Shown here: piece by piece, positions 1-64,000 of the stretch
Position numbering within the stretch: position 1 is the stretch's first letter
How the letters are laid out: each line of letters opens with the position of its first letter
Made by a program: the position numbers and the translations under genes
The notes under the pieces: generated by a model
What the model saw: only the letters and a program-made list of their open reading frames with translations
The model's database searches: none
What the model was told of the DNA's origin: nothing
Source: Clostridia bacterium
GTDB taxonomy: Bacteria > Bacillota > Clostridia > UBA1381 > UBA9506
NCBI GenBank assembly: GCA_045602005.1
Contig: JAZSAS010000085.1
Span: 1,230-65,229 of the forward strand
Reading direction: 5' to 3'
DNA: 64,000 nt

Positions 1-1
1 T

Positions 2-127
2 TATGGGGAATTTCCAGATGAAAGTACATTAACTTATTATCTCGGTGTTGATTTTATAGATTGTAATTGGCTTGCGATTACTATGAAAGACGCAAAGGTG
101 GTCAGTTATGAAATTGGTATAACATAA
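2..127 (+). CDS. 3' end of an unidentified CDS entering from upstream (41 codons, ...VVSYEIGIT*)
   Basis: The frame is open from the window edge to TAA at 125-127. It is too short to identify. Confidence 0.3.
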   Translation, partial: YGEFPDESTLTYYLGVDFIDCNWLAITMKDAKVVSYEIGIT

Positions 128-184
128 AAGAGACAAATAGCTGACAAAGTGTTCATTTTTGATGTCAGCGTGAGAAAAGCACCG

Positions 185-213
185 TTGACTTTTGAGGCGG
201 CAGAGAGTATAAT
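185..213 (+). promoter_or_regulatory. sigma-A type promoter (TTGACT-17 nt-TATAAT)
   Basis: TTGACT at 185-190 and TATAAT at 208-213 with a 17-nt spacer, about 25 nt upstream of the apgM-like start. Confidence 0.6.
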
Positions 214-239
214 AATGGCAGAGGAAAGGAATGATTCAT

Positions 240-1448
240 ATGAAATATGTTATTTTTTTAGGTGACGGCATGGCGGACTTTCCATGCAAAGCCTTAGATG
301 GTAAAACACCTTTAGAATGTGCACATAAACCGAATATGGATAAAATATCAGCCATGGGCACGATGGGCCTTGCTAAAACGGTGGATGATTCTTTGAGTCC
401 GGGGAGTGACGTGGCTAATTTGAGTGTGTTGGGGTATGACCCTTGCCAGTGCTACAGCGGACGTTCGCCGCTGGAGGCTTTGTCAATCGGTGTTGATTTA
501 AAGGAAACAGACATAACCTTTCGTGCTAACCTGGTGACGCTTTCTGATGAAGAGGATTATAGCGAAAAAACTATGTTGGATTACAGTGCAGGTGAAATTT
601 CAACACAGGAAGCCGGCGAACTGATAGATTATTTAAAACTACATATGAAAATGCCGGGTTTCACTCTGCATCGTGGTTTTAGTTACCGTCATCTTCTGGT
701 TTGGGATCAAGGTAGCAAATCTGTGGTTTTAACGCCGCCTCATGATATTTCTAAGCAGCCGGTTGCCAATTATTTGCCTGCCGGAGAAGCGGGGGATGTG
801 TTGCTTGCTATCATGAAAAAGAGCAACGAGCTTCTTTGTAACCACCCCTTAAATCTTGAACGTGTTTCAAAAGGAAAAAATCCCGCAAACTCTCTGTGGA
901 TTTGGGGCGAGGGCACCAAACCGTCACTGGAGCTTTTCAAAAAGAAATTCGGCCTTTCAGCCACCATGATTTCTGCAGTCGATTTATTAAAAGGTATTGG
1001 CATTGGAACCGGCATGCAGGTTGTGGATGTGGAGGGTGCAACGGGTAATCTTTCGACAAATTTCAGCGGCAAGGCCGAGGCGGCTATTCGTGCACTTGAT
1101 GCAGGCAGTGATTTTGTTTACATTCACGTAGAGGCACCGGATGAATGCGGCCATCAGGGAGAGGCAGAAATGAAGGTTCGGGCCATTGAAGAAATAGATA
1201 AAAAGATTATTGAGCCGGTGATGGCTTATTTAGAGAATAGCGGAGAAGATTATGCTGTTTTGCTTGCGCCGGACCATCCCACACCTCTTGAGCTTATGAC
1301 GCATGTGAAAGACCCTGTTCCCTTTGCGATTTATAAAAAGGGGCAGACAGAGGGTTCCGGTCTTTCTTATACAGAAGCCAATGCAAAAAAGACAGGCCTT
1401 TATGTGGAAAAAGGCTGTCAATTGGTTGAACAACTGATTCAACAATAA
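240..1448 (+). CDS. apgM: cofactor-independent phosphoglycerate mutase, archaeal ApgM type (alkaline-phosphatase superfamily)
   Basis: Track ORF is 231-1448. The in-frame ATG at 240 sits 9 nt after AGGAAAGGA and gives MKYVIFLGDGMAD..., the typical N-terminus of this family. An HVEAPDECGH metal-site motif is present. Confidence 0.8.
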   Translation: MKYVIFLGDGMADFPCKALDGKTPLECAHKPNMDKISAMGTMGLAKTVDDSLSPGSDVANLSVLGYDPCQCYSGRSPLEALSIGVDLKETDITFRANLVTLSDEEDYSEKTMLDYSAGEISTQEAGELIDYLKLHMKMPGFTLHRGFSYRHLLVWDQGSKSVVLTPPHDISKQPVANYLPAGEAGDVLLAIMKKSNELLCNHPLNLERVSKGKNPANSLWIWGEGTKPSLELFKKKFGLSATMISAVDLLKGIGIGTGMQVVDVEGATGNLSTNFSGKAEAAIRALDAGSDFVYIHVEAPDECGHQGEAEMKVRAIEEIDKKIIEPVMAYLENSGEDYAVLLAPDHPTPLELMTHVKDPVPFAIYKKGQTEGSGLSYTEANAKKTGLYVEKGCQLVEQLIQQ

Positions 1449-1452
1449 AAAA

Positions 1453-1488
1453 AACAACCATTCCGAAAACCGGAATGGTTGTTTTTTT
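1453..1488. terminator. bidirectional rho-independent terminator
   Basis: Perfect 13-bp stem AACAACCATTCCG / CGGAATGGTTGTT with a 5-nt loop, flanked by an A-run upstream and a T-run downstream. It can serve apgM (+) and the micro-ORF/folT (-). Confidence 0.8.
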
Positions 1489-1496
1489 AATTTTCG

Positions 1497-1622
1497 TTAT
1501 CTGTCGTTTCTGATATTATCAAACTGGTTGTCGTTTCTGTTCTGCTGGTTGTTGTTCTGGTTTTTGTTTTGCTGGTTATTGTTCTGATTGTTGTTCTGCT
1601 GGTTCTGTTTCTTGTTATCCAT
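1497..1622 (-). CDS. unannotated 41-aa Asn/Gln-rich micro-protein
   Basis: ATG at 1622-1620 is preceded by AGGAGG (1631-1636, 8-nt spacer). Stop is TAA at 1499-1497, followed by the 1453-1488 terminator. Product: MDNKKQNQQNNNQNNNQQNKNQNNNQQNRNDNQFDNIRNDR (28 of 41 residues N or Q). It is below the ORF-track size cut-off and I recognise no family. Confidence 0.55.
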   Translation of the reverse strand: MDNKKQNQQNNNQNNNQQNKNQNNNQQNRNDNQFDNIRNDR

Positions 1623-1701
1623 CTTTTTTTCCTCCTGAAAATTTTGTATTTAGGGTATGTGCTGTCTTTAGTGTAAACAAAATTTCAGGAAATATACAAA
1701 A

Positions 1702-2229
1702 TCACATGAGTTTTAATTTTGGTGATAAAATTCGTGCACCAATCAATTCCCAGGTATATTTAGTACCCAATATTTTAATGGGCAGCATAACAGCGGCGCT
1801 GATTGTTCGTGCTAAAATTGTGGTCCAGACGGGATTGTGATATAAAATCCAAAGCCAGAATGTTCCCAAACCAATATCAATTACCAGTGTTTGCAATAAA
1901 ACACAGAGGGTGATGGAACTAAAATTCTTTTTCCGCTGATATAAAAACAATCCATATGATAGACCATACAGCGCTTCGCTGATGCCAAAACCGGGGAAAT
2001 ATGCAAGTCCTTTGGAATTAACAACCATTCCAAGAAAGTCAGCCAGAAATGCTGAACCTGCACCAATCCAGGGACCAAAGAGCATGGAACAGAGAGAGGT
2101 GGGCACAAATCCGAAACTGATACGTAAAAATTCAGTTTGCACTGAAAGAAAACGCACAATCACAATGTTCAGCGCAATGAGTAGCGCAATCGTCACCATT
2201 TTTTTTGTTCGCAAGAAATTTTTTTGCAT
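1702..2229 (-). CDS. folT: folate-family ECF transporter S component
   Basis: 175-aa polytopic membrane protein resembling ECF S components. It lies directly downstream of a THF riboswitch, the classic folT context. Confidence 0.8.
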   Translation of the reverse strand: MQKNFLRTKKMVTIALLIALNIVIVRFLSVQTEFLRISFGFVPTSLCSMLFGPWIGAGSAFLADFLGMVVNSKGLAYFPGFGISEALYGLSYGLFLYQRKKNFSSITLCVLLQTLVIDIGLGTFWLWILYHNPVWTTILARTISAAVMLPIKILGTKYTWELIGARILSPKLKLM

Positions 2230-2299
2230 AAAAATAACACGTCCTTTCTTTTGTCAGCAAATTGCCACAAAAAAAGGAGGTGCCAGACACTTTTTTCGT

Positions 2300-2404
2300 G
2301 ACAGCGGAATGCGGTTATGATACCGCAGGTGTGCAAGCACACCTTTCGTACAGTGGCAACTTCCCGTCCAACTGTCACTTAACGCATCAAAACCTACTCT
2401 GCCT
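2300..2404 (-). promoter_or_regulatory. THF (tetrahydrofolate, folT-motif) riboswitch
   Basis: Minus-strand RNA is AGGCAGAGUAGGUUUUGAUGCGUUAAGUGACAGUUGGACGGGAAGUUGCCACUGUACGAAAGGUGUGCUUGCACACCUGCGGUAUCAUAACCGCAUUCCGCUGUC. It carries the conserved THF-riboswitch blocks (AGAGUAG, GCGUUAAGUG, GGGA, ACGAA, CCGCAUUCCGCU). Supporting helices are GGUUUUGAU/AUCAUAACC, ACAGU/ACUGU and GGUGUGC/GCACACC. Confidence 0.85.
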
Positions 2405-2428
2405 TCTATGAAATTTTTAACAAGTATT

Positions 2429-2457
2429 AGTATAATACAAAATAAACTGTTTGTCTA
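2429..2457 (-). promoter_or_regulatory. sigma-A type promoter for the riboswitch-folT transcript (TAGACA-17-TATACT)
   Basis: On the minus strand, TAGACA (2457-2452) and TATACT (2434-2429) with a 17-nt spacer, about 25 nt upstream of the riboswitch 5' end. Confidence 0.5.
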
Positions 2458-2499
2458 TAGTTTTCTCTATAGTTTTTTTAAAATATGTCGATTTTTTAA

Positions 2500-2529
2500 G
2501 AATAATTCTCTTCGTGCGCACTCACACTA
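2500..2529 (+). promoter_or_regulatory. forespore sigma-G-like promoter (GAATA-18 nt-CACACTA)
   Basis: GAATA at 2500-2504 and CACACTAA at 2523-2530 fit the B. subtilis sigma-G consensus GHATR-N18-CAHWHTAH, 30 nt upstream of spoVAD. spoVA genes are sigma-G dependent in Bacillus. Confidence 0.5.
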
Positions 2530-2559
2530 ATTGAAAAAGGAGAAGAAAGGCGAAATAAA

Positions 2560-3579
2560 ATGAGTAAAGAGAAAAAAACGGGAAAGCAGACGATAGAGTA
2601 CAGCAAACCGCCGGTGATTTTGGGAACTGGTACTGTTGCCGGCAAAAAAGAATCAGAAGGACCAATCGGCTCTTTTTTTGATGTTGTGGCTGAGGATAAT
2701 GTTTTGGGACAAAAAACCTGGGAAAAGGCCGAAAGTGAATTCGCCCGCCGTGCCGGAAAACAGGCTTTTGAAAACAGCAATGTTTCACCGGATAAAATTG
2801 ACTATTTGTTTGGCGGTGATTTGCTGAATCAATGTACCGGTACCAGCTATGGCATTCGTGAATTCGGCATTCCTTTTATGGGTCTATATGGTGCGTGTTC
2901 TACAATGGCTTTAGGACTTTCAATTGCAGCAAGTTATATTGATGGCGGCTATGCAGACTATTGTGCCGCCATTACCTCAAGCCATTTTTGTTCGGCTGAG
3001 AAACAGTTTCGCTTTCCCTTAGAATATGGCGGACAACGGCCGCCCAGTGCTCAATGGACTGTGACCGGCTCTGCCTGTGCTGTGGTTGGCAGCATCGGCG
3101 AGGGACCGGTGATTGATTGTGTAACAAATGGTAAAATCATTGATATGGGCATTACAGACGCCAACAACATGGGCGCTGCTATGGCACCTGCAGCAGCAGA
3201 CACTCTCATCACTCATTTTCGTGACACAGGACGTAGTCCTGATTATTATGACTTGATTCTCAGCGGTGATTTGGGTCTGATTGGAAAAGCAGTGGTCATA
3301 GATATGCTGAGTGAATCAGGTTACGATGTTTCGAAGAATTATAATGATTGCGGTTTGATTATTTTTGACGGCGAAAAGCAGGATACCCATGCAGGTGGCA
3401 GCGGATGCGCTTGTGCAGGATTGACTTTTTGCGGCTATATTTATAAGCTTCTGCAGAAGAAGGAGTTAAACCGTGTCTTGTTCATGGCAACCGGCGCTTT
3501 GCAAAGCACGTTGGTGGTCCAGCAAGGCGAGAGCATGCCGGGCATTGCCCATGCGGTGAGCATTACGACTGTTCATTAA
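2560..3579 (+). CDS. spoVAD: stage V sporulation protein AD (thiolase-fold DPA-channel component)
   Basis: 339 aa. The N-terminus GKQTIEYSKPPVILGTGTVAGKKESEGPIGSFFD and the overall length are typical of SpoVAD. RBS AAAGGAGAAG lies upstream. Confidence 0.9.
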   Translation: MSKEKKTGKQTIEYSKPPVILGTGTVAGKKESEGPIGSFFDVVAEDNVLGQKTWEKAESEFARRAGKQAFENSNVSPDKIDYLFGGDLLNQCTGTSYGIREFGIPFMGLYGACSTMALGLSIAASYIDGGYADYCAAITSSHFCSAEKQFRFPLEYGGQRPPSAQWTVTGSACAVVGSIGEGPVIDCVTNGKIIDMGITDANNMGAAMAPAAADTLITHFRDTGRSPDYYDLILSGDLGLIGKAVVIDMLSESGYDVSKNYNDCGLIIFDGEKQDTHAGGSGCACAGLTFCGYIYKLLQKKELNRVLFMATGALQSTLVVQQGESMPGIAHAVSITTVH

Positions 3580-4660
3580 GCACTGCGGCAATGGCTTCGC
3601 CCACCAGCTTGCCTGAAAGCTGTGCTTCCTCCAGAGTGTTCACACCGGTGCCCACCTCAATAATCATTGACCCTTTTGTGGCATGTTGGTTAAATCGTTC
3701 TGTTCGAATGTTGATTGACCGGCAAAGACCGGGCTGAGAGTGTTGCAGTTTGTTTTGTATCTGCGCGGCAAAAGCCAGGTTGTGCCGCCAGTTGGGATGA
3801 TAAAGCCCCATAGAATCCGTACCCATGACAAACATAATCTGGGCGGCTTTTTTGCCGTCCTTTGTTATGCAGGTGGGCTTAACAAGAGTGCCGTCGTCAC
3901 GCTTGATATAATCTCTGTGAATATCCAGCACCACCTCAAGCGTGGGGTAGGCAGAAAGATTTTTTTCAATGACCGTTAAAGCTTTTTTATAAGATTGATT
4001 GTAGGAGGGGTTGTCGTTTTGCGTGGTATCGTGAATCACACCGATGCCGGCGGCAGATAGTGCTTCATAAATGGCTTTTCCCACACTGACTACATTCCGG
4101 TTCGGGTCTTCGCTGCGGGAGCCTTCACTGCAAGCATAGGCTTCAGAGGTGTGGGTGTGAACAATTAACACACGAGGCGCACCATCTTGAGGGTAAAAGC
4201 CCAGTTCTGTGTCTAAAAGCACCTGTGCATCAACCGGCACACCCGGTGTGTTAATAAAGCTTATGGCCTTTGTTGAAACATCGCTTTCCCGGGTGTTGTT
4301 TGTTGGTGGTTCGGTGGCTTCTTTCGAATTTTCTTTAGCACCGGTTTCTTTTTTTATAATGCCGCCATATTTGGCGGCATATTTTTTGTTCATAATCTCA
4401 GAGGCTTTAATGCTTAACACGGACCTCTCCAGTATGTCATAAGCAGAAAATTTGAAGCTTGTCTCTTCAGGGGAGTGAAAAGCAAGCACTGTTTGCGTTA
4501 GACTTTGAATCAGAAATTTTGAAGATAGACCGGACAAAGGCAAGCCGGTTGCCCAAAAAAGAGAAATTGTAATTGTGATAGCAGCGGTATATATTGTTTT
4601 ACGAATACTTTTTTCCAACGTAAAAACATGTCCTCTGAATCTATGTTTTTTTCTTCTCAT
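3563..4660 (-). CDS. spoIIP: stage II sporulation protein P (engulfment amidase/endopeptidase)
   Basis: 365 aa with an N-terminal TM segment. VLIVHTHTSEAY and LDIHRD motifs are typical of SpoIIP. Confidence 0.85.
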   Translation of the reverse strand: MRRKKHRFRGHVFTLEKSIRKTIYTAAITITISLFWATGLPLSGLSSKFLIQSLTQTVLAFHSPEETSFKFSAYDILERSVLSIKASEIMNKKYAAKYGGIIKKETGAKENSKEATEPPTNNTRESDVSTKAISFINTPGVPVDAQVLLDTELGFYPQDGAPRVLIVHTHTSEAYACSEGSRSEDPNRNVVSVGKAIYEALSAAGIGVIHDTTQNDNPSYNQSYKKALTVIEKNLSAYPTLEVVLDIHRDYIKRDDGTLVKPTCITKDGKKAAQIMFVMGTDSMGLYHPNWRHNLAFAAQIQNKLQHSQPGLCRSINIRTERFNQHATKGSMIIEVGTGVNTLEEAQLSGKLVGEAIAAVLNEQS

Positions 4661-4732
4661 AACATCCCACCTTTTTTGTATATTTTTACCATTCTATTCA
4701 GGCAATCGGAACAATATTCCTGCTTAGAATAC

Positions 4733-4761
4733 TTGACGGAATTTGTGAATTGTAGTACAAT
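4733..4761 (+). promoter_or_regulatory. sigma-A type promoter (TTGACG-17-TACAAT)
   Basis: TTGACG at 4733-4738 and TACAAT at 4756-4761, followed by AAGGAGG and the birA ATG at 4782. Confidence 0.55.
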
Positions 4762-4781
4762 AATAAGGAGGGTGAGATTAC

Positions 4782-5582
4782 ATGAATCGGGATATTCAAT
4801 CTGAACAGAAATTATTTGAATTGTTGCACGATTGTGCCTTTTTTCAAGATGCAATTTGTTATGACTGTTTGCCCTCTACCAATGATCTTGCCAAAGAGCT
4901 GGCGGCCAGAGGAGCACCCCAGGGGACGGTGGTTTTGGCAGAGAGCCAGACACAGGGCAGGGGAAGAATGGGGCGGCATTTTTATTCTCCTAAAGGGCAC
5001 GGGCTTTATATGAGCCTGATTCTCCGTCCTGATGCACAACAAAACAATGCCGGATTATTGACTGCCTGTGGTGCCGTGGCGGCGCAGCAGGCAATTTTAA
5101 AGTTGACAGGTGTTTCTGTGAGCATTAAATGGGTTAATGATTTATATTATCAAAATAAAAAGCTGTGCGGCATTTTAGCAGAGGGTCATGTTTCTGAGAG
5201 CGGAACACTGGATTCAGTGATTTTGGGCATCGGCATCAACCTCACACCGCCCAAAGAAGGTTATGCTGCCGAAATTGCCGGAAAAACAATATCTGTTTCG
5301 GAGTTTGTGCCGCAGGAGCCAGACAGACTGGCACTGTGTGCTGCCATTGTTCACCAATGGGCTGATTTTTATCATAAACTGCCTGAAACCGGCTTTCTGG
5401 AAATTTACAGAAAGGCCTCGTGTGTTTTAGGGAAAACAGTTCGCTTTATTCAAAACGGCAACATGCAAATCGGCACGGCGGTGGATATTGACCAGCAAGC
5501 TCGTTTGGTGGTTCGTTTATCTAATGTTAAACAAACAACATTAGGAACCGGTGAAATCAGCCTGTTGGGGTCTTTTTTGTAA
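4782..5582 (+). CDS. birA: biotin--[acetyl-CoA-carboxylase] ligase (group I, no N-terminal HTH)
   Basis: 266 aa with a GRGRMGRHFYSPKGHGLYMS biotin-ligase signature. Confidence 0.85.
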   Translation: MNRDIQSEQKLFELLHDCAFFQDAICYDCLPSTNDLAKELAARGAPQGTVVLAESQTQGRGRMGRHFYSPKGHGLYMSLILRPDAQQNNAGLLTACGAVAAQQAILKLTGVSVSIKWVNDLYYQNKKLCGILAEGHVSESGTLDSVILGIGINLTPPKEGYAAEIAGKTISVSEFVPQEPDRLALCAAIVHQWADFYHKLPETGFLEIYRKASCVLGKTVRFIQNGNMQIGTAVDIDQQARLVVRLSNVKQTTLGTGEISLLGSFL

Positions 5583-5609
5583 AGTTTTTGTGACGATTTA
5601 AGTTGTGGC

Positions 5610-5638
5610 TTGCATTCCTTTTGGAAATCATATAGAAT
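5610..5638 (+). promoter_or_regulatory. sigma-A type promoter (TTGCAT-17-TAGAAT)
   Basis: TTGCAT at 5610-5615 and TAGAAT at 5633-5638, upstream of the 5676 CDS. Confidence 0.5.
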
Positions 5639-5675
5639 TAAAATACATACTCCTGTTTGAAAGGATTGACAGAAA

Positions 5676-7028
5676 ATGAAACCTGTTAGAAATATTATTA
5701 TCTTAGTGTTGGTGATTGCACTCTTAGGTGGCGGCATGTATCTCATTAACCAATATGAGCCTGCATCAGAGGAACCCGCACCCACATCTTCGCCTGCCAT
5801 TACTCTGTTTAAAACAGAAAAGGCTTCTATAACAGCGGTGACCGTAACCAGACCCGACGAAACCTATACCCTAAAAAAACAAGGGGGGATATGGGTTGCA
5901 AATGACGACCCGTCTATTGCAATTAGTCAATCTCGCACCGATACGTTTTTATATGAGTGTGCCAACATTACCGTGCAGGAGTTGATTGAAGAAAATCCGC
6001 AGGATGTAAGCCAATACGGCCTGGATCATCCGGCTCGCACCGTTCGTATTGAAGAGGCTGACGGAACTGTAACAACGGTGCTAATCGGCAACACAAGTTT
6101 TGATTTTTCTGTTTCTTATGTGATGCTGGAAGGTAGGCAGGCTGTATATACCAGAAGTGCTTATGATAGTGAAACCTTATCATGCTCTCTTTCAGAACTA
6201 TTAGATGACCGTATTTATAGTATGGATATAGAGAACGTTGGCGGCCTCACCATTAACCGTAAAGGTGCAGAACCCATTCGCCTTGTTAATGTGAACATGA
6301 CGCCTGACGAGGAGACACCTTCCTATGAATGGTACATGGAAAAACCGATTCACAAGGAGGGTAACCAATATACAATCACCAGAATGCTGTTGACTAATAT
6401 GGTGTCGCAGTCGGCATTAGAAATTATTCCCATTCCGCAAAATGGGGTAGATTATGGTTTTTCAGACCCTCAAGCGACCTATAGCATCTGGAATCTTGAT
6501 AAAACCCAAACATATACAGTCACTGTTGGTAAGGAAGTTGGCGAAAACACCTATCTGCGCCTTGAAGGTGTAAAAACTGTGTTTGCGGTGCCAACAGAAA
6601 TGCTTGATTTTCTGCAGTTTGGTTATCTGGATTTGGTGGATAAGCTGGTTCATGTTGAAAACATTAACGAGGTGTCTGAGGTTCAGTTAAACGGACTTGG
6701 TAAATCCTACACCATGTCTGTTTCCGGCGAGGAAGATGCTGCAGTTTATAAAATCAACGGAAAAACTGTGGAAGAAAAAAATTTTAAAACAGCCTATCAG
6801 ACGGTTTTAGGTTTGACCTTAAACGATATTGCCAAAAAGTCTTATACAGGCAAGACGGAGTTTACCATCCGTTACCTGAAAAAGGACGGCAGTGAGTCTG
6901 TCTTAGAATGCGTGCATTATGATGACAGAAATTATCTGGTGCTGGTAAACAAAGAGGGCAACCTATTGATTCGTAAAAAACAAATTGAGAATTTGATTAC
7001 CACACTGGATAAGACCATTTCAGAATAA
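5676..7028 (+). CDS. membrane-anchored protein of unknown function (DUF4340-like)
   Basis: 450 aa with one N-terminal TM helix followed by a soluble region. The family assignment is from memory only. Confidence 0.5.
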   Translation: MKPVRNIIILVLVIALLGGGMYLINQYEPASEEPAPTSSPAITLFKTEKASITAVTVTRPDETYTLKKQGGIWVANDDPSIAISQSRTDTFLYECANITVQELIEENPQDVSQYGLDHPARTVRIEEADGTVTTVLIGNTSFDFSVSYVMLEGRQAVYTRSAYDSETLSCSLSELLDDRIYSMDIENVGGLTINRKGAEPIRLVNVNMTPDEETPSYEWYMEKPIHKEGNQYTITRMLLTNMVSQSALEIIPIPQNGVDYGFSDPQATYSIWNLDKTQTYTVTVGKEVGENTYLRLEGVKTVFAVPTEMLDFLQFGYLDLVDKLVHVENINEVSEVQLNGLGKSYTMSVSGEEDAAVYKINGKTVEEKNFKTAYQTVLGLTLNDIAKKSYTGKTEFTIRYLKKDGSESVLECVHYDDRNYLVLVNKEGNLLIRKKQIENLITTLDKTISE

Positions 7029-7041
7029 AAGGCGGTGCAGC

Positions 7042-8085
7042 ATGACAACATCACAGTTGAAGGAAATTTTAAAATCTAACATTTTAACGTTGGCAACAGC
7101 TGACAAGGCTGACCCTAGAGCTATAGAGGAGCATGTTCAAACAGGCGCTAATCTTTTGTTGGCGCCTGTTTGTCAGCATCTAAACAAAGAAGAAGAGGCA
7201 ATGCTTGATGTGATTTTTGAAGCTGCTTCTGATAAGGCTTTTGTTGCAGGACAAATTCCGGCACCTGCTGAACCCCTTTCTGACGATGAATGTTATCAGG
7301 CTTATTATGAGTTTGTTCTTCGTCAGGCACAATGGCTGGAGCAAATGGATGTTTCTATGATTTTTCTAACGGATTTTTCTGACCCCATCTCCGCCAGATG
7401 TGCGGTTTTAGCCGTTCGTGAAGCAACACCGTTGCCGATTTGTGCCGGCATTCGTCTTGAGGATGATGAAAAATCCTTGCGCCGTGGCGTTTCTCTTTTG
7501 ATTACCTTGCAGGCCCTTGAGGTTTGTGCTGTTGGCTGCACCGGTATGTATATTGATGATGCATTACATGTGCTAACGGAGTTACAGGCCTTTGCCACTG
7601 TGCCGTTGTTTGCAATTAGTCATCCGGGACAATATTTAGAGCCGGAGGATTACGGGGATTATATTCCTTCTTTTGTTCATCAAAAGTGTGCCATGATAGG
7701 TTTATCTGCAGGCAGACCTGCCTTTTCTGCAGCGGCTAGCAAAGAAATCTGGCAGCTATCTCCCTTAAAACCAGACTTTCCCGTTTTAAATGCCATTTGT
7801 TCTCAAGATGAAGTCATGTTCTTAGACTTCTCGGGGAAAATTATTAGCCAAAATAAGCAGCTTTTGGAAATCAAAACTGAAAAAGGCGAGGAGCTTGAGC
7901 AGGTTTTAGAACTGGTAAATCGCCCGGGAACAGGTCCTGTTTGCTTTAACATTCGTGATATCGACCTTTTAGAATATGCCATTACCCGTTATGCCGGCCG
8001 TCCGGCTGTGAAATCTGATGAATATGGTGAGATTACAGCCAAGGAATTCGGCGCACTGGTGTTGGAATCGGAAACCAAAGAATAG
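7042..8085 (+). CDS. conserved hypothetical protein, weakly homocysteine-S-methyltransferase-domain-like
   Basis: 347-aa ORF tightly spaced in the operon. Motif order (TGANLLL, VAGQIP, LTDFSD, VGCTG, MIGLSAGRP) loosely parallels the Hcy-binding TIM-barrel domain, but the GGCCG zinc motif is absent. Confidence 0.45.
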   Translation: MTTSQLKEILKSNILTLATADKADPRAIEEHVQTGANLLLAPVCQHLNKEEEAMLDVIFEAASDKAFVAGQIPAPAEPLSDDECYQAYYEFVLRQAQWLEQMDVSMIFLTDFSDPISARCAVLAVREATPLPICAGIRLEDDEKSLRRGVSLLITLQALEVCAVGCTGMYIDDALHVLTELQAFATVPLFAISHPGQYLEPEDYGDYIPSFVHQKCAMIGLSAGRPAFSAAASKEIWQLSPLKPDFPVLNAICSQDEVMFLDFSGKIISQNKQLLEIKTEKGEELEQVLELVNRPGTGPVCFNIRDIDLLEYAITRYAGRPAVKSDEYGEITAKEFGALVLESETKE

Positions 8086-8097
8086 GAGCGAAGACAA

Positions 8098-8694
8098 ATG
8101 TATGCAACGCCTATTGCAAAGCTGATTGAGGAATTTGCCAAGTTGCCCGGCATTGGAAAAAGGACGGCGGAGCGTCTTGCCTATTATGTTTTGAAGTTGC
8201 CACAGGAAGAGGTTGCAGCCTTTGCTGATGCTTTGATTTGCGCAAAGAACAAAATTATTTTTTGCCCTGTCTGTCAGTCTTTGACGGAACAGGTTCCCTG
8301 TGAAATTTGTTCTGATGCACGGCGTGACCAGGGATTGATTTGTGTGGTGGAAAAACCCAAGGATGTTGTTAAAATTGAAAAAACAAGAGAATTTAAGGGG
8401 ACTTACCACGTGCTTCATGGCGTGATTTCTCCTATGGACGGTATCGGTCCTGAGGATATTCGCATTAAAGAGCTGCTTTCACGCATCACCGAGGGCACCG
8501 TCAGGGAGGTTATCATGGCTACAAACCCTAATCTGGAAGGGGAGGCAACGGCAATGTATATTGCCAAGCTATTAAAGCCTTTTGAAGTTAAGGTAACCCG
8601 TTTGGCTCACGGCATTCCCGTCGGCGGTGATTTGGAATATGCCGATGAGGTCACGTTAACCCGTGCACTGGAGGGGCGTCATGAAATCAGCTGA
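8098..8694 (+). CDS. recR: recombination protein RecR
   Basis: 198 aa with a [15 protein letters not shown] HhH motif, a C4 zinc finger (CPVC...CEIC) and a Toprim domain. Confidence 0.95.
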
Positions 8695-9382
8695 GGAACA
8701 ATATATATATGACGGAGAAACCTTGGAGGATTTAGGCGACGGTTTTCGCATCATTCAAGGACGGAATGAATTTCGATTCGGTACTGATGCTGTAAAGCTT
8801 TCTGACTTTGCAGTTGTTCGCCCTGGTGAGCGGGTTATGGATTTATGCACCGGAACCGGCATTGTGCCCCTTCTTCTCTATAAAAAAGAGCCGGCCATTC
8901 AGGTTGTGGGTCTGGAAATTCAAGCACAGATGCATGACATGGCGCAAAGAAGCGTAAAGCTAAATAACTTAACAGATAAAATTGACATTCGTTTGGGTGA
9001 TTTATGCCGCATTCGGGAGCAGTTTCCGGCGGAGAGTTTTCAAGTGGTAGCTTGCAATCCGCCTTACATGAAAAATAATACCGGCAAGCAGAATAAGTGC
9101 GAAAGTGTAACCATTGCTAGGCATGAGCTGTGCTGTAATCTGGCAGATTGTGTGGCGGCTGCGGCTTATCTTTTGCCCAGCGGCGGGCGGTTTTATATGG
9201 TACATCGTCCCGAGCGGCTGACAGATATTTTATCTGTTATGCGTGAAAAAGGTGTGGAGCCTAAACGGCTGACTTTTTTTGCGCCCTCTTCCGGCAAACC
9301 GCCCAGACTTTTGGTGGTGGAGGGGCAAAAGAATAGAAACAGCGGTGTGATTGTGCATCTTGATACAGGAGAAACATTATGA
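8681..9382 (+). CDS. tRNA (adenine-N6)-methyltransferase, YfiC/TrmN6-like
   Basis: The track start at 8663 is a GTG. The ATG at 8681 follows GGAGGGG. A CNPPYM N6-adenine methyltransferase motif and a SAM-binding DLCTGTG motif are present. Confidence 0.7.
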
Positions 9383-10272
9383 CAGAAACAACCAAGGAAC
9401 AAAAGAATAAAAATGAACTAATGCCGGGGACGCTGTATCTGGTTGCAACACCGATCGGCAATTTAGAAGATATCACCTTGCGTGCTATCCGCACGCTGCG
9501 AGATGCAGATTTAATTGCAGCGGAGGATACCCGCCGCACAGCAGCATTGTTGAATCATTTAGAATTAAAAACACCCCTGACAAGCTATTTCCAGCATAAC
9601 GAAAAGGGGAAAGGTGATTATATCATAAAAAAGCTACAGGAGGGCGCAACGGTGGCCTTGGTGTCTGACGCCGGCACGCCGGCTATTTCAGACCCGGGAG
9701 AGGATTTGGTTCGGCTTTGTGCTGAAAATGGCATTCCCGTGGTGCCTGTTCCCGGTGCAACGGCGGCAGTTTCAGCGATTATCAGTTCCGGACTGCCAAC
9801 AGGACGTTTTTCCTTTGAGGGCTTTTTAAGTGTGAACAAAAAAAGCAGACGCAATCACCTGTTATCCATTCAGCACCAACCCCACACCATGATTTTTTAT
9901 GAGGCACCTCACAAGCTGCGGCGAACGCTTCGGGATTTTTATGAGCTCTTGGGCGACCGACGTATTGTGCTGGCAAGAGAGCTGACAAAAAAATATGAGG
10001 AAATTATTAGAACCACATTGTCTGAAGCTGTGGAACTTTACCGGGAGCGTGAGCCAAAGGGTGAATATGTTCTTGTGGTTGAAGGTGCGATAGAACAAAC
10101 GGAAGAAAATGTTGAATTAAATAATTTATCAATTTTAGAACATATTAAGCATTATATGATGCTGGGCCTTGATCAGAAGGAGGCACAAAAAGCCGTGGCA
10201 GCTGACCGGGGCGTCAGCAAGCGTGAGATTTATGCTGCCATTGTAAAAGAAAAAAACGATTTAGAAAACTGA
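9379..10272 (+). CDS. rsmI: 16S rRNA (cytidine1402-2'-O)-methyltransferase
   Basis: LYLVATPIGNLEDITLRAIRTLRDADLIAAEDTR is the typical RsmI tetrapyrrole-methylase-fold N-terminus. Confidence 0.9.
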   Translation: MTETTKEQKNKNELMPGTLYLVATPIGNLEDITLRAIRTLRDADLIAAEDTRRTAALLNHLELKTPLTSYFQHNEKGKGDYIIKKLQEGATVALVSDAGTPAISDPGEDLVRLCAENGIPVVPVPGATAAVSAIISSGLPTGRFSFEGFLSVNKKSRRNHLLSIQHQPHTMIFYEAPHKLRRTLRDFYELLGDRRIVLARELTKKYEEIIRTTLSEAVELYREREPKGEYVLVVEGAIEQTEENVELNNLSILEHIKHYMMLGLDQKEAQKAVAADRGVSKREIYAAIVKEKNDLEN

Positions 10273-10299
10273 TTAAGACCTTCAGAAAGGACTGACAAA

Positions 10300-11586
10300 A
10301 TGAGTGAAGTGAAAACCTATGCAATAAAACCAGGCATCAAACTACACCATATTCAAACAAATAAATTTAAAACCGTGTCTGTGGGACTTCATTTTCACAG
10401 ACAACTGACCAAACAGGAGGCATCAAAAAATGCTCTGCTGACCGATGTAATGCGCCGTGGCAACAGCAAGCTTAAGGATTCGGCAGCGGTGAGCCGCTAT
10501 CTGCAGGCCTTATATGGTGCCTATTTCGATGCTGATATCCGCCGAAAGGGAGAGAACCAGATTGTGTCTTTCACGGTGAATTCCGTGGCAGATTCTTATT
10601 TGCCTGCAGGCGAGCATTGCACCATGCAGGCGGTTTCTTTTTTGTTTGACATGGTTCTTTTGCCTCAGGTTACAAAGGGTGCTTTCCGTGGGGATTATGT
10701 AGAGCAGGAAAAGATAAATCTCATTAATGATATTGAGGCACAAATCAATGATAAGCGTTCCTATGCGGTTTGGCGCCTGATTGAATCTATGTGTGAGGGT
10801 GAGCCTTACAGTATTTATGAATTAGGAAGTGCAGAGGATGTAGAGGCGATTACGCCTGAAAGTTTGTATGCGCAATATACAACCCTGCTGCATGAAAGTC
10901 CCATTGATATTTTTGTTACGGGTGATGCCGATATTCAGGCGATTCTGGAAATGGCAGAAAAAAGGCTGGCAGACATCAATCCGCAAGTCACAGATTATCC
11001 AAAAACAGCATTGCACAAGCCAGCTGAACAGGTGCGTGAACTAACAGAGGAATATGATGTTTCTCAAGCCAAACTCTCTATGGGTTTCTACACCGGTATC
11101 GGGCCGGAAGATGCACGATACAGTGCCCTGATGGTTTATAACAGCATTTTCGGTAGCGGTGCCCATTCCAAGCTTTTTAATAACGTTCGTGAGAAATTGA
11201 GCCTTGCCTATTATGCGTCGTCACGTCTTGAGCGCTACAAGGGTTTGATGGTGGTTAGTTCCGGCATTGAATATAAGAATAAGGAAATGGCAGAAAAAGA
11301 AATTTATGCTCAGTCAGAGGCTATGAAACAAGGTGATATCACAGACTATGAATTTGATGTTTCTGTGAAAAGCATTATCAATTCTCTCCGTTCCTTAGGT
11401 GATAGCAACGGCTATCTGGCTGATTACTATTTGGGTCAGGCTGTCAGCGGTACTCACATCAGCTTAGAGGAACAATGCCGGTTGATTTCTCAGGTGACTA
11501 AGGAAGATGTGATTGCTGTTGCCAAGGAAATCAGGCCGGAAATGGTCTATGTGATGAAAGGTCGAAAGCAGGAGGGAGCAGAATGA
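10300..11586 (+). CDS. M16 family peptidase-like protein, non-catalytic subunit (no HxxEH)
   Basis: 428 aa with pitrilysin-like architecture, no zinc motif, and translationally coupled to the next M16 gene. Confidence 0.7.
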   Translation: MSEVKTYAIKPGIKLHHIQTNKFKTVSVGLHFHRQLTKQEASKNALLTDVMRRGNSKLKDSAAVSRYLQALYGAYFDADIRRKGENQIVSFTVNSVADSYLPAGEHCTMQAVSFLFDMVLLPQVTKGAFRGDYVEQEKINLINDIEAQINDKRSYAVWRLIESMCEGEPYSIYELGSAEDVEAITPESLYAQYTTLLHESPIDIFVTGDADIQAILEMAEKRLADINPQVTDYPKTALHKPAEQVRELTEEYDVSQAKLSMGFYTGIGPEDARYSALMVYNSIFGSGAHSKLFNNVREKLSLAYYASSRLERYKGLMVVSSGIEYKNKEMAEKEIYAQSEAMKQGDITDYEFDVSVKSIINSLRSLGDSNGYLADYYLGQAVSGTHISLEEQCRLISQVTKEDVIAVAKEIRPEMVYVMKGRKQEGAE

Positions 11587-12878
11587 TTCAGTTTACAAAG
11601 CATGAAAATAAAACCTTACAAGAATGTTTATATACCGCTGAGCATGAAAGCGGACTCAAAATTGCTGTCATGCCTAAAAAAGGCTACAGCAAAAGCTATG
11701 CTGTGTTCGGCACGCACTTTGGCTCGGTTGATAACCGGTTCACAGCGCCGGGCAAAACAGAAGAAATCTGTCTGCCTGATGGAATTGCACACTTTTTAGA
11801 ACATAAAATGTTTGAGCAGCCGGACGGCTCTAATGTGTTTGAAAGCTATGCACGCCACGGTGCTAATGCCAATGCCTATACCAGTTTTCATGTGACGGCC
11901 TATTTGTTTGAAAGCACACAGGATGTAGAAGAAAATTTAGGTATTTTATTGGATTTTGTTCAAAAACCTTATTTTACCGATGAAAATGTGGAAAAAGAGC
12001 AGGGGATTATCGGTCAGGAAATCGGCATGTATGATGACGACCCTGATTGGCAGTTGATGATGGGCTTTTTGGGAGCTATGTTCCATGAACATCCTGTTCG
12101 TGTTGATATTGCCGGCTCGGTGGAATCTATTTCTCAGATTACCAAGGAAACTCTGTATGATTGCTATAACACCTTTTATCATCTCTCTAACATGTGTCTT
12201 TTTATTATTGGCGATGTGGAGCCTGAGCGGCTGGCGGATTGTATTGAAAGCCACTTGCACCAAGCCGCCGGAGCACAGGGTGAAATTCAGCGGTTTTACG
12301 GCAACGAGCCTTTATCAATCAATCAGGCGGAGGTCACAAAAACACTGGATGTCAGCGTGCCTATGTTTATGCTGGGTTTTAAAGACCCTGATTGTGGTTA
12401 TGACGGCAAGGCTCTTTTGAAAAAAGATACGGAGCTTTCCATTATTTCTGAGCTTCTGTTTGGCAAAACCAGCCCAATTTATACTGAACTTTATAACGGA
12501 GGATATATTTTAGGTGGCATGGAAGCAGATACTGCCTGCGAAAAAGCTTATGGATATGTGGCTCTGTCCGGTGAAAGTCGGAATCCTCAAATTGTGCGTG
12601 ATAAGGTGCTTGAAGGCATCAAAAAAGCACAAAAAGAGGGACTTTGTGATGCAGATGTGGAGCGGGTGCGCCGTTCTATGCTGGGACGGTATATTAAGCA
12701 ATTTAACAATTTAAATGCCGTGGCACATCAGTATATGAGTCAGGTTTTCAACGGCATTGAATTATTTGATTTTCCTCAGGTGATGGAGGAAATTACCTTA
12801 GAAGATTTAAACAACAGACTGCGGTCTTATTTTGATCCGGAACGAACGGTTTTATCTGTTATCACACCGCAGCAGTAA
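11583..12878 (+). CDS. M16 family zinc peptidase (HFLEH motif)
   Basis: 431 aa with an inverted zinc motif HFLEH. It overlaps the upstream M16 gene by 4 nt. Confidence 0.8.
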   Translation: MIQFTKHENKTLQECLYTAEHESGLKIAVMPKKGYSKSYAVFGTHFGSVDNRFTAPGKTEEICLPDGIAHFLEHKMFEQPDGSNVFESYARHGANANAYTSFHVTAYLFESTQDVEENLGILLDFVQKPYFTDENVEKEQGIIGQEIGMYDDDPDWQLMMGFLGAMFHEHPVRVDIAGSVESISQITKETLYDCYNTFYHLSNMCLFIIGDVEPERLADCIESHLHQAAGAQGEIQRFYGNEPLSINQAEVTKTLDVSVPMFMLGFKDPDCGYDGKALLKKDTELSIISELLFGKTSPIYTELYNGGYILGGMEADTACEKAYGYVALSGESRNPQIVRDKVLEGIKKAQKEGLCDADVERVRRSMLGRYIKQFNNLNAVAHQYMSQVFNGIELFDFPQVMEEITLEDLNNRLRSYFDPERTVLSVITPQQ

Positions 12879-12900
12879 CAGAACAAAAGGGGGAGACAAC

Positions 12901-13701
12901 ATGACAAACACCATTGCATTTCCCGGGCTGGGAATTGGTCCGTTTACTGTTTCGGAGAGCTTTTCCTTTTTCGGTTTTACCATCCATTGGTATGGTGTGA
13001 TTATTGCCTTTGGCATTATTTTGGCCTATTTGTTTGCCAGAAAAAAAGCAAAATATCGTGAGCTAAGCGAAGATTCGTTGTTAGATGTTCTGCTTTTTGG
13101 GTTGCCTTCTGCCATCATCTGTGCCAGACTGTATTATGTGATTTTTGCTTGGAAAGATTATCAGGGGAATTGGACCGATATCTTTAAAATCTGGGAGGGT
13201 GGCATTGCCATTTACGGCGGAGTCATTGGTGCCTGCATTTCCACGCTAATCTATTGTCGTGTAAAAAAGCTTTCTGCTGGAAAGATGTTTGATGTTGGTG
13301 CCTTTGGTTTGATTATCGGACAGACCATTGGCCGTTGGGGCAATTTTATTAATGCCGAGGCCTATGGTGCACCCACCGAAACGGCACTGTTTCGAATGGA
13401 GCTTTTAAACCCGGGCATCACGGTTCACCCCGCCTTTTTATATGAATCCTTTTGGAATTTGCTTGTGATTTTATTTTTGAACCGATATGAAAAACATCAA
13501 AAATTTAACGGCGAAATATTTTTAATGTATTTAACTGCTTATGGTTTGGGTCGATTTTTCATTGAAGGCATCCGTGAAGACAGTTTATGGCTGGGCCCTT
13601 TCCGCATTTCTCAATTGTTGGCGGCAGTCTGCGTAGTGGCCGGCATTGGATTCATACTTTGGTTCAGGCATCAAGCAAAACAACGAGAAACAGTACAATA
13701 A
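12901..13701 (+). CDS. lgt: prolipoprotein diacylglyceryl transferase
   Basis: The track ORF starts at 12832 inside the previous gene. The ATG at 12901 follows GGGGGAG. A GRWGNFINAEAYG Lgt signature is present. Confidence 0.9.
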   Translation: MTNTIAFPGLGIGPFTVSESFSFFGFTIHWYGVIIAFGIILAYLFARKKAKYRELSEDSLLDVLLFGLPSAIICARLYYVIFAWKDYQGNWTDIFKIWEGGIAIYGGVIGACISTLIYCRVKKLSAGKMFDVGAFGLIIGQTIGRWGNFINAEAYGAPTETALFRMELLNPGITVHPAFLYESFWNLLVILFLNRYEKHQKFNGEIFLMYLTAYGLGRFFIEGIREDSLWLGPFRISQLLAAVCVVAGIGFILWFRHQAKQRETVQ

Positions 13702-13728
13702 AAATATTGTGTTTTTTCTCGAAATATC

Positions 13729-13758
13729 TTGCGTAAGTGTTTTTATATGTGATAAAAT
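13729..13758 (+). promoter_or_regulatory. sigma-A type promoter with extended -10 (TTGCGT-18-TGaTAAAAT)
   Basis: TTGCGT at 13729-13734 and TAAAAT at 13753-13758, preceded by TG. It is upstream of glnN. Confidence 0.5.
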
Positions 13759-13800
13759 AAACACATTGCGGATAAAAAACTATTGGCTTTGGAGGTACCT

Positions 13801-15915
13801 ATGTCAAATTGTAATTTACATGAAATATTCGGTTGTCATGTGTTCAATGAAGCAGTCATGCGTGAACGTTTGCCGAAAGAAACCTTAAAGGAACTTAGAA
13901 ACACTATAGAAAAGGGCACGCCGTTAAATGCCCGGGTGGCAGAGATGGTTGCCAACGCTATGAAAAATTGGGCAATTGAGCATGGTGCCACGCACTACAC
14001 CCACTGGTTTCAGCCTCTAAATGGTTTTACGGCAGAAAAGCATGATTCCTTTTTAGTTTTGTCTGACCATAGCAGCCATGCTTTGACAGAATTTTCCGGA
14101 AAGGCCCTGATTAAAGGTGAACCGGATGCTTCCAGCTTTCCATCAGGCGGTTTGCGAGCCACCTTTGAAGCTAGAGGATACACGGCTTGGGACTGCACTT
14201 CGCCTGCATTTTTAAAAGAGGATTCCAGCGGTTTAACGCTGTGCATTCCAACGGCTTTTTGCTCATATAACGGAGAGGCACTAGATAAAAAAACACCTCT
14301 GTTGCGTTCTGTTGAGGCTCTTTCCAAGCAGATGCTCCGTATTTTAAAACTGTTCGGCGATATGCAAACAGAGCGTGTTCACGTGAACTGCGGTGCAGAG
14401 CAGGAATATTTTTTGGTGGATAAAAAGCTTTGGAAACAAAGGCCGGATTTAGTCTTTGCCGGCAGAACGCTTTTAGGTGCTCAGCCGCCGAAAACACAAG
14501 AGATGGACGACCATTATTTTGGTACTTTAAAAGAGCGTGTATCTGCTTATATGAAAGAGCTGGACACTGCCCTTTGGAAGGTGGGGGTTCCCTCTAAAAC
14601 CAAGCATAATGAGGTTGCACCGGCACAACATGAGCTGGCGCCGATTTTTGAAACCGTGAATATTGCCTGTGACCACAACCAAATTACCATGGAGCTGATG
14701 AAAAAGATTGCAGACCATCACGGCATGGTTTGCTTGTTGCACGAAAAGCCCTTTGCTGGCATTAACGGCTCAGGCAAGCATAACAACTGGTCGATAACCA
14801 CCTCTGATGGTGTTAATCTGTTAAATCCCGGAAAAACCCCAAGAGAAAATGCACAGTTTTTACTGATTTTATGTGCCATTATCAGTGCAATTGATAAACA
14901 TGCTGAACTGGTTCGTGCTTCTGCTGCCAATGCCGGTAATGATTATCGTTTGGGAGCACAGGAGGCACCGCCGGCTATTATTTCTATTTTCCTGGGTGAT
15001 GAACTGACAGAAATTTTAGAGCAAATTGAAAAAGGAGAGCACCTGCCCACAAAATGCGGCGGTGTGCTGGATACCGGTGTTCCCAGTTTGCCCAATGTTT
15101 CTTTAGACACAACTGACAGAAACAGAACCTCGCCCTTTGCTTTCAGCGGCAACAAATTTGAGTTCAGAATGGTGCCTGCTTCTGCGTCAATCGCCGGCCC
15201 TAACACGGTGCTTAACACCATTGTGGCAGATGCTTTGTGCGAAATAGCAGACCGCTTGGAGCAGGCAAAGGATTTCAACAAAGAGCTGGACATGCTGCTG
15301 GTTGAAATTATTAAAAAGCACAAGCGCGTGATTTTTAATGGCAATGGATATGGTGATGAGTGGATTGCCGAGGCGAAAAAGAGGGGCTTGCCTAACATTA
15401 ACAATTCTGTGGATTCCTATGCCGCATTCATTGACCCGGCCTCAATTGCTGTTTTTGAAAAACATCATGTATATTCTGAAACAGAGCTGCGTGCCAGGTA
15501 TGAAATTAAGCTGGAGAAGTATATTAAAATTGTGGGCATTGAGGCAAACACACTGCTGCAGATGCTGAATCGTCAGATTCTGCCTGCCTGTCTTGCTTAT
15601 GCCGATAAAACTGCACAATCTATTGTGAATATTAAGGCTGCCGGGGTCGGTTGCGATACGTTGCCGGCAGAAGAACTGCTGCGAAAGGTAACCGCCGGCA
15701 TTAATGCTCTTTATAAAGCCATGAAAAAGCTGGAAAGAGCAGTGGAAAAGTCAGAAAAATTTGGTGATGATTACATTGCCCATGCAAACTTTTCCCGTGA
15801 TTCTCTTGTTTCGTCTATGCTGGAGGTCAGAAAGCATGCTGACAGCTTAGAAACGATTGTTGGCAAAGATTTTTGGCCCATTCCTACATATGATGATTTG
15901 ATTTATAGTGTATAA
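13801..15915 (+). CDS. glnN: glutamine synthetase type III
   Basis: The ATG at 13801 follows GGAGG. The product is about 704 aa, and GATHYTHWFQPLNGFTAEKHDSF with the long C-terminal extension is typical of GSIII. Confidence 0.9.
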   Translation: MSNCNLHEIFGCHVFNEAVMRERLPKETLKELRNTIEKGTPLNARVAEMVANAMKNWAIEHGATHYTHWFQPLNGFTAEKHDSFLVLSDHSSHALTEFSGKALIKGEPDASSFPSGGLRATFEARGYTAWDCTSPAFLKEDSSGLTLCIPTAFCSYNGEALDKKTPLLRSVEALSKQMLRILKLFGDMQTERVHVNCGAEQEYFLVDKKLWKQRPDLVFAGRTLLGAQPPKTQEMDDHYFGTLKERVSAYMKELDTALWKVGVPSKTKHNEVAPAQHELAPIFETVNIACDHNQITMELMKKIADHHGMVCLLHEKPFAGINGSGKHNNWSITTSDGVNLLNPGKTPRENAQFLLILCAIISAIDKHAELVRASAANAGNDYRLGAQEAPPAIISIFLGDELTEILEQIEKGEHLPTKCGGVLDTGVPSLPNVSLDTTDRNRTSPFAFSGNKFEFRMVPASASIAGPNTVLNTIVADALCEIADRLEQAKDFNKELDMLLVEIIKKHKRVIFNGNGYGDEWIAEAKKRGLPNINNSVDSYAAFIDPASIAVFEKHHVYSETELRARYEIKLEKYIKIVGIEANTLLQMLNRQILPACLAYADKTAQSIVNIKAAGVGCDTLPAEELLRKVTAGINALYKAMKKLERAVEKSEKFGDDYIAHANFSRDSLVSSMLEVRKHADSLETIVGKDFWPIPTYDDLIYSV

Positions 15916-15966
15916 CTAAATCACTGCGTTGCTACATATTCTTATAATAAAGGAGAAGGTGTAGCT

Positions 15967-17724
15967 ATGGTGCAAATCATTAAAATGAGCATTTCTCTCT
16001 TGGGCGGTCTTGGCCTGTTTCTCTTTGGTATGAACGTTATGAGCGAAGGCCTGGAGCGTGCCGCCGGAGACAGAATGAGTTATATTATTGAAAAAATGAC
16101 CGGAAACGTTTTCAAGGGTGTTTTGGCCGGTGCTTTAGTTACGGCCTTAATTCAGTCCAGTAGTGCCACCACAGTCATGGTCATTGGTTTTGTGAATTCC
16201 GGCATTATGAAGCTTTCACAAACCGTTGGCGTCATTATGGGTGCCAACATCGGCACAACAGTGACATCTCAGCTTTTGAGTTTGTCTGATATCAGCAGCG
16301 GTGCATGGTATTTTAGCCTTTTAAAACCGGCGAATTTTGCACCGCTTTTTATTTTTATTGGTGTTTTCATGCTTTTGTTTTCAAAACGAAAAAGCTATGG
16401 CACTCCGGGGAGTATTCTGGCCGGTTTTGGTATGTTGTTCATTGGCATGAGCATCATGGAGCATGCAGTGAAGCCGTTGCAAAAGCTGGATGAATTCCGT
16501 ATTATCTTTCAGACATTATCCAATCCGATTTTAGGTGTTTTAGCAGGCATGGCGGTGACAGCCATTATTCAGTCCAGCAGTGCTTCGGTTGGAATTCTAC
16601 AGGCTGCAACAGTCACCGGCAGCGTTACTCTTGCTTCGGCTGCTCCCATTATCTTGGGCCAGAATATCGGTACCTGTGTTACAGCAATGCTTTCCAGCAT
16701 TGGTGCCAGCAAAAATGCTCGCAAAGCTGCCATGATTCATTTTCTGTTTAATATAATTGGCACAGTTGTTTTTTTGAGTGCTTTATATCTTGTGAAAAAT
16801 TTTATACCTTTTTGGTATGAACCGATTAACAAAAGCGGCATTGCCAATTTTCATCTGGTTTTTAATGTTTGTAATACCTTATTGTTGCTTCCGTTTTCCG
16901 GGCTTTTGGTGAAACTGACGGACAAGCTCATTAAGGACGAGGTGCTGACGGAACCTGTTACATCCATCTTAGACTCCCGTTTTCTGGACACACCCGCACT
17001 GGCTGTTGCATCAGCAACCCGTGAGAGTGTTCGCATGGCGGAGTTGGCACTAACAAATTACAGATTAGCCCGTGAAGCAATTTTGACAGGTGATGTTTCT
17101 AAGGATGCTCATGTGAGTGAAAATGAGAATCGAATTGATGAATTAGAATCCGGCATTACACGATATTTGATGCAAATTGTGGATGAAGATTTAAATGAAA
17201 GTGACAGCAAAACCACCGCTAGTTTATTTCATGTATTAATTGATGTGGAACGTGTGGGCGACCGCTGCCAGAATCTATTTCGCATTGCTAAGCGCATGGC
17301 AAAAAAACAAATCAGGCTTTCACCTGGTACACAGCGGGAGCTAACTACCTTGATGGCGGCCATAGAGGAGATTTATTCTAGCACCATTGCCTGCTACAGC
17401 AGGCGCAATCGGGAGTTGGCACATCGGATTCAAACCTATGAAAATGTGATTGATGATATTAATAAGCGTTTGAAAAACGACCATGTGGACCGATTGGCCG
17501 GTCAAAACAATCAATTTGAAGAGACGGTTATATTTCTTGATATTTTAGGGAATTTAGAGCGCATTGCAGACCATAGCGCCAACATTGCCAATCGAACAGA
17601 ATTGCTCACGAGCGGTGGGAATACCTTTGATCTTCACAAAGATGTAAAAAGTTTCCGGCAACAGAATCCGGAATTATATACGACTTATTACCGGGAATTT
17701 GAAGAAAAATATTCTTTTCAATAA
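15967..17724 (+). CDS. Na+/phosphate cotransporter family protein with C-terminal PhoU-like domain
   Basis: 585 aa with duplicated LIQSSSAT / IIQSSSAS motifs characteristic of the NptA/YjbB family. Confidence 0.85.
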   Translation: MVQIIKMSISLLGGLGLFLFGMNVMSEGLERAAGDRMSYIIEKMTGNVFKGVLAGALVTALIQSSSATTVMVIGFVNSGIMKLSQTVGVIMGANIGTTVTSQLLSLSDISSGAWYFSLLKPANFAPLFIFIGVFMLLFSKRKSYGTPGSILAGFGMLFIGMSIMEHAVKPLQKLDEFRIIFQTLSNPILGVLAGMAVTAIIQSSSASVGILQAATVTGSVTLASAAPIILGQNIGTCVTAMLSSIGASKNARKAAMIHFLFNIIGTVVFLSALYLVKNFIPFWYEPINKSGIANFHLVFNVCNTLLLLPFSGLLVKLTDKLIKDEVLTEPVTSILDSRFLDTPALAVASATRESVRMAELALTNYRLAREAILTGDVSKDAHVSENENRIDELESGITRYLMQIVDEDLNESDSKTTASLFHVLIDVERVGDRCQNLFRIAKRMAKKQIRLSPGTQRELTTLMAAIEEIYSSTIACYSRRNRELAHRIQTYENVIDDINKRLKNDHVDRLAGQNNQFEETVIFLDILGNLERIADHSANIANRTELLTSGGNTFDLHKDVKSFRQQNPELYTTYYREFEEKYSFQ

Positions 17725-17737
17725 GGAGTCTTTATTT

Positions 17738-18526
17738 ATGGTTATTGATTTTCATGTTCATATGTTTCCTGACCAGCTTGCATCAAGGACAATTCCGCTT
17801 TTAGCAGAACGTTCCGGCCTTGTGCCGTATACTGATGGTACATTGGGAACGACGCTTGAAAAAATGCGTGCTGACGGAGTGACGAAGATTGTTCACCAAA
17901 ATATTGCCACGAACCCCCGTCAAATGACAAAGGTGAATGACTTTGCCATTGCTTGCAACCAACATGAAGAAATCGTTTCCTTTGGCAGCATTCATCCCGA
18001 GGCAGAACATTATGAAGCTGAGCTTGACAGGTTGAAAGATGCCGGCATCAAGGGCATTAAGTTGCACCCTGATTATCAGGAATTTTATATAGACAGCCCC
18101 TGCATGCAGCCTTTGTATGAGGCGATTTTAAAACGTGGGTTCATTCTTTTGTTTCATGCAGGCTTGGATTATGGTTTGCCGGAACCGGTGCACGCCCCAC
18201 CGGAGGCAATTGCCAATACGTTGGGTCTGTTTTCTGGAGAAAAGGTTGTGTTTGCTCACATGGCCGGCTTTCAAATGTTTGAGCGTTCCTTGGAATTGAT
18301 TATCGGGCGGGATGTTTATATTGACACTTCCTGTTCAACAAGTTATGCAGAGCCGGAAATACTTTTAACAATGCTGAAAGAGCATAAACCAGACAAAATT
18401 TTATTTGCTACAGACCTTCCCTGGGGAGATTTCAAACAGGACATCAACGCCATTCAGGCTTTAGATTTATCCAATGAATTAAAGGAAAACATTTTACATA
18501 AAAATGCAGAGAAAATTCTCAATTAA
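17738..18526 (+). CDS. amidohydrolase-family metal-dependent hydrolase (TIM barrel)
   Basis: The ATG at 17738 is 9 nt after AAGGAG. The N-terminus is MVIDFHVHMFPD (HxH metal motif). Confidence 0.7.
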   Translation: MVIDFHVHMFPDQLASRTIPLLAERSGLVPYTDGTLGTTLEKMRADGVTKIVHQNIATNPRQMTKVNDFAIACNQHEEIVSFGSIHPEAEHYEAELDRLKDAGIKGIKLHPDYQEFYIDSPCMQPLYEAILKRGFILLFHAGLDYGLPEPVHAPPEAIANTLGLFSGEKVVFAHMAGFQMFERSLELIIGRDVYIDTSCSTSYAEPEILLTMLKEHKPDKILFATDLPWGDFKQDINAIQALDLSNELKENILHKNAEKILN

Positions 18527-18527
18527 T

Positions 18528-18568
18528 AAAGAAAGACAGAAGCGATTATTTCGCCTCTGTCTTTCTTT
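18528..18568. terminator. bidirectional rho-independent terminator between convergent genes
   Basis: 17-bp stem AAAGAAAGACAGAAGCG / CGCCTCTGTCTTTCTTT with one mismatch and a 7-nt loop, T-rich on both flanks. Confidence 0.8.
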
Positions 18569-18571
18569 ATT

Positions 18572-19369
18572 TTATCCCAATGCTTGGTGTGCTTTGTCTA
18601 CCACATCTTTGGCGGCAGACACCGCCAAAAGAGAAGAGACATTCTTTTTTAAATAAATTAAATATTCAATGTTGCCCTCCGGACCTTTCACAGGGGAGAA
18701 GTCTAATCCCAAAACACCGAAGCCTTGTTCTGTGACTAACCCAAAGATTTTCTCAATAACCTCAAGGTGCACCGCAGGGTCACGGACAACACCTTTTTTT
18801 CCAACCTTTTCACGACCTGCCTCAAATTGAGGTTTTATCAAAAAAACAGCAGGGGCCTCGTTCTTCAGTAGTCGATAAACAACCGGAATCACATGAAACA
18901 GTGAAATAAACGATACATCAGCAGATGCAAAATCAAGGGGTTCCGGCACTTGCTCTTCTGTTACATTTCGAATGTTGGTTCGTTCCAGATTGATAACCCG
19001 AGGGTCATTGCGTAATTTCCAGGCAAGCTGACCATAGCCAACATCCACGGCATAAACCTTGCTGGCGCCGTTCTGGAGCATTAAATCTGTAAAACCGCCA
19101 GTAGATGCTCCGGTATCCATACAGACCTTATCTGTAAAAGAAAGGTTGAAAACCTTCATTGCTTTTTCCAGCTTCAAGCCGCCACGGCTAACATAAGCCA
19201 GCGTCTTGCCACGCACTTCAACGATTTGTTCAGGAGAAATCAGCGTGCCGGGTTTATCACACTTTTGATTGTCAACATACACAATACCGGTCATGATAAT
19301 GGCTTTTGCTTTTTCACGGCTTTCAGCCAAATTTCGTTCTGTCAATATAATATCAAGCCTGGTTTTCAA
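18572..19369 (-). CDS. tlyA: TlyA-family rRNA (cytidine-2'-O)-methyltransferase
   Basis: 265 aa with an N-terminal S4-like domain plus an FtsJ-type methyltransferase domain (DTGASTGGFTD). Confidence 0.85.
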   Translation of the reverse strand: MKTRLDIILTERNLAESREKAKAIIMTGIVYVDNQKCDKPGTLISPEQIVEVRGKTLAYVSRGGLKLEKAMKVFNLSFTDKVCMDTGASTGGFTDLMLQNGASKVYAVDVGYGQLAWKLRNDPRVINLERTNIRNVTEEQVPEPLDFASADVSFISLFHVIPVVYRLLKNEAPAVFLIKPQFEAGREKVGKKGVVRDPAVHLEVIEKIFGLVTEQGFGVLGLDFSPVKGPEGNIEYLIYLKKNVSSLLAVSAAKDVVDKAHQALG

Positions 19370-19384
19370 GCCTCTTCCCTCGCT

Positions 19385-20023
19385 TTATTTTACCGTCTTT
19401 TTATAATAGTCACAAACGCTTTGTAAACCGCAAAGTGAGCATTTTGGTCCTCTTGCCGTGCAGAGCTTCCGTCCGTGGTATACCAATTGATGACAGAAGG
19501 TGCTGCCATATTCCGGCGGAACAATCTTCCACAGATCCATTTCGATTTTTGTGGGGTCAGTGTGCTTTGTCAACCCCAGTCTTCCGGTGATGCGTTTTGC
19601 ATGGGTATCAACCACGATGGATGGTTGTCCAAAAGCATCGCCCATGAGCAAATTTGCTGTCTTTCGCCCTACACCGGGAAGACTTAATAGTTCATCCATG
19701 GTTTGCGGCACAACACCGCCAAAATCTGCTAACAGCTTTTGGGCACAGGCAATCAGGTTTCGTGTCTTGTTATGATAAAAACCGGTGGATTTAACGGCTT
19801 CCTCCATCTCGTGAATATCTGCCTCTGCAAAGGCTTTAACAGTTGGATATTTTGCAAAAAGAGAAGGGGTTACCTGATTGACACGGGCATCGGTACACTG
19901 TGCTGCAAGTTGGGTTGCCACCAAAAGCTGAAAGGGGTCGGTATAACACAGTGAACAATCAGCGTCAGCATACGTGGTAGAGAAATATTCCTTAATTTTA
20001 AGAATTTTTTCCTTTTTTGTCAT
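19385..20023 (-). CDS. nth: endonuclease III (DNA glycosylase/AP lyase)
   Basis: 212 aa with HhH-GPD (LPGVGRKTAN), a catalytic Lys/Asp region and a C-terminal CX6CX2CX5C iron-sulfur loop. Confidence 0.9.
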   Translation of the reverse strand: MTKKEKILKIKEYFSTTYADADCSLCYTDPFQLLVATQLAAQCTDARVNQVTPSLFAKYPTVKAFAEADIHEMEEAVKSTGFYHNKTRNLIACAQKLLADFGGVVPQTMDELLSLPGVGRKTANLLMGDAFGQPSIVVDTHAKRITGRLGLTKHTDPTKIEMDLWKIVPPEYGSTFCHQLVYHGRKLCTARGPKCSLCGLQSVCDYYKKTVK

Positions 20024-20035
20024 TTTGGTCTCTCT

Positions 20036-21655
20036 TTATTGTACGGAAATGACTTGTTCCACGTAAGATTTTTCGCCGGATGCACTGATGGAACGGATGC
20101 TGTCACCTGTGGCAATATCAAGATAGATGGTGTCGCCCTGTTTAAGCTGCATGTCTGCCTGTTCTAAGCCATCTGCAACAGCAAAGAGGTCAACCAGCGT
20201 TTTTGTGCCGCTTAAACTGTTAATGGTGCAGGCCACACGCATGGTGTAGCCAATTTCGTTTTCACAAACTAACGAGGGATAGTAGGTTAAATCAATATCT
20301 GCACCTGAAACGGCATTCACAGCATTTTTCACAAAGCATAAAATGCTGTTGAAAACAGAATCAAATTCCCGTGCAAAGTTATAGGTTTCTGCCGGTGTGG
20401 TTTTAGCGCTGACAAAAGGCGTTGTGTATAATGCAGCAGGCATGCCCTCCAGCATAACACGAAAATCACCGTATGACTCAGGAGTCAGCAGGAGAGAATG
20501 ATTGGTTTTTGTGTGTGCACCAACAACATCGGGTATGGTGCTGGTATCTGTCTGCGAACCAATAATTCTGTCAAAAAGCAGACAAAGGGCTGTGAATTCC
20601 TCTATGGTAATGGGAGCATTTAAATCTTCTTTTAATGAAATAATGCCGTTATTCTTTGCAAAAGTCAGACAAACGTTCATCATTGTTGTTATAGACTTTG
20701 GTAGACCTTCAGTCATATCACCATAAATCATGCTTTCATGGGATTTTGAAATAAACTGGTAAGTTAAGGCTGCAACGGTATCTCCAAAATTAGCAGCCTT
20801 GTCAGCAAATGTAGCACTTGCACGGTCTGTTCCCAAACAATCAGTAAACACAATGGTTACATCTAATGCATAGGGATGCTCGAACGTTGGCTTGGCTGTT
20901 GTGCCATGATAAGTCAAATTGGTTTCCTCAGCACCAATGCGCAGAACAGCACGGGACATTTCACCGTTTGTCATTGTGTCTGCAGGGGCATAGGGTTCAT
21001 CGCCGAACAGCTTTAAACCATTATATACATTCTTTAAAATTTCATCATTCACAATTTGTGCAAAGCTTTCCTTGGTTTGTGCTGCCGAGCGGGCACGAAC
21101 AATCAACGTTGCAGCTTCTGCACGGCTTAACGTGTCTGAAAGACGGAGATTAATGCCGTCGCCGTCGCCACGGATTAAGCCGGTTGTGTATACCCAAGCC
21201 ACAGCCTCTGGTGCTTTTTTATATTGTGAGGTAATCAGCGAGGGAACAAAAACATCTGTTTGAACCTTGCCGCCACGATTCCATAAAAGCTCAGCCACCA
21301 ATCCACGTGTAATCGGCTGGTCGGGCAGGAATGAGTTTGTTCCGTCCTCAGGGAATGATGCATTCATAACATAAGTATATGCCCAGTGTTCCGGTGCAAC
21401 GTCGCTATAATTCTGAGGTCTTGCAACAGAACCAAGCCCCAGCATTTTAACAAATTCAGCACGAGTCACAGTGCCATTTGGACGAAAACTACCATCTTCA
21501 TAACCGGAAACCGTACCGTCTGCCACCAAAGTCTGCACCGGTGCATATGCCCAGTGTTCCTCTGCCATATCAGAAAAAACCTGTGCTGAAACACCAAAAG
21601 CACATACCGAAGCAAGGAGTGAAGTAATCAGGGTCAAAACCAAAATTTTTCTCAT
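20036..21655 (-). CDS. secreted S-layer-homology (SLH) domain protein, C-terminal part unknown
   Basis: Signal peptide MRKILVLTLITSLLASVCAFGVSA, then SLH repeats (FSDMAEEHWAYAPV..., YSDVAPEHWAYTYV...). About 340 further residues have no recognised motif. Confidence 0.8.
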   Translation of the reverse strand: MRKILVLTLITSLLASVCAFGVSAQVFSDMAEEHWAYAPVQTLVADGTVSGYEDGSFRPNGTVTRAEFVKMLGLGSVARPQNYSDVAPEHWAYTYVMNASFPEDGTNSFLPDQPITRGLVAELLWNRGGKVQTDVFVPSLITSQYKKAPEAVAWVYTTGLIRGDGDGINLRLSDTLSRAEAATLIVRARSAAQTKESFAQIVNDEILKNVYNGLKLFGDEPYAPADTMTNGEMSRAVLRIGAEETNLTYHGTTAKPTFEHPYALDVTIVFTDCLGTDRASATFADKAANFGDTVAALTYQFISKSHESMIYGDMTEGLPKSITTMMNVCLTFAKNNGIISLKEDLNAPITIEEFTALCLLFDRIIGSQTDTSTIPDVVGAHTKTNHSLLLTPESYGDFRVMLEGMPAALYTTPFVSAKTTPAETYNFAREFDSVFNSILCFVKNAVNAVSGADIDLTYYPSLVCENEIGYTMRVACTINSLSGTKTLVDLFAVADGLEQADMQLKQGDTIYLDIATGDSIRSISASGEKSYVEQVISVQ

Positions 21656-21696
21656 CTTTTGTGCCTCCTTAAAACATTAAATTAATAATCAAATTA

Positions 21697-21725
21697 ATTG
21701 TAACATATATTTAAGCATTCTGCAA
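21697..21725 (-). promoter_or_regulatory. sigma-A promoter with extended -10 for the SLH gene (TTGCAG-17-TGtTACAAT)
   Basis: On the minus strand, TTGCAG (21725-21720) and TACAAT (21702-21697) preceded by TG. AAGGAGG lies upstream of the ATG at 21655. Confidence 0.5.
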
Positions 21726-21757
21726 GTGACATTCTGTGATTATTTTGAATTTAACTC

Positions 21758-21786
21758 TTGTTTTTTTTGCTACAATATAGTAAAAT
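21758..21786 (+). promoter_or_regulatory. candidate promoter of the pqqD-like operon (TTGTTT-17-TAAAAT; an overlapping TGcTACAAT extended -10 at 21768-21776 is an alternative)
   Basis: Consensus-like hexamers only, and the two overlapping candidates cannot be discriminated. Confidence 0.4.
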
Positions 21787-21816
21787 GAAAACAGTATATA
21801 AAAAGGATGTGCCTGA

Positions 21817-22086
21817 ATGAAAATTAAAGATGGTTTCGTTTTAAAGACAATTGCTGATAGCACGGTGGCTGTGCCGGTGGGAGACAACCTTGTGAATCTC
21901 CAATTGATGCTAACGTTGAATGAAAGCGGAGCATATCTCTGGAAATGCCTTGAAAAAGATTGCACAGAGGATGACCTTGTTGCAGCAATGACATCTGAAT
22001 ATAATATTGATGCACAAACTGCCCGGACAGATGTAGAGGAGTTTTTGACAATTTTAAAGGAGAATCATATTTTAGATGAAGCCTGA
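21817..22086 (+). CDS. PqqD-family protein (stand-alone RiPP-recognition-element-like peptide chaperone)
   Basis: 89 aa: MKIKDGFVLKTIADSTVAVPVGDNLVNLQLMLTLNESGAYLWKCLEKDCTEDDLVAAMTSEYNIDAQTARTDVEEFLTILKENHIL. It shows the beta-strands plus three-helix pattern and LNESGAxLW motif typical of clostridial PqqD-family proteins. RBS AAAAGGA lies upstream. Confidence 0.8.
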   Translation: MKIKDGFVLKTIADSTVAVPVGDNLVNLQLMLTLNESGAYLWKCLEKDCTEDDLVAAMTSEYNIDAQTARTDVEEFLTILKENHILDEA

Positions 22087-22561
22087 TGTTAGTCATAAAC
22101 AAATTCCTACAGAGATTTTGTTACCGTTTCTTAAAGAGCTTTTGCAGAACGGAAAATCTGTGAATATGACCGTAACAGGCAACAGCATGTTGCCGTTGTT
22201 TCGGGATAAAATGGATAGCGTGCTTTTAGAGCGCCCCGGCATAATCAAGAAGTTTGATATTGTGCTGTACGTTAAGGAAGACGGTCAGGCAATTTTGCAT
22301 CGAATTGTTAAATGCCGCAAGGATGGATATATGATAGTGGGGGACAACCAGATTCAGCTAGATGGCCCCATCGCGCCTTCTCAGATTGTGGCAGTGGTAA
22401 CCGGTTTTTACCGTAACAAACATTTTTTTCCTTGCACGAAATGGTGGTGTAGGCTTTATGGTTTTGTGTGGGGACATTTGCGCTTAGTCAGACGGCCTCT
22501 GATTCCGCTGCTTTATAGCGGATTACGTTTGATGAAACGGATAGAACGAATGGGGAAATAG
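22076..22561 (+). CDS. S24/S26-family serine peptidase (signal-peptidase/LexA-like Ser-Lys dyad)
   Basis: 161 aa with TGNSMLPLF (nucleophile Ser box), HRIVK (candidate general-base Lys) and VGDNQ box. The start overlaps the pqqD-like gene by 11 nt. Confidence 0.7.
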   Translation: MKPDVSHKQIPTEILLPFLKELLQNGKSVNMTVTGNSMLPLFRDKMDSVLLERPGIIKKFDIVLYVKEDGQAILHRIVKCRKDGYMIVGDNQIQLDGPIAPSQIVAVVTGFYRNKHFFPCTKWWCRLYGFVWGHLRLVRRPLIPLLYSGLRLMKRIERMGK

Positions 22562-22562
22562 A

Positions 22563-24212
22563 ATGAAATGGTTGATTAAAAGAACAAAATTTGTTTGGCC
22601 CGGTGTTTTTCTTTTGACCCTGACAGGAATGCTCACCTCTTTGGTGGGTGTTCTTTTTGCGCTTCTTTCTAAGCGCGTCATTGATATTGCTACAGGGCAG
22701 CAAAGCGGTGACCTGATTTTTGAAGGGTTTGTTCTGTTTGGCTTTTTGTTTCTTCAGCTTGTGTTAGAAGTTCTGGAATCTGTGGCTGATATTCAAATTA
22801 CAGGACGATTTAACATCCGCTTTAAAACAGAGTTTTTCAAAAGACTTTTGAGAAAAGATTATTTAAAAATTTCTGAATTTCATTCCGGCGAACTGTTAAA
22901 CCGCATTAACAGCGATGTTGCTTCTGTGCAGACAGGTTTAACCCAAATGCTGCCGCAGCTGGCTTTTTATTTTACGAAAATTATTGCTTGTTTTTTTGCT
23001 CTTTATGCGCTTGACCCTCAGTTTGCACTGCTGTGCCTGTGCCTTGGACCATTCGTTTTTCTGATTGCTTTATTATACAGAAAAAAGATGAAGCATTTGC
23101 ACAAAAGCTATCAGATGGCTGACGGCAGAGCAAAATCATTCATGCAGGAAACACTGAAGAATATTCTTGTGATTAAATCTTTTGGCAGTGCAACACCGGC
23201 GGCAGATAAAAGCCGCAAGTTGCTCCATGAGCTGTTTCGGGTGAGTGTTAAAAAGAACCGACTCAGCATTTTGGCAAACGTCTTTTTTTACATTGCTCTC
23301 ACTGCCGGTTATTATTTTGCATTGGCATGGGGCGCCTACAAGATTGCAAACGATGTTATGACCTTTGGTACCCTGACAGCTCTTTTGCAGCTGGTGGGGC
23401 AAATTCAAGCACCATTTCAGGGCCTTTCTGCACTGTTTCCGCAATATTATGCCATGGCGGCTTCTGCTGAACGTTTGAAAGAGCTTGAAATGTTGCCTGA
23501 TGACCATACCCAAAACCAAACCCCGTGGGATGGGGAACAATGGTCTGAAATTCGCCTTTCGGGCATTTCTTTTGGCTATCGTGATGAACCAATTTTAACA
23601 CAAACTGATTTTTCGGTTAAAGCGGGGGAGTTTGTGGTGATTTCAGGTGCCTCCGGCACCGGAAAGAGCACACTCCTGAAAGTGATGATGGGGATTTTAT
23701 CGCCCAAAGGAGGGACGGCTTCTTTGGTGCTGCCAGACGGAACAGAGCGACCTTTGTTTCAAGAAACGAAACGTTTATTTTCTTATGTACCCCAGGGAAA
23801 TCTGATTGTTTCGGGAACCATTCGGGGAAATATTGCTTTCTTTAAAACCGATGTGACCGATGAAATGATGATTCAAGCCGCCCGCGATGCACAAATCTGG
23901 GATTTTATAGAATCGTTGCCTGAAGGACTCGATACCCAGCTGGGCGAAGGCGGTCTGGGGCTTTCTGAAGGTCAGATTCAGCGACTTGCTGTGGCACGTG
24001 CGTTGGTTCATGATGCACCAGTGCTGCTCTTAGACGAATCTACCTCGGCACTGGATGAAGAAACAGAGCAGGCCCTTTTATCAGCGCTGAAAAACCGGCA
24101 CGATAAAACATGCATTTTGGTTTCCCACAAAAAAGCGGCTTTGGCTTTTTGTGACAGAGTTTTTCATTTTGAAGGAGAAGAGTCTGAAACAGTCCAAGAA
24201 GAAAAAATGTAA
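22563..24212 (+). CDS. ABC exporter, fused permease/ATPase (type I exporter fold), no peptidase domain
   Basis: 549 aa with an N-terminal 6-TM domain, Walker A GASGTGKST, signature LSEGQIQR and Walker B LLLDEST. The ATG is 1 nt after the peptidase stop. Confidence 0.85.
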   Translation: MKWLIKRTKFVWPGVFLLTLTGMLTSLVGVLFALLSKRVIDIATGQQSGDLIFEGFVLFGFLFLQLVLEVLESVADIQITGRFNIRFKTEFFKRLLRKDYLKISEFHSGELLNRINSDVASVQTGLTQMLPQLAFYFTKIIACFFALYALDPQFALLCLCLGPFVFLIALLYRKKMKHLHKSYQMADGRAKSFMQETLKNILVIKSFGSATPAADKSRKLLHELFRVSVKKNRLSILANVFFYIALTAGYYFALAWGAYKIANDVMTFGTLTALLQLVGQIQAPFQGLSALFPQYYAMAASAERLKELEMLPDDHTQNQTPWDGEQWSEIRLSGISFGYRDEPILTQTDFSVKAGEFVVISGASGTGKSTLLKVMMGILSPKGGTASLVLPDGTERPLFQETKRLFSYVPQGNLIVSGTIRGNIAFFKTDVTDEMMIQAARDAQIWDFIESLPEGLDTQLGEGGLGLSEGQIQRLAVARALVHDAPVLLLDESTSALDEETEQALLSALKNRHDKTCILVSHKKAALAFCDRVFHFEGEESETVQEEKM

Positions 24213-24229
24213 AAAATTTAAAAAAAAGA

Positions 24230-24258
24230 TAGACATGAGAAGAAATTTGTGGTACAAT
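24230..24258 (+). promoter_or_regulatory. sigma-A promoter of the pyr operon (TAGACA-17-TGgTACAAT)
   Basis: TAGACA at 24230-24235 and TACAAT at 24253-24258 preceded by TG. Confidence 0.5.
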
Positions 24259-24289
24259 AAATAACAATAACAATTGAATAATTTACACA

Positions 24290-24399
24290 TGCCTTTAAAT
24301 CGGTACAGAGATGCTGATAAGGTGCACACATCAGATAACGGGAACTATCTAAAAATCTACCTGTATGCTCTTATTGCGTCTTGCAGTAAGAGCTTTTTT
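24290..24399 (+). promoter_or_regulatory. PyrR-binding transcription attenuator (binding loop plus terminator)
   Basis: CCUUUAAAUCGGUACAGAGAUGCUGAUAAGG (24292-24322) resembles the PyrR binding loop (..UC.CAGAGA.GCU..AAGG). The terminator has an 11-bp stem GCTCTTATTGC / GCAGTAAGAGC (24367-24393) followed by TTTTTT. It lies immediately upstream of pyrR. Confidence 0.65.
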
Positions 24400-24432
24400 A
24401 ATACCTGAACAATTTTAAAAGGAGGCAGCTTT

Positions 24433-24990
24433 ATGGAGCAGAATCGTTCCAGCATCATGGATGATGCCGCTATGCAGCGAGCAATTACCCGTATTGCATT
24501 TGAAATCATTGAAAAAAACAAAGGAACTGAAAATCTGGCCTTGATTGGCATTCAGCGTCGGGGTGTTTTAATGGCAAACCGCCTGAAAGAGAAGCTGGAA
24601 GAGCTGGAGGGCAAGGAAGTGCCCATGGGCATTTTAGACATTACCTTTTACCGTGATGACTTAAGCTTGCGTTCTGACATGCCTGTTATCAACGGCACAA
24701 GCATTGATTTTATGGTGATTGATAAAAAAATTGTGCTGGTAGATGATGTGCTTTTCACAGGTCGCACAGCCCGTGCCGCCATGGAGGCCATGATGGAGTT
24801 GGGACGTGCTCAAAAAATTGAACTGGCTGTTATGGTTGACCGTGGTCACAGAGAACTGCCCATACGTGCGGATTATGTAGGAAAAAATATTCCCACTTCC
24901 CGGAATGAAATTGTGCATGTTTGTTTTGATGAACTAGATGGCTATAACGAAGTTTCTCTGGAAAAAATCTCTGATGTTTCCCAGAACTAA
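24433..24990 (+). CDS. pyrR: bifunctional pyr operon attenuation protein / uracil phosphoribosyltransferase
   Basis: 185 aa with a PRPP-binding motif VLVDDVLFTGRT and a typical PyrR N-terminus. Confidence 0.95.
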   Translation: MEQNRSSIMDDAAMQRAITRIAFEIIEKNKGTENLALIGIQRRGVLMANRLKEKLEELEGKEVPMGILDITFYRDDLSLRSDMPVINGTSIDFMVIDKKIVLVDDVLFTGRTARAAMEAMMELGRAQKIELAVMVDRGHRELPIRADYVGKNIPTSRNEIVHVCFDELDGYNEVSLEKISDVSQN

Positions 24991-25002
24991 CAGGAGGATA
25001 AC

Positions 25003-25923
25003 ATGAAGCTTGTTAATAAAGATTTATTAGGAATGAAAGAGCTGTCGGCAGAGGAGATTCGCTATATTCTCTATCAGGCAGAAATCATGAAAAACATTTT
25101 AAATCAAAACGCAAAAAAAACACCCCATTTGCAGGGAAAAACCGTGGTAACACTGTTTTATGAAAACAGCACCCGCACACGAATGTCCTTTGAACTGGCA
25201 TCTAAATACATGAGTGCCAACGCTGCCAACATGACAGCCTCCGGCTCCAGTGTGCAGAAAGGCGAAAGCCTGATTGATACAGCCAGAACACTGGATGTTA
25301 TGGGAACAGACGTGATTGTCATTCGTCACCAGATGTCCGGTGCGCCTCATCTCATTGCAAAGCATGTCAACGCTGCGGTTGTCAACGCCGGCGACGGCAT
25401 GAACGAACATCCCACGCAGTCTTTGCTTGACCTTCTCACTATGAAGGAAAAGAAAGGCAGAATTGAGGGGCTTAAAGTTGCCATCATTGGCGATATTTCT
25501 CACAGCCGTGTGGCACGTTCTAATATTTATGCTTTAAACAAACTGGGAGCTGAGGTTGTGCTGGGCGCTCCGGCAACCTTAATTCCTCGTGACATTCAGG
25601 AGTTGGGTGTTGAAACCCATGAAAATGTGGAAAAAGCAATTAAAGGTGCCGACGTTGTTATGTGTCTGCGCCTGCAGAAGGAACGTCAACAAAGCGGTCT
25701 TTTGCCCAGCATGCGGGAATATTCCAAATTTTTTGGCTTAAATTCCGAGCGCTTGAAGCTGGCTAAGGAAGATGCCATTATTATGCATCCCGGTCCTGTC
25801 AATCGTGGCATTGAGCTTTGCACAGAGGTTATGGATTCTGACCGTGCTGTGATTGATGAGCAGGTAACCAATGGCGTAGCAGTGCGCATGGCTGTTCTGA
25901 ACATTCTGGCGAAAAGGAGCTGA
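25003..25923 (+). CDS. pyrB: aspartate carbamoyltransferase catalytic subunit
   Basis: 306 aa with STRTR and HPTQ motifs. Confidence 0.95.
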   Translation: MKLVNKDLLGMKELSAEEIRYILYQAEIMKNILNQNAKKTPHLQGKTVVTLFYENSTRTRMSFELASKYMSANAANMTASGSSVQKGESLIDTARTLDVMGTDVIVIRHQMSGAPHLIAKHVNAAVVNAGDGMNEHPTQSLLDLLTMKEKKGRIEGLKVAIIGDISHSRVARSNIYALNKLGAEVVLGAPATLIPRDIQELGVETHENVEKAIKGADVVMCLRLQKERQQSGLLPSMREYSKFFGLNSERLKLAKEDAIIMHPGPVNRGIELCTEVMDSDRAVIDEQVTNGVAVRMAVLNILAKRS

Positions 25924-25924
25924 A

Positions 25925-27214
25925 ATGATGAAAATTTTAATTAAAGGTGGCAGAGTGATTGACCCTGCCAGCGGTGCCGACGGCATTCGTGACGTATATA
26001 TTGAAGACGGAATTATTAAAAAAATCAGCGAGGGATTGGCAGCAGAATTAAAAGACAATGATATAAAAATCATTGATGCTCAAAATAAAATTGTTGCCCC
26101 GGGTCTTGTGGACATGCATTGCCATCTTCGTGAACCGGGACAGGAATATAAAGAAGATATTGCAAGCGGCACGCTTTCGGCAGCTAAAGGCGGTTTCACT
26201 TCTGTGGCCTGTATGCCTAACACCACACCGGTTTTAGACAACGCTGCCTTGATTGAGTTTGTGAAAAACAAAGCTGCTTCTGTTGGCAGTGCACATGTAT
26301 ATCCCATTGGTGCTGTGAGCAAGGGACTGCAGGGTGAACTGCTGGCAGAAATTGGCGATATGAAAGAGGCGGGAGCTGTTGCTGTTTCTGATGACGGTCG
26401 TCCTGTTTCCAACCCTGAACTTATGCGACGTGCCATGGAATATGGTGACATGTTCGACATGCTGGTGATTTCTCATTGTGAGGACCTTTCTTTAGTGGCC
26501 GGCGGCAGTATGAATGAAGGTGCCGTATCCACCCGTCTTGGCTTAAAAGGCATTCCAAACGCTGCAGAAGAAGTGCAGATTGCCCGTGATATCATCTTGG
26601 CCAAGGAAACAGGAAAACGGGTTCACATTGCCCACGTCAGCACAGCCGGCGGGGTGGAAATTATCCGTCAGGCAAAGAAACAGGGCGTTCGGGTAACAGC
26701 AGAAACCTGTCCCCATTATTTCACTTTAACAGAAGAAGCGACAGAAGGATATAACACCAATGCCAAAATGAATCCGCCGCTGAGAACGCAGAAGGATGTA
26801 GATGCTGTGATTGCCGGTTTGGCTGATGGCACCTTAGATGCCATTGCAACCGACCATGCACCTCACCATGTTGACGAAAAAAATGTTGAGTTTGCCGTTG
26901 CCTTAAACGGCATTGTTGGTTTTGAAACGGCTTTGGCTCTGGGTATCACCTATTTGGTGCGTGAAAAGCACCTTTCTTTAGATGCGTTTTTACGAACAAT
27001 GACTTCTGCACCGGCTGCTATCTTAAATATTCCTGCCGGCAGATTAGAAGAAAATGCACCTGCTGATGTGGTGGTTTTTGATATGGATGAACCTTATGAA
27101 GTGGATGTAAATAGCTTTGCTTCTAAATCAAAAAATTCACCTTATCACGGTTTTACTGTTTACGGTAGAGTTGATGCCACCATCACCGGTGGTAAACTGG
27201 TTTATAAAAGATAA
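25925..27214 (+). CDS. pyrC: dihydroorotase
   Basis: 429 aa with a DMHCHLREPG metal motif, in pyr operon context. Confidence 0.9.
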   Translation: MMKILIKGGRVIDPASGADGIRDVYIEDGIIKKISEGLAAELKDNDIKIIDAQNKIVAPGLVDMHCHLREPGQEYKEDIASGTLSAAKGGFTSVACMPNTTPVLDNAALIEFVKNKAASVGSAHVYPIGAVSKGLQGELLAEIGDMKEAGAVAVSDDGRPVSNPELMRRAMEYGDMFDMLVISHCEDLSLVAGGSMNEGAVSTRLGLKGIPNAAEEVQIARDIILAKETGKRVHIAHVSTAGGVEIIRQAKKQGVRVTAETCPHYFTLTEEATEGYNTNAKMNPPLRTQKDVDAVIAGLADGTLDAIATDHAPHHVDEKNVEFAVALNGIVGFETALALGITYLVREKHLSLDAFLRTMTSAPAAILNIPAGRLEENAPADVVVFDMDEPYEVDVNSFASKSKNSPYHGFTVYGRVDATITGGKLVYKR

Positions 27215-27226
27215 TGGAGGTGCCAT

Positions 27227-28144
27227 ATGTCTATTGATGTTTTAATTGATAAAATCAAAGAAAAAAAGAATCCCACCGTGGCTGGTCTTGACCCCCGTTG
27301 GGAATATATTCCTGAGCACATCAGGCAGGCCGCAATAGCGGCACACGGAAAAACCAACCAGGCAGTTGGCGCAGCGCTGACAGCATTTAACAAAGGGTTG
27401 ATTGACAGTCTTTGTGATATTGTGCCGGCGGTTAAGCCCCAGTCTGCATATTATGAGATGTATGGTCTTTCCGGCCTTTCTGCACTGGCTGAAACCATTT
27501 CTTATGCCAGAGAAAAGGGAATGTATGTTATTTTAGACGGCAAACGAAATGATATTGGCAAAACTGCTGAGGCCTATGCCGGCGCGTATCTTGCTCATAC
27601 AACAGCCGGTGACATATCCGTGCAGAACGAGTTGGAAAGCGAAGGACTGACTGTTAACGGATATCTGGGTTCAGACGGCATTAAGCCCTTTGTGTCAGCC
27701 TGTGAGGAATATGGAAAAATTATCTTTGTTTTAGTCAAAACCTCAAACCCCTCCTCAGGAGAGCTGCAGGATTTAGAGGTCGGAAGCGAAACAATTTATC
27801 AAAAAATGGCTGCCATGGTCAATCGATGGGGTGAAGGACTTGAAGGTAAATACGGCTATACACCTGTAGGTGCCGTTGTTGGAGCAACCTATCCCAAACA
27901 GTTGACAGAGCTTAGGGGCCTGATGCCCAAATCTTATCTTCTGGTGCCGGGCTATGGTGCACAGGGCGGCGGTGCAAAGGATGTGGCAGGTGCCTTTGAT
28001 GCAAACGGTTTGGGTGCCATTATCAATTCCTCCCGTGGCATTATGTGCGCATGGCAGAAGGGCGATTACCAGCCCGAGGATTTTGGAAAAGCTGCAAAAG
28101 ATGAAGCTATTCGCATGCGTGATGATATCATGCAGTATATATAA
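27227..28144 (+). CDS. pyrF: orotidine-5'-phosphate decarboxylase (long, type 2)
   Basis: 305 aa with DGKRNDIGKTA and VAGLDPR motifs, in pyr operon context. Confidence 0.85.
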   Translation: MSIDVLIDKIKEKKNPTVAGLDPRWEYIPEHIRQAAIAAHGKTNQAVGAALTAFNKGLIDSLCDIVPAVKPQSAYYEMYGLSGLSALAETISYAREKGMYVILDGKRNDIGKTAEAYAGAYLAHTTAGDISVQNELESEGLTVNGYLGSDGIKPFVSACEEYGKIIFVLVKTSNPSSGELQDLEVGSETIYQKMAAMVNRWGEGLEGKYGYTPVGAVVGATYPKQLTELRGLMPKSYLLVPGYGAQGGGAKDVAGAFDANGLGAIINSSRGIMCAWQKGDYQPEDFGKAAKDEAIRMRDDIMQYI

Positions 28145-28173
28145 ACCTACGATAAAAGAAAGGAAGTTAAGCC

Positions 28174-29256
28174 ATGAAAAAAGCATATTTAGCATTGGCT
28201 GACGGTACGGTTTTTGAAGGCAAAAGCCTTGGTGCAACCGGAACGGCCATTGGCGAAATTGTCTTCACAACCGGCATGGTTGGTTATTTAGAAGCCATCA
28301 CTGATCCCTCTTTTGCCGGTCAGATTGTGTCTATGACCTATCCGGTTATTGGTAACTACGGCATTAACCGGGAGGACTGTCAGTCAGATAAAGCGCAGGT
28401 TCGGGGACTGATTATAAAAGAAGCCACAGCCTATCCCAGCAATTTCCGTTCTCAGGAAACACTGGAAGAATATTTAGTGAGTGAAAATGTTATCGCAATC
28501 ACCGGCATTGACACCCGTGCTTTGACGAAAATGATTCGGAATCAGGGTGCAATGAATGGTATCATTACCACAGAAGAACCGTTTAACTTTGGTGATTATA
28601 AAGCTGACATTGGGGCATATTCAATTGGTTCTATGGTGGAGCAGGTAACCTGCAAGGAGACATACACCGTTGGTGATGGCGACCTTAATGTGGCACTTTT
28701 AGATTTTGGCTTAAAAAGAAATTCGATTGCTTCCTTTGTTCGTCGTGGCGCAAAAGTGACGGTTTATCCCTGCACAACCCATGCAGAAACAATTCTGTCA
28801 GCAAACCCTGATGGCATTGTGATTTCAAACGGCCCCGGCGATCCTTCGCTGTGTGCTTCTTATCTCTCAGATGTGAAAGCGCTCATAACCTCAGGCAAAC
28901 CCTTTATGGGTCTGGGGCTGGGGCATCAGCTGGCAGCACTTGCCATGGGTGGCAAAACAGAAAAGCTGAAATTCGGTCATCGGGGAGCCAACCAGCCGGT
29001 TAAGGATTTAAAACTGGGACAAACCTTTGTCACAAGCCAGAATCATGGATTTGTTGTGGCAGCTGACAGCCTGCCGGAAGAAGTGATGGAAATCAGTCAC
29101 ATCAACATCAACGACCAGACGGTGGAGGGCATTCGGTATAAAGGACTCCCTGCCATGTCGATTCAGTTTGACCCGGAATGCAAGCCGGGACCGAAGAATA
29201 TGGAATATTTATTAGAAGAATTTGTTGCCATGATGGGAGGGAAAAACAATGCCTAA
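28174..29256 (+). CDS. carA: carbamoyl-phosphate synthase small (glutaminase) subunit
   Basis: 360 aa with a GATase triad region (the usual GICLGHQ reads GLGLGHQ here). Confidence 0.95.
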
Positions 29257-32200
29257 GCGTGATGATGTTAAAAAAGTTTTGGTAATCGGCTCCGGCCCTA
29301 TTGTCATCGGTCAGGCAGCAGAGTTTGACTATGCCGGCACACAGGCCTGCCGTGCCCTTTCTGAAGAGGGAATTGAAGTTGTTTTAATCAACTCAAACCC
29401 CGCAACCATCATGACCGATAAAATGATGGCAGATAAAATTTATATTGAACCTTTGGTAGCTGAATCTGTTAAAAAGGTTATTGAAATCGAACGTCCCGAC
29501 AGCATTTTGCCGACGTTGGGCGGTCAAACAGGCTTAAATCTTGCCATGGAACTGGCAGAGGAAGGCTATCTTGACAAAATGAATGTAAAACTTTTGGGAA
29601 CTGCTACCTCAGCCATTAAAATGGCAGAGGACCGTCAGGCCTTTAAAGATACCATGGAATCTATTGGTGAGCCATGCATTGCATCCAAGGTGGTAAACAC
29701 CTATGAAGATGCCTTAGCATTTGCTAAAGAAATCGGTTTTCCGGTTATTGTTCGTCCGGCCTATACTCTGGGAGGCACCGGCGGCGGTATTGCTTATAGC
29801 GAAGAAGATTTGCAGGAGATTGCGCCTAATGGTTTGCGTCTTTCCCGTGTTCATCAGGTTTTAATAGAGAAGTGCATCTCCGGCTGGAAAGAAATTGAGT
29901 TTGAGGTTATTCGTGACAGTAAGGGCAATGCAATCACGGTTTGCTCCATGGAAAATCTTGACCCCGTGGGCGTTCACACAGGTGATTCTGTGGTTATTGC
30001 ACCGGCACAGACCCTTTCTGAAAAAGAATATAGCATGCTTCGCAACGCATCCTTAAACATCATTCATGCTCTGGGTATTGAGGGCGGATGTAACTGCCAG
30101 TTTGCTCTGCATCCTGAAAGCTTTGAATACGCTGTGATTGAGGTTAACCCCCGTGTTTCTCGTTCCTCAGCGCTGGCATCTAAGGCAACCGGTTATCCCA
30201 TTGCTAAGGTGGCATCTAAAATTGCCATTGGTTATGGCCTTGATGAAATTGTCAATGCCGTAACCGGAAAAACCTGTGCCTGCAACGAGCCGACCATTGA
30301 CTACTGTGTTATTAAATTCCCTAAATGGCCCTTTGATAAGTTTGTTAAAGCAAAGCGCACATTAGGCACACAGATGAAGGCCACCGGCGAGGTTATGGCC
30401 ATTTCTGACAACATTGAGGGTGCCCTCATGAAAGCCGTTCGTTGCTTGGAATTGAATGTGCAGTCCTTTGAACTGAAGAAGCTCAAGGCATTATCTAAAA
30501 AAGATATCATCAAGCGTCTGTCCCGTGTTGATGATGAACGGTTCTTTGTCATTTGTGAGGCATTCCGCCGTGAGGTAGACATACAAGAAATTCATGAAAT
30601 CACCACGATTGACACGTTTTTCTTGAACTGTCTGAAAAATCTGGTAGACATGGAAAATCGCTTAAAGCAGGGCCCCTTAGAGGCAGTGCTGTTAAAAGAT
30701 GCAAAGCGTATGGGATTTACAGATAAACTCATTGCAGAGCTTTCCGGTATTTCTGAGATTGCAGTTCGTGCCATGCGGGAATTGCACAGCATTTTCCCGA
30801 CCTATAAAATGGTTGATACCTGTGCTGCTGAATTTGAGGCTGTCACACCCTATTATTATTCAACCTATAATGAATACACCGAGACCTTCTCTTCAACCCG
30901 CAAGAAGATCGTGGTAATTGGCTCTGGTCCTATCCGTATCGGTCAGGGTATTGAGTTTGACTATTGCTCAGTACACGCTGTTTGGGCGCTTCGTGAGGCA
31001 GGTTATGAAACCATTATTATTAACAATAACCCTGAAACAGTTTCCACAGACTTTGATACAGCTGATAAACTGTATTTCGAGCCACTGACTCCCGAAGATG
31101 TGGGCAATATTCTGGAAATTGAAAAACCTGACGGTGTTCTGGTTCAGTTTGGCGGACAGACAGCCATTAAATTGACTGCTGCCTTGAAGGAAATGGGTGT
31201 GAAAATTCTTGGCACTAAAGCTGAGGATGTTGACGCCGCAGAAGACAGAGAGCGGTTTGACGAAATTCTGGAAGCCTGCGACATTCGTCGTCCTGAAGGC
31301 AGAACAGTGTTCACCCATGAAGAAGCTTTAGAAGCGGCAAATGAATTGGGTTATCCTGTTCTGGTGCGTCCTTCTTATGTGTTGGGCGGTCAGGGCATGG
31401 AAATTGCTTATAATGACCGTGACGTTAAAGAGTTCATGGATATCATTACCATGATTAAACAGGAACATCCCATTCTCATTGATAAATATATGATGGGTAA
31501 AGAAATTGAGGTTGATGCCATTTGTGACGGCACCGATATTTTGATTCCGGGCATCATGGAGCATTTAGAGCGTGCCGGTGTTCATTCAGGAGACTCAATT
31601 TCAGTATATCCCGCACCAACGATTACAGATAAAATTAAAGCAGATTTGGTGGAATATACCAAACGTCTTGCCAACGCCCTGCATGTTGTGGGTCTGGTAA
31701 ACATTCAGTTTGTTCTGTATGAGGGAGAAATTTATGTGATAGAGGTGAATCCCCGTTCTTCCAGAACGGTACCGTATATCAGTAAGGTAACAAACGTGCC
31801 CATGGTTGACCTTGCTACACGCTGTGTGCTGGGTGAAAAGCTGGCCGATATGGGTTGTGGTACAGGTCTGCATTCTGAAGGGGAATATACTGCAATTAAA
31901 GTGCCTGTGTTCTCGTTTGAAAAGCTGCACGATGTTGATACCTCTTTAGGTCCTGAAATGAAGTCTACAGGCGAGGTGCTGGGCATTAGCAAGAGCTTTT
32001 CTGAGGCGCTGTTTAAGGGCCTTTTGGGTGCCGGTTTCAAGATGAGTGAAAAGGGCAATGTTTTAATCACTGTTCGTGACACCGATAAGCCGGAAATGCT
32101 GGATATTGCCAGAGGCTTCCACGAACTGGGTTACCACATTTATTCAACGAAGGGCACCGCAACATATTTGATGCAACATAACGTGCCTGCCACAACAGTT

Positions 32201-32446
32201 GCTAAAATTGGTGAGGGCAGTCCTGATATTTTAGATCTTCTGCAAGAGGGTCGGTTTAATCTGGCGATTAACACGGCAACAAAAGGTCGCCAACCGGACC
32301 GTGACGGCTTTAAAATCAGAAGAAAGAGCGTGGAGCTTTCCGTGCCCTGTCTGACCAGCCTTGACACAGCAAAGGCATTTTTAGCCAGCCTGCAGACTCA
32401 TTTAAGTAAAAACAGTGTATCCATGGTCAACTTGTTAGACGTATAA
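29249..32446 (+). CDS. carB: carbamoyl-phosphate synthase large subunit
   Basis: 1065 aa with duplicated ATP-grasp halves and an MGS-like C-terminus. It overlaps carA by 8 nt. Confidence 0.95.
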
Positions 32447-32462
32447 TTTAAAAGTTATGAGA

Positions 32463-32516
32463 AGAGGTTGCAGAAGTCATGATTACTAAAAAGACTTCTA
32501 ATGCAACCTCTTTTTT
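32463..32516 (+). terminator. rho-independent terminator of the pyr operon
   Basis: Long hairpin AGAGGTTGCAGAAGTC ... GACTTCTAATGCAACCTCT followed by TTTTT. Confidence 0.85.
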
Positions 32517-32549
32517 GTATCTATAAAAGATTATAACAGTTGAAGAGAA

Positions 32550-32578
32550 TTGACTTCAAAACATAAATCCGTTATAAT
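32550..32578 (+). promoter_or_regulatory. near-consensus sigma-A promoter (TTGACT-17-TATAAT)
   Basis: TTGACT at 32550-32555 and TATAAT at 32573-32578. Confidence 0.6.
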
Positions 32579-32626
32579 GAAATTGTCAGCAGAAGTTAGG
32601 GAACACAGTGATGAAAGGGTGGTTTT

Positions 32627-33163
32627 ATGAAGAAAAAAATTATTATTTGTGGAGTTGTCATCATTGCTTTGGTTTGTTTGTTGCCGTTTCCTCAAAAGAT
32701 TGAAAGAACATTTTTCGGCATTAATACCTTTAGCGGAGAACCGGCTGAAATCACCCTCTCTATGAATTATTTAAGATTTTTATTTCTAAATGATAAAATG
32801 TCCGGAGAGATTACAGTGACGTCAGAAGGCAAAACAACTGTTTATGGGAGCAGCATGTTTTATGTGGGTTTGTGGCCCTTAAATAATGAAGATAAAACCA
32901 TGCATGCATTCACAGGTTTTTATTTTAATCCGGAAACAATTATGCATGATTATGGGGACGGCGTGTTAGGCTCAAAGGTAGTCGGTTCAGAGATTGCCAA
33001 TGCTTATATAAGCCGGGATTTTAATAAAATTTTATTATACCATGTGCCAAGCGAGGAGGCACAGGATGCAGAACCAAAACAGTATATAGGGAACATTGAA
33101 GGAAATAAAGAAAATGAGACCGTTGGGTACTTTAAAGGGTATACACGTTCTGCTAAAGACTAG
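32627..33163 (+). CDS. membrane-anchored hypothetical protein
   Basis: 178 aa with an N-terminal TM/signal-anchor (KKKIIICGVVIIALVCLLPF). I recognise no motif. It has its own promoter and an RBS-like GAAAGGGTGG. Confidence 0.6.
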   Translation: MKKKIIICGVVIIALVCLLPFPQKIERTFFGINTFSGEPAEITLSMNYLRFLFLNDKMSGEITVTSEGKTTVYGSSMFYVGLWPLNNEDKTMHAFTGFYFNPETIMHDYGDGVLGSKVVGSEIANAYISRDFNKILLYHVPSEEAQDAEPKQYIGNIEGNKENETVGYFKGYTRSAKD

Positions 33164-33264
33164 ACTAGTTAGATTGTCAGGTTATGTTCAATACAGTCTT
33201 TAAAAAATTGATAAAAGGTGGTAACCTGGAAATATAAAATAGGCGGGAATGTCTGCTAAATGAT

Positions 33265-33293
33265 TTGACATAATTCCTGATTTGTTGTATAAT
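33265..33293 (+). promoter_or_regulatory. consensus sigma-A promoter (TTGACA-17-TATAAT)
   Basis: TTGACA at 33265-33270 and TATAAT at 33288-33293. The track start of the typA ORF (33282) lies inside this promoter. Confidence 0.6.
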
Positions 33294-33338
33294 AGTATGG
33301 TTATTTTACTACAGTATAAATGTTCGGAGGCTCAAAGC

Positions 33339-35153
33339 GTGAAAGAAATCAGAAACATTGCAATTATTGCTCATGTTGACCATGGTAAAACCACTTTGGT
33401 TGATGTGATGCTCAAAGACAGCGGTATTTACAGAGAAAATGAACAAGTGACAGAACGTGTTATGGACTCTAATGACTTAGAGCGTGAACGCGGCATCACC
33501 ATTTTGTCTAAAAATACCTCTATTATATATAAAGACATGAAAATCAATATTATTGATACACCGGGCCATGCCGATTTTGGTGGAGAAGTTGAACGTGTGC
33601 TTGGCATGGTTGACGGCGTTCTTTTATTGGTAGATGCCTTTGAAGGGCCAATGCCCCAGACACGGTTTGTGCTGAAAAAGGCGCTATCTCAGGGTTTAAA
33701 ACCCATTGTGGTTATTAATAAAATTGACAGACCTCAGGCACGTCCTACAGAGGTTGTTGATGAAATTTTTGATTTATTCATTGACCTAGGTGCCAGCGAT
33801 GAGCAGGCGGATTTTCCCATTGTTTATGCCTCGGCAAGAGAAGGCGTTAGCGGATATGAACCGGATGAAATGAAAGAAGGGCTAAGGCCTCTTTTTGAAA
33901 CCATCGCAAACCACGTTCCGGCACCGGAAGGGGATGTCTCTAAGCCGTTTAGAATGCTCGTGTCTAACATTGATTATGATGAATATGTTGGCCGGATTGC
34001 TGTTGGCAGAATTGACAGAGGCAGCCTTGCAACCGGTCGGTTTTTAACCGTTTGCCACGCCGATGGCACCACGCAGAACGCACGGTGCGGGCGGCTCTAT
34101 ATGCACGACGGCTTAAAGCGAGTTGAGGTGCAGGAGGCACAGGCGGGTGATGTAATTTTAGTTGCTGGTTTAGGTAACATTGGCATTGGTGAAACCTTGT
34201 GCGACCCAACCTGTGTTGAGCCTTTGCCGGTCATCACGGTTGATGAGCCGACAATTTCTATGAATTTTTTGGTCAACAACAGCCCCTTTGCAGGAAACGA
34301 GGGCGAATTTGTCACCAGCCGTCATTTGCGTGACCGTTTGTTTCGGGAGCTTGACACAAATGTCAGCCTGAAAGTAGAAGAAACTGACAGTGCTGATTGC
34401 TTTAAGGTGTCTGGCAGAGGAGAGCTGCATCTTTCGATTTTAATTGAAACCATGCGTCGTCAGGGTTATGAATTTCAGGTGTCCCGTCCGGAAGTTATTC
34501 TAAAGGAAAAAGACGGCAAAATAATGGAGCCGGTGGAGCTTTTGTTCATAGATTTGCCGGAGGAATATGCCGGTACAGTGATTGAAAAGCTGGGGATGCG
34601 TAAAGCAGAAATGCAGAACATGCAGCCTTCTGACAATGGCTATATGCGTCTTGAATTCCGAATCCCTTCACGTGGACTGATTGGCTATCGCAGCGAGTTT
34701 TTAAGTGACACCCGTGGAAACGGTGTGATGAACACCATTTTAGACGGATACAGCCCCTATTTTGGTAATATTGAAAGCCGAACACGTGGTTCTATGATTG
34801 CCTGGGAGACGGGCGAAAGCATTACGTATGGTTTATATAATGCTCAGGAGCGTGGCCGGTTATTTATTGGACCCGGTGTTAAGGTTTATGAAGGTATGAT
34901 TGTAGGTGAAAATGCCAAAGCTGAGGATATCACCGTGAATGTTTGCAAGAAAAAACATGTGACCAACATGCGTGCTTCCGGCAGTGATGAGGCACTGCGG
35001 TTGACAACACCTGACAATCTGAGTCTGGAACAGTGTTTGGAATTTATATCAGATGATGAGCTTGTGGAAGTTACCCCTCAAAGCATTCGTCTTAGGAAAA
35101 AGCTTTTGACAAAAACCGAACGAGATAAGGCGGCGAACAGAAACAAAAAGTAA
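33339..35153 (+). CDS. typA: translational GTPase TypA/BipA
   Basis: The GTG at 33339 is 8 nt after GGAGG and in frame. The product begins [22 protein letters not shown] and is about 604 aa. Confidence 0.9.
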
Positions 35154-35173
35154 ATTGTAAGCAAATCAATTAT

Positions 35174-35234
35174 AATAGGCTGTAAAAAACCTGTATCATA
35201 AATCGTTACATGTATTTTTTACAGCCTATTTTTA
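35174..35234 (+). terminator. rho-independent terminator
   Basis: 16-bp arms AATAGGCTGTAAAAAA / TTTTTTACAGCCTATT around a 25-nt loop, followed by TTT. Confidence 0.7.
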
Positions 35235-35348
35235 TATATTTTGTTAAAAATTTTGTTTGAAAACCGAAAAAAAGGGTATAAATGCATTATGCTAATAATA
35301 AAATGGTGAACAAGAGGCTTGTATGCTATATAAATAAAGGAGTTTTTT

Positions 35349-36347
35349 ATGGATTATAAATCCTACACCGAACAACAGGAAAAGGCTTTTTTGTCAGAAT
35401 TTGCTGTTCGTTCTAACCAGTCAAAGGGCAGGGAGAAGCCCATGGAGCCCTGTAGTGTCAGAACGGATTTCCAGCGAGATAGAGATAGAATTATTCATGC
35501 AAAGTCATTTCGCCGGCTCATGCATAAAACCCAGGTGTTTTTAGCACCTGAAGGGGACCATTACAGAACCCGCCTGACTCACACGCTGGAGGTTTCTCAA
35601 ATTGCCAGAACCATTGCCCGAGCCTTGCGTTTAAATGAAGATTTAACAGAAGCCATTGCACTGGGGCATGATTTGGGGCACACACCCTTTGGCCATTCCG
35701 GTGAAGATGTTTTAGACCAAATTTGCAGCAGCGGATTTAAGCACTATCAGCAAAGTCTGCGTGTGGTGGATGTGCTGGAGGGCGGTTGTGGATTGAATTT
35801 GACCTTTGAGGTGCGTGACGGCATTGTAAACCATGCAGGCGAAAATGAAGCTTGCACCCTAGAAGGGCAGATTATTAAGCTGGCTGACCGGATTGCTTAT
35901 ATCAATCACGATATTGATGACGCTGTTAGAGGCGGCGTGATTGCAGCAGATTCCATTCCTAAGGAATGCCGCAAGCTATTGGGAAATACACACGGCGAGC
36001 GAATTCATAACATGATTCTAGATGTGATTGAGCACAGCACCAATCAACCTAAAGTTGCTATGAGCAAGGAAATTTACGAGGCAATGATGGAGCTGCGGCG
36101 CTTTATGTTTAAAAACGTGTATACCAGTCCTGTGGCGAAGGCGGAGGATGATAAAGCAAAGGACATGCTCATTATGCTGTTTAACACGTTTATCGACAAG
36201 CCAGATATTCTGCATAAAGCAGGTCTTGCCCAAAAGGTGTTTGAAGGTGAGCAGGATGTGTGCGACTACATTGCCGGAATGACGGATAATTTTGCCATTT
36301 ATATTTTTAAAAACCTGTTTTTACCCCAAAACTGGCAGATAAAATAG
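35349..36347 (+). CDS. dGTP triphosphohydrolase-like HD-domain protein
   Basis: 332 aa with RTRLTHTLEVSQIAR and GHDLGHTPFGHSGE HD motifs. It sits in the usual position upstream of dnaG. Confidence 0.8.
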   Translation: MDYKSYTEQQEKAFLSEFAVRSNQSKGREKPMEPCSVRTDFQRDRDRIIHAKSFRRLMHKTQVFLAPEGDHYRTRLTHTLEVSQIARTIARALRLNEDLTEAIALGHDLGHTPFGHSGEDVLDQICSSGFKHYQQSLRVVDVLEGGCGLNLTFEVRDGIVNHAGENEACTLEGQIIKLADRIAYINHDIDDAVRGGVIAADSIPKECRKLLGNTHGERIHNMILDVIEHSTNQPKVAMSKEIYEAMMELRRFMFKNVYTSPVAKAEDDKAKDMLIMLFNTFIDKPDILHKAGLAQKVFEGEQDVCDYIAGMTDNFAIYIFKNLFLPQNWQIK

Positions 36348-36477
36348 GATAATACATAAAATGTAAAATTATGGGTATTATATGTTTGATAGAAAAAAAT
36401 GAAAAAAGAAAAAGGAAATCCGGTTTTTTCGTCGAATAAAAATTATGGTCTAAATTTTGAATCGGGAGAGGACGTCT

Positions 36478-38259
36478 GTGCCACGATATTCACAAAGCTC
36501 AATTAACGAGGTCAGCCGGCGCATCAATTTGCCGGAGCTTGTGTCGTCTTATGTGCGTTTAAAACGTAACGGGACAAGCCACGTGGGTCTTTGTCCGTTT
36601 CACAAGGAAAAAACGCCTTCCTTTCATGTAGACGAGGACAAGCAATTGTTTTATTGCTTCGGTTGCGGTGCCGGTGGCAATGTGTTTGATTTTGTCATGC
36701 GCGCTGAAAATCTTGATTTTGTAGATGCTCTCCAGTTCTTGGCTCAAAGAGCCGGTGTGACCTTAGAAGAAGAGCAGGGCAAAAGCACAAAAAGCGAGGA
36801 AGAAGCCAGCCTCAGAAAACGCATTTTAGAAATGAACCGTTTGGCAGCGCGGCATTTTTACGATAATTTAAACGGCCCAAATGCGAAAGCCGCTGTTTCC
36901 TACATGCAAAAGCGGGGCATTGACCGCAAAACAGCCGTGAAATTCGGCATTGGTTATGCACCGGATGCTTGGTCAGACCTATTGGATTATATGACAGACC
37001 AGGGTTACACCCGTGACGAGCTGGTGACTGGTGGATTGGCTGTTAAAAATGACAAGGGTCGTGTATATGACAAATTTCGCAATCGGCTCATGTTTCCTAT
37101 TATTGATGTGCGGGGAAATGTGGTGGCATTTGGCGGCAGAGCCTTGGGTGAAGATCACGCAAAATATATGAACTCTCCGGATACACCGGTGTTTCATAAA
37201 GGCAGAAACCTTTTTTCTTTGAACCTGGCAAAACAGAAAGGCATGAAAGAGGGACTTATTCTGGTTGAAGGCTATATGGATGTGGTTTCCCTATACCAGA
37301 ACGGTATCACAAATGTCGTGGCCGGATTGGGAACGGCACTCACAGAAGAACAGGCACGTCTGCTAAAACGATATGCCAGCACAGTTTATGTTTGTTATGA
37401 CAGCGACGAAGCCGGTCAAAAGGCTGCGCAAAAAGCCATTGGCATTTTGGCAGAGGCTGAAAACATTGTGAAAGTTATCAGCTATACAGGTGCCAAAGAC
37501 CCGGATGAATATATTCAAAAAAAGGGTGTTCAAAGCTTTCGTCAGCTCATGATTGATGCCAGAGAATCTCTGGAATATCAGTTATTGCGCCTGCGACAAC
37601 AATATGATATTTATGATTTAAGTCAGAAAATCAGTTTTCTGGGCGAAGCGGCCAAGATTTTGGCAGATGTTGACAGCGAAATTTCCCGAGAAGCTTACAT
37701 CAAGCGCATTGCCGCTGAGACAGATATTTCTCCGGAATCTATCCGGACAGAAGTGTCTAAATTGATTTATTATAAAAACAAAAAACAGGTAAATAAAGAA
37801 TTGTATAACGAGGCAATGCCAGAGCGGTTAACTGCTGACGCTTCAAATTTGCCTAAAGGCCAGAGCATCGCTACATATAAAACGGAGCGAACGCTTTTAA
37901 ACCTGATTTTTTATCATCGACGGCCATTTGAAATGGCAAAAACATCCGTTCTGCCGGAATGGTTTTCCGGCGAACTGCACAGAAAACTGTTTGGGCGGAT
38001 TTTGGAGTATCGTACGACACACGAGGAAATCAGTGCTTCTGAATTTCTCACAGCTCTTTCTGCTGAAGAAGAAACAAAGAAAGCCGCAGCAGCTATCTTA
38101 TATATAAATTTTGAAGGCGACAGTTTGCAGGCCGCAAAAGAGGCTGCATTCAAGCTGGAAGAATCATATTTGAAATTACAGGCCGCAAAACTGGCCGGGG
38201 AAGGTAAAGTGAAAGAAGCCAATGAAATCTACCGAAGAATTAAAGAAAGGAGAGGGTAA
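36478..38259 (+). CDS. dnaG: DNA primase
   Basis: The track start is TTG at 36457. The GTG at 36478 follows GGGAGAGG. A zinc-ribbon ([11 protein letters not shown]...CFGCG), a Toprim (EGYMDV) and a C-terminal helicase-binding domain are present. Confidence 0.9.
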
Positions 38260-38260
38260 T

Positions 38261-39382
38261 ATGACACCGGAGGCAGAGGCAAAATATCAGCAAACCATTC
38301 AGGAACTCACTGCTAAGGGTAAGGCGAACAGTATTTTGACCTATAAGGAAATCATGGATGCCCTTTCTGAGTTTGAAATGGAACCTGAACAAATTGAGCT
38401 ATTATATGAGATGCTGGAAAAAGAAGGCATTGAGATTGTAGCCGATATGGACAAGGAGCTGGAAAAAATTGAGGAGGAAATCGGCGATTTACCACCCCTG
38501 GAGGAAGTGGACTTAAATGCTGAGGCTCTGGAGATTTCTGGAGTGGAAGGCGTTTCGGTTGATGACCACGTTAAAATGTATCTCAAAGAAATCGGCAAAG
38601 TGCCGCTTTTAGCACCTGATGAAGAAATGGAACTGGCAAAGAGAATGGCCGATGGCGATGCTGAAGCCAGAAAACGCCTCTCAGAAGCAAATCTTCGTTT
38701 GGTTGTGTCTATCGCTAAGCGATATGTAGGACGTGGCATGCTGTTTCTGGACTTGATTCAAGAAGGGAATCTGGGCCTCATTAAGGCCGTTGAAAAGTTT
38801 GACTATACCAAAGGCTATAAATTCAGCACCTATGCAACCTGGTGGATTCGTCAGGCCATTACCCGTGCAATTGCCGACCAGGCACGAACCATTCGAATTC
38901 CGGTGCACATGGTGGAAACCATCAACAAGTTGATTCGGGTATCCCGCCAGCTGGTGCAGGAGTTGGGTCGTGACCCTCATCCCCATGAAATTGCAAAAGA
39001 ACTGAACATGTCTATTGACAAGGTTCGTGAAATTATGAAAATTGCCCAGGAGCCGGTTTCCTTGGAAACCCCCATTGGTGAAGAGGAGGATAGTCATTTG
39101 GGAGACTTTATTCCTGATGATGATGCCCCCGCTCCTTCTGAAGCCGCTTCTTTTATGCTTTTAAAAGAACAGCTCAGCGATGTGCTCGACACGTTAACCC
39201 CTCGGGAAGCTATGGTTTTAAAGCTGCGTTTCGGTCTGGAAGACGGCAGAGCCAGAACGCTGGAAGAGGTTGGCAAGGAGTTTAAAGTTACCCGTGAGCG
39301 AATCCGTCAGATTGAAGCAAAGGCTCTGCGCAAACTGCGACACCCCAGTAGAAGCAAAAAACTGAAGGATTATCTTGAATAA
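38261..39382 (+). CDS. rpoD: RNA polymerase primary sigma factor
   Basis: The ATG at 38261 follows AAAGGAGAGGG. Region 2.4 ([13 protein letters not shown]) and region 4.2 are conserved. Product is 373 aa. Confidence 0.95.
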
Positions 39383-39410
39383 AAACAACATTTTTTCTGT
39401 TGACATGATT

Positions 39411-39451
39411 CACCTCTTCTTTTCGTATACATGAAAAGAAGAGGTGTTTTT
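39411..39451 (+). terminator. rho-independent terminator after rpoD
   Basis: Perfect 14-bp stem CACCTCTTCTTTTC / GAAAAGAAGAGGTG with an 8-nt loop, followed by TTTTT. The track ORF start at 39431 lies inside it. Confidence 0.85.
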
Positions 39452-40270
39452 ATGGGTAAGAATAAATTTTTATTTTGCACAATTCACATAACGCAGCTGG
39501 CGGTTTTCTGTGTTTTGGTTTTAGGCGGGGTTCTGCTTGCTGCATTGGTTGGTCTTTCCGCAAGTCAGGCAGTTGATGCAGAAAAGTCCGGACGTTTGGC
39601 AATTGTGATTGACGATTTTGGACTGCAACGAAAAGGTGTTCGTGAAATGCTGTCCCTTGATTGCAAATTAACAGTGGCAATCATGCCGTTTTTAGAGTAT
39701 ACGGAAGATGATGCTGAGGATGCTTTAGAAAACGGCAAAGAGATTATTCTGCATATTCCTATGCAGGCCACCACCCATGATGTGCCTGCTCATTTGGGGC
39801 CTCGTCCCGTTAAAATCAGTCATACAGATACAGAAATACGCACCTGGCTTGAAGATGCATTACAGGAGTTACCCGAAGCTGTTGGGGCAAATATTCATAT
39901 GGGCACCCTGAGCAGCACAAAGGAATCTGTTATGCGCCCTGTTCTTGAAGGTCTAAAAGAGCATGGCCTGTTTTTTCTTGATTCTAAAACCAGTTCGAAA
40001 AGCATCTGTAGAAAAGCAGCGGGCGAAGTAGGGGTGCAGTTTTACGAAAATGAGGTGTTTTTAGAACACGAGAGAAAAACCAAGGCTTATGTAAAAAAAC
40101 GTTTAAAAAAAGCAATGAAAATCGCAAAAGAGGAGGGTGAATGCATTGCAATTGGGCATGTGGGATATGAAGGCGGTGTGATTACGGCTGAGGCAATCCG
40201 TGAGCTTTTGCCTGAGTGTAAGGAGAATCATGTTGAATTGGTTTTTCTTTCGGAGCTGACACCCCAGTAA
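39452..40270 (+). CDS. divergent polysaccharide deacetylase family protein (YibQ-like)
   Basis: In-frame ATG at 39452. An N-terminal TM segment and LAIVIDDFG plus HIPMQ motifs are present. Confidence 0.75.
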   Translation: MGKNKFLFCTIHITQLAVFCVLVLGGVLLAALVGLSASQAVDAEKSGRLAIVIDDFGLQRKGVREMLSLDCKLTVAIMPFLEYTEDDAEDALENGKEIILHIPMQATTHDVPAHLGPRPVKISHTDTEIRTWLEDALQELPEAVGANIHMGTLSSTKESVMRPVLEGLKEHGLFFLDSKTSSKSICRKAAGEVGVQFYENEVFLEHERKTKAYVKKRLKKAMKIAKEEGECIAIGHVGYEGGVITAEAIRELLPECKENHVELVFLSELTPQ

Positions 40271-40297
40271 TAAATTATGGTTTTTTAGGAAATTTTC

Positions 40298-40326
40298 TTG
40301 TAAATTAGCAAGCTTTGTGTTACAAT
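40298..40326 (+). promoter_or_regulatory. sigma-A promoter with extended -10 (TTGTAA-17-TGtTACAAT)
   Basis: TTGTAA at 40298-40303 and TACAAT at 40321-40326. Confidence 0.55.
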
Positions 40327-40386
40327 AGGATATATTAGGGTTATTATGGAGTTTTATACCGCTTTAATAAAAAAGGAGATTTTCCC

Positions 40387-41352
40387 TTGAAAGCCAACCG
40401 CATGAAGTCTTACTTAATAAACACATTGCTGACCATTGCTCTTTGCGCTGCATATGGTCTGACCAGCGGCATACTGGGCACCGCTATCGGTCTGCTAATC
40501 AGCGCGCTATTGGGTGCTTTATATTATCGTGAACACTTTGCACTGGGCATTGCCAATTCTTTAGTGGCTTTGATTATATTCACCCTGTTTTTCGGGCCGG
40601 TTCAGGCCTTGATAGCAGGCGTTCCCATGTTGCTCCTGGCATTAGCTCTGGCTCTTGGAACACGGTTTAAGCTGAGCATATACAAGCTGTTGTTTCTATG
40701 CTCTGTTCTCTTTCTTTTGGAGCTTTTGTTCAACTTGGGGCTGGTGGGGCAGCTGTCAGGCGGCGAAGTGACTTTAAGCAGCATGATGCTGGAAATGGGC
40801 AGACAAACCCGTGAATTGATGCTGCAGCAATATTCAAATCCGGAGATGGCCGGCGTGATTGAACAGGCAATTTTTTCTGCCATTGACATGTCAATTATGT
40901 TGGCGCCCACAATCTTTACTGTTATAAGCATAGTTTTGGCATTTACGCTGATTTCTATTTATAAAAAAATGATGTTAAAGCATGAGGATATGTCTTTTTT
41001 GTTACCCTTTAATGCATTACAGGGAGATAAACCCTTTTCCGTTTTTTATTTAGCATTGGTGTTTCTTTTTCTGGCTGCACCGGAGGGATTATTCTTTGAT
41101 GCGGCGGCAAATGTTGTGCTGATTCTCGGCTTTTTGTTTGTTATGCTTGGACTTGCTGTTTTTAACTGCAAATTGAAACAAAACGGCACCAAAAGAACAG
41201 CTCGCAGAGTGCTGACGGCAGCGCTGATTTGCTTTTCAACCGTGTTTTTTATGTTACCGCTGTTTGCGCTACTAATTTGCGGTTTGGCTGATTCATTTTT
41301 TGATTATCGGCATCTGCGTCCAACAGAACCGAAAAAAACCGAAAGACAATAG
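40387..41352 (+). CDS. DUF2232/YybS-like polytopic membrane protein
   Basis: TTG start 9 nt after AAGGAG. The 321-aa multi-TM protein sits in the conserved position upstream of gdpP-rplI-dnaB. Confidence 0.7.
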   Translation: MKANRMKSYLINTLLTIALCAAYGLTSGILGTAIGLLISALLGALYYREHFALGIANSLVALIIFTLFFGPVQALIAGVPMLLLALALALGTRFKLSIYKLLFLCSVLFLLELLFNLGLVGQLSGGEVTLSSMMLEMGRQTRELMLQQYSNPEMAGVIEQAIFSAIDMSIMLAPTIFTVISIVLAFTLISIYKKMMLKHEDMSFLLPFNALQGDKPFSVFYLALVFLFLAAPEGLFFDAAANVVLILGFLFVMLGLAVFNCKLKQNGTKRTARRVLTAALICFSTVFFMLPLFALLICGLADSFFDYRHLRPTEPKKTERQ

Positions 41353-41374
41353 GTCTTGAAGGGAGTGTAACTTC

Positions 41375-43366
41375 ATGGAACTTAACCGTAAAGCCGGCTT
41401 ATATTATGTAACCGGCGGTTTCTACATTTTTGTCATATTTATGTTAGGGATTGTAACCTTTTGGTTCAATCGTTACTTAGCCATAGCTGAAATTGTCATC
41501 GGGGCTTTGCTTTGCATTGTAAATTACATCTATAAAAAATATTCTGAAAAAAAGATTTTAACCATGTTTGAAAACATGACTTTGCAAATCGGTTCAGAAA
41601 CCCGAAATGCCCTGCTTAATTTTCCGTTGCCAACACTCATTGTGGAGCAAAGCGGAAAAATCAAATGGTATAACGAGGCTTTTACTGCCATTGCAGGAAA
41701 ACATCTTTATGACAAAGACATTAATACTTTGTTTCCGCAACTTCAGCCCGAGTCACTTTTTTCAGAACCCGTAATTTCAGTTATGACAACAGTGACCTAT
41801 GAAGAACATTCCTTTAGAGTTTTTGGCAGCAGTGCCCAAAATGCAGGAAAGAAAAAGAGTAACATTATTTTGTTTTTTGACGAGATTACAGAATATGTAG
41901 CCTATCAGCAAAAATATCTGGATAAGAAAACCTTCGAGTGTTTGATTTTTGTTGATAACTACGATGAACTGATGGAATCTGTTGGCACCAGTGCTATGCC
42001 GCAGCTGCAGGCACAGCTTTATAAGCATATTAACGACTGGGCCAGTGAAAACGGCGGCGTTTTGATTAAATATGAAAAGGATAAATATTGTATTTTGTTT
42101 GAAAATTCCCATCTGGAGGGCTTTATTAAAACAAAATTTGATATTTTATCAAAAATTCGTTCTATCAGCGAGGGAAACACCATGCCTGCCAGCGTCAGCA
42201 TCGGCATTGGTGCTGACGGTAAAGACATTGCTGAAAATGACCAGTTTGCAAAACATGCCATCAATATGGCACTGGGCCGTGGAGGCGACCAGGCAGTTAT
42301 CAAGGACCAGGAACAATTCCGGTTCTTTGGCGGAACAACTAAGGAATATGAAAAAAGCACCCGTGTTAAGGCCAGAGTGGTCAGCTTTGCCCTTAGCGGT
42401 TTAATTGCAGACAGTCATAATGTTATTGTTATGAGCCATAAGGAAGCCGACGTGGATTCGTTGGGGGCCGCCTTTGGTGTGTATCGTATGTGTAAAATGC
42501 AGGATAAACCTGTTAATATTTTGCTGGAGTCTTATGACCAGACGGTGAAAAACATGCTGGAAAGGCTTGAAAACGCGGAAGAATATGCCGGGCTGTTCTT
42601 AAATGTGCAGCAGGCAACTGCCAGAACAACTAAAGGCACTTTGCTGGTTGTGGTGGATACGCACAAACCCAGTCTTTTAGATGCACCGCAACTACTCAAA
42701 AAAGCCGGACAAATTGTGGTTGTTGACCATCATCGACGTGGAACAGAATTTATTGAAAACACCGCGCTCATTTATCATGAACCCTATGCTTCTTCAACCT
42801 GTGAAATGTTGACAGAAATTCTGCAGTATTCTGCTAACAAAATGTCTTTGACCAAGCTTGAGGCAGAATGTTTATATGCCGGTATTGTGGTAGACACCAA
42901 AAACTTTACCTTTAAAACCGGTGTCAGAACCTTTGAGGCTGCATCATTTTTGCGTAAGCAGGGCGTGGATACAATTGCTATCAAAACCATGTTCCAACAG
43001 GATTTATCTTCTTATGTTAAGCGTGCCACCATCATTCGGGATGCTGAAATCATTCGTGACCAGATTGCCATTAGCTCTTGTAGTGAGCAAGGAAAAGATA
43101 TGCACATTATCATTGCTCAGGCAGCTGATGAGTTGCTTAACATTAAGGGCATAACGGTTTCTTTCGTTCTATGTCAAAAAGAAAATGCTGTCAGCATCAG
43201 CGGACGTTCCTTAGGTGGCATCAATGTGCAAATGATTCTGGAGAAACTTGGTGGCGGCGGTCATATGACCATTGCAGGAGCGCAGCTGGCTGACACCAGT
43301 CTGGAAGAAGCCAAAAAGCAGCTTTGCCAGGCGATTGATGAATATTATCTGGAAACAGTGAATTAA
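41375..43366 (+). CDS. gdpP: cyclic-di-AMP phosphodiesterase GdpP (TM-PAS-degenerate GGDEF-DHH/DHHA1)
   Basis: 663 aa with two N-terminal TM helices, a DHH motif (VVVDHHRR) and a GGGGH DHHA1 motif. Confidence 0.85.
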   Translation: MELNRKAGLYYVTGGFYIFVIFMLGIVTFWFNRYLAIAEIVIGALLCIVNYIYKKYSEKKILTMFENMTLQIGSETRNALLNFPLPTLIVEQSGKIKWYNEAFTAIAGKHLYDKDINTLFPQLQPESLFSEPVISVMTTVTYEEHSFRVFGSSAQNAGKKKSNIILFFDEITEYVAYQQKYLDKKTFECLIFVDNYDELMESVGTSAMPQLQAQLYKHINDWASENGGVLIKYEKDKYCILFENSHLEGFIKTKFDILSKIRSISEGNTMPASVSIGIGADGKDIAENDQFAKHAINMALGRGGDQAVIKDQEQFRFFGGTTKEYEKSTRVKARVVSFALSGLIADSHNVIVMSHKEADVDSLGAAFGVYRMCKMQDKPVNILLESYDQTVKNMLERLENAEEYAGLFLNVQQATARTTKGTLLVVVDTHKPSLLDAPQLLKKAGQIVVVDHHRRGTEFIENTALIYHEPYASSTCEMLTEILQYSANKMSLTKLEAECLYAGIVVDTKNFTFKTGVRTFEAASFLRKQGVDTIAIKTMFQQDLSSYVKRATIIRDAEIIRDQIAISSCSEQGKDMHIIIAQAADELLNIKGITVSFVLCQKENAVSISGRSLGGINVQMILEKLGGGGHMTIAGAQLADTSLEEAKKQLCQAIDEYYLETVN

Positions 43367-43401
43367 AGATTTGTTTTAAGTACAAAAGGAGAGTTGAGCA
43401 C

Positions 43402-43848
43402 ATGAAAGTGATTTTAACAGCTGATGTAAAAGGACATGGAAAAAAAGGCGAAATGGTTAATGCATCAGACGGATATGCAAGAAATTATTTGTTGCCAAAA
43501 GGTCTTGCCATTGTGGCAGATAAAAGTGCAGTGAGCGAGATGGAAAGCAAACAAAGTGCAGCAGCGTTCCATAAAGAGCAGGAGAAAAAGCAGGCAATGG
43601 AGCTGGCTGACAAAATTAAGGATGTTGTTGTGTGCTTCACAGCAAAAGCTGGAGAAAACGGCAAGTTGTTTGGTTCCATCACAGCAAAAGACGTTGCCGA
43701 ACAATTAAAAATGCAATGTCATCTTGTTGTAGATAAAAAGAAAATTCAACTGCCCGACGGCATTAAAACATTGGGTGTTACCAACGTTACCATTAAGGTT
43801 TATCCCGAAATCACGGCGAATCTAAAGGTCAAAGTAGAGGCTCAGTGA
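43402..43848 (+). CDS. rplI: 50S ribosomal protein L9
   Basis: 148 aa starting MKVILTADVKGHGKKGEMVNASDGYARNYLLPKGLA. Confidence 0.95.
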   Translation: MKVILTADVKGHGKKGEMVNASDGYARNYLLPKGLAIVADKSAVSEMESKQSAAAFHKEQEKKQAMELADKIKDVVVCFTAKAGENGKLFGSITAKDVAEQLKMQCHLVVDKKKIQLPDGIKTLGVTNVTIKVYPEITANLKVKVEAQ

Positions 43849-43864
43849 CCGGAAAGGAACAACC

Positions 43865-45196
43865 ATGGAAAACGGCGTGCCTAAGGTCATGCCTCACAAC
43901 AAGGAAGCGGAGCAGTCTATTTTGGGTGCCATGCTGATTGACGCAGATTGCGTCACCTTGGTGTTTGAGAGTTTGACAGATAATGATTTTTATATTGAAG
44001 CCAACCGCCTGATTTATGAGGCTATGCAGGCTCTTTTTAATCGTGATATGGCAATTGATTTGGTCACGGTTTCAGAAGAGCTTGCTTTGCGTGAACAATT
44101 GGCAGCAATAGGCGGTGTGGAATATTTGGCATATCTTGCTTCAACACTGCCCACAACGGCAAATTTAAAGCAATATCTTGACATTGTGCAAGATAAGGCT
44201 CTTTTGCGGCGTTTGATTCGTGCCTCAGGGGAGATTATGGATTTGGGTTATTCTCCCGGTGCTGCCTCAAAGAACATTGCTGATGAAGCAGGACGGCTGA
44301 TTTTTGATGTTTTGGAAAATCAACAACAAAAGGGCATTGTGCACATTAAGGATATTTTGCTGCAAACCCATGACCGCTTGGCAGAAATATATCAAAATAA
44401 AGGCAAAATGACCGGTTCTCCAACAGGTATTACCGATTTAGACCGGATGTTAAACGGCTTGCAGAAATCGGATTTAATTTTAATTGCAGCAAGACCCTCT
44501 ATGGGTAAAACCAGCTTTGCTTTAAATATTGCCACCCATGCAGCAGTGCACGGGGGTGTGCCTGTTGCTATATTCAGTTTGGAAATGTCTAGTGTGCAGC
44601 TGGTTTCCCGCATTATCAGCTCTGAAATGCTCATTGACAGTAACCATCTGCGAACCGGCGAGCTGACTGATGATGATTGGGAAAAGATTGCCGCTTCGCT
44701 CACCAATTTGGGACAAGCGCCGATTTATATCAATGATTCTTCAAATGTGACAATCAGCGATATTCGTGCTAAATGCAGAAGACTCAAGCTTGAACACAAT
44801 CTGGGGCTGGTTGTGATTGACTATCTCCAGTTGATGCAGGGCACTCGCTCTGAGAACCGGCAACAGGAAATTTCTGACATTTCACGTTCTCTCAAAATAT
44901 TGGCTAAAGAGCTTGATGTTCCCATTGTGGCGTTGTCACAGCTATCCCGTGCGCCGGAGCAACGTTCTGAACATCGTCCCATGCTCAGTGATTTGCGTGA
45001 ATCGGGAGCCATTGAGCAGGATGCAGATATTGTTATGTTTTTATACCGTGACGATGTCTACAATCCCGATACAGAGAAAAAGAATGTAGCAGAGTGTATC
45101 ATTGCCAAGCACAGAAGTGGTTCCACCGGTACGGTTGAAATGTTCTGGGCAGGGCAGTACACCCGCTTTATGAACCTGGATAAAGGGCGGGATTAA
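43865..45196 (+). CDS. dnaB: replicative DNA helicase
   Basis: 443 aa with PHNKEAEQSILGAML, Walker A ARPSMGKTSF and no intein. Confidence 0.95.
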   Translation: MENGVPKVMPHNKEAEQSILGAMLIDADCVTLVFESLTDNDFYIEANRLIYEAMQALFNRDMAIDLVTVSEELALREQLAAIGGVEYLAYLASTLPTTANLKQYLDIVQDKALLRRLIRASGEIMDLGYSPGAASKNIADEAGRLIFDVLENQQQKGIVHIKDILLQTHDRLAEIYQNKGKMTGSPTGITDLDRMLNGLQKSDLILIAARPSMGKTSFALNIATHAAVHGGVPVAIFSLEMSSVQLVSRIISSEMLIDSNHLRTGELTDDDWEKIAASLTNLGQAPIYINDSSNVTISDIRAKCRRLKLEHNLGLVVIDYLQLMQGTRSENRQQEISDISRSLKILAKELDVPIVALSQLSRAPEQRSEHRPMLSDLRESGAIEQDADIVMFLYRDDVYNPDTEKKNVAECIIAKHRSGSTGTVEMFWAGQYTRFMNLDKGRD

Positions 45197-45197
45197 A

Positions 45198-46568
45198 ATG
45201 CTGAATCAAGTCAGAAAAACCATTTTCTGTCATACCTTGATTGAACCGGGAGACAGAGTGCTGGTGGCTTTGTCCGGCGGTGCTGATTCTGTTTGCCTGT
45301 TAGACTGTTTGATGAGTTTGCAAGATGAACTCGGCATTTCTGTTGCTGCAGCCCACTTAAACCATTGTCTGCGAGGTGACGAGTCTGACGGAGATGAAGC
45401 TTTTGTCAGACAGCTGTGCGAAGAAAGACAGCTTCCGCTTTTTGTGTGCCGAAAGGATATACGAGTGATTGCCAAGGAAACCGGAACCGGTTTAGAGGCC
45501 GCAGGCCGGAATGCCCGCTATGCTTTTTTTCATGATTTACAAAAAAAAGAAGGCTTTCATAAAATTGCAACGGCTCATCACGCCGGCGACAACATAGAAA
45601 CCGTTCTCATGCGTCTTGTGCGGGGAACCGGTCCTTCGGGGCTTGGCGGCATTCCATATAAAAACGGCACTGTTATCCGCCCACTTTTAGACGTAACACG
45701 GCAGGATATTGAAGCATACACAAAAGAACATGCACTTGATTTTCGGACAGACAGCACAAACAGCGAGAAAATTTATACACGCAATCGGGTCCGCCACAGT
45801 CTTGTGCCCCTGATTGAACAGGAATATAACCCGAATTTTCAGAAAAATTTTCAGGAGCAAATCAAGCTCTATTCCGCTTGCAGTGCCTACCTGAAAAACG
45901 AAGTACAGAATTTTTGCATAAAATTGGCATTGCCCTTTTCGGGCGGATATGCCTTTGATTGCAGCAGGCTTTTACAAGAACCGCCGTTTTTAATCAGCAT
46001 GCTTCTGCACACATTGCTGCAAGAACTTGCTGACGGACAAATGGTTTTGGCCTGTCATGTAGAAGCAGCCAAAAGTCTTATAGCAGAAGGCAAGGGTGCT
46101 GTCAATATGCCGGGCGGTGTGATTGCAGAAGTTTGTCACAAAAGGCTTTATCTCCGGCGTAATATACCTGTTAAGACTTTCTTTTATGATTTACCCCATG
46201 AAGGTGAGTTATTTATTCCGGAAACAAATGGATACATAATTTGCCAAATTGTGACGGAAATACCGGAGCACAGAAAGGCTGACAGTGTTTATCTAGACAT
46301 TCAAAAATTATCCGGCAAAAAACTGTCTGTACGTTCCCGACAGGCGGGGGATTATTTTTATCCAAAAGGCCTTTGCGGCAGGAAAAAGCTACAGGATTAT
46401 TTCGTAGATAACAAAATTCCCCATTTTATGAGAGACACAATCCCTGTTATAACAGCAGGAGAGGATATTGTCTGGCTTGCAGGCTTGCGAGCTGACGAAC
46501 GGTTTGTTAAAACAAAAGGAAAAGGCCCGGTATTTTGCATCAGATACATAAAGGAGGACGCTACGTGA
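45198..46568 (+). CDS. tilS: tRNA(Ile)-lysidine synthase
   Basis: 456 aa with a PP-loop SGGADSV. Confidence 0.9.
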   Translation: MLNQVRKTIFCHTLIEPGDRVLVALSGGADSVCLLDCLMSLQDELGISVAAAHLNHCLRGDESDGDEAFVRQLCEERQLPLFVCRKDIRVIAKETGTGLEAAGRNARYAFFHDLQKKEGFHKIATAHHAGDNIETVLMRLVRGTGPSGLGGIPYKNGTVIRPLLDVTRQDIEAYTKEHALDFRTDSTNSEKIYTRNRVRHSLVPLIEQEYNPNFQKNFQEQIKLYSACSAYLKNEVQNFCIKLALPFSGGYAFDCSRLLQEPPFLISMLLHTLLQELADGQMVLACHVEAAKSLIAEGKGAVNMPGGVIAEVCHKRLYLRRNIPVKTFFYDLPHEGELFIPETNGYIICQIVTEIPEHRKADSVYLDIQKLSGKKLSVRSRQAGDYFYPKGLCGRKKLQDYFVDNKIPHFMRDTIPVITAGEDIVWLAGLRADERFVKTKGKGPVFCIRYIKEDAT

Positions 46569-47113
46569 AACACTTAGAACAGAACGTAGAAAGAGTTTTA
46601 CTCTCTAGTGAAGAAATTGCTGAAAAAGTTCTTGATATTGCAGCAAAAATGAATGACGTTTATCAAGGAAAGGAAGTTGTTCTGGTTTGTATTCTAAAAG
46701 GCAGTATCACATTTTTTTCTGACCTTGCCAGAAAATTGTCATTTCCGGCTGCGTTTGATTTTATGTGCGTTTCCAGCTATGGTAGTGGTTCCGTTTCCGG
46801 CGGAAGCGTCCGCATTTTAAAGGATTTAACCGTAGATATTACCGACAAGCACGTGGTGGTTGTTGAAGATATTTTAGACACAGGCAACACCTTACACGCT
46901 CTTTTTCAGCAGTTAAAGGCCCGTCGACCGGCTTCTTTAAAACTATGTTGTTTGCTGGATAAGCCAGACCGCCGCATTAAGCCGGTGAATGCCGATTTCG
47001 TGGGATTTTCCATTCCCGATGAATTTGTTGTGGGTTATGGCCTTGACTATAATGAACAGTATCGTCAACTACCTTACGTGGGTATTTTAAAACGTAGCGT
47101 GTATGAAAAGTGA
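46565..47113 (+). CDS. hpt: hypoxanthine phosphoribosyltransferase
   Basis: The GTG at 46565 is 7 nt after AAGGAGG and overlaps the tilS stop (GTGA). A PRPP motif VVVVEDILDTGNT is present. Confidence 0.9.
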   Translation: MKHLEQNVERVLLSSEEIAEKVLDIAAKMNDVYQGKEVVLVCILKGSITFFSDLARKLSFPAAFDFMCVSSYGSGSVSGGSVRILKDLTVDITDKHVVVVEDILDTGNTLHALFQQLKARRPASLKLCCLLDKPDRRIKPVNADFVGFSIPDEFVVGYGLDYNEQYRQLPYVGILKRSVYEK

Positions 47114-47161
47114 TTTCTTTTCATGTAAAAATGAATAGAAAGTTAAATTTTTAAATATTTC

Positions 47162-47190
47162 TTGTAATTTATCTAAAATTGTGCTAAACT
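47162..47190 (+). promoter_or_regulatory. sigma-A promoter with extended -10 (TTGTAA-17-TGcTAAACT)
   Basis: TTGTAA at 47162-47167 and TAAACT at 47185-47190. Confidence 0.5.
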
Positions 47191-47224
47191 AAATTTCATT
47201 CAAAGTCCATAAGGAGTGACATTC

Positions 47225-49093
47225 TTGAAAAAAAAGCATTTAGGTGGCATTGGATTTTACGTTCTGCTGTTTTTAATAGTTTTGCTTATGTTCAGTATTT
47301 TTAATTACGAACCGGGCATCAGCAGCATTCCGTATTCCGAATTGTTGTCTCACATTAAGAGCGGTAGAGTATCTGAACTGGTTTTGTCTGACAGAACGGC
47401 TACCATTACACTGCGTGACATTGAACCGGCATATTCTAATGAAAATAAAAGAATTTCCGATATATCATCTATTTATATATTGTATGAAGATGCCGGCGAT
47501 GCAATCCGCATGCAAATGGAAGAAGGAACACTGAAGGTGGAAACACCGGCACCCCAGGAGCTGCCATGGTGGCTTTCATTGTTGCCTACCTTGCTGACTG
47601 TGGGCATTTTTGTGCTGTTTTGGTTTGTTTTTATGCGGCAGTCTCAAGGCGGAGGCAAGGTCATGTCCTTCGGCAAAAGTAATGCACGCATGAATCAAAG
47701 CGGCGAAACGCACATCACCTTTAAAGATGTGGCCGGTGCCGACGAAGAAAAAGAAGAACTGGAAGAAATTGTTGAATTTCTCCGTGATTCCTCTAAATTC
47801 ATTGAGCTAGGTGCTCGCATTCCTAAGGGTGTTTTATTGGTAGGCCCTCCGGGTACAGGTAAAACCTTGCTGGCTAAGGCCGTGGCCGGAGAAGCTAAGG
47901 TCCCATTTTTTAGCATTAGTGGCTCAGATTTTGTAGAAATGTTTGTGGGTGTGGGTGCATCCCGTGTTCGTGATTTGTTCGATAGAGCCAAGAAAAATGC
48001 CCCCAGCATTATCTTTATTGACGAAATTGACGCCGTGGGCCGCCACAGAGGTGCCGGTTTGGGCGGCGGACATGACGAACGGGAACAAACCTTGAATCAG
48101 TTGCTGGTTGAAATGGACGGTTTCGGTGCCAATGAAGGTATTATCATCATAGCGGCAACAAACCGACCGGATATTTTAGACCCGGCGCTGCTTCGTCCCG
48201 GTCGTTTCGACCGTCAGGTTGTTGTAAATTATCCGGATGTGAAGGGCCGTGAAGCCATCTTAAAAGTGCATTCCAGAGCAAAACCCTTAGACAAAGATGT
48301 GGACCTTGGAGTTGTGGCAAAAACCACCTCCGGTTTTACCGGCGCCGATCTTGAAAATCTGATGAATGAGGCGGCTCTGTTAGCGGCAAAGCGTTGTAAA
48401 AAGTCTATTGAGATGGAGGATATTGAAAATTCTATTATCAAAGTGATTGCTGGACCTGAAAAACGATCTAAGACCATTACCGATAAAGAAAAACGGCTGG
48501 TGGCTTATCACGAGGCAGGCCACGCCATTATGCACAAGCTCATGCCCAGCTGCGACCCGGTTCACGAAATTTCCATTATTCAACGTGGACGTGCAGGCGG
48601 CTACACGCTGTCACTGCCCTTAGAAGATAAAAACTATGTTTCCAAGCAGAATATGCAGGAGCAGATTGTGGCACTTCTGGGTGGACGTACCGCAGAAAAA
48701 TTAGTGCTTAATGATATCAGCACCGGTGCTTCTAATGATATTATGCGTTCTACCAAGATTGCCCGTGATATGGTTACGAAGTATGGCATGAGCGATAATC
48801 TGGGTCCCATGACCTTCGGTTCTGACAACGACGAAGTCTTTTTGGGTATGAATTATGCCCAAACCCGTGATTATAGTGAACAGGTGGCTGCTGAAATTGA
48901 CCGAGAGGTTAGAAACATTATAGATACTGCTTATAAGCGTTGTGAATCATTGCTTGAAGAACACAGAGCGCAGCTTGATCGTGTGGCACAGGCTTTGATT
49001 GAAAAAGAAAAGCTCACCGGTGAAGAATTCGAAGCTCTGTTTAACGGCACGCCGGAAACGACAGAGGAAACTGCAAAAACAGAAAATGAATAA
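47225..49093 (+). CDS. ftsH: ATP-dependent zinc metalloprotease FtsH
   Basis: The track GTG at 47216 overlaps the AAGGAG RBS. The TTG at 47225 is 8 nt downstream. Walker [12 protein letters not shown] and HEAGHA zinc motifs are present. Confidence 0.95.
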
Positions 49094-49097
49094 ACAC

Positions 49098-49140
49098 AAG
49101 CAGGGTTGTTGTGCCAAAGTTGGCGTGACAACCCTGCTTT
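49098..49140 (+). terminator. rho-independent terminator after ftsH
   Basis: 12-bp outer stem AAGCAGGGTTGT / ACAACCCTGCTT with an inner GCCA/TGGC helix and a short T-run. Confidence 0.7.
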
Positions 49141-49316
49141 CAATTGACAAAACAATACAAAGTAGACAAAATTTTACAGTTACTACAAATTATTTTGTGA
49201 ATAATTATTAAATTTAGTAAAATAATCTTGCAAAATTTCGAAAAAAAGTATATGATAATATAAGGAATATATGTGTTTCTGGTGTTGACATTGAAAAATG
49301 AACGGAGGAATGTGCT

Positions 49317-50396
49317 GTGCTGAGTCAGGTATATCAACCAATGCTTGAACAAATGAAGGCGATATCCGGCAGAGAAATGGGTGTTTTAAATAATACCGGA
49401 ACGGTGGTTGCATCTGTTGGAGAACCTTTAAACGAAGAACTGGCCTATGACGCTGTGATGAACACAGACAACAACGGAAAGCCTTTCGTTTTTGCTGATT
49501 ATACATTTATTGCTTTTGGTTTGCGAAACATGATGGATTATATTACATATGTTCGTGGCACTGACGAAGAAGCTAGGCGGTTTTGTCAGATGCTATCTGT
49601 CAGTTTGTCTAATTTGCAGATTCACTGCGGCGATAAATATGATAAAACCAACTACCTGAAGAATGTTTTGCTTGGCAATGTTTTGCCCGGAGATGTTTTT
49701 CTGCGCTCTGCTGAGTTACAAATTGATATGGAGATTCCCCGAATTGTTTACATCATTCAGCTGCAGGATGCCACAGATATCTCTATTCAGCATTTGCTGC
49801 AGAATATGTTTCCTGAGCAGGATTTTGTAATTGGAATTGATAACCGGAATGTGGTGTTGATTAAAGCACTGCCTGCCAGCTATACCCACGATTTGCTGAA
49901 GAAGATTGCAAAAAGCATTGTGGAAACTGTAAATGCTGAGCTGATGTTGCAGACATATGTTGGCATGGGCACACCCACCGAATCCATCCACGACATTGGC
50001 CGTTCTTACTCTGAGGCTCAGATGGCTCTTGAAATCGGACGAGTTTTTGAAGGAGATCAGTATATTTTAAGCTATGATACATTGGGAATCGGTCGGTTGA
50101 TTTATCAATTGCCCAGCAAGCTCTGCGAGCTGTTTTTAGACGAAATTTTCAAAAAAGAAAGCATTGATGTTTTAGACGAAGAAACCCTTCAAACTATTTA
50201 CAAATTCTTTGAAAACAACCTCAATGTCAGCGAAACATCAAGACAGCTGTTTGTTCACAGAAACACGCTGGTATACCGTTTGGATAAAATCGAACGTTTA
50301 ACGGGACTTGACCTGCGAAAATTTGATGATGCCGTTATTTTCAAGGTTGCCATTTTGGTTAATAAATATTTACACGCAAATTCAGCGAGGTTTTAG
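49317..50396 (+). CDS. PucR/CdaR-family transcriptional regulator
   Basis: GTG start 8 nt after GGAGG. The C-terminal HTH is NVSETSRQLFVHRNTLVYRLDKIERLTGLDL, typical of the PucR C-terminal domain. Confidence 0.75.
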   Translation: MLSQVYQPMLEQMKAISGREMGVLNNTGTVVASVGEPLNEELAYDAVMNTDNNGKPFVFADYTFIAFGLRNMMDYITYVRGTDEEARRFCQMLSVSLSNLQIHCGDKYDKTNYLKNVLLGNVLPGDVFLRSAELQIDMEIPRIVYIIQLQDATDISIQHLLQNMFPEQDFVIGIDNRNVVLIKALPASYTHDLLKKIAKSIVETVNAELMLQTYVGMGTPTESIHDIGRSYSEAQMALEIGRVFEGDQYILSYDTLGIGRLIYQLPSKLCELFLDEIFKKESIDVLDEETLQTIYKFFENNLNVSETSRQLFVHRNTLVYRLDKIERLTGLDLRKFDDAVIFKVAILVNKYLHANSARF

Positions 50397-50408
50397 GAGT
50401 TTTTCATT

Positions 50409-51095
50409 ATGATTATTTTCAGTAATGTAACAAAGGTCTATGACAATGGAAGTACCGCACTGAACAATATCAGTTTTTTCATTGAACGTGGTGAATTTGT
50501 CTTTATCGTCGGCCCCTCTGGTGCCGGAAAATCCACCCTGATTAAGCTTTTGATGCACGAGGAAACCGCAACTTCGGGAGAGGTTATTATTAACAGTGTC
50601 AATGTCAGTGCCCTAAAGCAGAACCAGATTCCATATTTGCGCCGCAACATGGGTGTTGTGTTTCAGGATTTCAGGCTTCTGCCAAAAAAAACAGTATATG
50701 AAAACGTCTCCTTTGCCATGGAGATTGTGGGAGCCAGTCGCAGGGAAATCCGCCGTCAGGTGCCCAACGTTCTCAGTATGGTGGGGCTTTCTCATAAGGC
50801 TAAGGCTTATCCTTCACAGCTATCCGGCGGTGAACAGCAGCGTGTGGCTTTGGCCCGTGCTTTGGTGAATAATCCTGCCTTTTTAATTGCGGATGAACCC
50901 ACGGGTAACTTAAACCCCAAAACCGCTATGGAAATCATGGAGCTGCTAAATGAAGTTAATAAACGGGGCACAACTGTGATTATGGCAACCCACGCAAAAG
51001 ATATTGTAGACCAGATGAAAAAACGGGTTATTGCCATTGAAGACGGCGTTATTGCCAGAGATGAGGCCAGGGGAGTATACGGATATGAAAATTAA
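50409..51095 (+). CDS. ftsE: cell-division ABC ATPase FtsE
   Basis: 228 aa with GPSGAGKST, LSGGEQQR and FLIADEPTGNLD-like motifs. Confidence 0.95.
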   Translation: MIIFSNVTKVYDNGSTALNNISFFIERGEFVFIVGPSGAGKSTLIKLLMHEETATSGEVIINSVNVSALKQNQIPYLRRNMGVVFQDFRLLPKKTVYENVSFAMEIVGASRREIRRQVPNVLSMVGLSHKAKAYPSQLSGGEQQRVALARALVNNPAFLIADEPTGNLNPKTAMEIMELLNEVNKRGTTVIMATHAKDIVDQMKKRVIAIEDGVIARDEARGVYGYEN

Positions 51096-51978
51096 CAGTA
51101 TGAAATATTTTGTGAAGGAAGCCACAAAAAATGTATTTTCGAACGGCTGGATGAGCCTTGCTTCCGTATTCACTGTGGTTGCCAGCCTCTTAGTGTTTGG
51201 TTTGTTTTTAATTCTGGCAATGAACCTTAATTATATGGTTACGCAGGTTGAAAATGACTATGAAATTTCATTGACGGTTGATGAAAACTTTACCCCTGAG
51301 CAAACAGAGAAACTAGGGGAGGCATTAGAGCTTCTTCCCAATGTTTCTGAGGTTATTTTTGAATCAAAGGACCAGCGTCTTGAGCAGCTCAGTGAACAGT
51401 TCGGCGAAAATGCATCCCTTTTAGACAAGTATAAAAATGAGGAAAACCCCTTGCGTGACTGGTATCAGGTGCGGTGCATTGATTTATCTGAGTCAGACCA
51501 AACAGTTGCTGAAATTAAAAAGCTAGGCGGTGTTGTGCGGGTCATCAGCAATGGTGAAACCATTAATAAGCTGACATCGGCATCTAATTATATCAGTCGG
51601 TTAAGCATTTGGATTATGGTATTTTTAGGCATTATTTCTGTCTTTATTATTTCCAACACAATTAAACTGACAGTGTTTTCCCGCCGGAAAGAAATCAACA
51701 TTATGAAGTTTGTCGGTGCCACTGACTGGTTTATCCGCTGGCCTTTCATTATTGAGGGCATGATCATCGGCATCATCGGTGCGGCAGCCTCTTGCACCCT
51801 GGTTTGTTTGGGTTATGAGGGATTAACAGCTGTGTTTGCCTCTTTGCAAATCGGCTTTGTTCGCTTCATTCCTCTGGGCGATATTGTTGTTTGGCTGGTG
51901 CTTGCATTCCTGCTAACGGGTGTTGCCCTGGGTGCTTTGGGCAGTTTCATTTCTGTGAGAAAACATTTAAAAGTTTAA
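51085..51978 (+). CDS. ftsX: cell-division ABC permease-like protein FtsX
   Basis: The in-frame ATG at 51085 overlaps the ftsE end. The N-terminus is MKINSMKYFVKEATKNVFSNGWMS, with 4 TM helices and a large extracellular loop. Confidence 0.9.
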   Translation: MKINSMKYFVKEATKNVFSNGWMSLASVFTVVASLLVFGLFLILAMNLNYMVTQVENDYEISLTVDENFTPEQTEKLGEALELLPNVSEVIFESKDQRLEQLSEQFGENASLLDKYKNEENPLRDWYQVRCIDLSESDQTVAEIKKLGGVVRVISNGETINKLTSASNYISRLSIWIMVFLGIISVFIISNTIKLTVFSRRKEINIMKFVGATDWFIRWPFIIEGMIIGIIGAAASCTLVCLGYEGLTAVFASLQIGFVRFIPLGDIVVWLVLAFLLTGVALGALGSFISVRKHLKV

Positions 51979-52024
51979 TATACATTCAAAAGTATGTATT
52001 TTTGCGAAAAATTGCGAAAAAAAC

Positions 52025-52053
52025 TTGCATTTTATGTTATTTTATGATATACT
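52025..52053 (+). promoter_or_regulatory. sigma-A promoter of rpsB-tsf (TTGCAT-17-TATACT)
   Basis: TTGCAT at 52025-52030 and TATACT at 52048-52053. Confidence 0.6.
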
Positions 52054-52163
52054 ATTTTGGCAAATACGCACGCATTGGGATTTTATGGGCGGTGCCGGCT
52101 TGCCGGTTCCCATAGAAAATGACCGGTGCGGAGGTTATGCAAATAAAACCGGAGGTGACAGAA

Positions 52164-52916
52164 ATGTCAGTAATTTCAATGAAACAACTGCTGGAAGCAG
52201 GCGTCCATTTCGGACATCAAACCAGAAGATGGAACCCCAAAATGGCAGAGTACATCTTCACAGAACGTAACGGTATCTACATTATCGACTTGCAGAAAAC
52301 CGTTAAAAAAATCGAAGAAGCTTATAACTTCATTCGTGACATCGCTCAAGAGGGCGGTGACATTCTCTTTGTTGGTACAAAGAAACAGGCTCAGGATTCC
52401 ATTAAGGAAGAGGCAGAGCGTGTTGGAATGTACTGGGTAAATGCAAGATGGTTGGGCGGTATGCTCACTAACTTCAAAACTATCAAGCAGCGGATTGACC
52501 GTTTAGAGCAGTTGACCCGCATGGAAGAAGATGGAACTTTTGATCTGCTTCCCAAAAAAGAAGTTTTGAACTTAAAGCATGAAAGAGAAAAGCTGGAGAA
52601 GTTCTTAGGCGGTATTAAAACCATGAGAAAGCTCCCCAGTGCACTGTTCATCGTTGACCCCAGAAAAGAAAAAATCGCTATCGCTGAAGCTAAAAAGCTG
52701 GGTATTCCTGTTGTTGCCATTGTTGACACCAACTGTGATCCTGAAGAAGTGGATTATGTAATCCCCGGTAACGATGATGCAATCCGTGCCGTTAAACTGA
52801 TTGCTTCTACCATTGCAAATGCAATTATGGAAGGCCGTCAGGGGGTTGACGCAGGCGAAGAAGCTACTGCTAGTGCAGAGGCTCCGGCTGCTGAAGAAGC
52901 TGCTGACGCTGAATAA
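52164..52916 (+). CDS. rpsB: 30S ribosomal protein S2
   Basis: The ATG at 52164 is 8 nt after GGAGG and gives [27 protein letters not shown], the canonical S2 N-terminus. The track start at 52119 is an upstream in-frame ATG in the leader. Confidence 0.95.
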
Positions 52917-52940
52917 TTTTATAGAAAAGAGGAGATTGAC

Positions 52941-53837
52941 ATGGCATTTACAGCTGCTGATGTTAAAACTTTAAGAGAACGTACCGGTTGCGGTATGATG
53001 GACTGTAAAAAAGCGCTGACTGAAGTAGACGGCGATATGGATAAGGCAATGGATCTGCTGAGAGAAAAAGGTCTTGCAACAGCTGCTAAAAAGTCTGGCA
53101 GAATTGCCTCTGAGGGTATCGTTAAGGCATACCTTTCCGATGATAAAAAAATTGGTGTTCTGGTTGAGGTTAACTCTGAGACAGACTTCGTTGCTAAGAA
53201 CGATGAGTTCCAGGCATTTGTTGCAACAGTTGCAAAAATTGTTGCTGATCAGAATCCTGCTGATGTTGAGGCTTTAAAGGCTATTTCTTATGACGGAAGC
53301 CAGAACGTTGGCGAAGCTTTAACCGGCTTGATTGCTAAAATCGGTGAGAACATGAATATTAGAAGATTTGCAAGAATCGAAGGCAACGTTTGCTCTTATA
53401 TTCACGGTGGCGGCAGAATCGGTGTTCTGGTTGAAGCTGAAGGCAGCCTGGCTGACGAAGCTGCTTACGAAGCTGCAAGAGATGTTGCAATGCAGGTTGC
53501 TGCTATCAATCCTTTATATCTTTCTAAGGACGTTGTTCCTGCAGAAGATGTTGAGAAGGAAAAGCATATCATCATTGCTCAGATTAAAGAAGACCCGAAA
53601 AACGCCAACAAGCCTGACAACATTCTTGAAAAGATGGTTGGTGGCAAACTCAACAAGTTCTTCGAACAGAACTGCCTGTTGCAGCAGGAGTTTGTAAAAG
53701 ACAGCGAGTTCAAGGTTGAAGCATACCTTGCTTCTAAGGGCGTTAAGCTGGTTAACTTTATTCGCTTTGAAAAGGGCGAAGGCCTTGAAAAGCGTGAAGA
53801 CGATTTTGCAAACGAAGTTGCAAACATGATTAAATAA
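52941..53837 (+). CDS. tsf: elongation factor Ts
   Basis: 298 aa starting MAFTAADVKTLRERTGCGMMDCKKAL. Confidence 0.95.
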   Translation: MAFTAADVKTLRERTGCGMMDCKKALTEVDGDMDKAMDLLREKGLATAAKKSGRIASEGIVKAYLSDDKKIGVLVEVNSETDFVAKNDEFQAFVATVAKIVADQNPADVEALKAISYDGSQNVGEALTGLIAKIGENMNIRRFARIEGNVCSYIHGGGRIGVLVEAEGSLADEAAYEAARDVAMQVAAINPLYLSKDVVPAEDVEKEKHIIIAQIKEDPKNANKPDNILEKMVGGKLNKFFEQNCLLQQEFVKDSEFKVEAYLASKGVKLVNFIRFEKGEGLEKREDDFANEVANMIK

Positions 53838-53849
53838 TGAATTCACCTA

Positions 53850-53882
53850 AAAAGCACTTAGCTAATAGCTAAGTGCTTTTTT
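53850..53882 (+). terminator. rho-independent terminator after tsf
   Basis: Perfect 14-bp stem AAAAGCACTTAGCT / AGCTAAGTGCTTTT with a 3-nt loop and a T-run. Confidence 0.9.
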
Positions 53883-53901
53883 AAAATCTATTGAAAAAGA
53901 A

Positions 53902-53931
53902 TTGACACTGCGTTATTTTTCGTTGTATAAT
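53902..53931 (+). promoter_or_regulatory. sigma-A promoter (TTGACA-18-TATAAT)
   Basis: TTGACA at 53902-53907 and TATAAT at 53926-53931. Confidence 0.6.
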
Positions 53932-53967
53932 ACCTTTTGGTAGCTAATTATTTTGGGGGATGTTATC

Positions 53968-55077
53968 ATGAGCTTGCGCAGATTTTTGAGAAATAATATC
54001 GTGATGTTGGTGGCCTTTCTTGCAGCAACGGTCACCTGTTTTTTTGTGCCGCCAGACAGCACCTATCTTTCTTATTTCGACTTTAAAACCCTGACCTGTT
54101 TGTTTTGTACACTGGCAGTGGTCTGTGCCCTGAAAAATATTTATTTTTTTCAAACAGTTGCACATAAAATTGTTTGTCTGTTTAAAAGCACAAGAGGTGC
54201 CGTTCTGGCGCTTGTATACATCACTTTTATTGGTTCCATGCTCATTGCAAATGACATGGCTCTTTTGACATTTCTGCCTCTTGGTTACTTTGTTTTAGAC
54301 AGTACTGACAACAAGAGGCTACTTAGTTTTACCTTTATCATGCAAACGATTGCTGCCAATCTGGGTGGCATGCTGACCCCCTTTGGCAACCCGCAAAATC
54401 TATACCTTTATTCTTATTTTTCTATCCCGAATCTGACCTTTGTAAAAATTATGGCATTGCCGTTTATTATTTCCGTTTTACTCATTACTCTTTGCACCTG
54501 TATTTTTATCAAAAAAGACACAATGGTGCTACATCATGACGCACCGCAGAAGTTAAACCGAAAACGAACGGCGATTTATCTTGTGTTGTTTGCTTTTTCT
54601 ATCGCCATTGTCTTCCGCTCAGTTCCATATTATTGGGGGCTCGTGGTGATTCCTCTTGTTCTTTTGTTTCTTGATAAAAAAGCGCTTGCTATGGTAGACT
54701 ATCCGCTGCTTTTAACATTCTGTGCTTTTTTTGTTTTTTCCGGTAATATGGCAAGAATTCCGGTCGTCAATCATCTGTTAGGCGGCCTGGTAGAAAAAAA
54801 CACTTTGTTGTTTGGGGTTTTGTCTTGTCAATTCATCAGCAATGTGCCTAGTGCTATTTTGCTGTCTAAATTCACCCAGAACTACCCGCAGCTTCTCGTG
54901 GCAGTGAACATCGGCGGGGCAGGAACCTTGATTGCCTCACTTGCCAGTTTGATTACTTTGAAGGAATACACGAAACACGAACCCAAACGTGTGGCCTCTT
55001 ATGTCCGTTTGTATTCCGTTTATAACTTCAGCATTCTGCTAATTCTTTTAGTTGTGATGCTGTTTGTCATGATTTGA
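53968..55077 (+). CDS. ArsB/NhaD-superfamily (citrate-transporter-like) anion permease
   Basis: The ATG at 53968 is 7 nt after GGGGGA (the track start at 53953 is TTG). The product is about 369 aa with around 10 TM helices. Substrate is unknown. Confidence 0.65.
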   Translation: MSLRRFLRNNIVMLVAFLAATVTCFFVPPDSTYLSYFDFKTLTCLFCTLAVVCALKNIYFFQTVAHKIVCLFKSTRGAVLALVYITFIGSMLIANDMALLTFLPLGYFVLDSTDNKRLLSFTFIMQTIAANLGGMLTPFGNPQNLYLYSYFSIPNLTFVKIMALPFIISVLLITLCTCIFIKKDTMVLHHDAPQKLNRKRTAIYLVLFAFSIAIVFRSVPYYWGLVVIPLVLLFLDKKALAMVDYPLLLTFCAFFVFSGNMARIPVVNHLLGGLVEKNTLLFGVLSCQFISNVPSAILLSKFTQNYPQLLVAVNIGGAGTLIASLASLITLKEYTKHEPKRVASYVRLYSVYNFSILLILLVVMLFVMI

Positions 55078-55102
55078 CGAAAGTCTTTTTTCGTGCTATA
55101 CT
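55074..55102 (+). promoter_or_regulatory. sigma-A promoter with extended -10 (TTGACG-17-TGcTATACT)
   Basis: TTGACG at 55074-55079 overlaps the permease stop. TATACT is at 55097-55102. Confidence 0.55.
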
Positions 55103-55140
55103 GATACATAGAGTGCTTTTTGCAACAGGGAGTGTATGAT

Positions 55141-55911
55141 TTGATTAAGTTTCAATCCTTTTTAAGCAGTTCTGCCGGTAATGCCACCTTTGTGACAGAC
55201 GATACAGTTCATCTTTTAGTGGATTGCGGAGCCGGATGTAACTATATAACTGAATGTTTGCGGCGTATTGGCGTAGCACCGGAAAGCCTTTCCGGCATTT
55301 TAATCACCCACGAACACAGGGACCATATTGCTGGTGCCGGTATTTTCTCCAGAAAATATAACATCCCTGTGTATGCGACAGAAAAAACCTGGGCTGCCAT
55401 GGAAAACATTGTAGGAAACATTTTGCCCAAAAACCGTAGATTGACAGAGAATTCGCTGCAATTCGGTAATTTAACCGTTAATTCCTTTTCCATCCCTCAC
55501 GATGCGGCTGATCCGGTTGGCTATAGCTTTATATCAGAAAACGAAAAGTTTACCATTGCCACAGACCTGGGGCATATTACCGACGAGCTTTTAAAAAATT
55601 TATCTGGAAGCACTTCTGTGATTATCGAAGCAAATCACGATGTTGAAATGCTTAAAACAGGGCCATATCCTTATTTTTTAAAACAGCGCATTTTAGGGGA
55701 TAGGGGACACCTTTCTAACGCCCTGTGCGGCAAATTGTGTGCCTTATTAGCGAAAACCGGCACGAAGGCCTTTTGGTTGGGTCATTTGTCTGAAAAAAAT
55801 AACGAACCTATGCTTGCATATCATACTGTTCTTAATGCGATGGAAGAAGAGTCAATTCGTTTAGATGACGGACTCTCATTAAATGTGCTTCCGATGCACT
55901 GGATTGCCTGA
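55141..55911 (+). CDS. MBL-fold metallo-hydrolase (YycJ/WalJ-like)
   Basis: The TTG at 55141 is 7 nt after AGGGAG. An ITHEHRDHIAG (HxHxDH) motif is present. Confidence 0.8.
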   Translation: MIKFQSFLSSSAGNATFVTDDTVHLLVDCGAGCNYITECLRRIGVAPESLSGILITHEHRDHIAGAGIFSRKYNIPVYATEKTWAAMENIVGNILPKNRRLTENSLQFGNLTVNSFSIPHDAADPVGYSFISENEKFTIATDLGHITDELLKNLSGSTSVIIEANHDVEMLKTGPYPYFLKQRILGDRGHLSNALCGKLCALLAKTGTKAFWLGHLSEKNNEPMLAYHTVLNAMEEESIRLDDGLSLNVLPMHWIA

Positions 55912-55934
55912 TGATAAATAGAGGAGAAAATATT

Positions 55935-56414
55935 GTGCAAATAGAAATTTTATGCGTGGGGAAATTAAAAGAAAAATATTTAAAAGATGCCTGTGAAGAA
56001 TATCAAAAACGTCTTTCACGTTTCTGCAAGCTGACCGTGACAGAACTAAAGGATGAAGCTGTGGGTGAGCAGGCATCAAAAGTAACCGTGTTGCAAGCGA
56101 TAGAAAAAGAAGGAGCTAGGATTCTGTCACGAATTGGTGACAGAGACTATGTTATCTCTCTGTGTGTGGAGGGAAAAGCCCTTTCCTCAGAAGACTTTGC
56201 CAAAAACCTAACTGATATTTGCCAAAAAGGTGCCGCACGCCTTGTGTTAGTTATCGGTGGGTCCTGCGGTTTATCGGAAGAGATTAAAAAAAGGAGCCAC
56301 CTGCGGCTCTCATTTTCTGCCATGACCTTTCCTCACCAGCTCATGCGGGTAATTTTGCTAGAACAGCTTTATCGAGCCTATAAAATCAACGCAGGTGAAA
56401 GCTATCATAAGTAG
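55935..56414 (+). CDS. rlmH: 23S rRNA (pseudouridine1915-N3)-methyltransferase
   Basis: The GTG at 55935 follows AGGAGAAAA. The 159-aa product begins VQIEILCVGKLKEKYL, the typical RlmH N-terminus. Confidence 0.9.
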   Translation: MQIEILCVGKLKEKYLKDACEEYQKRLSRFCKLTVTELKDEAVGEQASKVTVLQAIEKEGARILSRIGDRDYVISLCVEGKALSSEDFAKNLTDICQKGAARLVLVIGGSCGLSEEIKKRSHLRLSFSAMTFPHQLMRVILLEQLYRAYKINAGESYHK

Positions 56415-56456
56415 AAAAATGCGGAATTGAACAAAGGTTCATTCCGCATTTTCTGT
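56415..56456. terminator. bidirectional rho-independent terminator
   Basis: About 16-bp stem AAATGCGGAATTGAAC / GTTCATTCCGCATTT with one bulge and a 4-nt loop, with an A-run and T-run on the flanks. It overlaps the last codons of the minus-strand small ORF. Confidence 0.85.
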
Positions 56457-56600
56457 TTTACATTCTTTCGCATCTGCCTTTTGATAAGGACAATCAGGGT
56501 CATGAGAGGTTGGGTCATAAAAAGACAGCATCACGCTGTCGCAACAGCACTTTCCGTCTGACTGATATTTGCAGGATTTAGAACAGTTGATGTTGGTCAA
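56439..56600 (-). CDS. small Cys-rich protein (DUF1540-like CX3CX7C pattern); start uncertain
   Basis: The track ORF 56439-56654 begins inside a terminator hairpin. The in-frame TTG at 56600 (AAAGGA about 9 nt upstream) gives a 53-aa product, LTNINCSKSCKYQSDGKCCCDSVMLSFYDPTSHDPDCPYQKADAKECKTENAE, with 7 Cys. Confidence 0.45.
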   Translation of the reverse strand: MTNINCSKSCKYQSDGKCCCDSVMLSFYDPTSHDPDCPYQKADAKECKTENAE

Positions 56601-56626
56601 AAAAACACATCCTTTACAATGTAGTA

Positions 56627-56662
56627 AACCCAAAAGGACCACAGCGGGACACACTGTGGTCC
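56627..56662 (-). terminator. rho-independent terminator of the DUF421-DUF4363 operon
   Basis: Perfect 9-bp stem GGACCACAG / CTGTGGTCC (56636-56644 / 56654-56662), followed on the minus strand by TTTTGGGTTT. Confidence 0.7.
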
Positions 56663-56738
56663 CCGGTTTATATAAACGGTTAAAAGATTTTTAACCGGTA
56701 CGATACCATTGTATGAAAATTTAAGTTAAAAGGTTCAA

Positions 56739-57119
56739 TTATAAAATGTTCACAAGTGATACGGATTCGTTAAGCGGAATATTCTGAAGTATCATACGTA
56801 AAACGCTGGTTTTCACCAGTGTTTCTTCTTCGTTTTCAAACTGTGCATAACCCAAAACTTCACAAATGGTTTGATCAACCTGATCAATGGCTTTATGATT
56901 GATAATGGCTTTGAGCCAGTTCTGTGTTTTGAGCCAATCTTCCGACAAACCGGAAAGGGTCTTTCTGCCGTTTTCCCAATCAGAAGCTTCAATATATGTC
57001 TCTGCCTCTGTCAATTGGCGTTCCAGCCTTTCAACGACATTTTCCAGCGCATAGGAATAATAGCTGGTGCCAACAATAATCAACACCAAAATTAAAATAG
57101 CAAATATAAAGCTTTTCAT
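56739..57119 (-). CDS. DUF4363-family protein
   Basis: 126 aa with an N-terminal TM helix. It overlaps the upstream DUF421 gene by 4 nt, which is the usual pairing. Confidence 0.7.
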   Translation of the reverse strand: MKSFIFAILILVLIIVGTSYYSYALENVVERLERQLTEAETYIEASDWENGRKTLSGLSEDWLKTQNWLKAIINHKAIDQVDQTICEVLGYAQFENEEETLVKTSVLRMILQNIPLNESVSLVNIL

Positions 57120-57811
57120 GAACGTTCACTCTTTTTCTTCTTCATTTTTTCCTGAACAAAAAAATTACCTGCCGAGTCCACACTTGCCATAAAAACATTT
57201 TCAATGTCGTGAATGCCGAAACTCTTTAAATGGTCGAGAAGCCATTGAAGGTCAACACCGGCACTTTCCATAGCTCTTTGATTTACTGTCCCATCAGAAA
57301 TCAGCAGAAAGGGAATTCCCTCATAGGCGGTGCTGATGTTAACATCCTCCGGTGTTAATGCCCGTTTATTAGATTTTGGAATCACACTCAAGTTGCCGTT
57401 TGATTCAATAATGGCATACTCAATATCCAGAATATTGGGATATCCGTTTGAGCGAAGCTCTTCCATTAAATCGTCAATATTAAACCGCAACCGTTCCATT
57501 TCCTGTTCCAGAACTTGTCCTTTCGCGATTAAAACAGTGGGGGAGCCGGATAAAATTTTTCTGATTTTTCGACTTTTCAGGGTTAAAAAAGAAAAACTCA
57601 TTTCAGCAATAATTAACGTGAAAATCGGAATAACACCAGTTAGCAGCGGGGTTTCCACGTTTTCCACCGGAATAGATGCCAGCTCTGAAAGCATCATGGC
57701 AATGACAAGCTCCGATGGCTGCAGCTGCCCAATCTGCCGTTTGCCCATGAGCCGCAGGGCAAGCACCACCATTATGTATAAAACTACAGTTCTAACCAAA
57801 GTAAGGAGCAA
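57116..57811 (-). CDS. DUF421 (YetF/YrbG-like) membrane protein
   Basis: 231 aa. The N-terminus RLMGKRQIGQLQPSELVIAMMLSELAS is typical of the DUF421 family. Confidence 0.85.
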   Translation of the reverse strand: MLLTLVRTVVLYIMVVLALRLMGKRQIGQLQPSELVIAMMLSELASIPVENVETPLLTGVIPIFTLIIAEMSFSFLTLKSRKIRKILSGSPTVLIAKGQVLEQEMERLRFNIDDLMEELRSNGYPNILDIEYAIIESNGNLSVIPKSNKRALTPEDVNISTAYEGIPFLLISDGTVNQRAMESAGVDLQWLLDHLKSFGIHDIENVFMASVDSAGNFFVQEKMKKKKSERS

Positions 57812-57955
57812 GAAAAACCCTCCGTTCTTAATTTTATATCCGCTAGTATGGTCAAATTGTAAAATAATTATGTAACAGAGTTAAATTTTCATACTTTTGT
57901 AATATATCTGTGCTACGCTTATAAAGTACAATACGTGCGAAAGGGTATTAAAACG

Positions 57956-58066
57956 ATGAAAAAAAGAAAAAAAGCCATACAAATTACAGCCATAATTTGT
58001 ACCATAGCCATGTTGACTGCTGCTGTTTTTTCTGCAGTTTCCGGATTTTTATGGTCTTTATCATGA
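57956..58066 (+). CDS. possible 36-aa single-TM micro-protein
   Basis: Product is MKKRKKAIQITAIICTIAMLTAAVFSAVSGFLWSLS, a basic N-terminus plus one hydrophobic helix. The only SD-like sequence is weak (AAAGGG, 12 nt upstream). It lies in an otherwise empty 330-nt intergenic region. Confidence 0.3.
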   Translation: MKKRKKAIQITAIICTIAMLTAAVFSAVSGFLWSLS

Positions 58067-58104
58067 GAAAATTGTTATTTTCTCTGTTTTTTTTAGAATT
58101 TTAC

Positions 58105-58133
58105 TGTACAAAGAACAAGAATTGTGCTATAAT
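58105..58133 (+). promoter_or_regulatory. sigma-A promoter with extended -10 (TGTACA-17-TGcTATAAT)
   Basis: TATAAT at 58128-58133 preceded by TG, with a weak -35. Confidence 0.5.
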
Positions 58134-58165
58134 GAAAGGTAGTATTGATTCATAAAGGAGTTTGT

Positions 58166-58828
58166 ATGGAGCATAGAATTCACATTATCGTCGGTCATTA
58201 TGGCAGTGGCAAAACAGAATTCGCCATCAACTATGCCCTGCAGCTGAAAAAAACCTTTAAAAAGGTTTATATTGTGGATTTAGATATTGTGAATCCATAT
58301 TTCAGAACCAACGATGCAAAAAAACAGCTGGAGGCTTTGGGACTTTCAGTAATTGCCTCAGCATATGCCAGCACCAATGTAGATGTGCCGGCGCTGCCTT
58401 CTGAAATTCATCGTGTCTTTGCAGAAACAGATGCTGCAGTGGTTTTTGATGTTGGCGGTGATGATGACGGGGCCGTGGCATTAGGGCGTTATCAACAGTA
58501 CTTTCAAAAAGAAATCCCGGAAATGCTGTTTGTCATTAACGTGTTCCGTCCCATGACTGCAGATTGTGCTGCGATTACCGAAATGATTGAAAACATTCAG
58601 ACCGTTAGTCGTCTTAAAGTAACCGGTCTGGTGAATAGCTCAAATCTCGCCGGTTTGACTACGGCGACAGAGCTTGTAAAGGGACAAACCATTACAGATG
58701 AGGTTGTCCGGAAAACCGGCATCCCTTGCGCATATGCAGCAGGTACAGACGCTGTTCTTCGTAGTTTACCTGAAGATTTTGCTGCTGAAACCTTTTGCAT
58801 TAAGCGTTTTATGGAGTTGACCTTTTAA
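58166..58828 (+). CDS. P-loop NTPase of unknown function (MinD/CooC-like SIMIBI class)
   Basis: The ATG at 58166 follows AAAGGAG. The product has a deviant Walker A at the N-terminus (IIVGHYGSGKTEF) and a Walker B-like VVFDVGGDD. Confidence 0.6.
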   Translation: MEHRIHIIVGHYGSGKTEFAINYALQLKKTFKKVYIVDLDIVNPYFRTNDAKKQLEALGLSVIASAYASTNVDVPALPSEIHRVFAETDAAVVFDVGGDDDGAVALGRYQQYFQKEIPEMLFVINVFRPMTADCAAITEMIENIQTVSRLKVTGLVNSSNLAGLTTATELVKGQTITDEVVRKTGIPCAYAAGTDAVLRSLPEDFAAETFCIKRFMELTF

Positions 58829-58881
58829 AAAAGGAAAATATATTAGCCTGTGCCAGTGGCACGGCGGAAATGGAGAGAAGC

Positions 58882-59088
58882 ATGGCAAAGGTCGTCTTTT
58901 TTGAAGAAAAGTGCAAAGGCTGCTATTTATGTGTGACAGCCTGTCCCAACAAAATCATTAAAATTGCCGAAGACAGAATGAACACGAAAGGTTTTCGTCC
59001 TGTCGAGGTATTAGAGCAGGAAAAGTGCATTGGTTGTGCAATGTGTGCCACCATTTGCCCCGACTGCGTGATTGAAGTATTTAAGTAA
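58882..59088 (+). CDS. 2x[4Fe-4S] ferredoxin-type delta subunit of 2-oxoacid:ferredoxin oxidoreductase
   Basis: Two CxxCxxCxxxCP motifs (CKGCYLCVTACP, CIGCAMCATICP). Start is 58882 (MAKVVFF) or 58870. Confidence 0.8.
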   Translation: MAKVVFFEEKCKGCYLCVTACPNKIIKIAEDRMNTKGFRPVEVLEQEKCIGCAMCATICPDCVIEVFK

Positions 59089-59131
59089 AATCAGTTATAG
59101 AGAACTGATTATATTGCAAGGAGTGTAAAAA

Positions 59132-60196
59132 ATGGCTGAAAAGGTTTTGTTAAAGGGCAACGAAGCAATTGCTGAAGCCGCGATTTTATCCGGCTGTCGG
59201 TATTTCTTCGGTTATCCCATCACGCCGCAGACAGAAATCTCAGCATACATGGCAAAGCGCATGCCGAAAATCGGCGGCGTTTTCCTGCAAGCAGAAAGTG
59301 AGGTTTCCGCCTGCAATATGGTATATGGTGCTGCTGCAGCAGGCGCCAGAGTAATGACATCGTCCTCCAGTCCGGGTATCAGCTTAAAGGCTGAGGCAAT
59401 TTCTTATATTGCCGGTGCTGATTTGCCGGCCGTTATCGTTAATATTATGCGTGCGGGCCCGGGCCTTGGCGGTATTCAGGCCGCTCAGGGTGACTATCAT
59501 CAGGCAACCAAGGGTCTGGGACACGGCGACTATAAAATGATTGTGTTAGCTCCCAGTTCCGTTCAAGAAATCATCAATTTAACTGCTGAAGCATTTGATT
59601 TAGCTGATTATTACAGAATGCCCGTTATGATTATGGGTGACGGCGTTTTGGGGCAGATGATGGAGCCTGTTACGTTTGAACTGCCTGAAGGCAGAAAGCT
59701 GCCGGAGAAAACCTGGGCAACCAACGGCACCGGCATGAAACGTGAACATAATGTGATTAACTCTCTTTATATCCAGCCTAATGAACTGGAAAAAATCGTG
59801 CTGGAGCGGAATAAGAAATATCAGCAGATTGAAGAGACAGAAGCTAAATTTGAGCTTTATCGTATGGAAGATGCTGAATACATGATTACAGCATATGGTT
59901 CTATTGCCCGTATTGCTAAAAACGCAGTAGATGAGCTTCGTGAGCAGGGTATTGCTGTGGGTCTGGTCCGTCCCATCACCCTCTGGCCCTTCCCGAATGA
60001 AGCATATCGTCAATATGTTGGCCAGGTAAAGGCTGTTTTAAGCGTTGAAATGAGCCTCGGTCAAATGGTTGACGATGTAAAGCTGGCCGTGGATTCTAAA
60101 ATTCCGGTTCATTTCTACGGCAGATGCGGCGGTAACATTCCGTATCCTGACGAAATTATAGCCAAAATGAAAGAAATCGTGGGAGGTATTGCATAA
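59132..60196 (+). CDS. 2-oxoacid:ferredoxin oxidoreductase alpha subunit (KorA/VorB-like)
   Basis: 354 aa. The N-terminus LKGNEAIAEAAILSGCRYFFGYPITPQTEI is typical. Substrate specificity cannot be determined from sequence reading. Confidence 0.85.
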   Translation: MAEKVLLKGNEAIAEAAILSGCRYFFGYPITPQTEISAYMAKRMPKIGGVFLQAESEVSACNMVYGAAAAGARVMTSSSSPGISLKAEAISYIAGADLPAVIVNIMRAGPGLGGIQAAQGDYHQATKGLGHGDYKMIVLAPSSVQEIINLTAEAFDLADYYRMPVMIMGDGVLGQMMEPVTFELPEGRKLPEKTWATNGTGMKREHNVINSLYIQPNELEKIVLERNKKYQQIEETEAKFELYRMEDAEYMITAYGSIARIAKNAVDELREQGIAVGLVRPITLWPFPNEAYRQYVGQVKAVLSVEMSLGQMVDDVKLAVDSKIPVHFYGRCGGNIPYPDEIIAKMKEIVGGIA

Positions 60197-60933
60197 TGAA
60201 ACAGGTATTTAAAAAGCCTCACGCCCTTTGCGACGTGCCCCTGCATTATTGCCCCGGCTGCACCCACGGTATTGTTCACCGTTTGGTCGCAGAGGTTATC
60301 GACGAACTGGGGATTGAGGGTGAAACCATTGGTGTAGCACCGGTTGGTTGCTCTGTTTTTGCTTATGATTATTTTAACTGTGATATGGTAGAGGCTGCCC
60401 ATGGTCGTGCTCCGGCTGTAGCAACCGGCATTAAACGCACCAATCCTGATCGTGTGGTTTTCACCTATCAGGGAGACGGCGACTTGGCCGCTATCGGTAC
60501 AGCTGAAACTGTACACGCAGCAGCCAGAGGCGAGAATATCACCATTGTCTTTATCAATAACGCAATTTACGGCATGACCGGCGGCCAGATGGCACCCACC
60601 ACCTTGCCTGGTCAGGTAACACAGACATCGCCCTATGGCAGAAACACTGATACACAGGGTTTTCCCATCCGCATCAGTGAAATGCTGTCTACACTGGATG
60701 GTCCTGCCTATATTGAGCGTGTGGCTGTGGACAACGTGAAGCATATAAACCAGGCAAAACGTGCTATTAAAAAGGCATTTACCTGTCAGGTTGAAAAGAA
60801 GGGCTTTTCTTTGGTAGAGGTGGTTTCAACCTGTCCCACCAACTGGGGTCTTTCTCCGGAAGAAGCTATGAAATGGTTGCAGGACAACATGCTGCCATAT
60901 TATCCTCTGGGCGTTTATTGCGACAAGCTCTAA
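60196..60933 (+). CDS. 2-oxoacid:ferredoxin oxidoreductase beta subunit (TPP-binding)
   Basis: 245 aa with CPGCTHG and GDGD...NN TPP-binding motifs. It overlaps the alpha subunit stop. Confidence 0.85.
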   Translation: MKQVFKKPHALCDVPLHYCPGCTHGIVHRLVAEVIDELGIEGETIGVAPVGCSVFAYDYFNCDMVEAAHGRAPAVATGIKRTNPDRVVFTYQGDGDLAAIGTAETVHAAARGENITIVFINNAIYGMTGGQMAPTTLPGQVTQTSPYGRNTDTQGFPIRISEMLSTLDGPAYIERVAVDNVKHINQAKRAIKKAFTCQVEKKGFSLVEVVSTCPTNWGLSPEEAMKWLQDNMLPYYPLGVYCDKL

Positions 60934-60985
60934 AGAGGAATTTATGTAAAACTGTACTGGCTGTTGCTGAAACGGACGCATCCAT

Positions 60986-61016
60986 CTGCCTCCTGCTTGG
61001 CAGCAGCCTGTTTTTT
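60986..61016 (+). terminator. possible terminator after the oxidoreductase genes
   Basis: CTGCC/GGCAG stem (60986-60990 / 60999-61003), or a longer imperfect GGCTGTTGCTG/CAGCAGCC pairing, followed by TGTTTTTT. It is imperfect. Confidence 0.4.
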
Positions 61017-61030
61017 AAACAGGAGACGTT

Positions 61031-61678
61031 ATGGTTATTACCAAAATTGAACCGCAGAAAAAACATAAAAACCGCAGCTCTGTTTTTTTAGACGGTAGCT
61101 TTGCGTTTGGCATTTCTGATTTTGATGTATTGCGTTTTCACTTAAAAGAGGGAGAGACATTAACGGAAAATGCCCTGGAAACCATTCGTAATGAAGTGCT
61201 TGTGCAAGATGCACAACAATACGCTTTGCGACTGTTAGACTGCACGGCATACACAGAACAGGCACTGCGCCGCAAGCTAAAAGAGCATGGCTGTGATTCT
61301 CAAACAATTGACAGAACCATTGCTTTTCTTGCAGAATATCGTTATGTTGACGATAGAGGCTTTGCCCGACGCTATATAAACGCTGCTCTAAACACAGGTC
61401 GAAGCGGCATGAGAAAGATTCAGTATGACCTGATGGGGAAGGGTATTGCAAGAGATATTATCGAAGAAATCTGTGCGGAATTTGACAATGAAGAACTACG
61501 GCAGAATGAATATTCTGCTGTTTTGCCTTTACTGGAAAAGAAACTAAAAGGAGATTATTCCTTTCCAAATATAATGAAAGCCAAGCGCTATTGCCTGTCA
61601 AGAGGATTCTCTCAGGATGCAATCGACAGTGCGATTCGGCAGTTAAAAAACAGCGAGGAGGAATGGCTTGATGCTTAA
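61031..61678 (+). CDS. recX: RecA regulator RecX
   Basis: 215 aa. The pattern KNRSSVFLDGSFAFGI... and three-repeat helical architecture are typical of RecX. Confidence 0.8.
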   Translation: MVITKIEPQKKHKNRSSVFLDGSFAFGISDFDVLRFHLKEGETLTENALETIRNEVLVQDAQQYALRLLDCTAYTEQALRRKLKEHGCDSQTIDRTIAFLAEYRYVDDRGFARRYINAALNTGRSGMRKIQYDLMGKGIARDIIEEICAEFDNEELRQNEYSAVLPLLEKKLKGDYSFPNIMKAKRYCLSRGFSQDAIDSAIRQLKNSEEEWLDA

Positions 61679-62885
61679 AGGGAAACATGTTTTAGTCGGT
61701 GTAACAGGTTCTATTGCAGCCTATAAAACACCCGATTTAATCAGCCGGTTGAAAAAACTGGGGGCAGATGTGAAGGTTATTATGACCCGTTCTGCTGCTG
61801 AGTTTGTCACACCGCTGACCTTTCAAACCATGTCTCAAAATCCCGTGGCACTGGATATGTTTGAAAGGCCTGTATCATGGGAGGTAGAACACATTTCTCT
61901 GGCAAAATGGGCAGATGTGATGGTGATTGTGCCGGCAACAGCCAATATCATTGGAAAAATCACTTGGGGCATTGCTGACGATATGCTGTCTACCGCTAGC
62001 ATGGCAATCAAAGCACCCATGCTCATTGCACCAGCTATGAATACTGCCATGTATGAAAGCGACGCTGTGCGTGCTAATATTGAAATCTTAAAAAAACGTG
62101 GCATCTCCTTTGTTGAGCCAGATGCTGGGCGACTGGCATGCGGCGACACAGGCCGAGGTAAACTGGCTTCAATAGATGACATAACAGAGGCAGTTATATC
62201 TGCCGTTTCACGTTCTTGCGACCTGGCCGGCCTTCGTGTTTTAGTCACTGCCGGTGCCACCCGTGAAGCTCTGGACCCTGTTAGATTTATTACCAACCAC
62301 TCCACAGGGCGAATGGGTGTTGAAATTGCCCGTGCGGCAAAAATTCGCGGCGCAGAGGTCACGTTGGTTTGTGGCCATCTTGACGTGCCGGTGCCAAAGG
62401 GCATACATGTGATTTCAGTAACCAGTGCTCAGGATATGTATCAAGCTTGTATGGAAGCCTTTCCCGAAACAGACATCACAATTAAAGCGGCCGCCGTAGG
62501 AGATTACAGACCTGAAACCTGTTCTGATTCCAAAATTAAAAAAAGCGGCGATATGAGCCTTAGCCTTGTGCGAAATCCCGATATACTGGCCGAAATGGGT
62601 AAAAACAAGAAAAGCGGTCAGTTATTGGTTGGTTTTTGCATGGAAACCGAAGATTTGATTCAAAATGCCACCAAAAAATTGCAAAACAAAAATTTAGATA
62701 TGATTGTGGCAAATCATTTGTTTGATGAAAATGCCGGCTTTGGGTCAGTGAATAATACTGTGACAATTTTAACAAAAATAGGCACGCAGGAAACATTGCC
62801 CAACATGAGCAAATTTGATGTTGCTAATGAAATTTTAGACAGAGCGTTTCATATGAAACAAAATCCGGATAAAGGCGTGGTGTAA
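61668..62885 (+). CDS. coaBC: bifunctional phosphopantothenoylcysteine decarboxylase / phosphopantothenate-cysteine ligase
   Basis: 405 aa with a flavoprotein N-domain (GVTGSIAAYK) and a CoaB C-domain. Confidence 0.95.
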   Translation: MMLKGKHVLVGVTGSIAAYKTPDLISRLKKLGADVKVIMTRSAAEFVTPLTFQTMSQNPVALDMFERPVSWEVEHISLAKWADVMVIVPATANIIGKITWGIADDMLSTASMAIKAPMLIAPAMNTAMYESDAVRANIEILKKRGISFVEPDAGRLACGDTGRGKLASIDDITEAVISAVSRSCDLAGLRVLVTAGATREALDPVRFITNHSTGRMGVEIARAAKIRGAEVTLVCGHLDVPVPKGIHVISVTSAQDMYQACMEAFPETDITIKAAAVGDYRPETCSDSKIKKSGDMSLSLVRNPDILAEMGKNKKSGQLLVGFCMETEDLIQNATKKLQNKNLDMIVANHLFDENAGFGSVNNTVTILTKIGTQETLPNMSKFDVANEILDRAFHMKQNPDKGVV

Positions 62886-62886
62886 A

Positions 62887-64000
62887 ATGCAGCTTGCGTC
62901 TGTTGTTGTAAATAAAACCGCTCGTGTGCTAGACCGTTTTTTTGATTATCTGGTGCCAAAGCAATTGGAAAACCGCCTGAAAATTGGTATGTTAGTCAGT
63001 GTTCCCTTCGGAAAATCTAATCAATTAACAGAGGCCTATGTGGTGGGTTTTCCCGAAGAAACACAGGTGGAATCTTTAAAAGAAATCAATGCTATTATAG
63101 ATGCAGATCCTCAATTTGACGAAAACATGCTGGAATTGATTTTATTCATGAAGAGGCGATATTTTTCCACTTATCTGGCTGCAATTAAAACTGTTGTGCC
63201 ATATGGCATCGGCATTCACGGAAAATCAGTTTCAGATAAGATTTTAAAAGGCTCATCCTTGGCACTTTCTCTGGATGATGCTTTTGTTGCATTGGATGCA
63301 GCCAGAACCAAAGCACCTGTTCAAGCCCGCATTATTGAGCTTTTAATGCAAAATGAATTTGTGGCAAACACTGATATTCAAATGCTTTTAGGTTGCAGCA
63401 GCAGCGCAATTAAATCTTTAGAACAAAAAGGGATTATCACGCCGGTTGAAATAGAAGTTTTTCGCAATCCTGTTGATTATAAAAAAATCAAGCGTACTCA
63501 GCCAATGTCGCCTACCAAGGCACAGCAGGCGGCAATCACAAAAATTACCGGTGCACAAGCTGCATTTGGAGTTTTTTTGTTACACGGCGTTACCGGCAGC
63601 GGCAAAACTGAAGTTTTTCTTCAATGTATCGAAAATGTGCTGAAACAAGGCAAAACAGCCATTGTGCTTGTGCCTGAAATATCTTTAACGCCTCAAATGA
63701 TTAACCGTTTTGCAGGTCGATTTGGCGAACAGATTGCCGTGTTGCATTCCAGGCTCTCTATGGGCGAACGCAACGACGAATATAAACGCATTAAAAGCGG
63801 AGAAGCCAGGGTTGTGATCGGTGTACGTTCAGCGGTATTTGCACCAATTGAAAACCTTGGATTGATTGTGGTGGACGAGGAGCATGAAAGCTCCTATAAA
63901 TCTCAGAGTGTGCCGGCCTATCATGCCCGTGAGATTGCAGCCATGCGTGCCAAACAGCACGGGGTGCCTCTGGTGCTTGCCTCGGCAACACCTTCGGTTG
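62887..64000 (+). CDS. priA: primosomal protein N' (replication restart helicase), 5' part, continues beyond the window
   Basis: It is not in the ORF track because there is no stop in the window. The frame is open from the ATG at 62887 to the edge. Product starts MQLASVVVNKTARVLDRFFDYLVP, with Walker A GVTGSGKTEV and a VVDEEHE DEAH box. Confidence 0.9.
   Translation, partial: MQLASVVVNKTARVLDRFFDYLVPKQLENRLKIGMLVSVPFGKSNQLTEAYVVGFPEETQVESLKEINAIIDADPQFDENMLELILFMKRRYFSTYLAAIKTVVPYGIGIHGKSVSDKILKGSSLALSLDDAFVALDAARTKAPVQARIIELLMQNEFVANTDIQMLLGCSSSAIKSLEQKGIITPVEIEVFRNPVDYKKIKRTQPMSPTKAQQAAITKITGAQAAFGVFLLHGVTGSGKTEVFLQCIENVLKQGKTAIVLVPEISLTPQMINRFAGRFGEQIAVLHSRLSMGERNDEYKRIKSGEARVVIGVRSAVFAPIENLGLIVVDEEHESSYKSQSVPAYHAREIAAMRAKQHGVPLVLASATPSV

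Follow-up and report, generated by a model that had tools for sequence, protein, structure and literature searches.

RiPP genome mining begins from maturases or precursors, and an RRE that is accompanied by neither is normally discarded. The stretch of DNA considered here, from the genome of an uncultured gut member of the Clostridia and referred to below as the window and analysed over its full length of 64,000 nucleotides, contains such a gene, coding for a PqqD-family RRE and followed by genes for a peptidase and an ABC exporter. This raises the question of what a recognition protein, a protease and an exporter would be doing together at a locus that appears to offer them no substrate. We hypothesise that the triad constitutes an RRE-guided leader peptidase and exporter, encoded as one operon, which would serve leader-bearing peptides at the cytoplasmic face of the membrane, and we hold this reading with moderate confidence. 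It is based on an analysis of the three proteins, of the larger gene clusters in which their relatives are found and of the conservation of the triad where it occurs alone.

Operon organisation

The three genes are tightly packed (Table 1). The stop codon of the RRE gene and the start codon of the peptidase gene fall within an 11 nt overlap (sequence at the junction, ATGAAGCCTGA), a single nucleotide separates the peptidase stop from the ATG of the ABC gene, and an AAGGA ribosome-binding site can be read directly at 21803-21807. When the SLH-PqqD intergenic region was aligned for nine related loci, CTTGT and TATAGTA-AAT emerged as conserved columns, and the block to which they belong may be the promoter of the operon. 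The Pfam labels of the orthologous locus L001 place an SLH protein, nth and tlyA 5' of the triad and pyrR, pyrB, pyrC and pyrF 3' of it. Judged by eye, the N-terminus of the SLH protein has a hydrophobic stretch resembling an ordinary secretion signal. The first-pass annotation had described three translationally coupled ORFs between housekeeping genes, and in coordinates, stop/start overlap, 1-nt gap and flanks it was accurate; it had also seen no modifying enzyme or precursor within about 1 kb, and this can be extended to the entire 64 kb window, in which we found no radical-SAM gene, no ScmC gene and no precursor-like ORF.

Table 1. Positions in the window of the genes of the triad, the upstream block and the proposed catalytic codons.
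Feature	Position	Strand	Details
Promoter-like block CTTGT ... TATAGTAAAAT	21757..21786	+	5' of the triad; kept across the clade
PqqD-family RRE gene	21817..22086	+	89 aa; TGA stop 22084-22086
S24/S26-fold peptidase gene	22076..22561	+	161 aa; ATG 22076, TAG stop 22559-22561
Proposed catalytic Ser37	22184-22186	+	
Proposed catalytic His75	22298-22300	+	
Proposed catalytic Asp90	22343-22345	+	invariant
ABC half-transporter gene	22563..24212	+	549 aa; exporter type, without N-terminal C39 domain

The three proteins

The identification of the 89-aa product as a PqqD-like RRE is borne out by both profile search and predicted fold. It matches PqqD (PF05402) with an E-value of 6.4e-18 and 65.3 bits (cutoff 23.4), and its AlphaFold (AF2) model (pLDDT 87.9) has the winged-helix layout, with three strands (residues 7-12, 15-21 and 32-34) and then three helices (residues 36-45, 51-62 and 66-82). 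The best PDB matches of the model are the leader-bound lasso B1 proteins TbiB1 and TfuB1 (TM 0.72-0.81), while PqqD 5SXY is matched with a TM of 0.74. The protein remains under the cutoffs of the lasso-PqqD NCBIfam models (NF033530, 38.6 vs 70; NF033536, 34.3 vs 80).

The 161-aa product is recognised marginally by Peptidase_S24 (PF00717, 24.3 bits, cutoff 23.3) and reaches no curated signal-peptidase model (TIGR02228, 28.9 vs 51.85; NF046067, 18.1 vs 190), its best NCBIfam match being sigpep_I_arch, below cutoff. Its AlphaFold model (pLDDT 81.7) adopts the LexA/UmuD/signal-peptidase fold, and Foldseek matched LexA, UmuD and SpsB with a probability of 1.0 (E-values for the LexA and UmuD C-domains, 2e-4 to 3e-3). 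The enzyme had initially been taken for a Ser/Lys peptidase, a chemistry that comparison across the family does not uphold. In 71 homologues H75, R76, G89 and D90 are invariant, whereas position 79, the lysine of 'HRIVK' in the window protein, is variable (K in 30, R in 17 and H in 6 of the 71), and in the alignment H75 corresponds to the catalytic His of SEC11C and to the Lys of bacterial SPase I, with S37 corresponding to the SEC11C Ser. We propose that the catalytic pair is Ser/His, as in Sec11/SipW-type peptidases, together with the invariant Asp90. Conservation of the Ser37 motif among the loci described below is not independent evidence for this, since the motif is part of the pattern with which they were collected. 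A homologue on a Bacillus mycoides plasmid, an 'S24/S26 family peptidase', has Cys at the nucleophile position and retains the His-Arg pair, and such a Cys-for-Ser swap is consistent with positions 37 and 75 being catalytic.

The peptidase has neither a signal peptide nor a transmembrane segment (maximum 19-residue Kyte-Doolittle score 1.07), and so resides in the cytoplasm, as do the RRE and the ATPase domains of the transporter. Residues 120-161 form a basic and amphipathic C-terminal tail with a net charge of +9, and the family is further characterised by an N-terminal helix of its own and by a conserved Trp132 within this tail.

The 549-aa product combines an ABC_membrane domain (PF00664, 2e-38, residues 15-285) with an ABC_tran domain (PF00005, 4.8e-23, residues 346-495), the latter with Walker A GASGTGKS at residues 362-369, the signature LSEGQ at 467-471 and Walker B VLLLDE at 487-492. 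The membrane domain starts at residue 15 and the Pfam search found no C39 domain in the protein, which confirms its earlier description as an exporter lacking this peptidase. Its scores stay below cutoff for all specific NCBIfam exporter models, including those for PCATs (bacteriocin_ABC TIGR01193, 178.6 vs 523.85; NHLM TIGR03796, 238.1 vs 853.3). An anti-phage defence system was considered and dropped, as PADLOC left the two small proteins unmatched and gave generic ATPase matches only for the ABC protein.

Relatives and their gene neighbourhoods

The peptidase belongs to a large family, which numbers 250 representatives at E<=1e-30 and runs to thousands once the threshold is relaxed. We found no specific curated model for it, and no paper on either the family or the triad in the full-text literature outside subscription journals. 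A co-occurrence survey, which the first-pass annotation had suggested, was carried out on 76 species-level loci; these were collected by the pattern VTG[ND]SM[LMW]P[LF], which biases the proportions, and gave a PqqD gene adjoining the peptidase gene in 55, with ScmC in 44, an ABC exporter in 39, a recognisable precursor in 25 and a radical-SAM gene in 23. Neighbours were classified from our own ORF calls with phmmer seeds taken from one cluster, so that divergent maturases may have been missed.

The precursors of these 25 loci have a YxxPx(I/L/M) leader and mostly occur with a radical-SAM/SPASM maturase, the HprK-like ScmC or both. Precursors are encoded between the radical-SAM and ScmC genes, and combine an invariant leader, MKxYxKPxIEFIELKPEERLAC, with hypervariable cores that are composed of Cys, Gly and aromatic residues; the cluster L020 provides an example (MKAYTKPTIEFIELKPEERLAC...), with its LAC region conserved. 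Independent gene calls with Pfam labels give the order PqqD, Radical_SAM, precursor, ScmC, peptidase and ABC for the cassette, and an alternative cassette reads ScmC, PqqD, peptidase and ABC. Larger cassettes are found in other Clostridia and in Bacilli, and in our reading the triad is a pared-down relative of them. The plasmid of a cultured Bacillus mycoides (NZ_CP036104) carries six tandem precursors beginning MNYTSPTIKQV..., followed by radical-SAM, PqqD and peptidase genes. In Firmicutes from gut, rumen and soil, the peptidase family is accompanied by at least three new precursor families, and every linked small substrate that can be seen has a leader of the YxxPx(I/L/M) type. Lasso leaders carry YxxPxL at positions -17 to -12 (PMC10368454).

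Among the PqqD-peptidase loci without a radical-SAM gene, 27 of 34 also lack a recognisable precursor, which may mean that precursors often lie at other loci or have diverged beyond detection, or else that these modules have another role. Fusion of PqqD to the peptidase, which would have served as Rosetta-stone evidence, was absent from the longer family members checked; what we found instead was a protein, P0211, in which the peptidase is naturally fused to NTP_transf_5, a family for which a role in lasso-peptide tailoring has been reported (PMC7533575). Neighbours of the homologues of about 600-730 aa were considered as lasso cyclases and rejected, their Pfam labels being aconitase, RACo, RecG, Wzy_C/TPR and Ig-domain protein.

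With this leader in hand, the window and clade loci were searched by motif and by HMM in six frames, and the YxxPx(I/L/M) matches were at the level of noise, with scores below 10. The HMM, which recovered the precursors in the 25 of 76 classified loci and in four extra precursor loci, did not rise above noise in the 64 kb window, the eight syntenic relatives or L087-L091. Neither a precursor nor a maturase turned up in the twelve related loci that were checked. The flanking intergenic regions of the window clade contain a single conserved short ORF, MLIRCLRQI...YLYALIASC, which was rejected as a precursor; it sits in the pyr leader, and the conserved stretch is one that also holds a promoter-like site, a conserved sequence block and a terminator hairpin. 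The Pfam labels of genes flanking the triad at orthologous loci include neither a transglutaminase-like B2 protein nor an Asn-synthetase-like cyclase. Judging from these 64 kb, the substrate of the triad is probably encoded elsewhere in the genome.

Conservation of the triad-only form

Close relatives of the triad are numerous, their PqqD proteins forming at least 55 clusters with identities of 63-100% and lengths of 89-96 aa, nearly all of exactly 89, and in every context inspected they consist of the triad only. Three unrelated genomic contexts are represented. In no clade member examined is any of the three ORFs disrupted, and the catalytic residues, the ATPase motifs and the coupling are retained. 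Median dN/dS values are 0.11 for PqqD, 0.17 for the peptidase and 0.10 for the ABC protein, compared with 0.03-0.04 for the pyr genes, and PqqD, the best-conserved gene of the triad, is 69-87% identical between genomes in which pyrC is at 76-78%. The triad is under purifying selection. It had been anticipated that homologous triads might always sit inside characterised RiPP clusters; what we find is that distant relatives lie in RiPP-like clusters which are uncharacterised and that close relatives have the triad alone.

Proposed mechanism

We propose that the 89-aa RRE, which resembles lasso B1 proteins, recognises YxxPx(I/L/M) leaders and presents the bound peptide to the 161-aa peptidase, which would then cut off the leader, with Ser37 as the putative nucleophile and His75 as the putative general base. 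The basic amphipathic tail probably docks the peptidase on the membrane or on the transporter, and the product would be exported by the ABC half-transporter, presumably as a dimer. The client would be at least one peptide encoded elsewhere, possibly unmodified. What the analysis establishes directly is the structure of the genes, the folds, the conserved residues, the associations with neighbouring genes and the purifying selection; leader binding, the cleavage chemistry, export and a trans-encoded substrate are all things that we infer. Since the maturase, the HprK-like ScmC and a cis-encoded precursor are absent in the lineage of the window, the triad most likely processes and exports trans-encoded peptides.

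A more far-reaching form of this proposal is that the triad represents a stand-alone RRE-guided pathway for cleavage and export, in which a B1-like RRE, a hitherto undescribed cytoplasmic Ser/His leader peptidase and an ABC exporter secrete peptides that are encoded at scattered sites in the genome and are either otherwise unmodified or modified in trans; this we put forward tentatively. If true, leader removal coupled to export would have a third general solution, beside C39-ABC fusions and the Sec/signal peptidase route, and one that would be common among gut Oscillospirales and not tied in its evolution to any maturase. Irrespective of this, the orphan RRE belongs to a coherent module with a large and repeatedly RRE-associated peptidase family. 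Should the enzyme be a leader peptidase, the RRE-dependent enzymes would gain a protease fold and a chemistry that are new to them, and the peptidase could serve as a genomic marker for unannotated RiPP clusters and as a candidate tool for leader removal. Selection of the triad-only form in many uncultured Oscillospirales raises the question of whether recognition, cleavage and export can work as a service module, with clients that are encoded at other loci or carry no modification.

Alternative explanations

One possibility is that the client is not a RiPP at all, and that the triad processes, exports or proteolytically controls a protein or peptide without a YxxPxI leader, which may be linked to the envelope. 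Capsule/EPS genes (Wzz, CpsB, Wzy_C, epimerases) lie around or beside 28 of the 76 loci, a small lipoprotein gene follows the peptidase gene in Faecousia loci, ten members of the peptidase family are solitary and four have an ABC exporter as their sole partner. An SLH wall protein is also encoded divergently from the triad in two of the three clade contexts, including that of L087, but it is missing from the third (L090/L091) and is thus not an obligate partner, nor is a role as obligate substrate supported; the look of its N-terminus, that of ordinary secretion, also counts against it. Given, in addition, that leader-binding B1 proteins are the nearest matches of the RRE and that the visible linked substrates all have YxxPx(I/L/M) leaders, we consider a non-RiPP client unlikely.

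It is also conceivable, but decidedly unlikely, that the triad is an orphan immunity or scavenging system, in which non-producers use the exporter, assisted by the peptidase and the RRE, to expel or destroy peptides released by neighbouring gut Clostridia that have the full cassette. Firmicutes commonly carry orphan genes for bacteriocin immunity and export, MAGs of gut and rumen Clostridia are the source of full cassettes as well as of triad-only loci (according to record titles), the triad is without precursor or maturase in every context inspected, and a PqqD-ABC pair without peptidase exists (L092). RREs, on the other hand, recognise leaders, which are normally removed before a peptide exits its producer, so that a mature peptide entering from outside would offer the RRE nothing to recognise. 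A cytoplasmic peptidase, an exporter of the same type as in producer cassettes and a PqqD that is the best conserved of the three, which is a better fit to a conserved endogenous ligand, also argue against immunity.

That the triad is a decaying remnant of a former RiPP cluster, without present function, is highly improbable, for although distant relatives possess a maturase, ScmC and a precursor where the window has none, and an NJ tree without support values nests the window clade among ScmC-carrying clades, the dN/dS values of 0.10-0.17, the intact ORFs with their motifs and coupling, the conserved promoter-like block of its own and the persistence of the unit in three contexts are not those of a decaying locus.

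Comparison with known systems

Relatives of the triad combine PqqD-like, ScmC/HprK-related and radical-SAM/SPASM proteins, as do SynChlorMet/HPr-rel-A systems. Their matches to the corresponding models are nevertheless all far below cutoff (ScmC 23.6 vs 125, ScmE 86.9 vs 400, ScmD 15-26 vs 100), the window protein scores 15 bits against the ScmD model (cutoff 100), and the window has no ScmC, ScmE or ScmF. To our knowledge, the SynChlorMet and HPr-rel-A cassette definitions include no S24/S26-like peptidase.

With the S26B peptidases Sec11 and SipW the triad peptidase shares its fold, the G-x-S-M-x-P box of the Ser, the H-R box and the G-D box. It differs from them in lacking an N-terminal membrane anchor, in a catalytic domain that is not extracytoplasmic and in scores below cutoff, and its family is genomically tied to RREs rather than to Sec substrates.

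The first-pass annotation had viewed the triad as a split analogue of peptidase-ABC fusions, with recognition, cleavage and export on separate proteins, and this idea fits the comparative data, as homologues occur in precursor-bearing clusters of RiPP type. As in PCATs, the triad would link leader removal at the cytoplasmic face of the membrane to ABC export, and the best scores of the exporter, although below cutoff, are to peptide and type-I secretion exporters (NHLM_micro_ABC1, bacteriocin_ABC). Unlike PCATs, the triad has no C39 domain and would use a clan SF Ser/His protease on a polypeptide of its own, and recognition would fall to a separate RRE, whereas the PCAT peptidase itself reads a double-glycine leader. 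A closer known analogue is the lasso split-B system.

In that system a separate B2 protease receives the leader from the B1 RRE, and a D-type ABC exporter comes next. The triad likewise consists of a small stand-alone PqqD RRE, a separate cytoplasmic protease and an ABC exporter, and its RRE model is nearest to the leader-bound TbiB1 and TfuB1. The protease is nonetheless of S24/S26 fold with a proposed Ser/His pair, whereas lasso B2 is a transglutaminase-fold Cys protease, and there is no Asn-synthetase-like cyclase in the loci of the relatives and no precursor in the window. The YxxPx(L/I/M) leader of the linked precursors of the relatives is a further likeness, and HprK-like and NTP_transf_5 genes accompany lasso clusters and the clusters of the relatives alike.

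The operon and its flanks

The three genes of the triad were found as ORFs at exactly the positions reported in the first-pass annotation, and both junctions described there as translational coupling are present: the stop codon of the PqqD-like gene falls within the peptidase ORF (ATGAAGCCTGA) and one base separates the peptidase stop from the ATG of the ABC gene (TAGAATG). The Pfam matches that it had anticipated were obtained for all three products, namely PqqD (E 6.4e-18), Peptidase_S24 (24.3 bits against a cutoff of 23.3) and ABC_membrane plus ABC_tran, and the Pfam scan found no C39 domain in the ABC protein. None of the three (0/3) reaches the cutoff of a specific NCBIfam model. Below cutoff, the PqqD-like product matches lasso-type PqqD chaperones best, the peptidase archaeal/ER-type signal peptidase I, and the ABC protein exporters of peptides or of type I secretion. 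At L001, the orthologous locus, Pfam labels place an SLH protein, Nth and TlyA upstream and PyrR, PyrB, PyrC, PyrF and CarAB downstream, in keeping with the housekeeping flanks originally noted. The observation of the operon is confirmed. A promoter-like block, CTTGT...TATAGTAAAAT, lies upstream of the PqqD gene and is kept across the window clade.

Coordinates of features in the window and in loci holding homologues (L numbers)
Feature	Sequence	Position	Strand	Details
PqqD-like ORF	window	21817-22086		89 aa; ORF reading
Peptidase ORF	window	22076-22561		161 aa; ORF reading
ABC ORF	window	22563-24212		549 aa; ORF reading
pyr leader	window	24230-24393		downstream of ABC gene
Promoter-like site	window	24230-24258		TAGACA-17-TACAAT
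Conserved leader block	window	about 24292-24325		CCTTTAAATCGGTACAGAGATGCTGATAAGGTG
Terminator-like hairpin	window	24367-24393		with T-run
THF riboswitch aptamer	window	2300-2403	-	Rfam
First precursor family	L020	6897-7124
First precursor family	L003	6910-7137
First precursor family	L027	1875-2090
First precursor family	L082	7001-7222
Second precursor family	L058	6781-7104
Second precursor family	L044	6758-7102
Second precursor family	L040	6764-7087
Second precursor family	L066	7627-7977
Tandem small genes and peptidase region	L086 (NZ_CP036104)	6390-7201 and 8983-9531
Faecousia lipoprotein	L023	8453-8716
Faecousia lipoprotein	L022	6073-6465
Faecousia lipoprotein	L025	8480-8773
Faecousia lipoprotein	L026	8367-8651
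Faecousia lipoprotein	L029	4689-4952
PqqD-ABC pair	L092	181-2108
Cassette and divergent neighbours	L084	7001-14216

Folds and proposed catalytic residues

The AlphaFold model of the PqqD protein (26 sequences; pLDDT 87.9) has the RRE fold, three strands and three helices, which together with the Pfam match bears out its assignment as an RRE. Its top PDB matches are TbiB1 and TfuB1 (TM 0.72-0.81), lasso B1 proteins crystallised together with their leader peptides, with genuine PqqD ranking behind.

In the peptidase model (19-sequence alignment; pLDDT 81.7) an N-terminal helix at residues 12-24 precedes the beta core (29-119), and residues 123-160 form two C-terminal helices; Foldseek groups the core with LexA, UmuD, lambda cI and the signal peptidase SpsB (probability 1.0, E from 2e-4). 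Across 19 database homologues and 71 from genomes, H75, R76, G89 and D90 are invariant, whereas K79 of the 'HRIVK' box varies. In a profile search of PDB sequences the aligned counterparts of LHR were VKR in bacterial SPase I and VHR in human SEC11C, and therefore the general base is predicted to be His, as in ER/archaeal/SipW-type enzymes; the earlier Ser/Lys label is wrong, as the invariant H75 aligns to the Lys position of SPase I. The invariance of Ser37 among genomic loci follows from their selection, since Ser37 was part of the collecting pattern; it is also invariant in an independent protein search of database homologues. A Bacillus mycoides homologue has Cys at position 37 and keeps His-Arg, which fits 37 and 75 as catalytic positions. 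Because the peptidase is without a hydrophobic segment and its last 42 residues are amphipathic (net charge +9), it is probably a cytoplasmic or peripheral protein and in this differs from true signal peptidases.

Gene neighbourhoods of the peptidase family

By word-indexed protein search the peptidase had only 24 homologues; when 1.84 billion cluster representatives were searched exhaustively by profile, 250 matched at E<=1e-30 and 4,844 at E<=1e-10, mostly proteins of 140-170 aa. It is a sizeable family without a specific curated model. A genome scan at one genome per species, with a motif whose Ser box is fixed, gave 77 loci, 76 containing the peptidase. Neighbouring ORFs were called here and classified with phmmer seeds and Pfam/NCBIfam scans of cluster representatives; by these classes, which depend on that ORF calling and on seeds drawn from a single cluster, a PqqD gene lies within 7 kb in 55/76 loci, a ScmC-like gene (weakly related to HprK-related kinases) is present in 44, an ABC exporter in 39, a radical-SAM/SPASM (rSAM) gene in 23 and an NTP_transf_5 nucleotidyltransferase in 16. 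The gene order PqqD, Radical_SAM, small ORF, ScmC, peptidase, ABC was confirmed from an independent set of gene calls, for which Pfam labels were precomputed.

Several variants were seen. At L003, L082, L083 and L085 the full PqqD-rSAM-precursor-ScmC-peptidase-ABC cassette is inserted repeatedly among capsule genes, with a Wzy_C/TPR membrane protein gene on one side and CpsB, tyrosine-kinase and Wzz on the other. L084 holds a precursor-PqqD-rSAM-ScmC-peptidase-ABC-NTP_transf_5 cassette whose divergent neighbours are a Transglut_core3 (lasso-B2-like) gene, a second PqqD gene and an Hpr_kinase_C gene, so that both protease types stand side by side. One homologue, P0211 (542 aa), is a natural fusion of a peptidase domain (7-102) with an NTP_transf_5 nucleotidyltransferase (185-425), and at L092 a PqqD homologue (55% identity to the window protein) is coupled directly to an ABC exporter with no peptidase between. 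At Faecousia loci (PqqD-ScmC-peptidase, no adjacent ABC exporter) the peptidase gene is followed by one for a small lipoprotein (about 90 aa) with a lipobox, a Pro/Thr/Gly-rich linker and a conserved C-terminus, DDPDSPIMDGDGHIEIPW, loosely like the precursor core SPDAPIIGGDDWE of L019.

Precursors in relatives

A first precursor family, short ORFs of 61-84 aa, always lies between an rSAM and an ScmC gene; its leader, MKxYxKPxIEFIELKPEERLAC, is invariant and its Cys/Gly/aromatic core hypervariable. By profile search this family comprises 40 protein clusters, some on >100 contigs, and every cluster with a source name is labelled hypothetical protein. In other clusters the same place is taken by a second family, of 107-116 aa (M.YEKPKMNFVATQ...ADICWAYA...KGSPF...SWS), which ends in Ser and is often accompanied by NTP_transf_5 and ScmC. 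In the lasso literature, modification of the precursor's C-terminal Ser is assigned to HPr-kinase-like and nucleotidyltransferase genes (PMC7533575), and the setting of the second family is reminiscent of this phosphorylation and glycosylation. With an HMM based on 18 leaders, short acidic precursors (for example MKKPYEKPVMEITVFEPEDIM...) were also picked up just 5' of rSAM-less ScmC-PqqD-peptidase clusters. On the Bacillus mycoides plasmid NZ_CP036104, six tandem genes of 29-34 aa, most MNYTSPTIKQVSSKGSADCACGLLIGNGSS, lie upstream of genes annotated radical SAM protein, PqqD family protein and S24/S26 family peptidase, the last with Cys at the nucleophile position (DGLCMSP); as this organism is cultured, experiments are feasible. 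The leaders of all these groups share Y-x-x-P-x-(I/L/M), and it is this leader motif that the lasso B1 RRE binds. The motif is reported at -17 to -12 of lasso leaders (PMC10368454).

The triad in the window lineage

Eight species-level relatives share the synteny of the window triad and, like it, have only PqqD, peptidase and ABC genes; in a quick NJ tree of the peptidase, without support values, this clade nests among rSAM-less, ScmC-carrying clades. A PqqD search gave 55 or more protein clusters, with identities of 63-100% and, almost without exception, a length of exactly 89 aa. Since the triad is intact in the three unrelated neighbourhoods inspected, the three genes travel as a unit: between SLH, nth, tlyA and the pyr operon; between a PocR/AraC regulator with SLH and a 157-aa gene with an aminotransferase (very common, indexed in 152 blocks); and between ClpB-like with beta-lactamase-family genes and a Lon-like gene. 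Identity between clade members is 69-87% for PqqD, 67-72% for ABC, 54-68% for the peptidase and 76-93% for flanking housekeeping genes, and median dN/dS, with dS near saturation for many pairs, is 0.11, 0.10 and 0.17 for PqqD, ABC and peptidase. The leader HMM and looser motifs found no YxxPx(I/L/M)-type precursor in the 64 kb window or any clade locus, and the window contains no rSAM-like or ScmC-like ORF, which extends to 64 kb the absence of rSAM genes and precursors first remarked near the triad. Given this absence of precursor and maturase, the selection and the conserved unit, the triad is not a remnant and does not belong to a nearby cluster; its substrate is encoded elsewhere, unless the triad has a role that needs no dedicated precursor. 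The selection and mobility data contradict pure decay, which is very improbable.

Proposed function and comparison with known systems

We propose that the RRE would bind a leader, the S24/S26-fold Ser/His enzyme would remove it and the ABC protein would export the product. This scheme, which we infer from folds, conserved residues and gene neighbourhoods, is suggested by the association pattern, the predicted cytoplasmic location and the B1-like RRE, and RRE-guided leader removal with ABC export is, by a modest preference, the best explanation of the triad. The first-pass idea of a split analogue, with recognition, cleavage and export on separate proteins, stands in that division and fits the neighbourhoods; its Ser/Lys chemistry gives way to Ser/His. 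An envelope-related, non-RiPP role is unlikely though worth weighing, as 28/76 peptidase-family loci touch EPS or capsule genes and the window triad has an SLH neighbour, but the SLH gene is absent at the third context inspected. That the triad is an immunity or scavenging module is more doubtful still, since immunity fits poorly with a leader-binding RRE as the most conserved component.

With leader removal and export as the preferred reading, the triad would work most like the lasso split-B/D machinery (B1/B2/D), but differs in its protease fold and has neither B2 nor cyclase. The likeness to PCAT exporters is looser, as the triad is without a C39 domain, and it scores under the cutoffs of curated lasso and PCAT models. 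The peptidase shares the fold and predicted Ser/His chemistry of S26B enzymes but fails their defining topology and model cutoffs, and the triad's relatives resemble both SynChlorMet and HPr-rel-A cassettes, although all scores are far under those models' cutoffs. In the open-access full-text literature we found no account of this peptidase family together with RREs, which is not proof of novelty.

Other features of the window

Downstream of the triad, the pyr operon is equipped with a separate promoter-like site and a terminator hairpin, and no Rfam family scores above threshold in its leader. The leader block kept across the clade may serve PyrR as a binding site; a conserved short ORF there is probably a by-product of RNA conservation. 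The sole Rfam match across the window is the THF (tetrahydrofolate) riboswitch, at 85.1 bits (gathering score 36).
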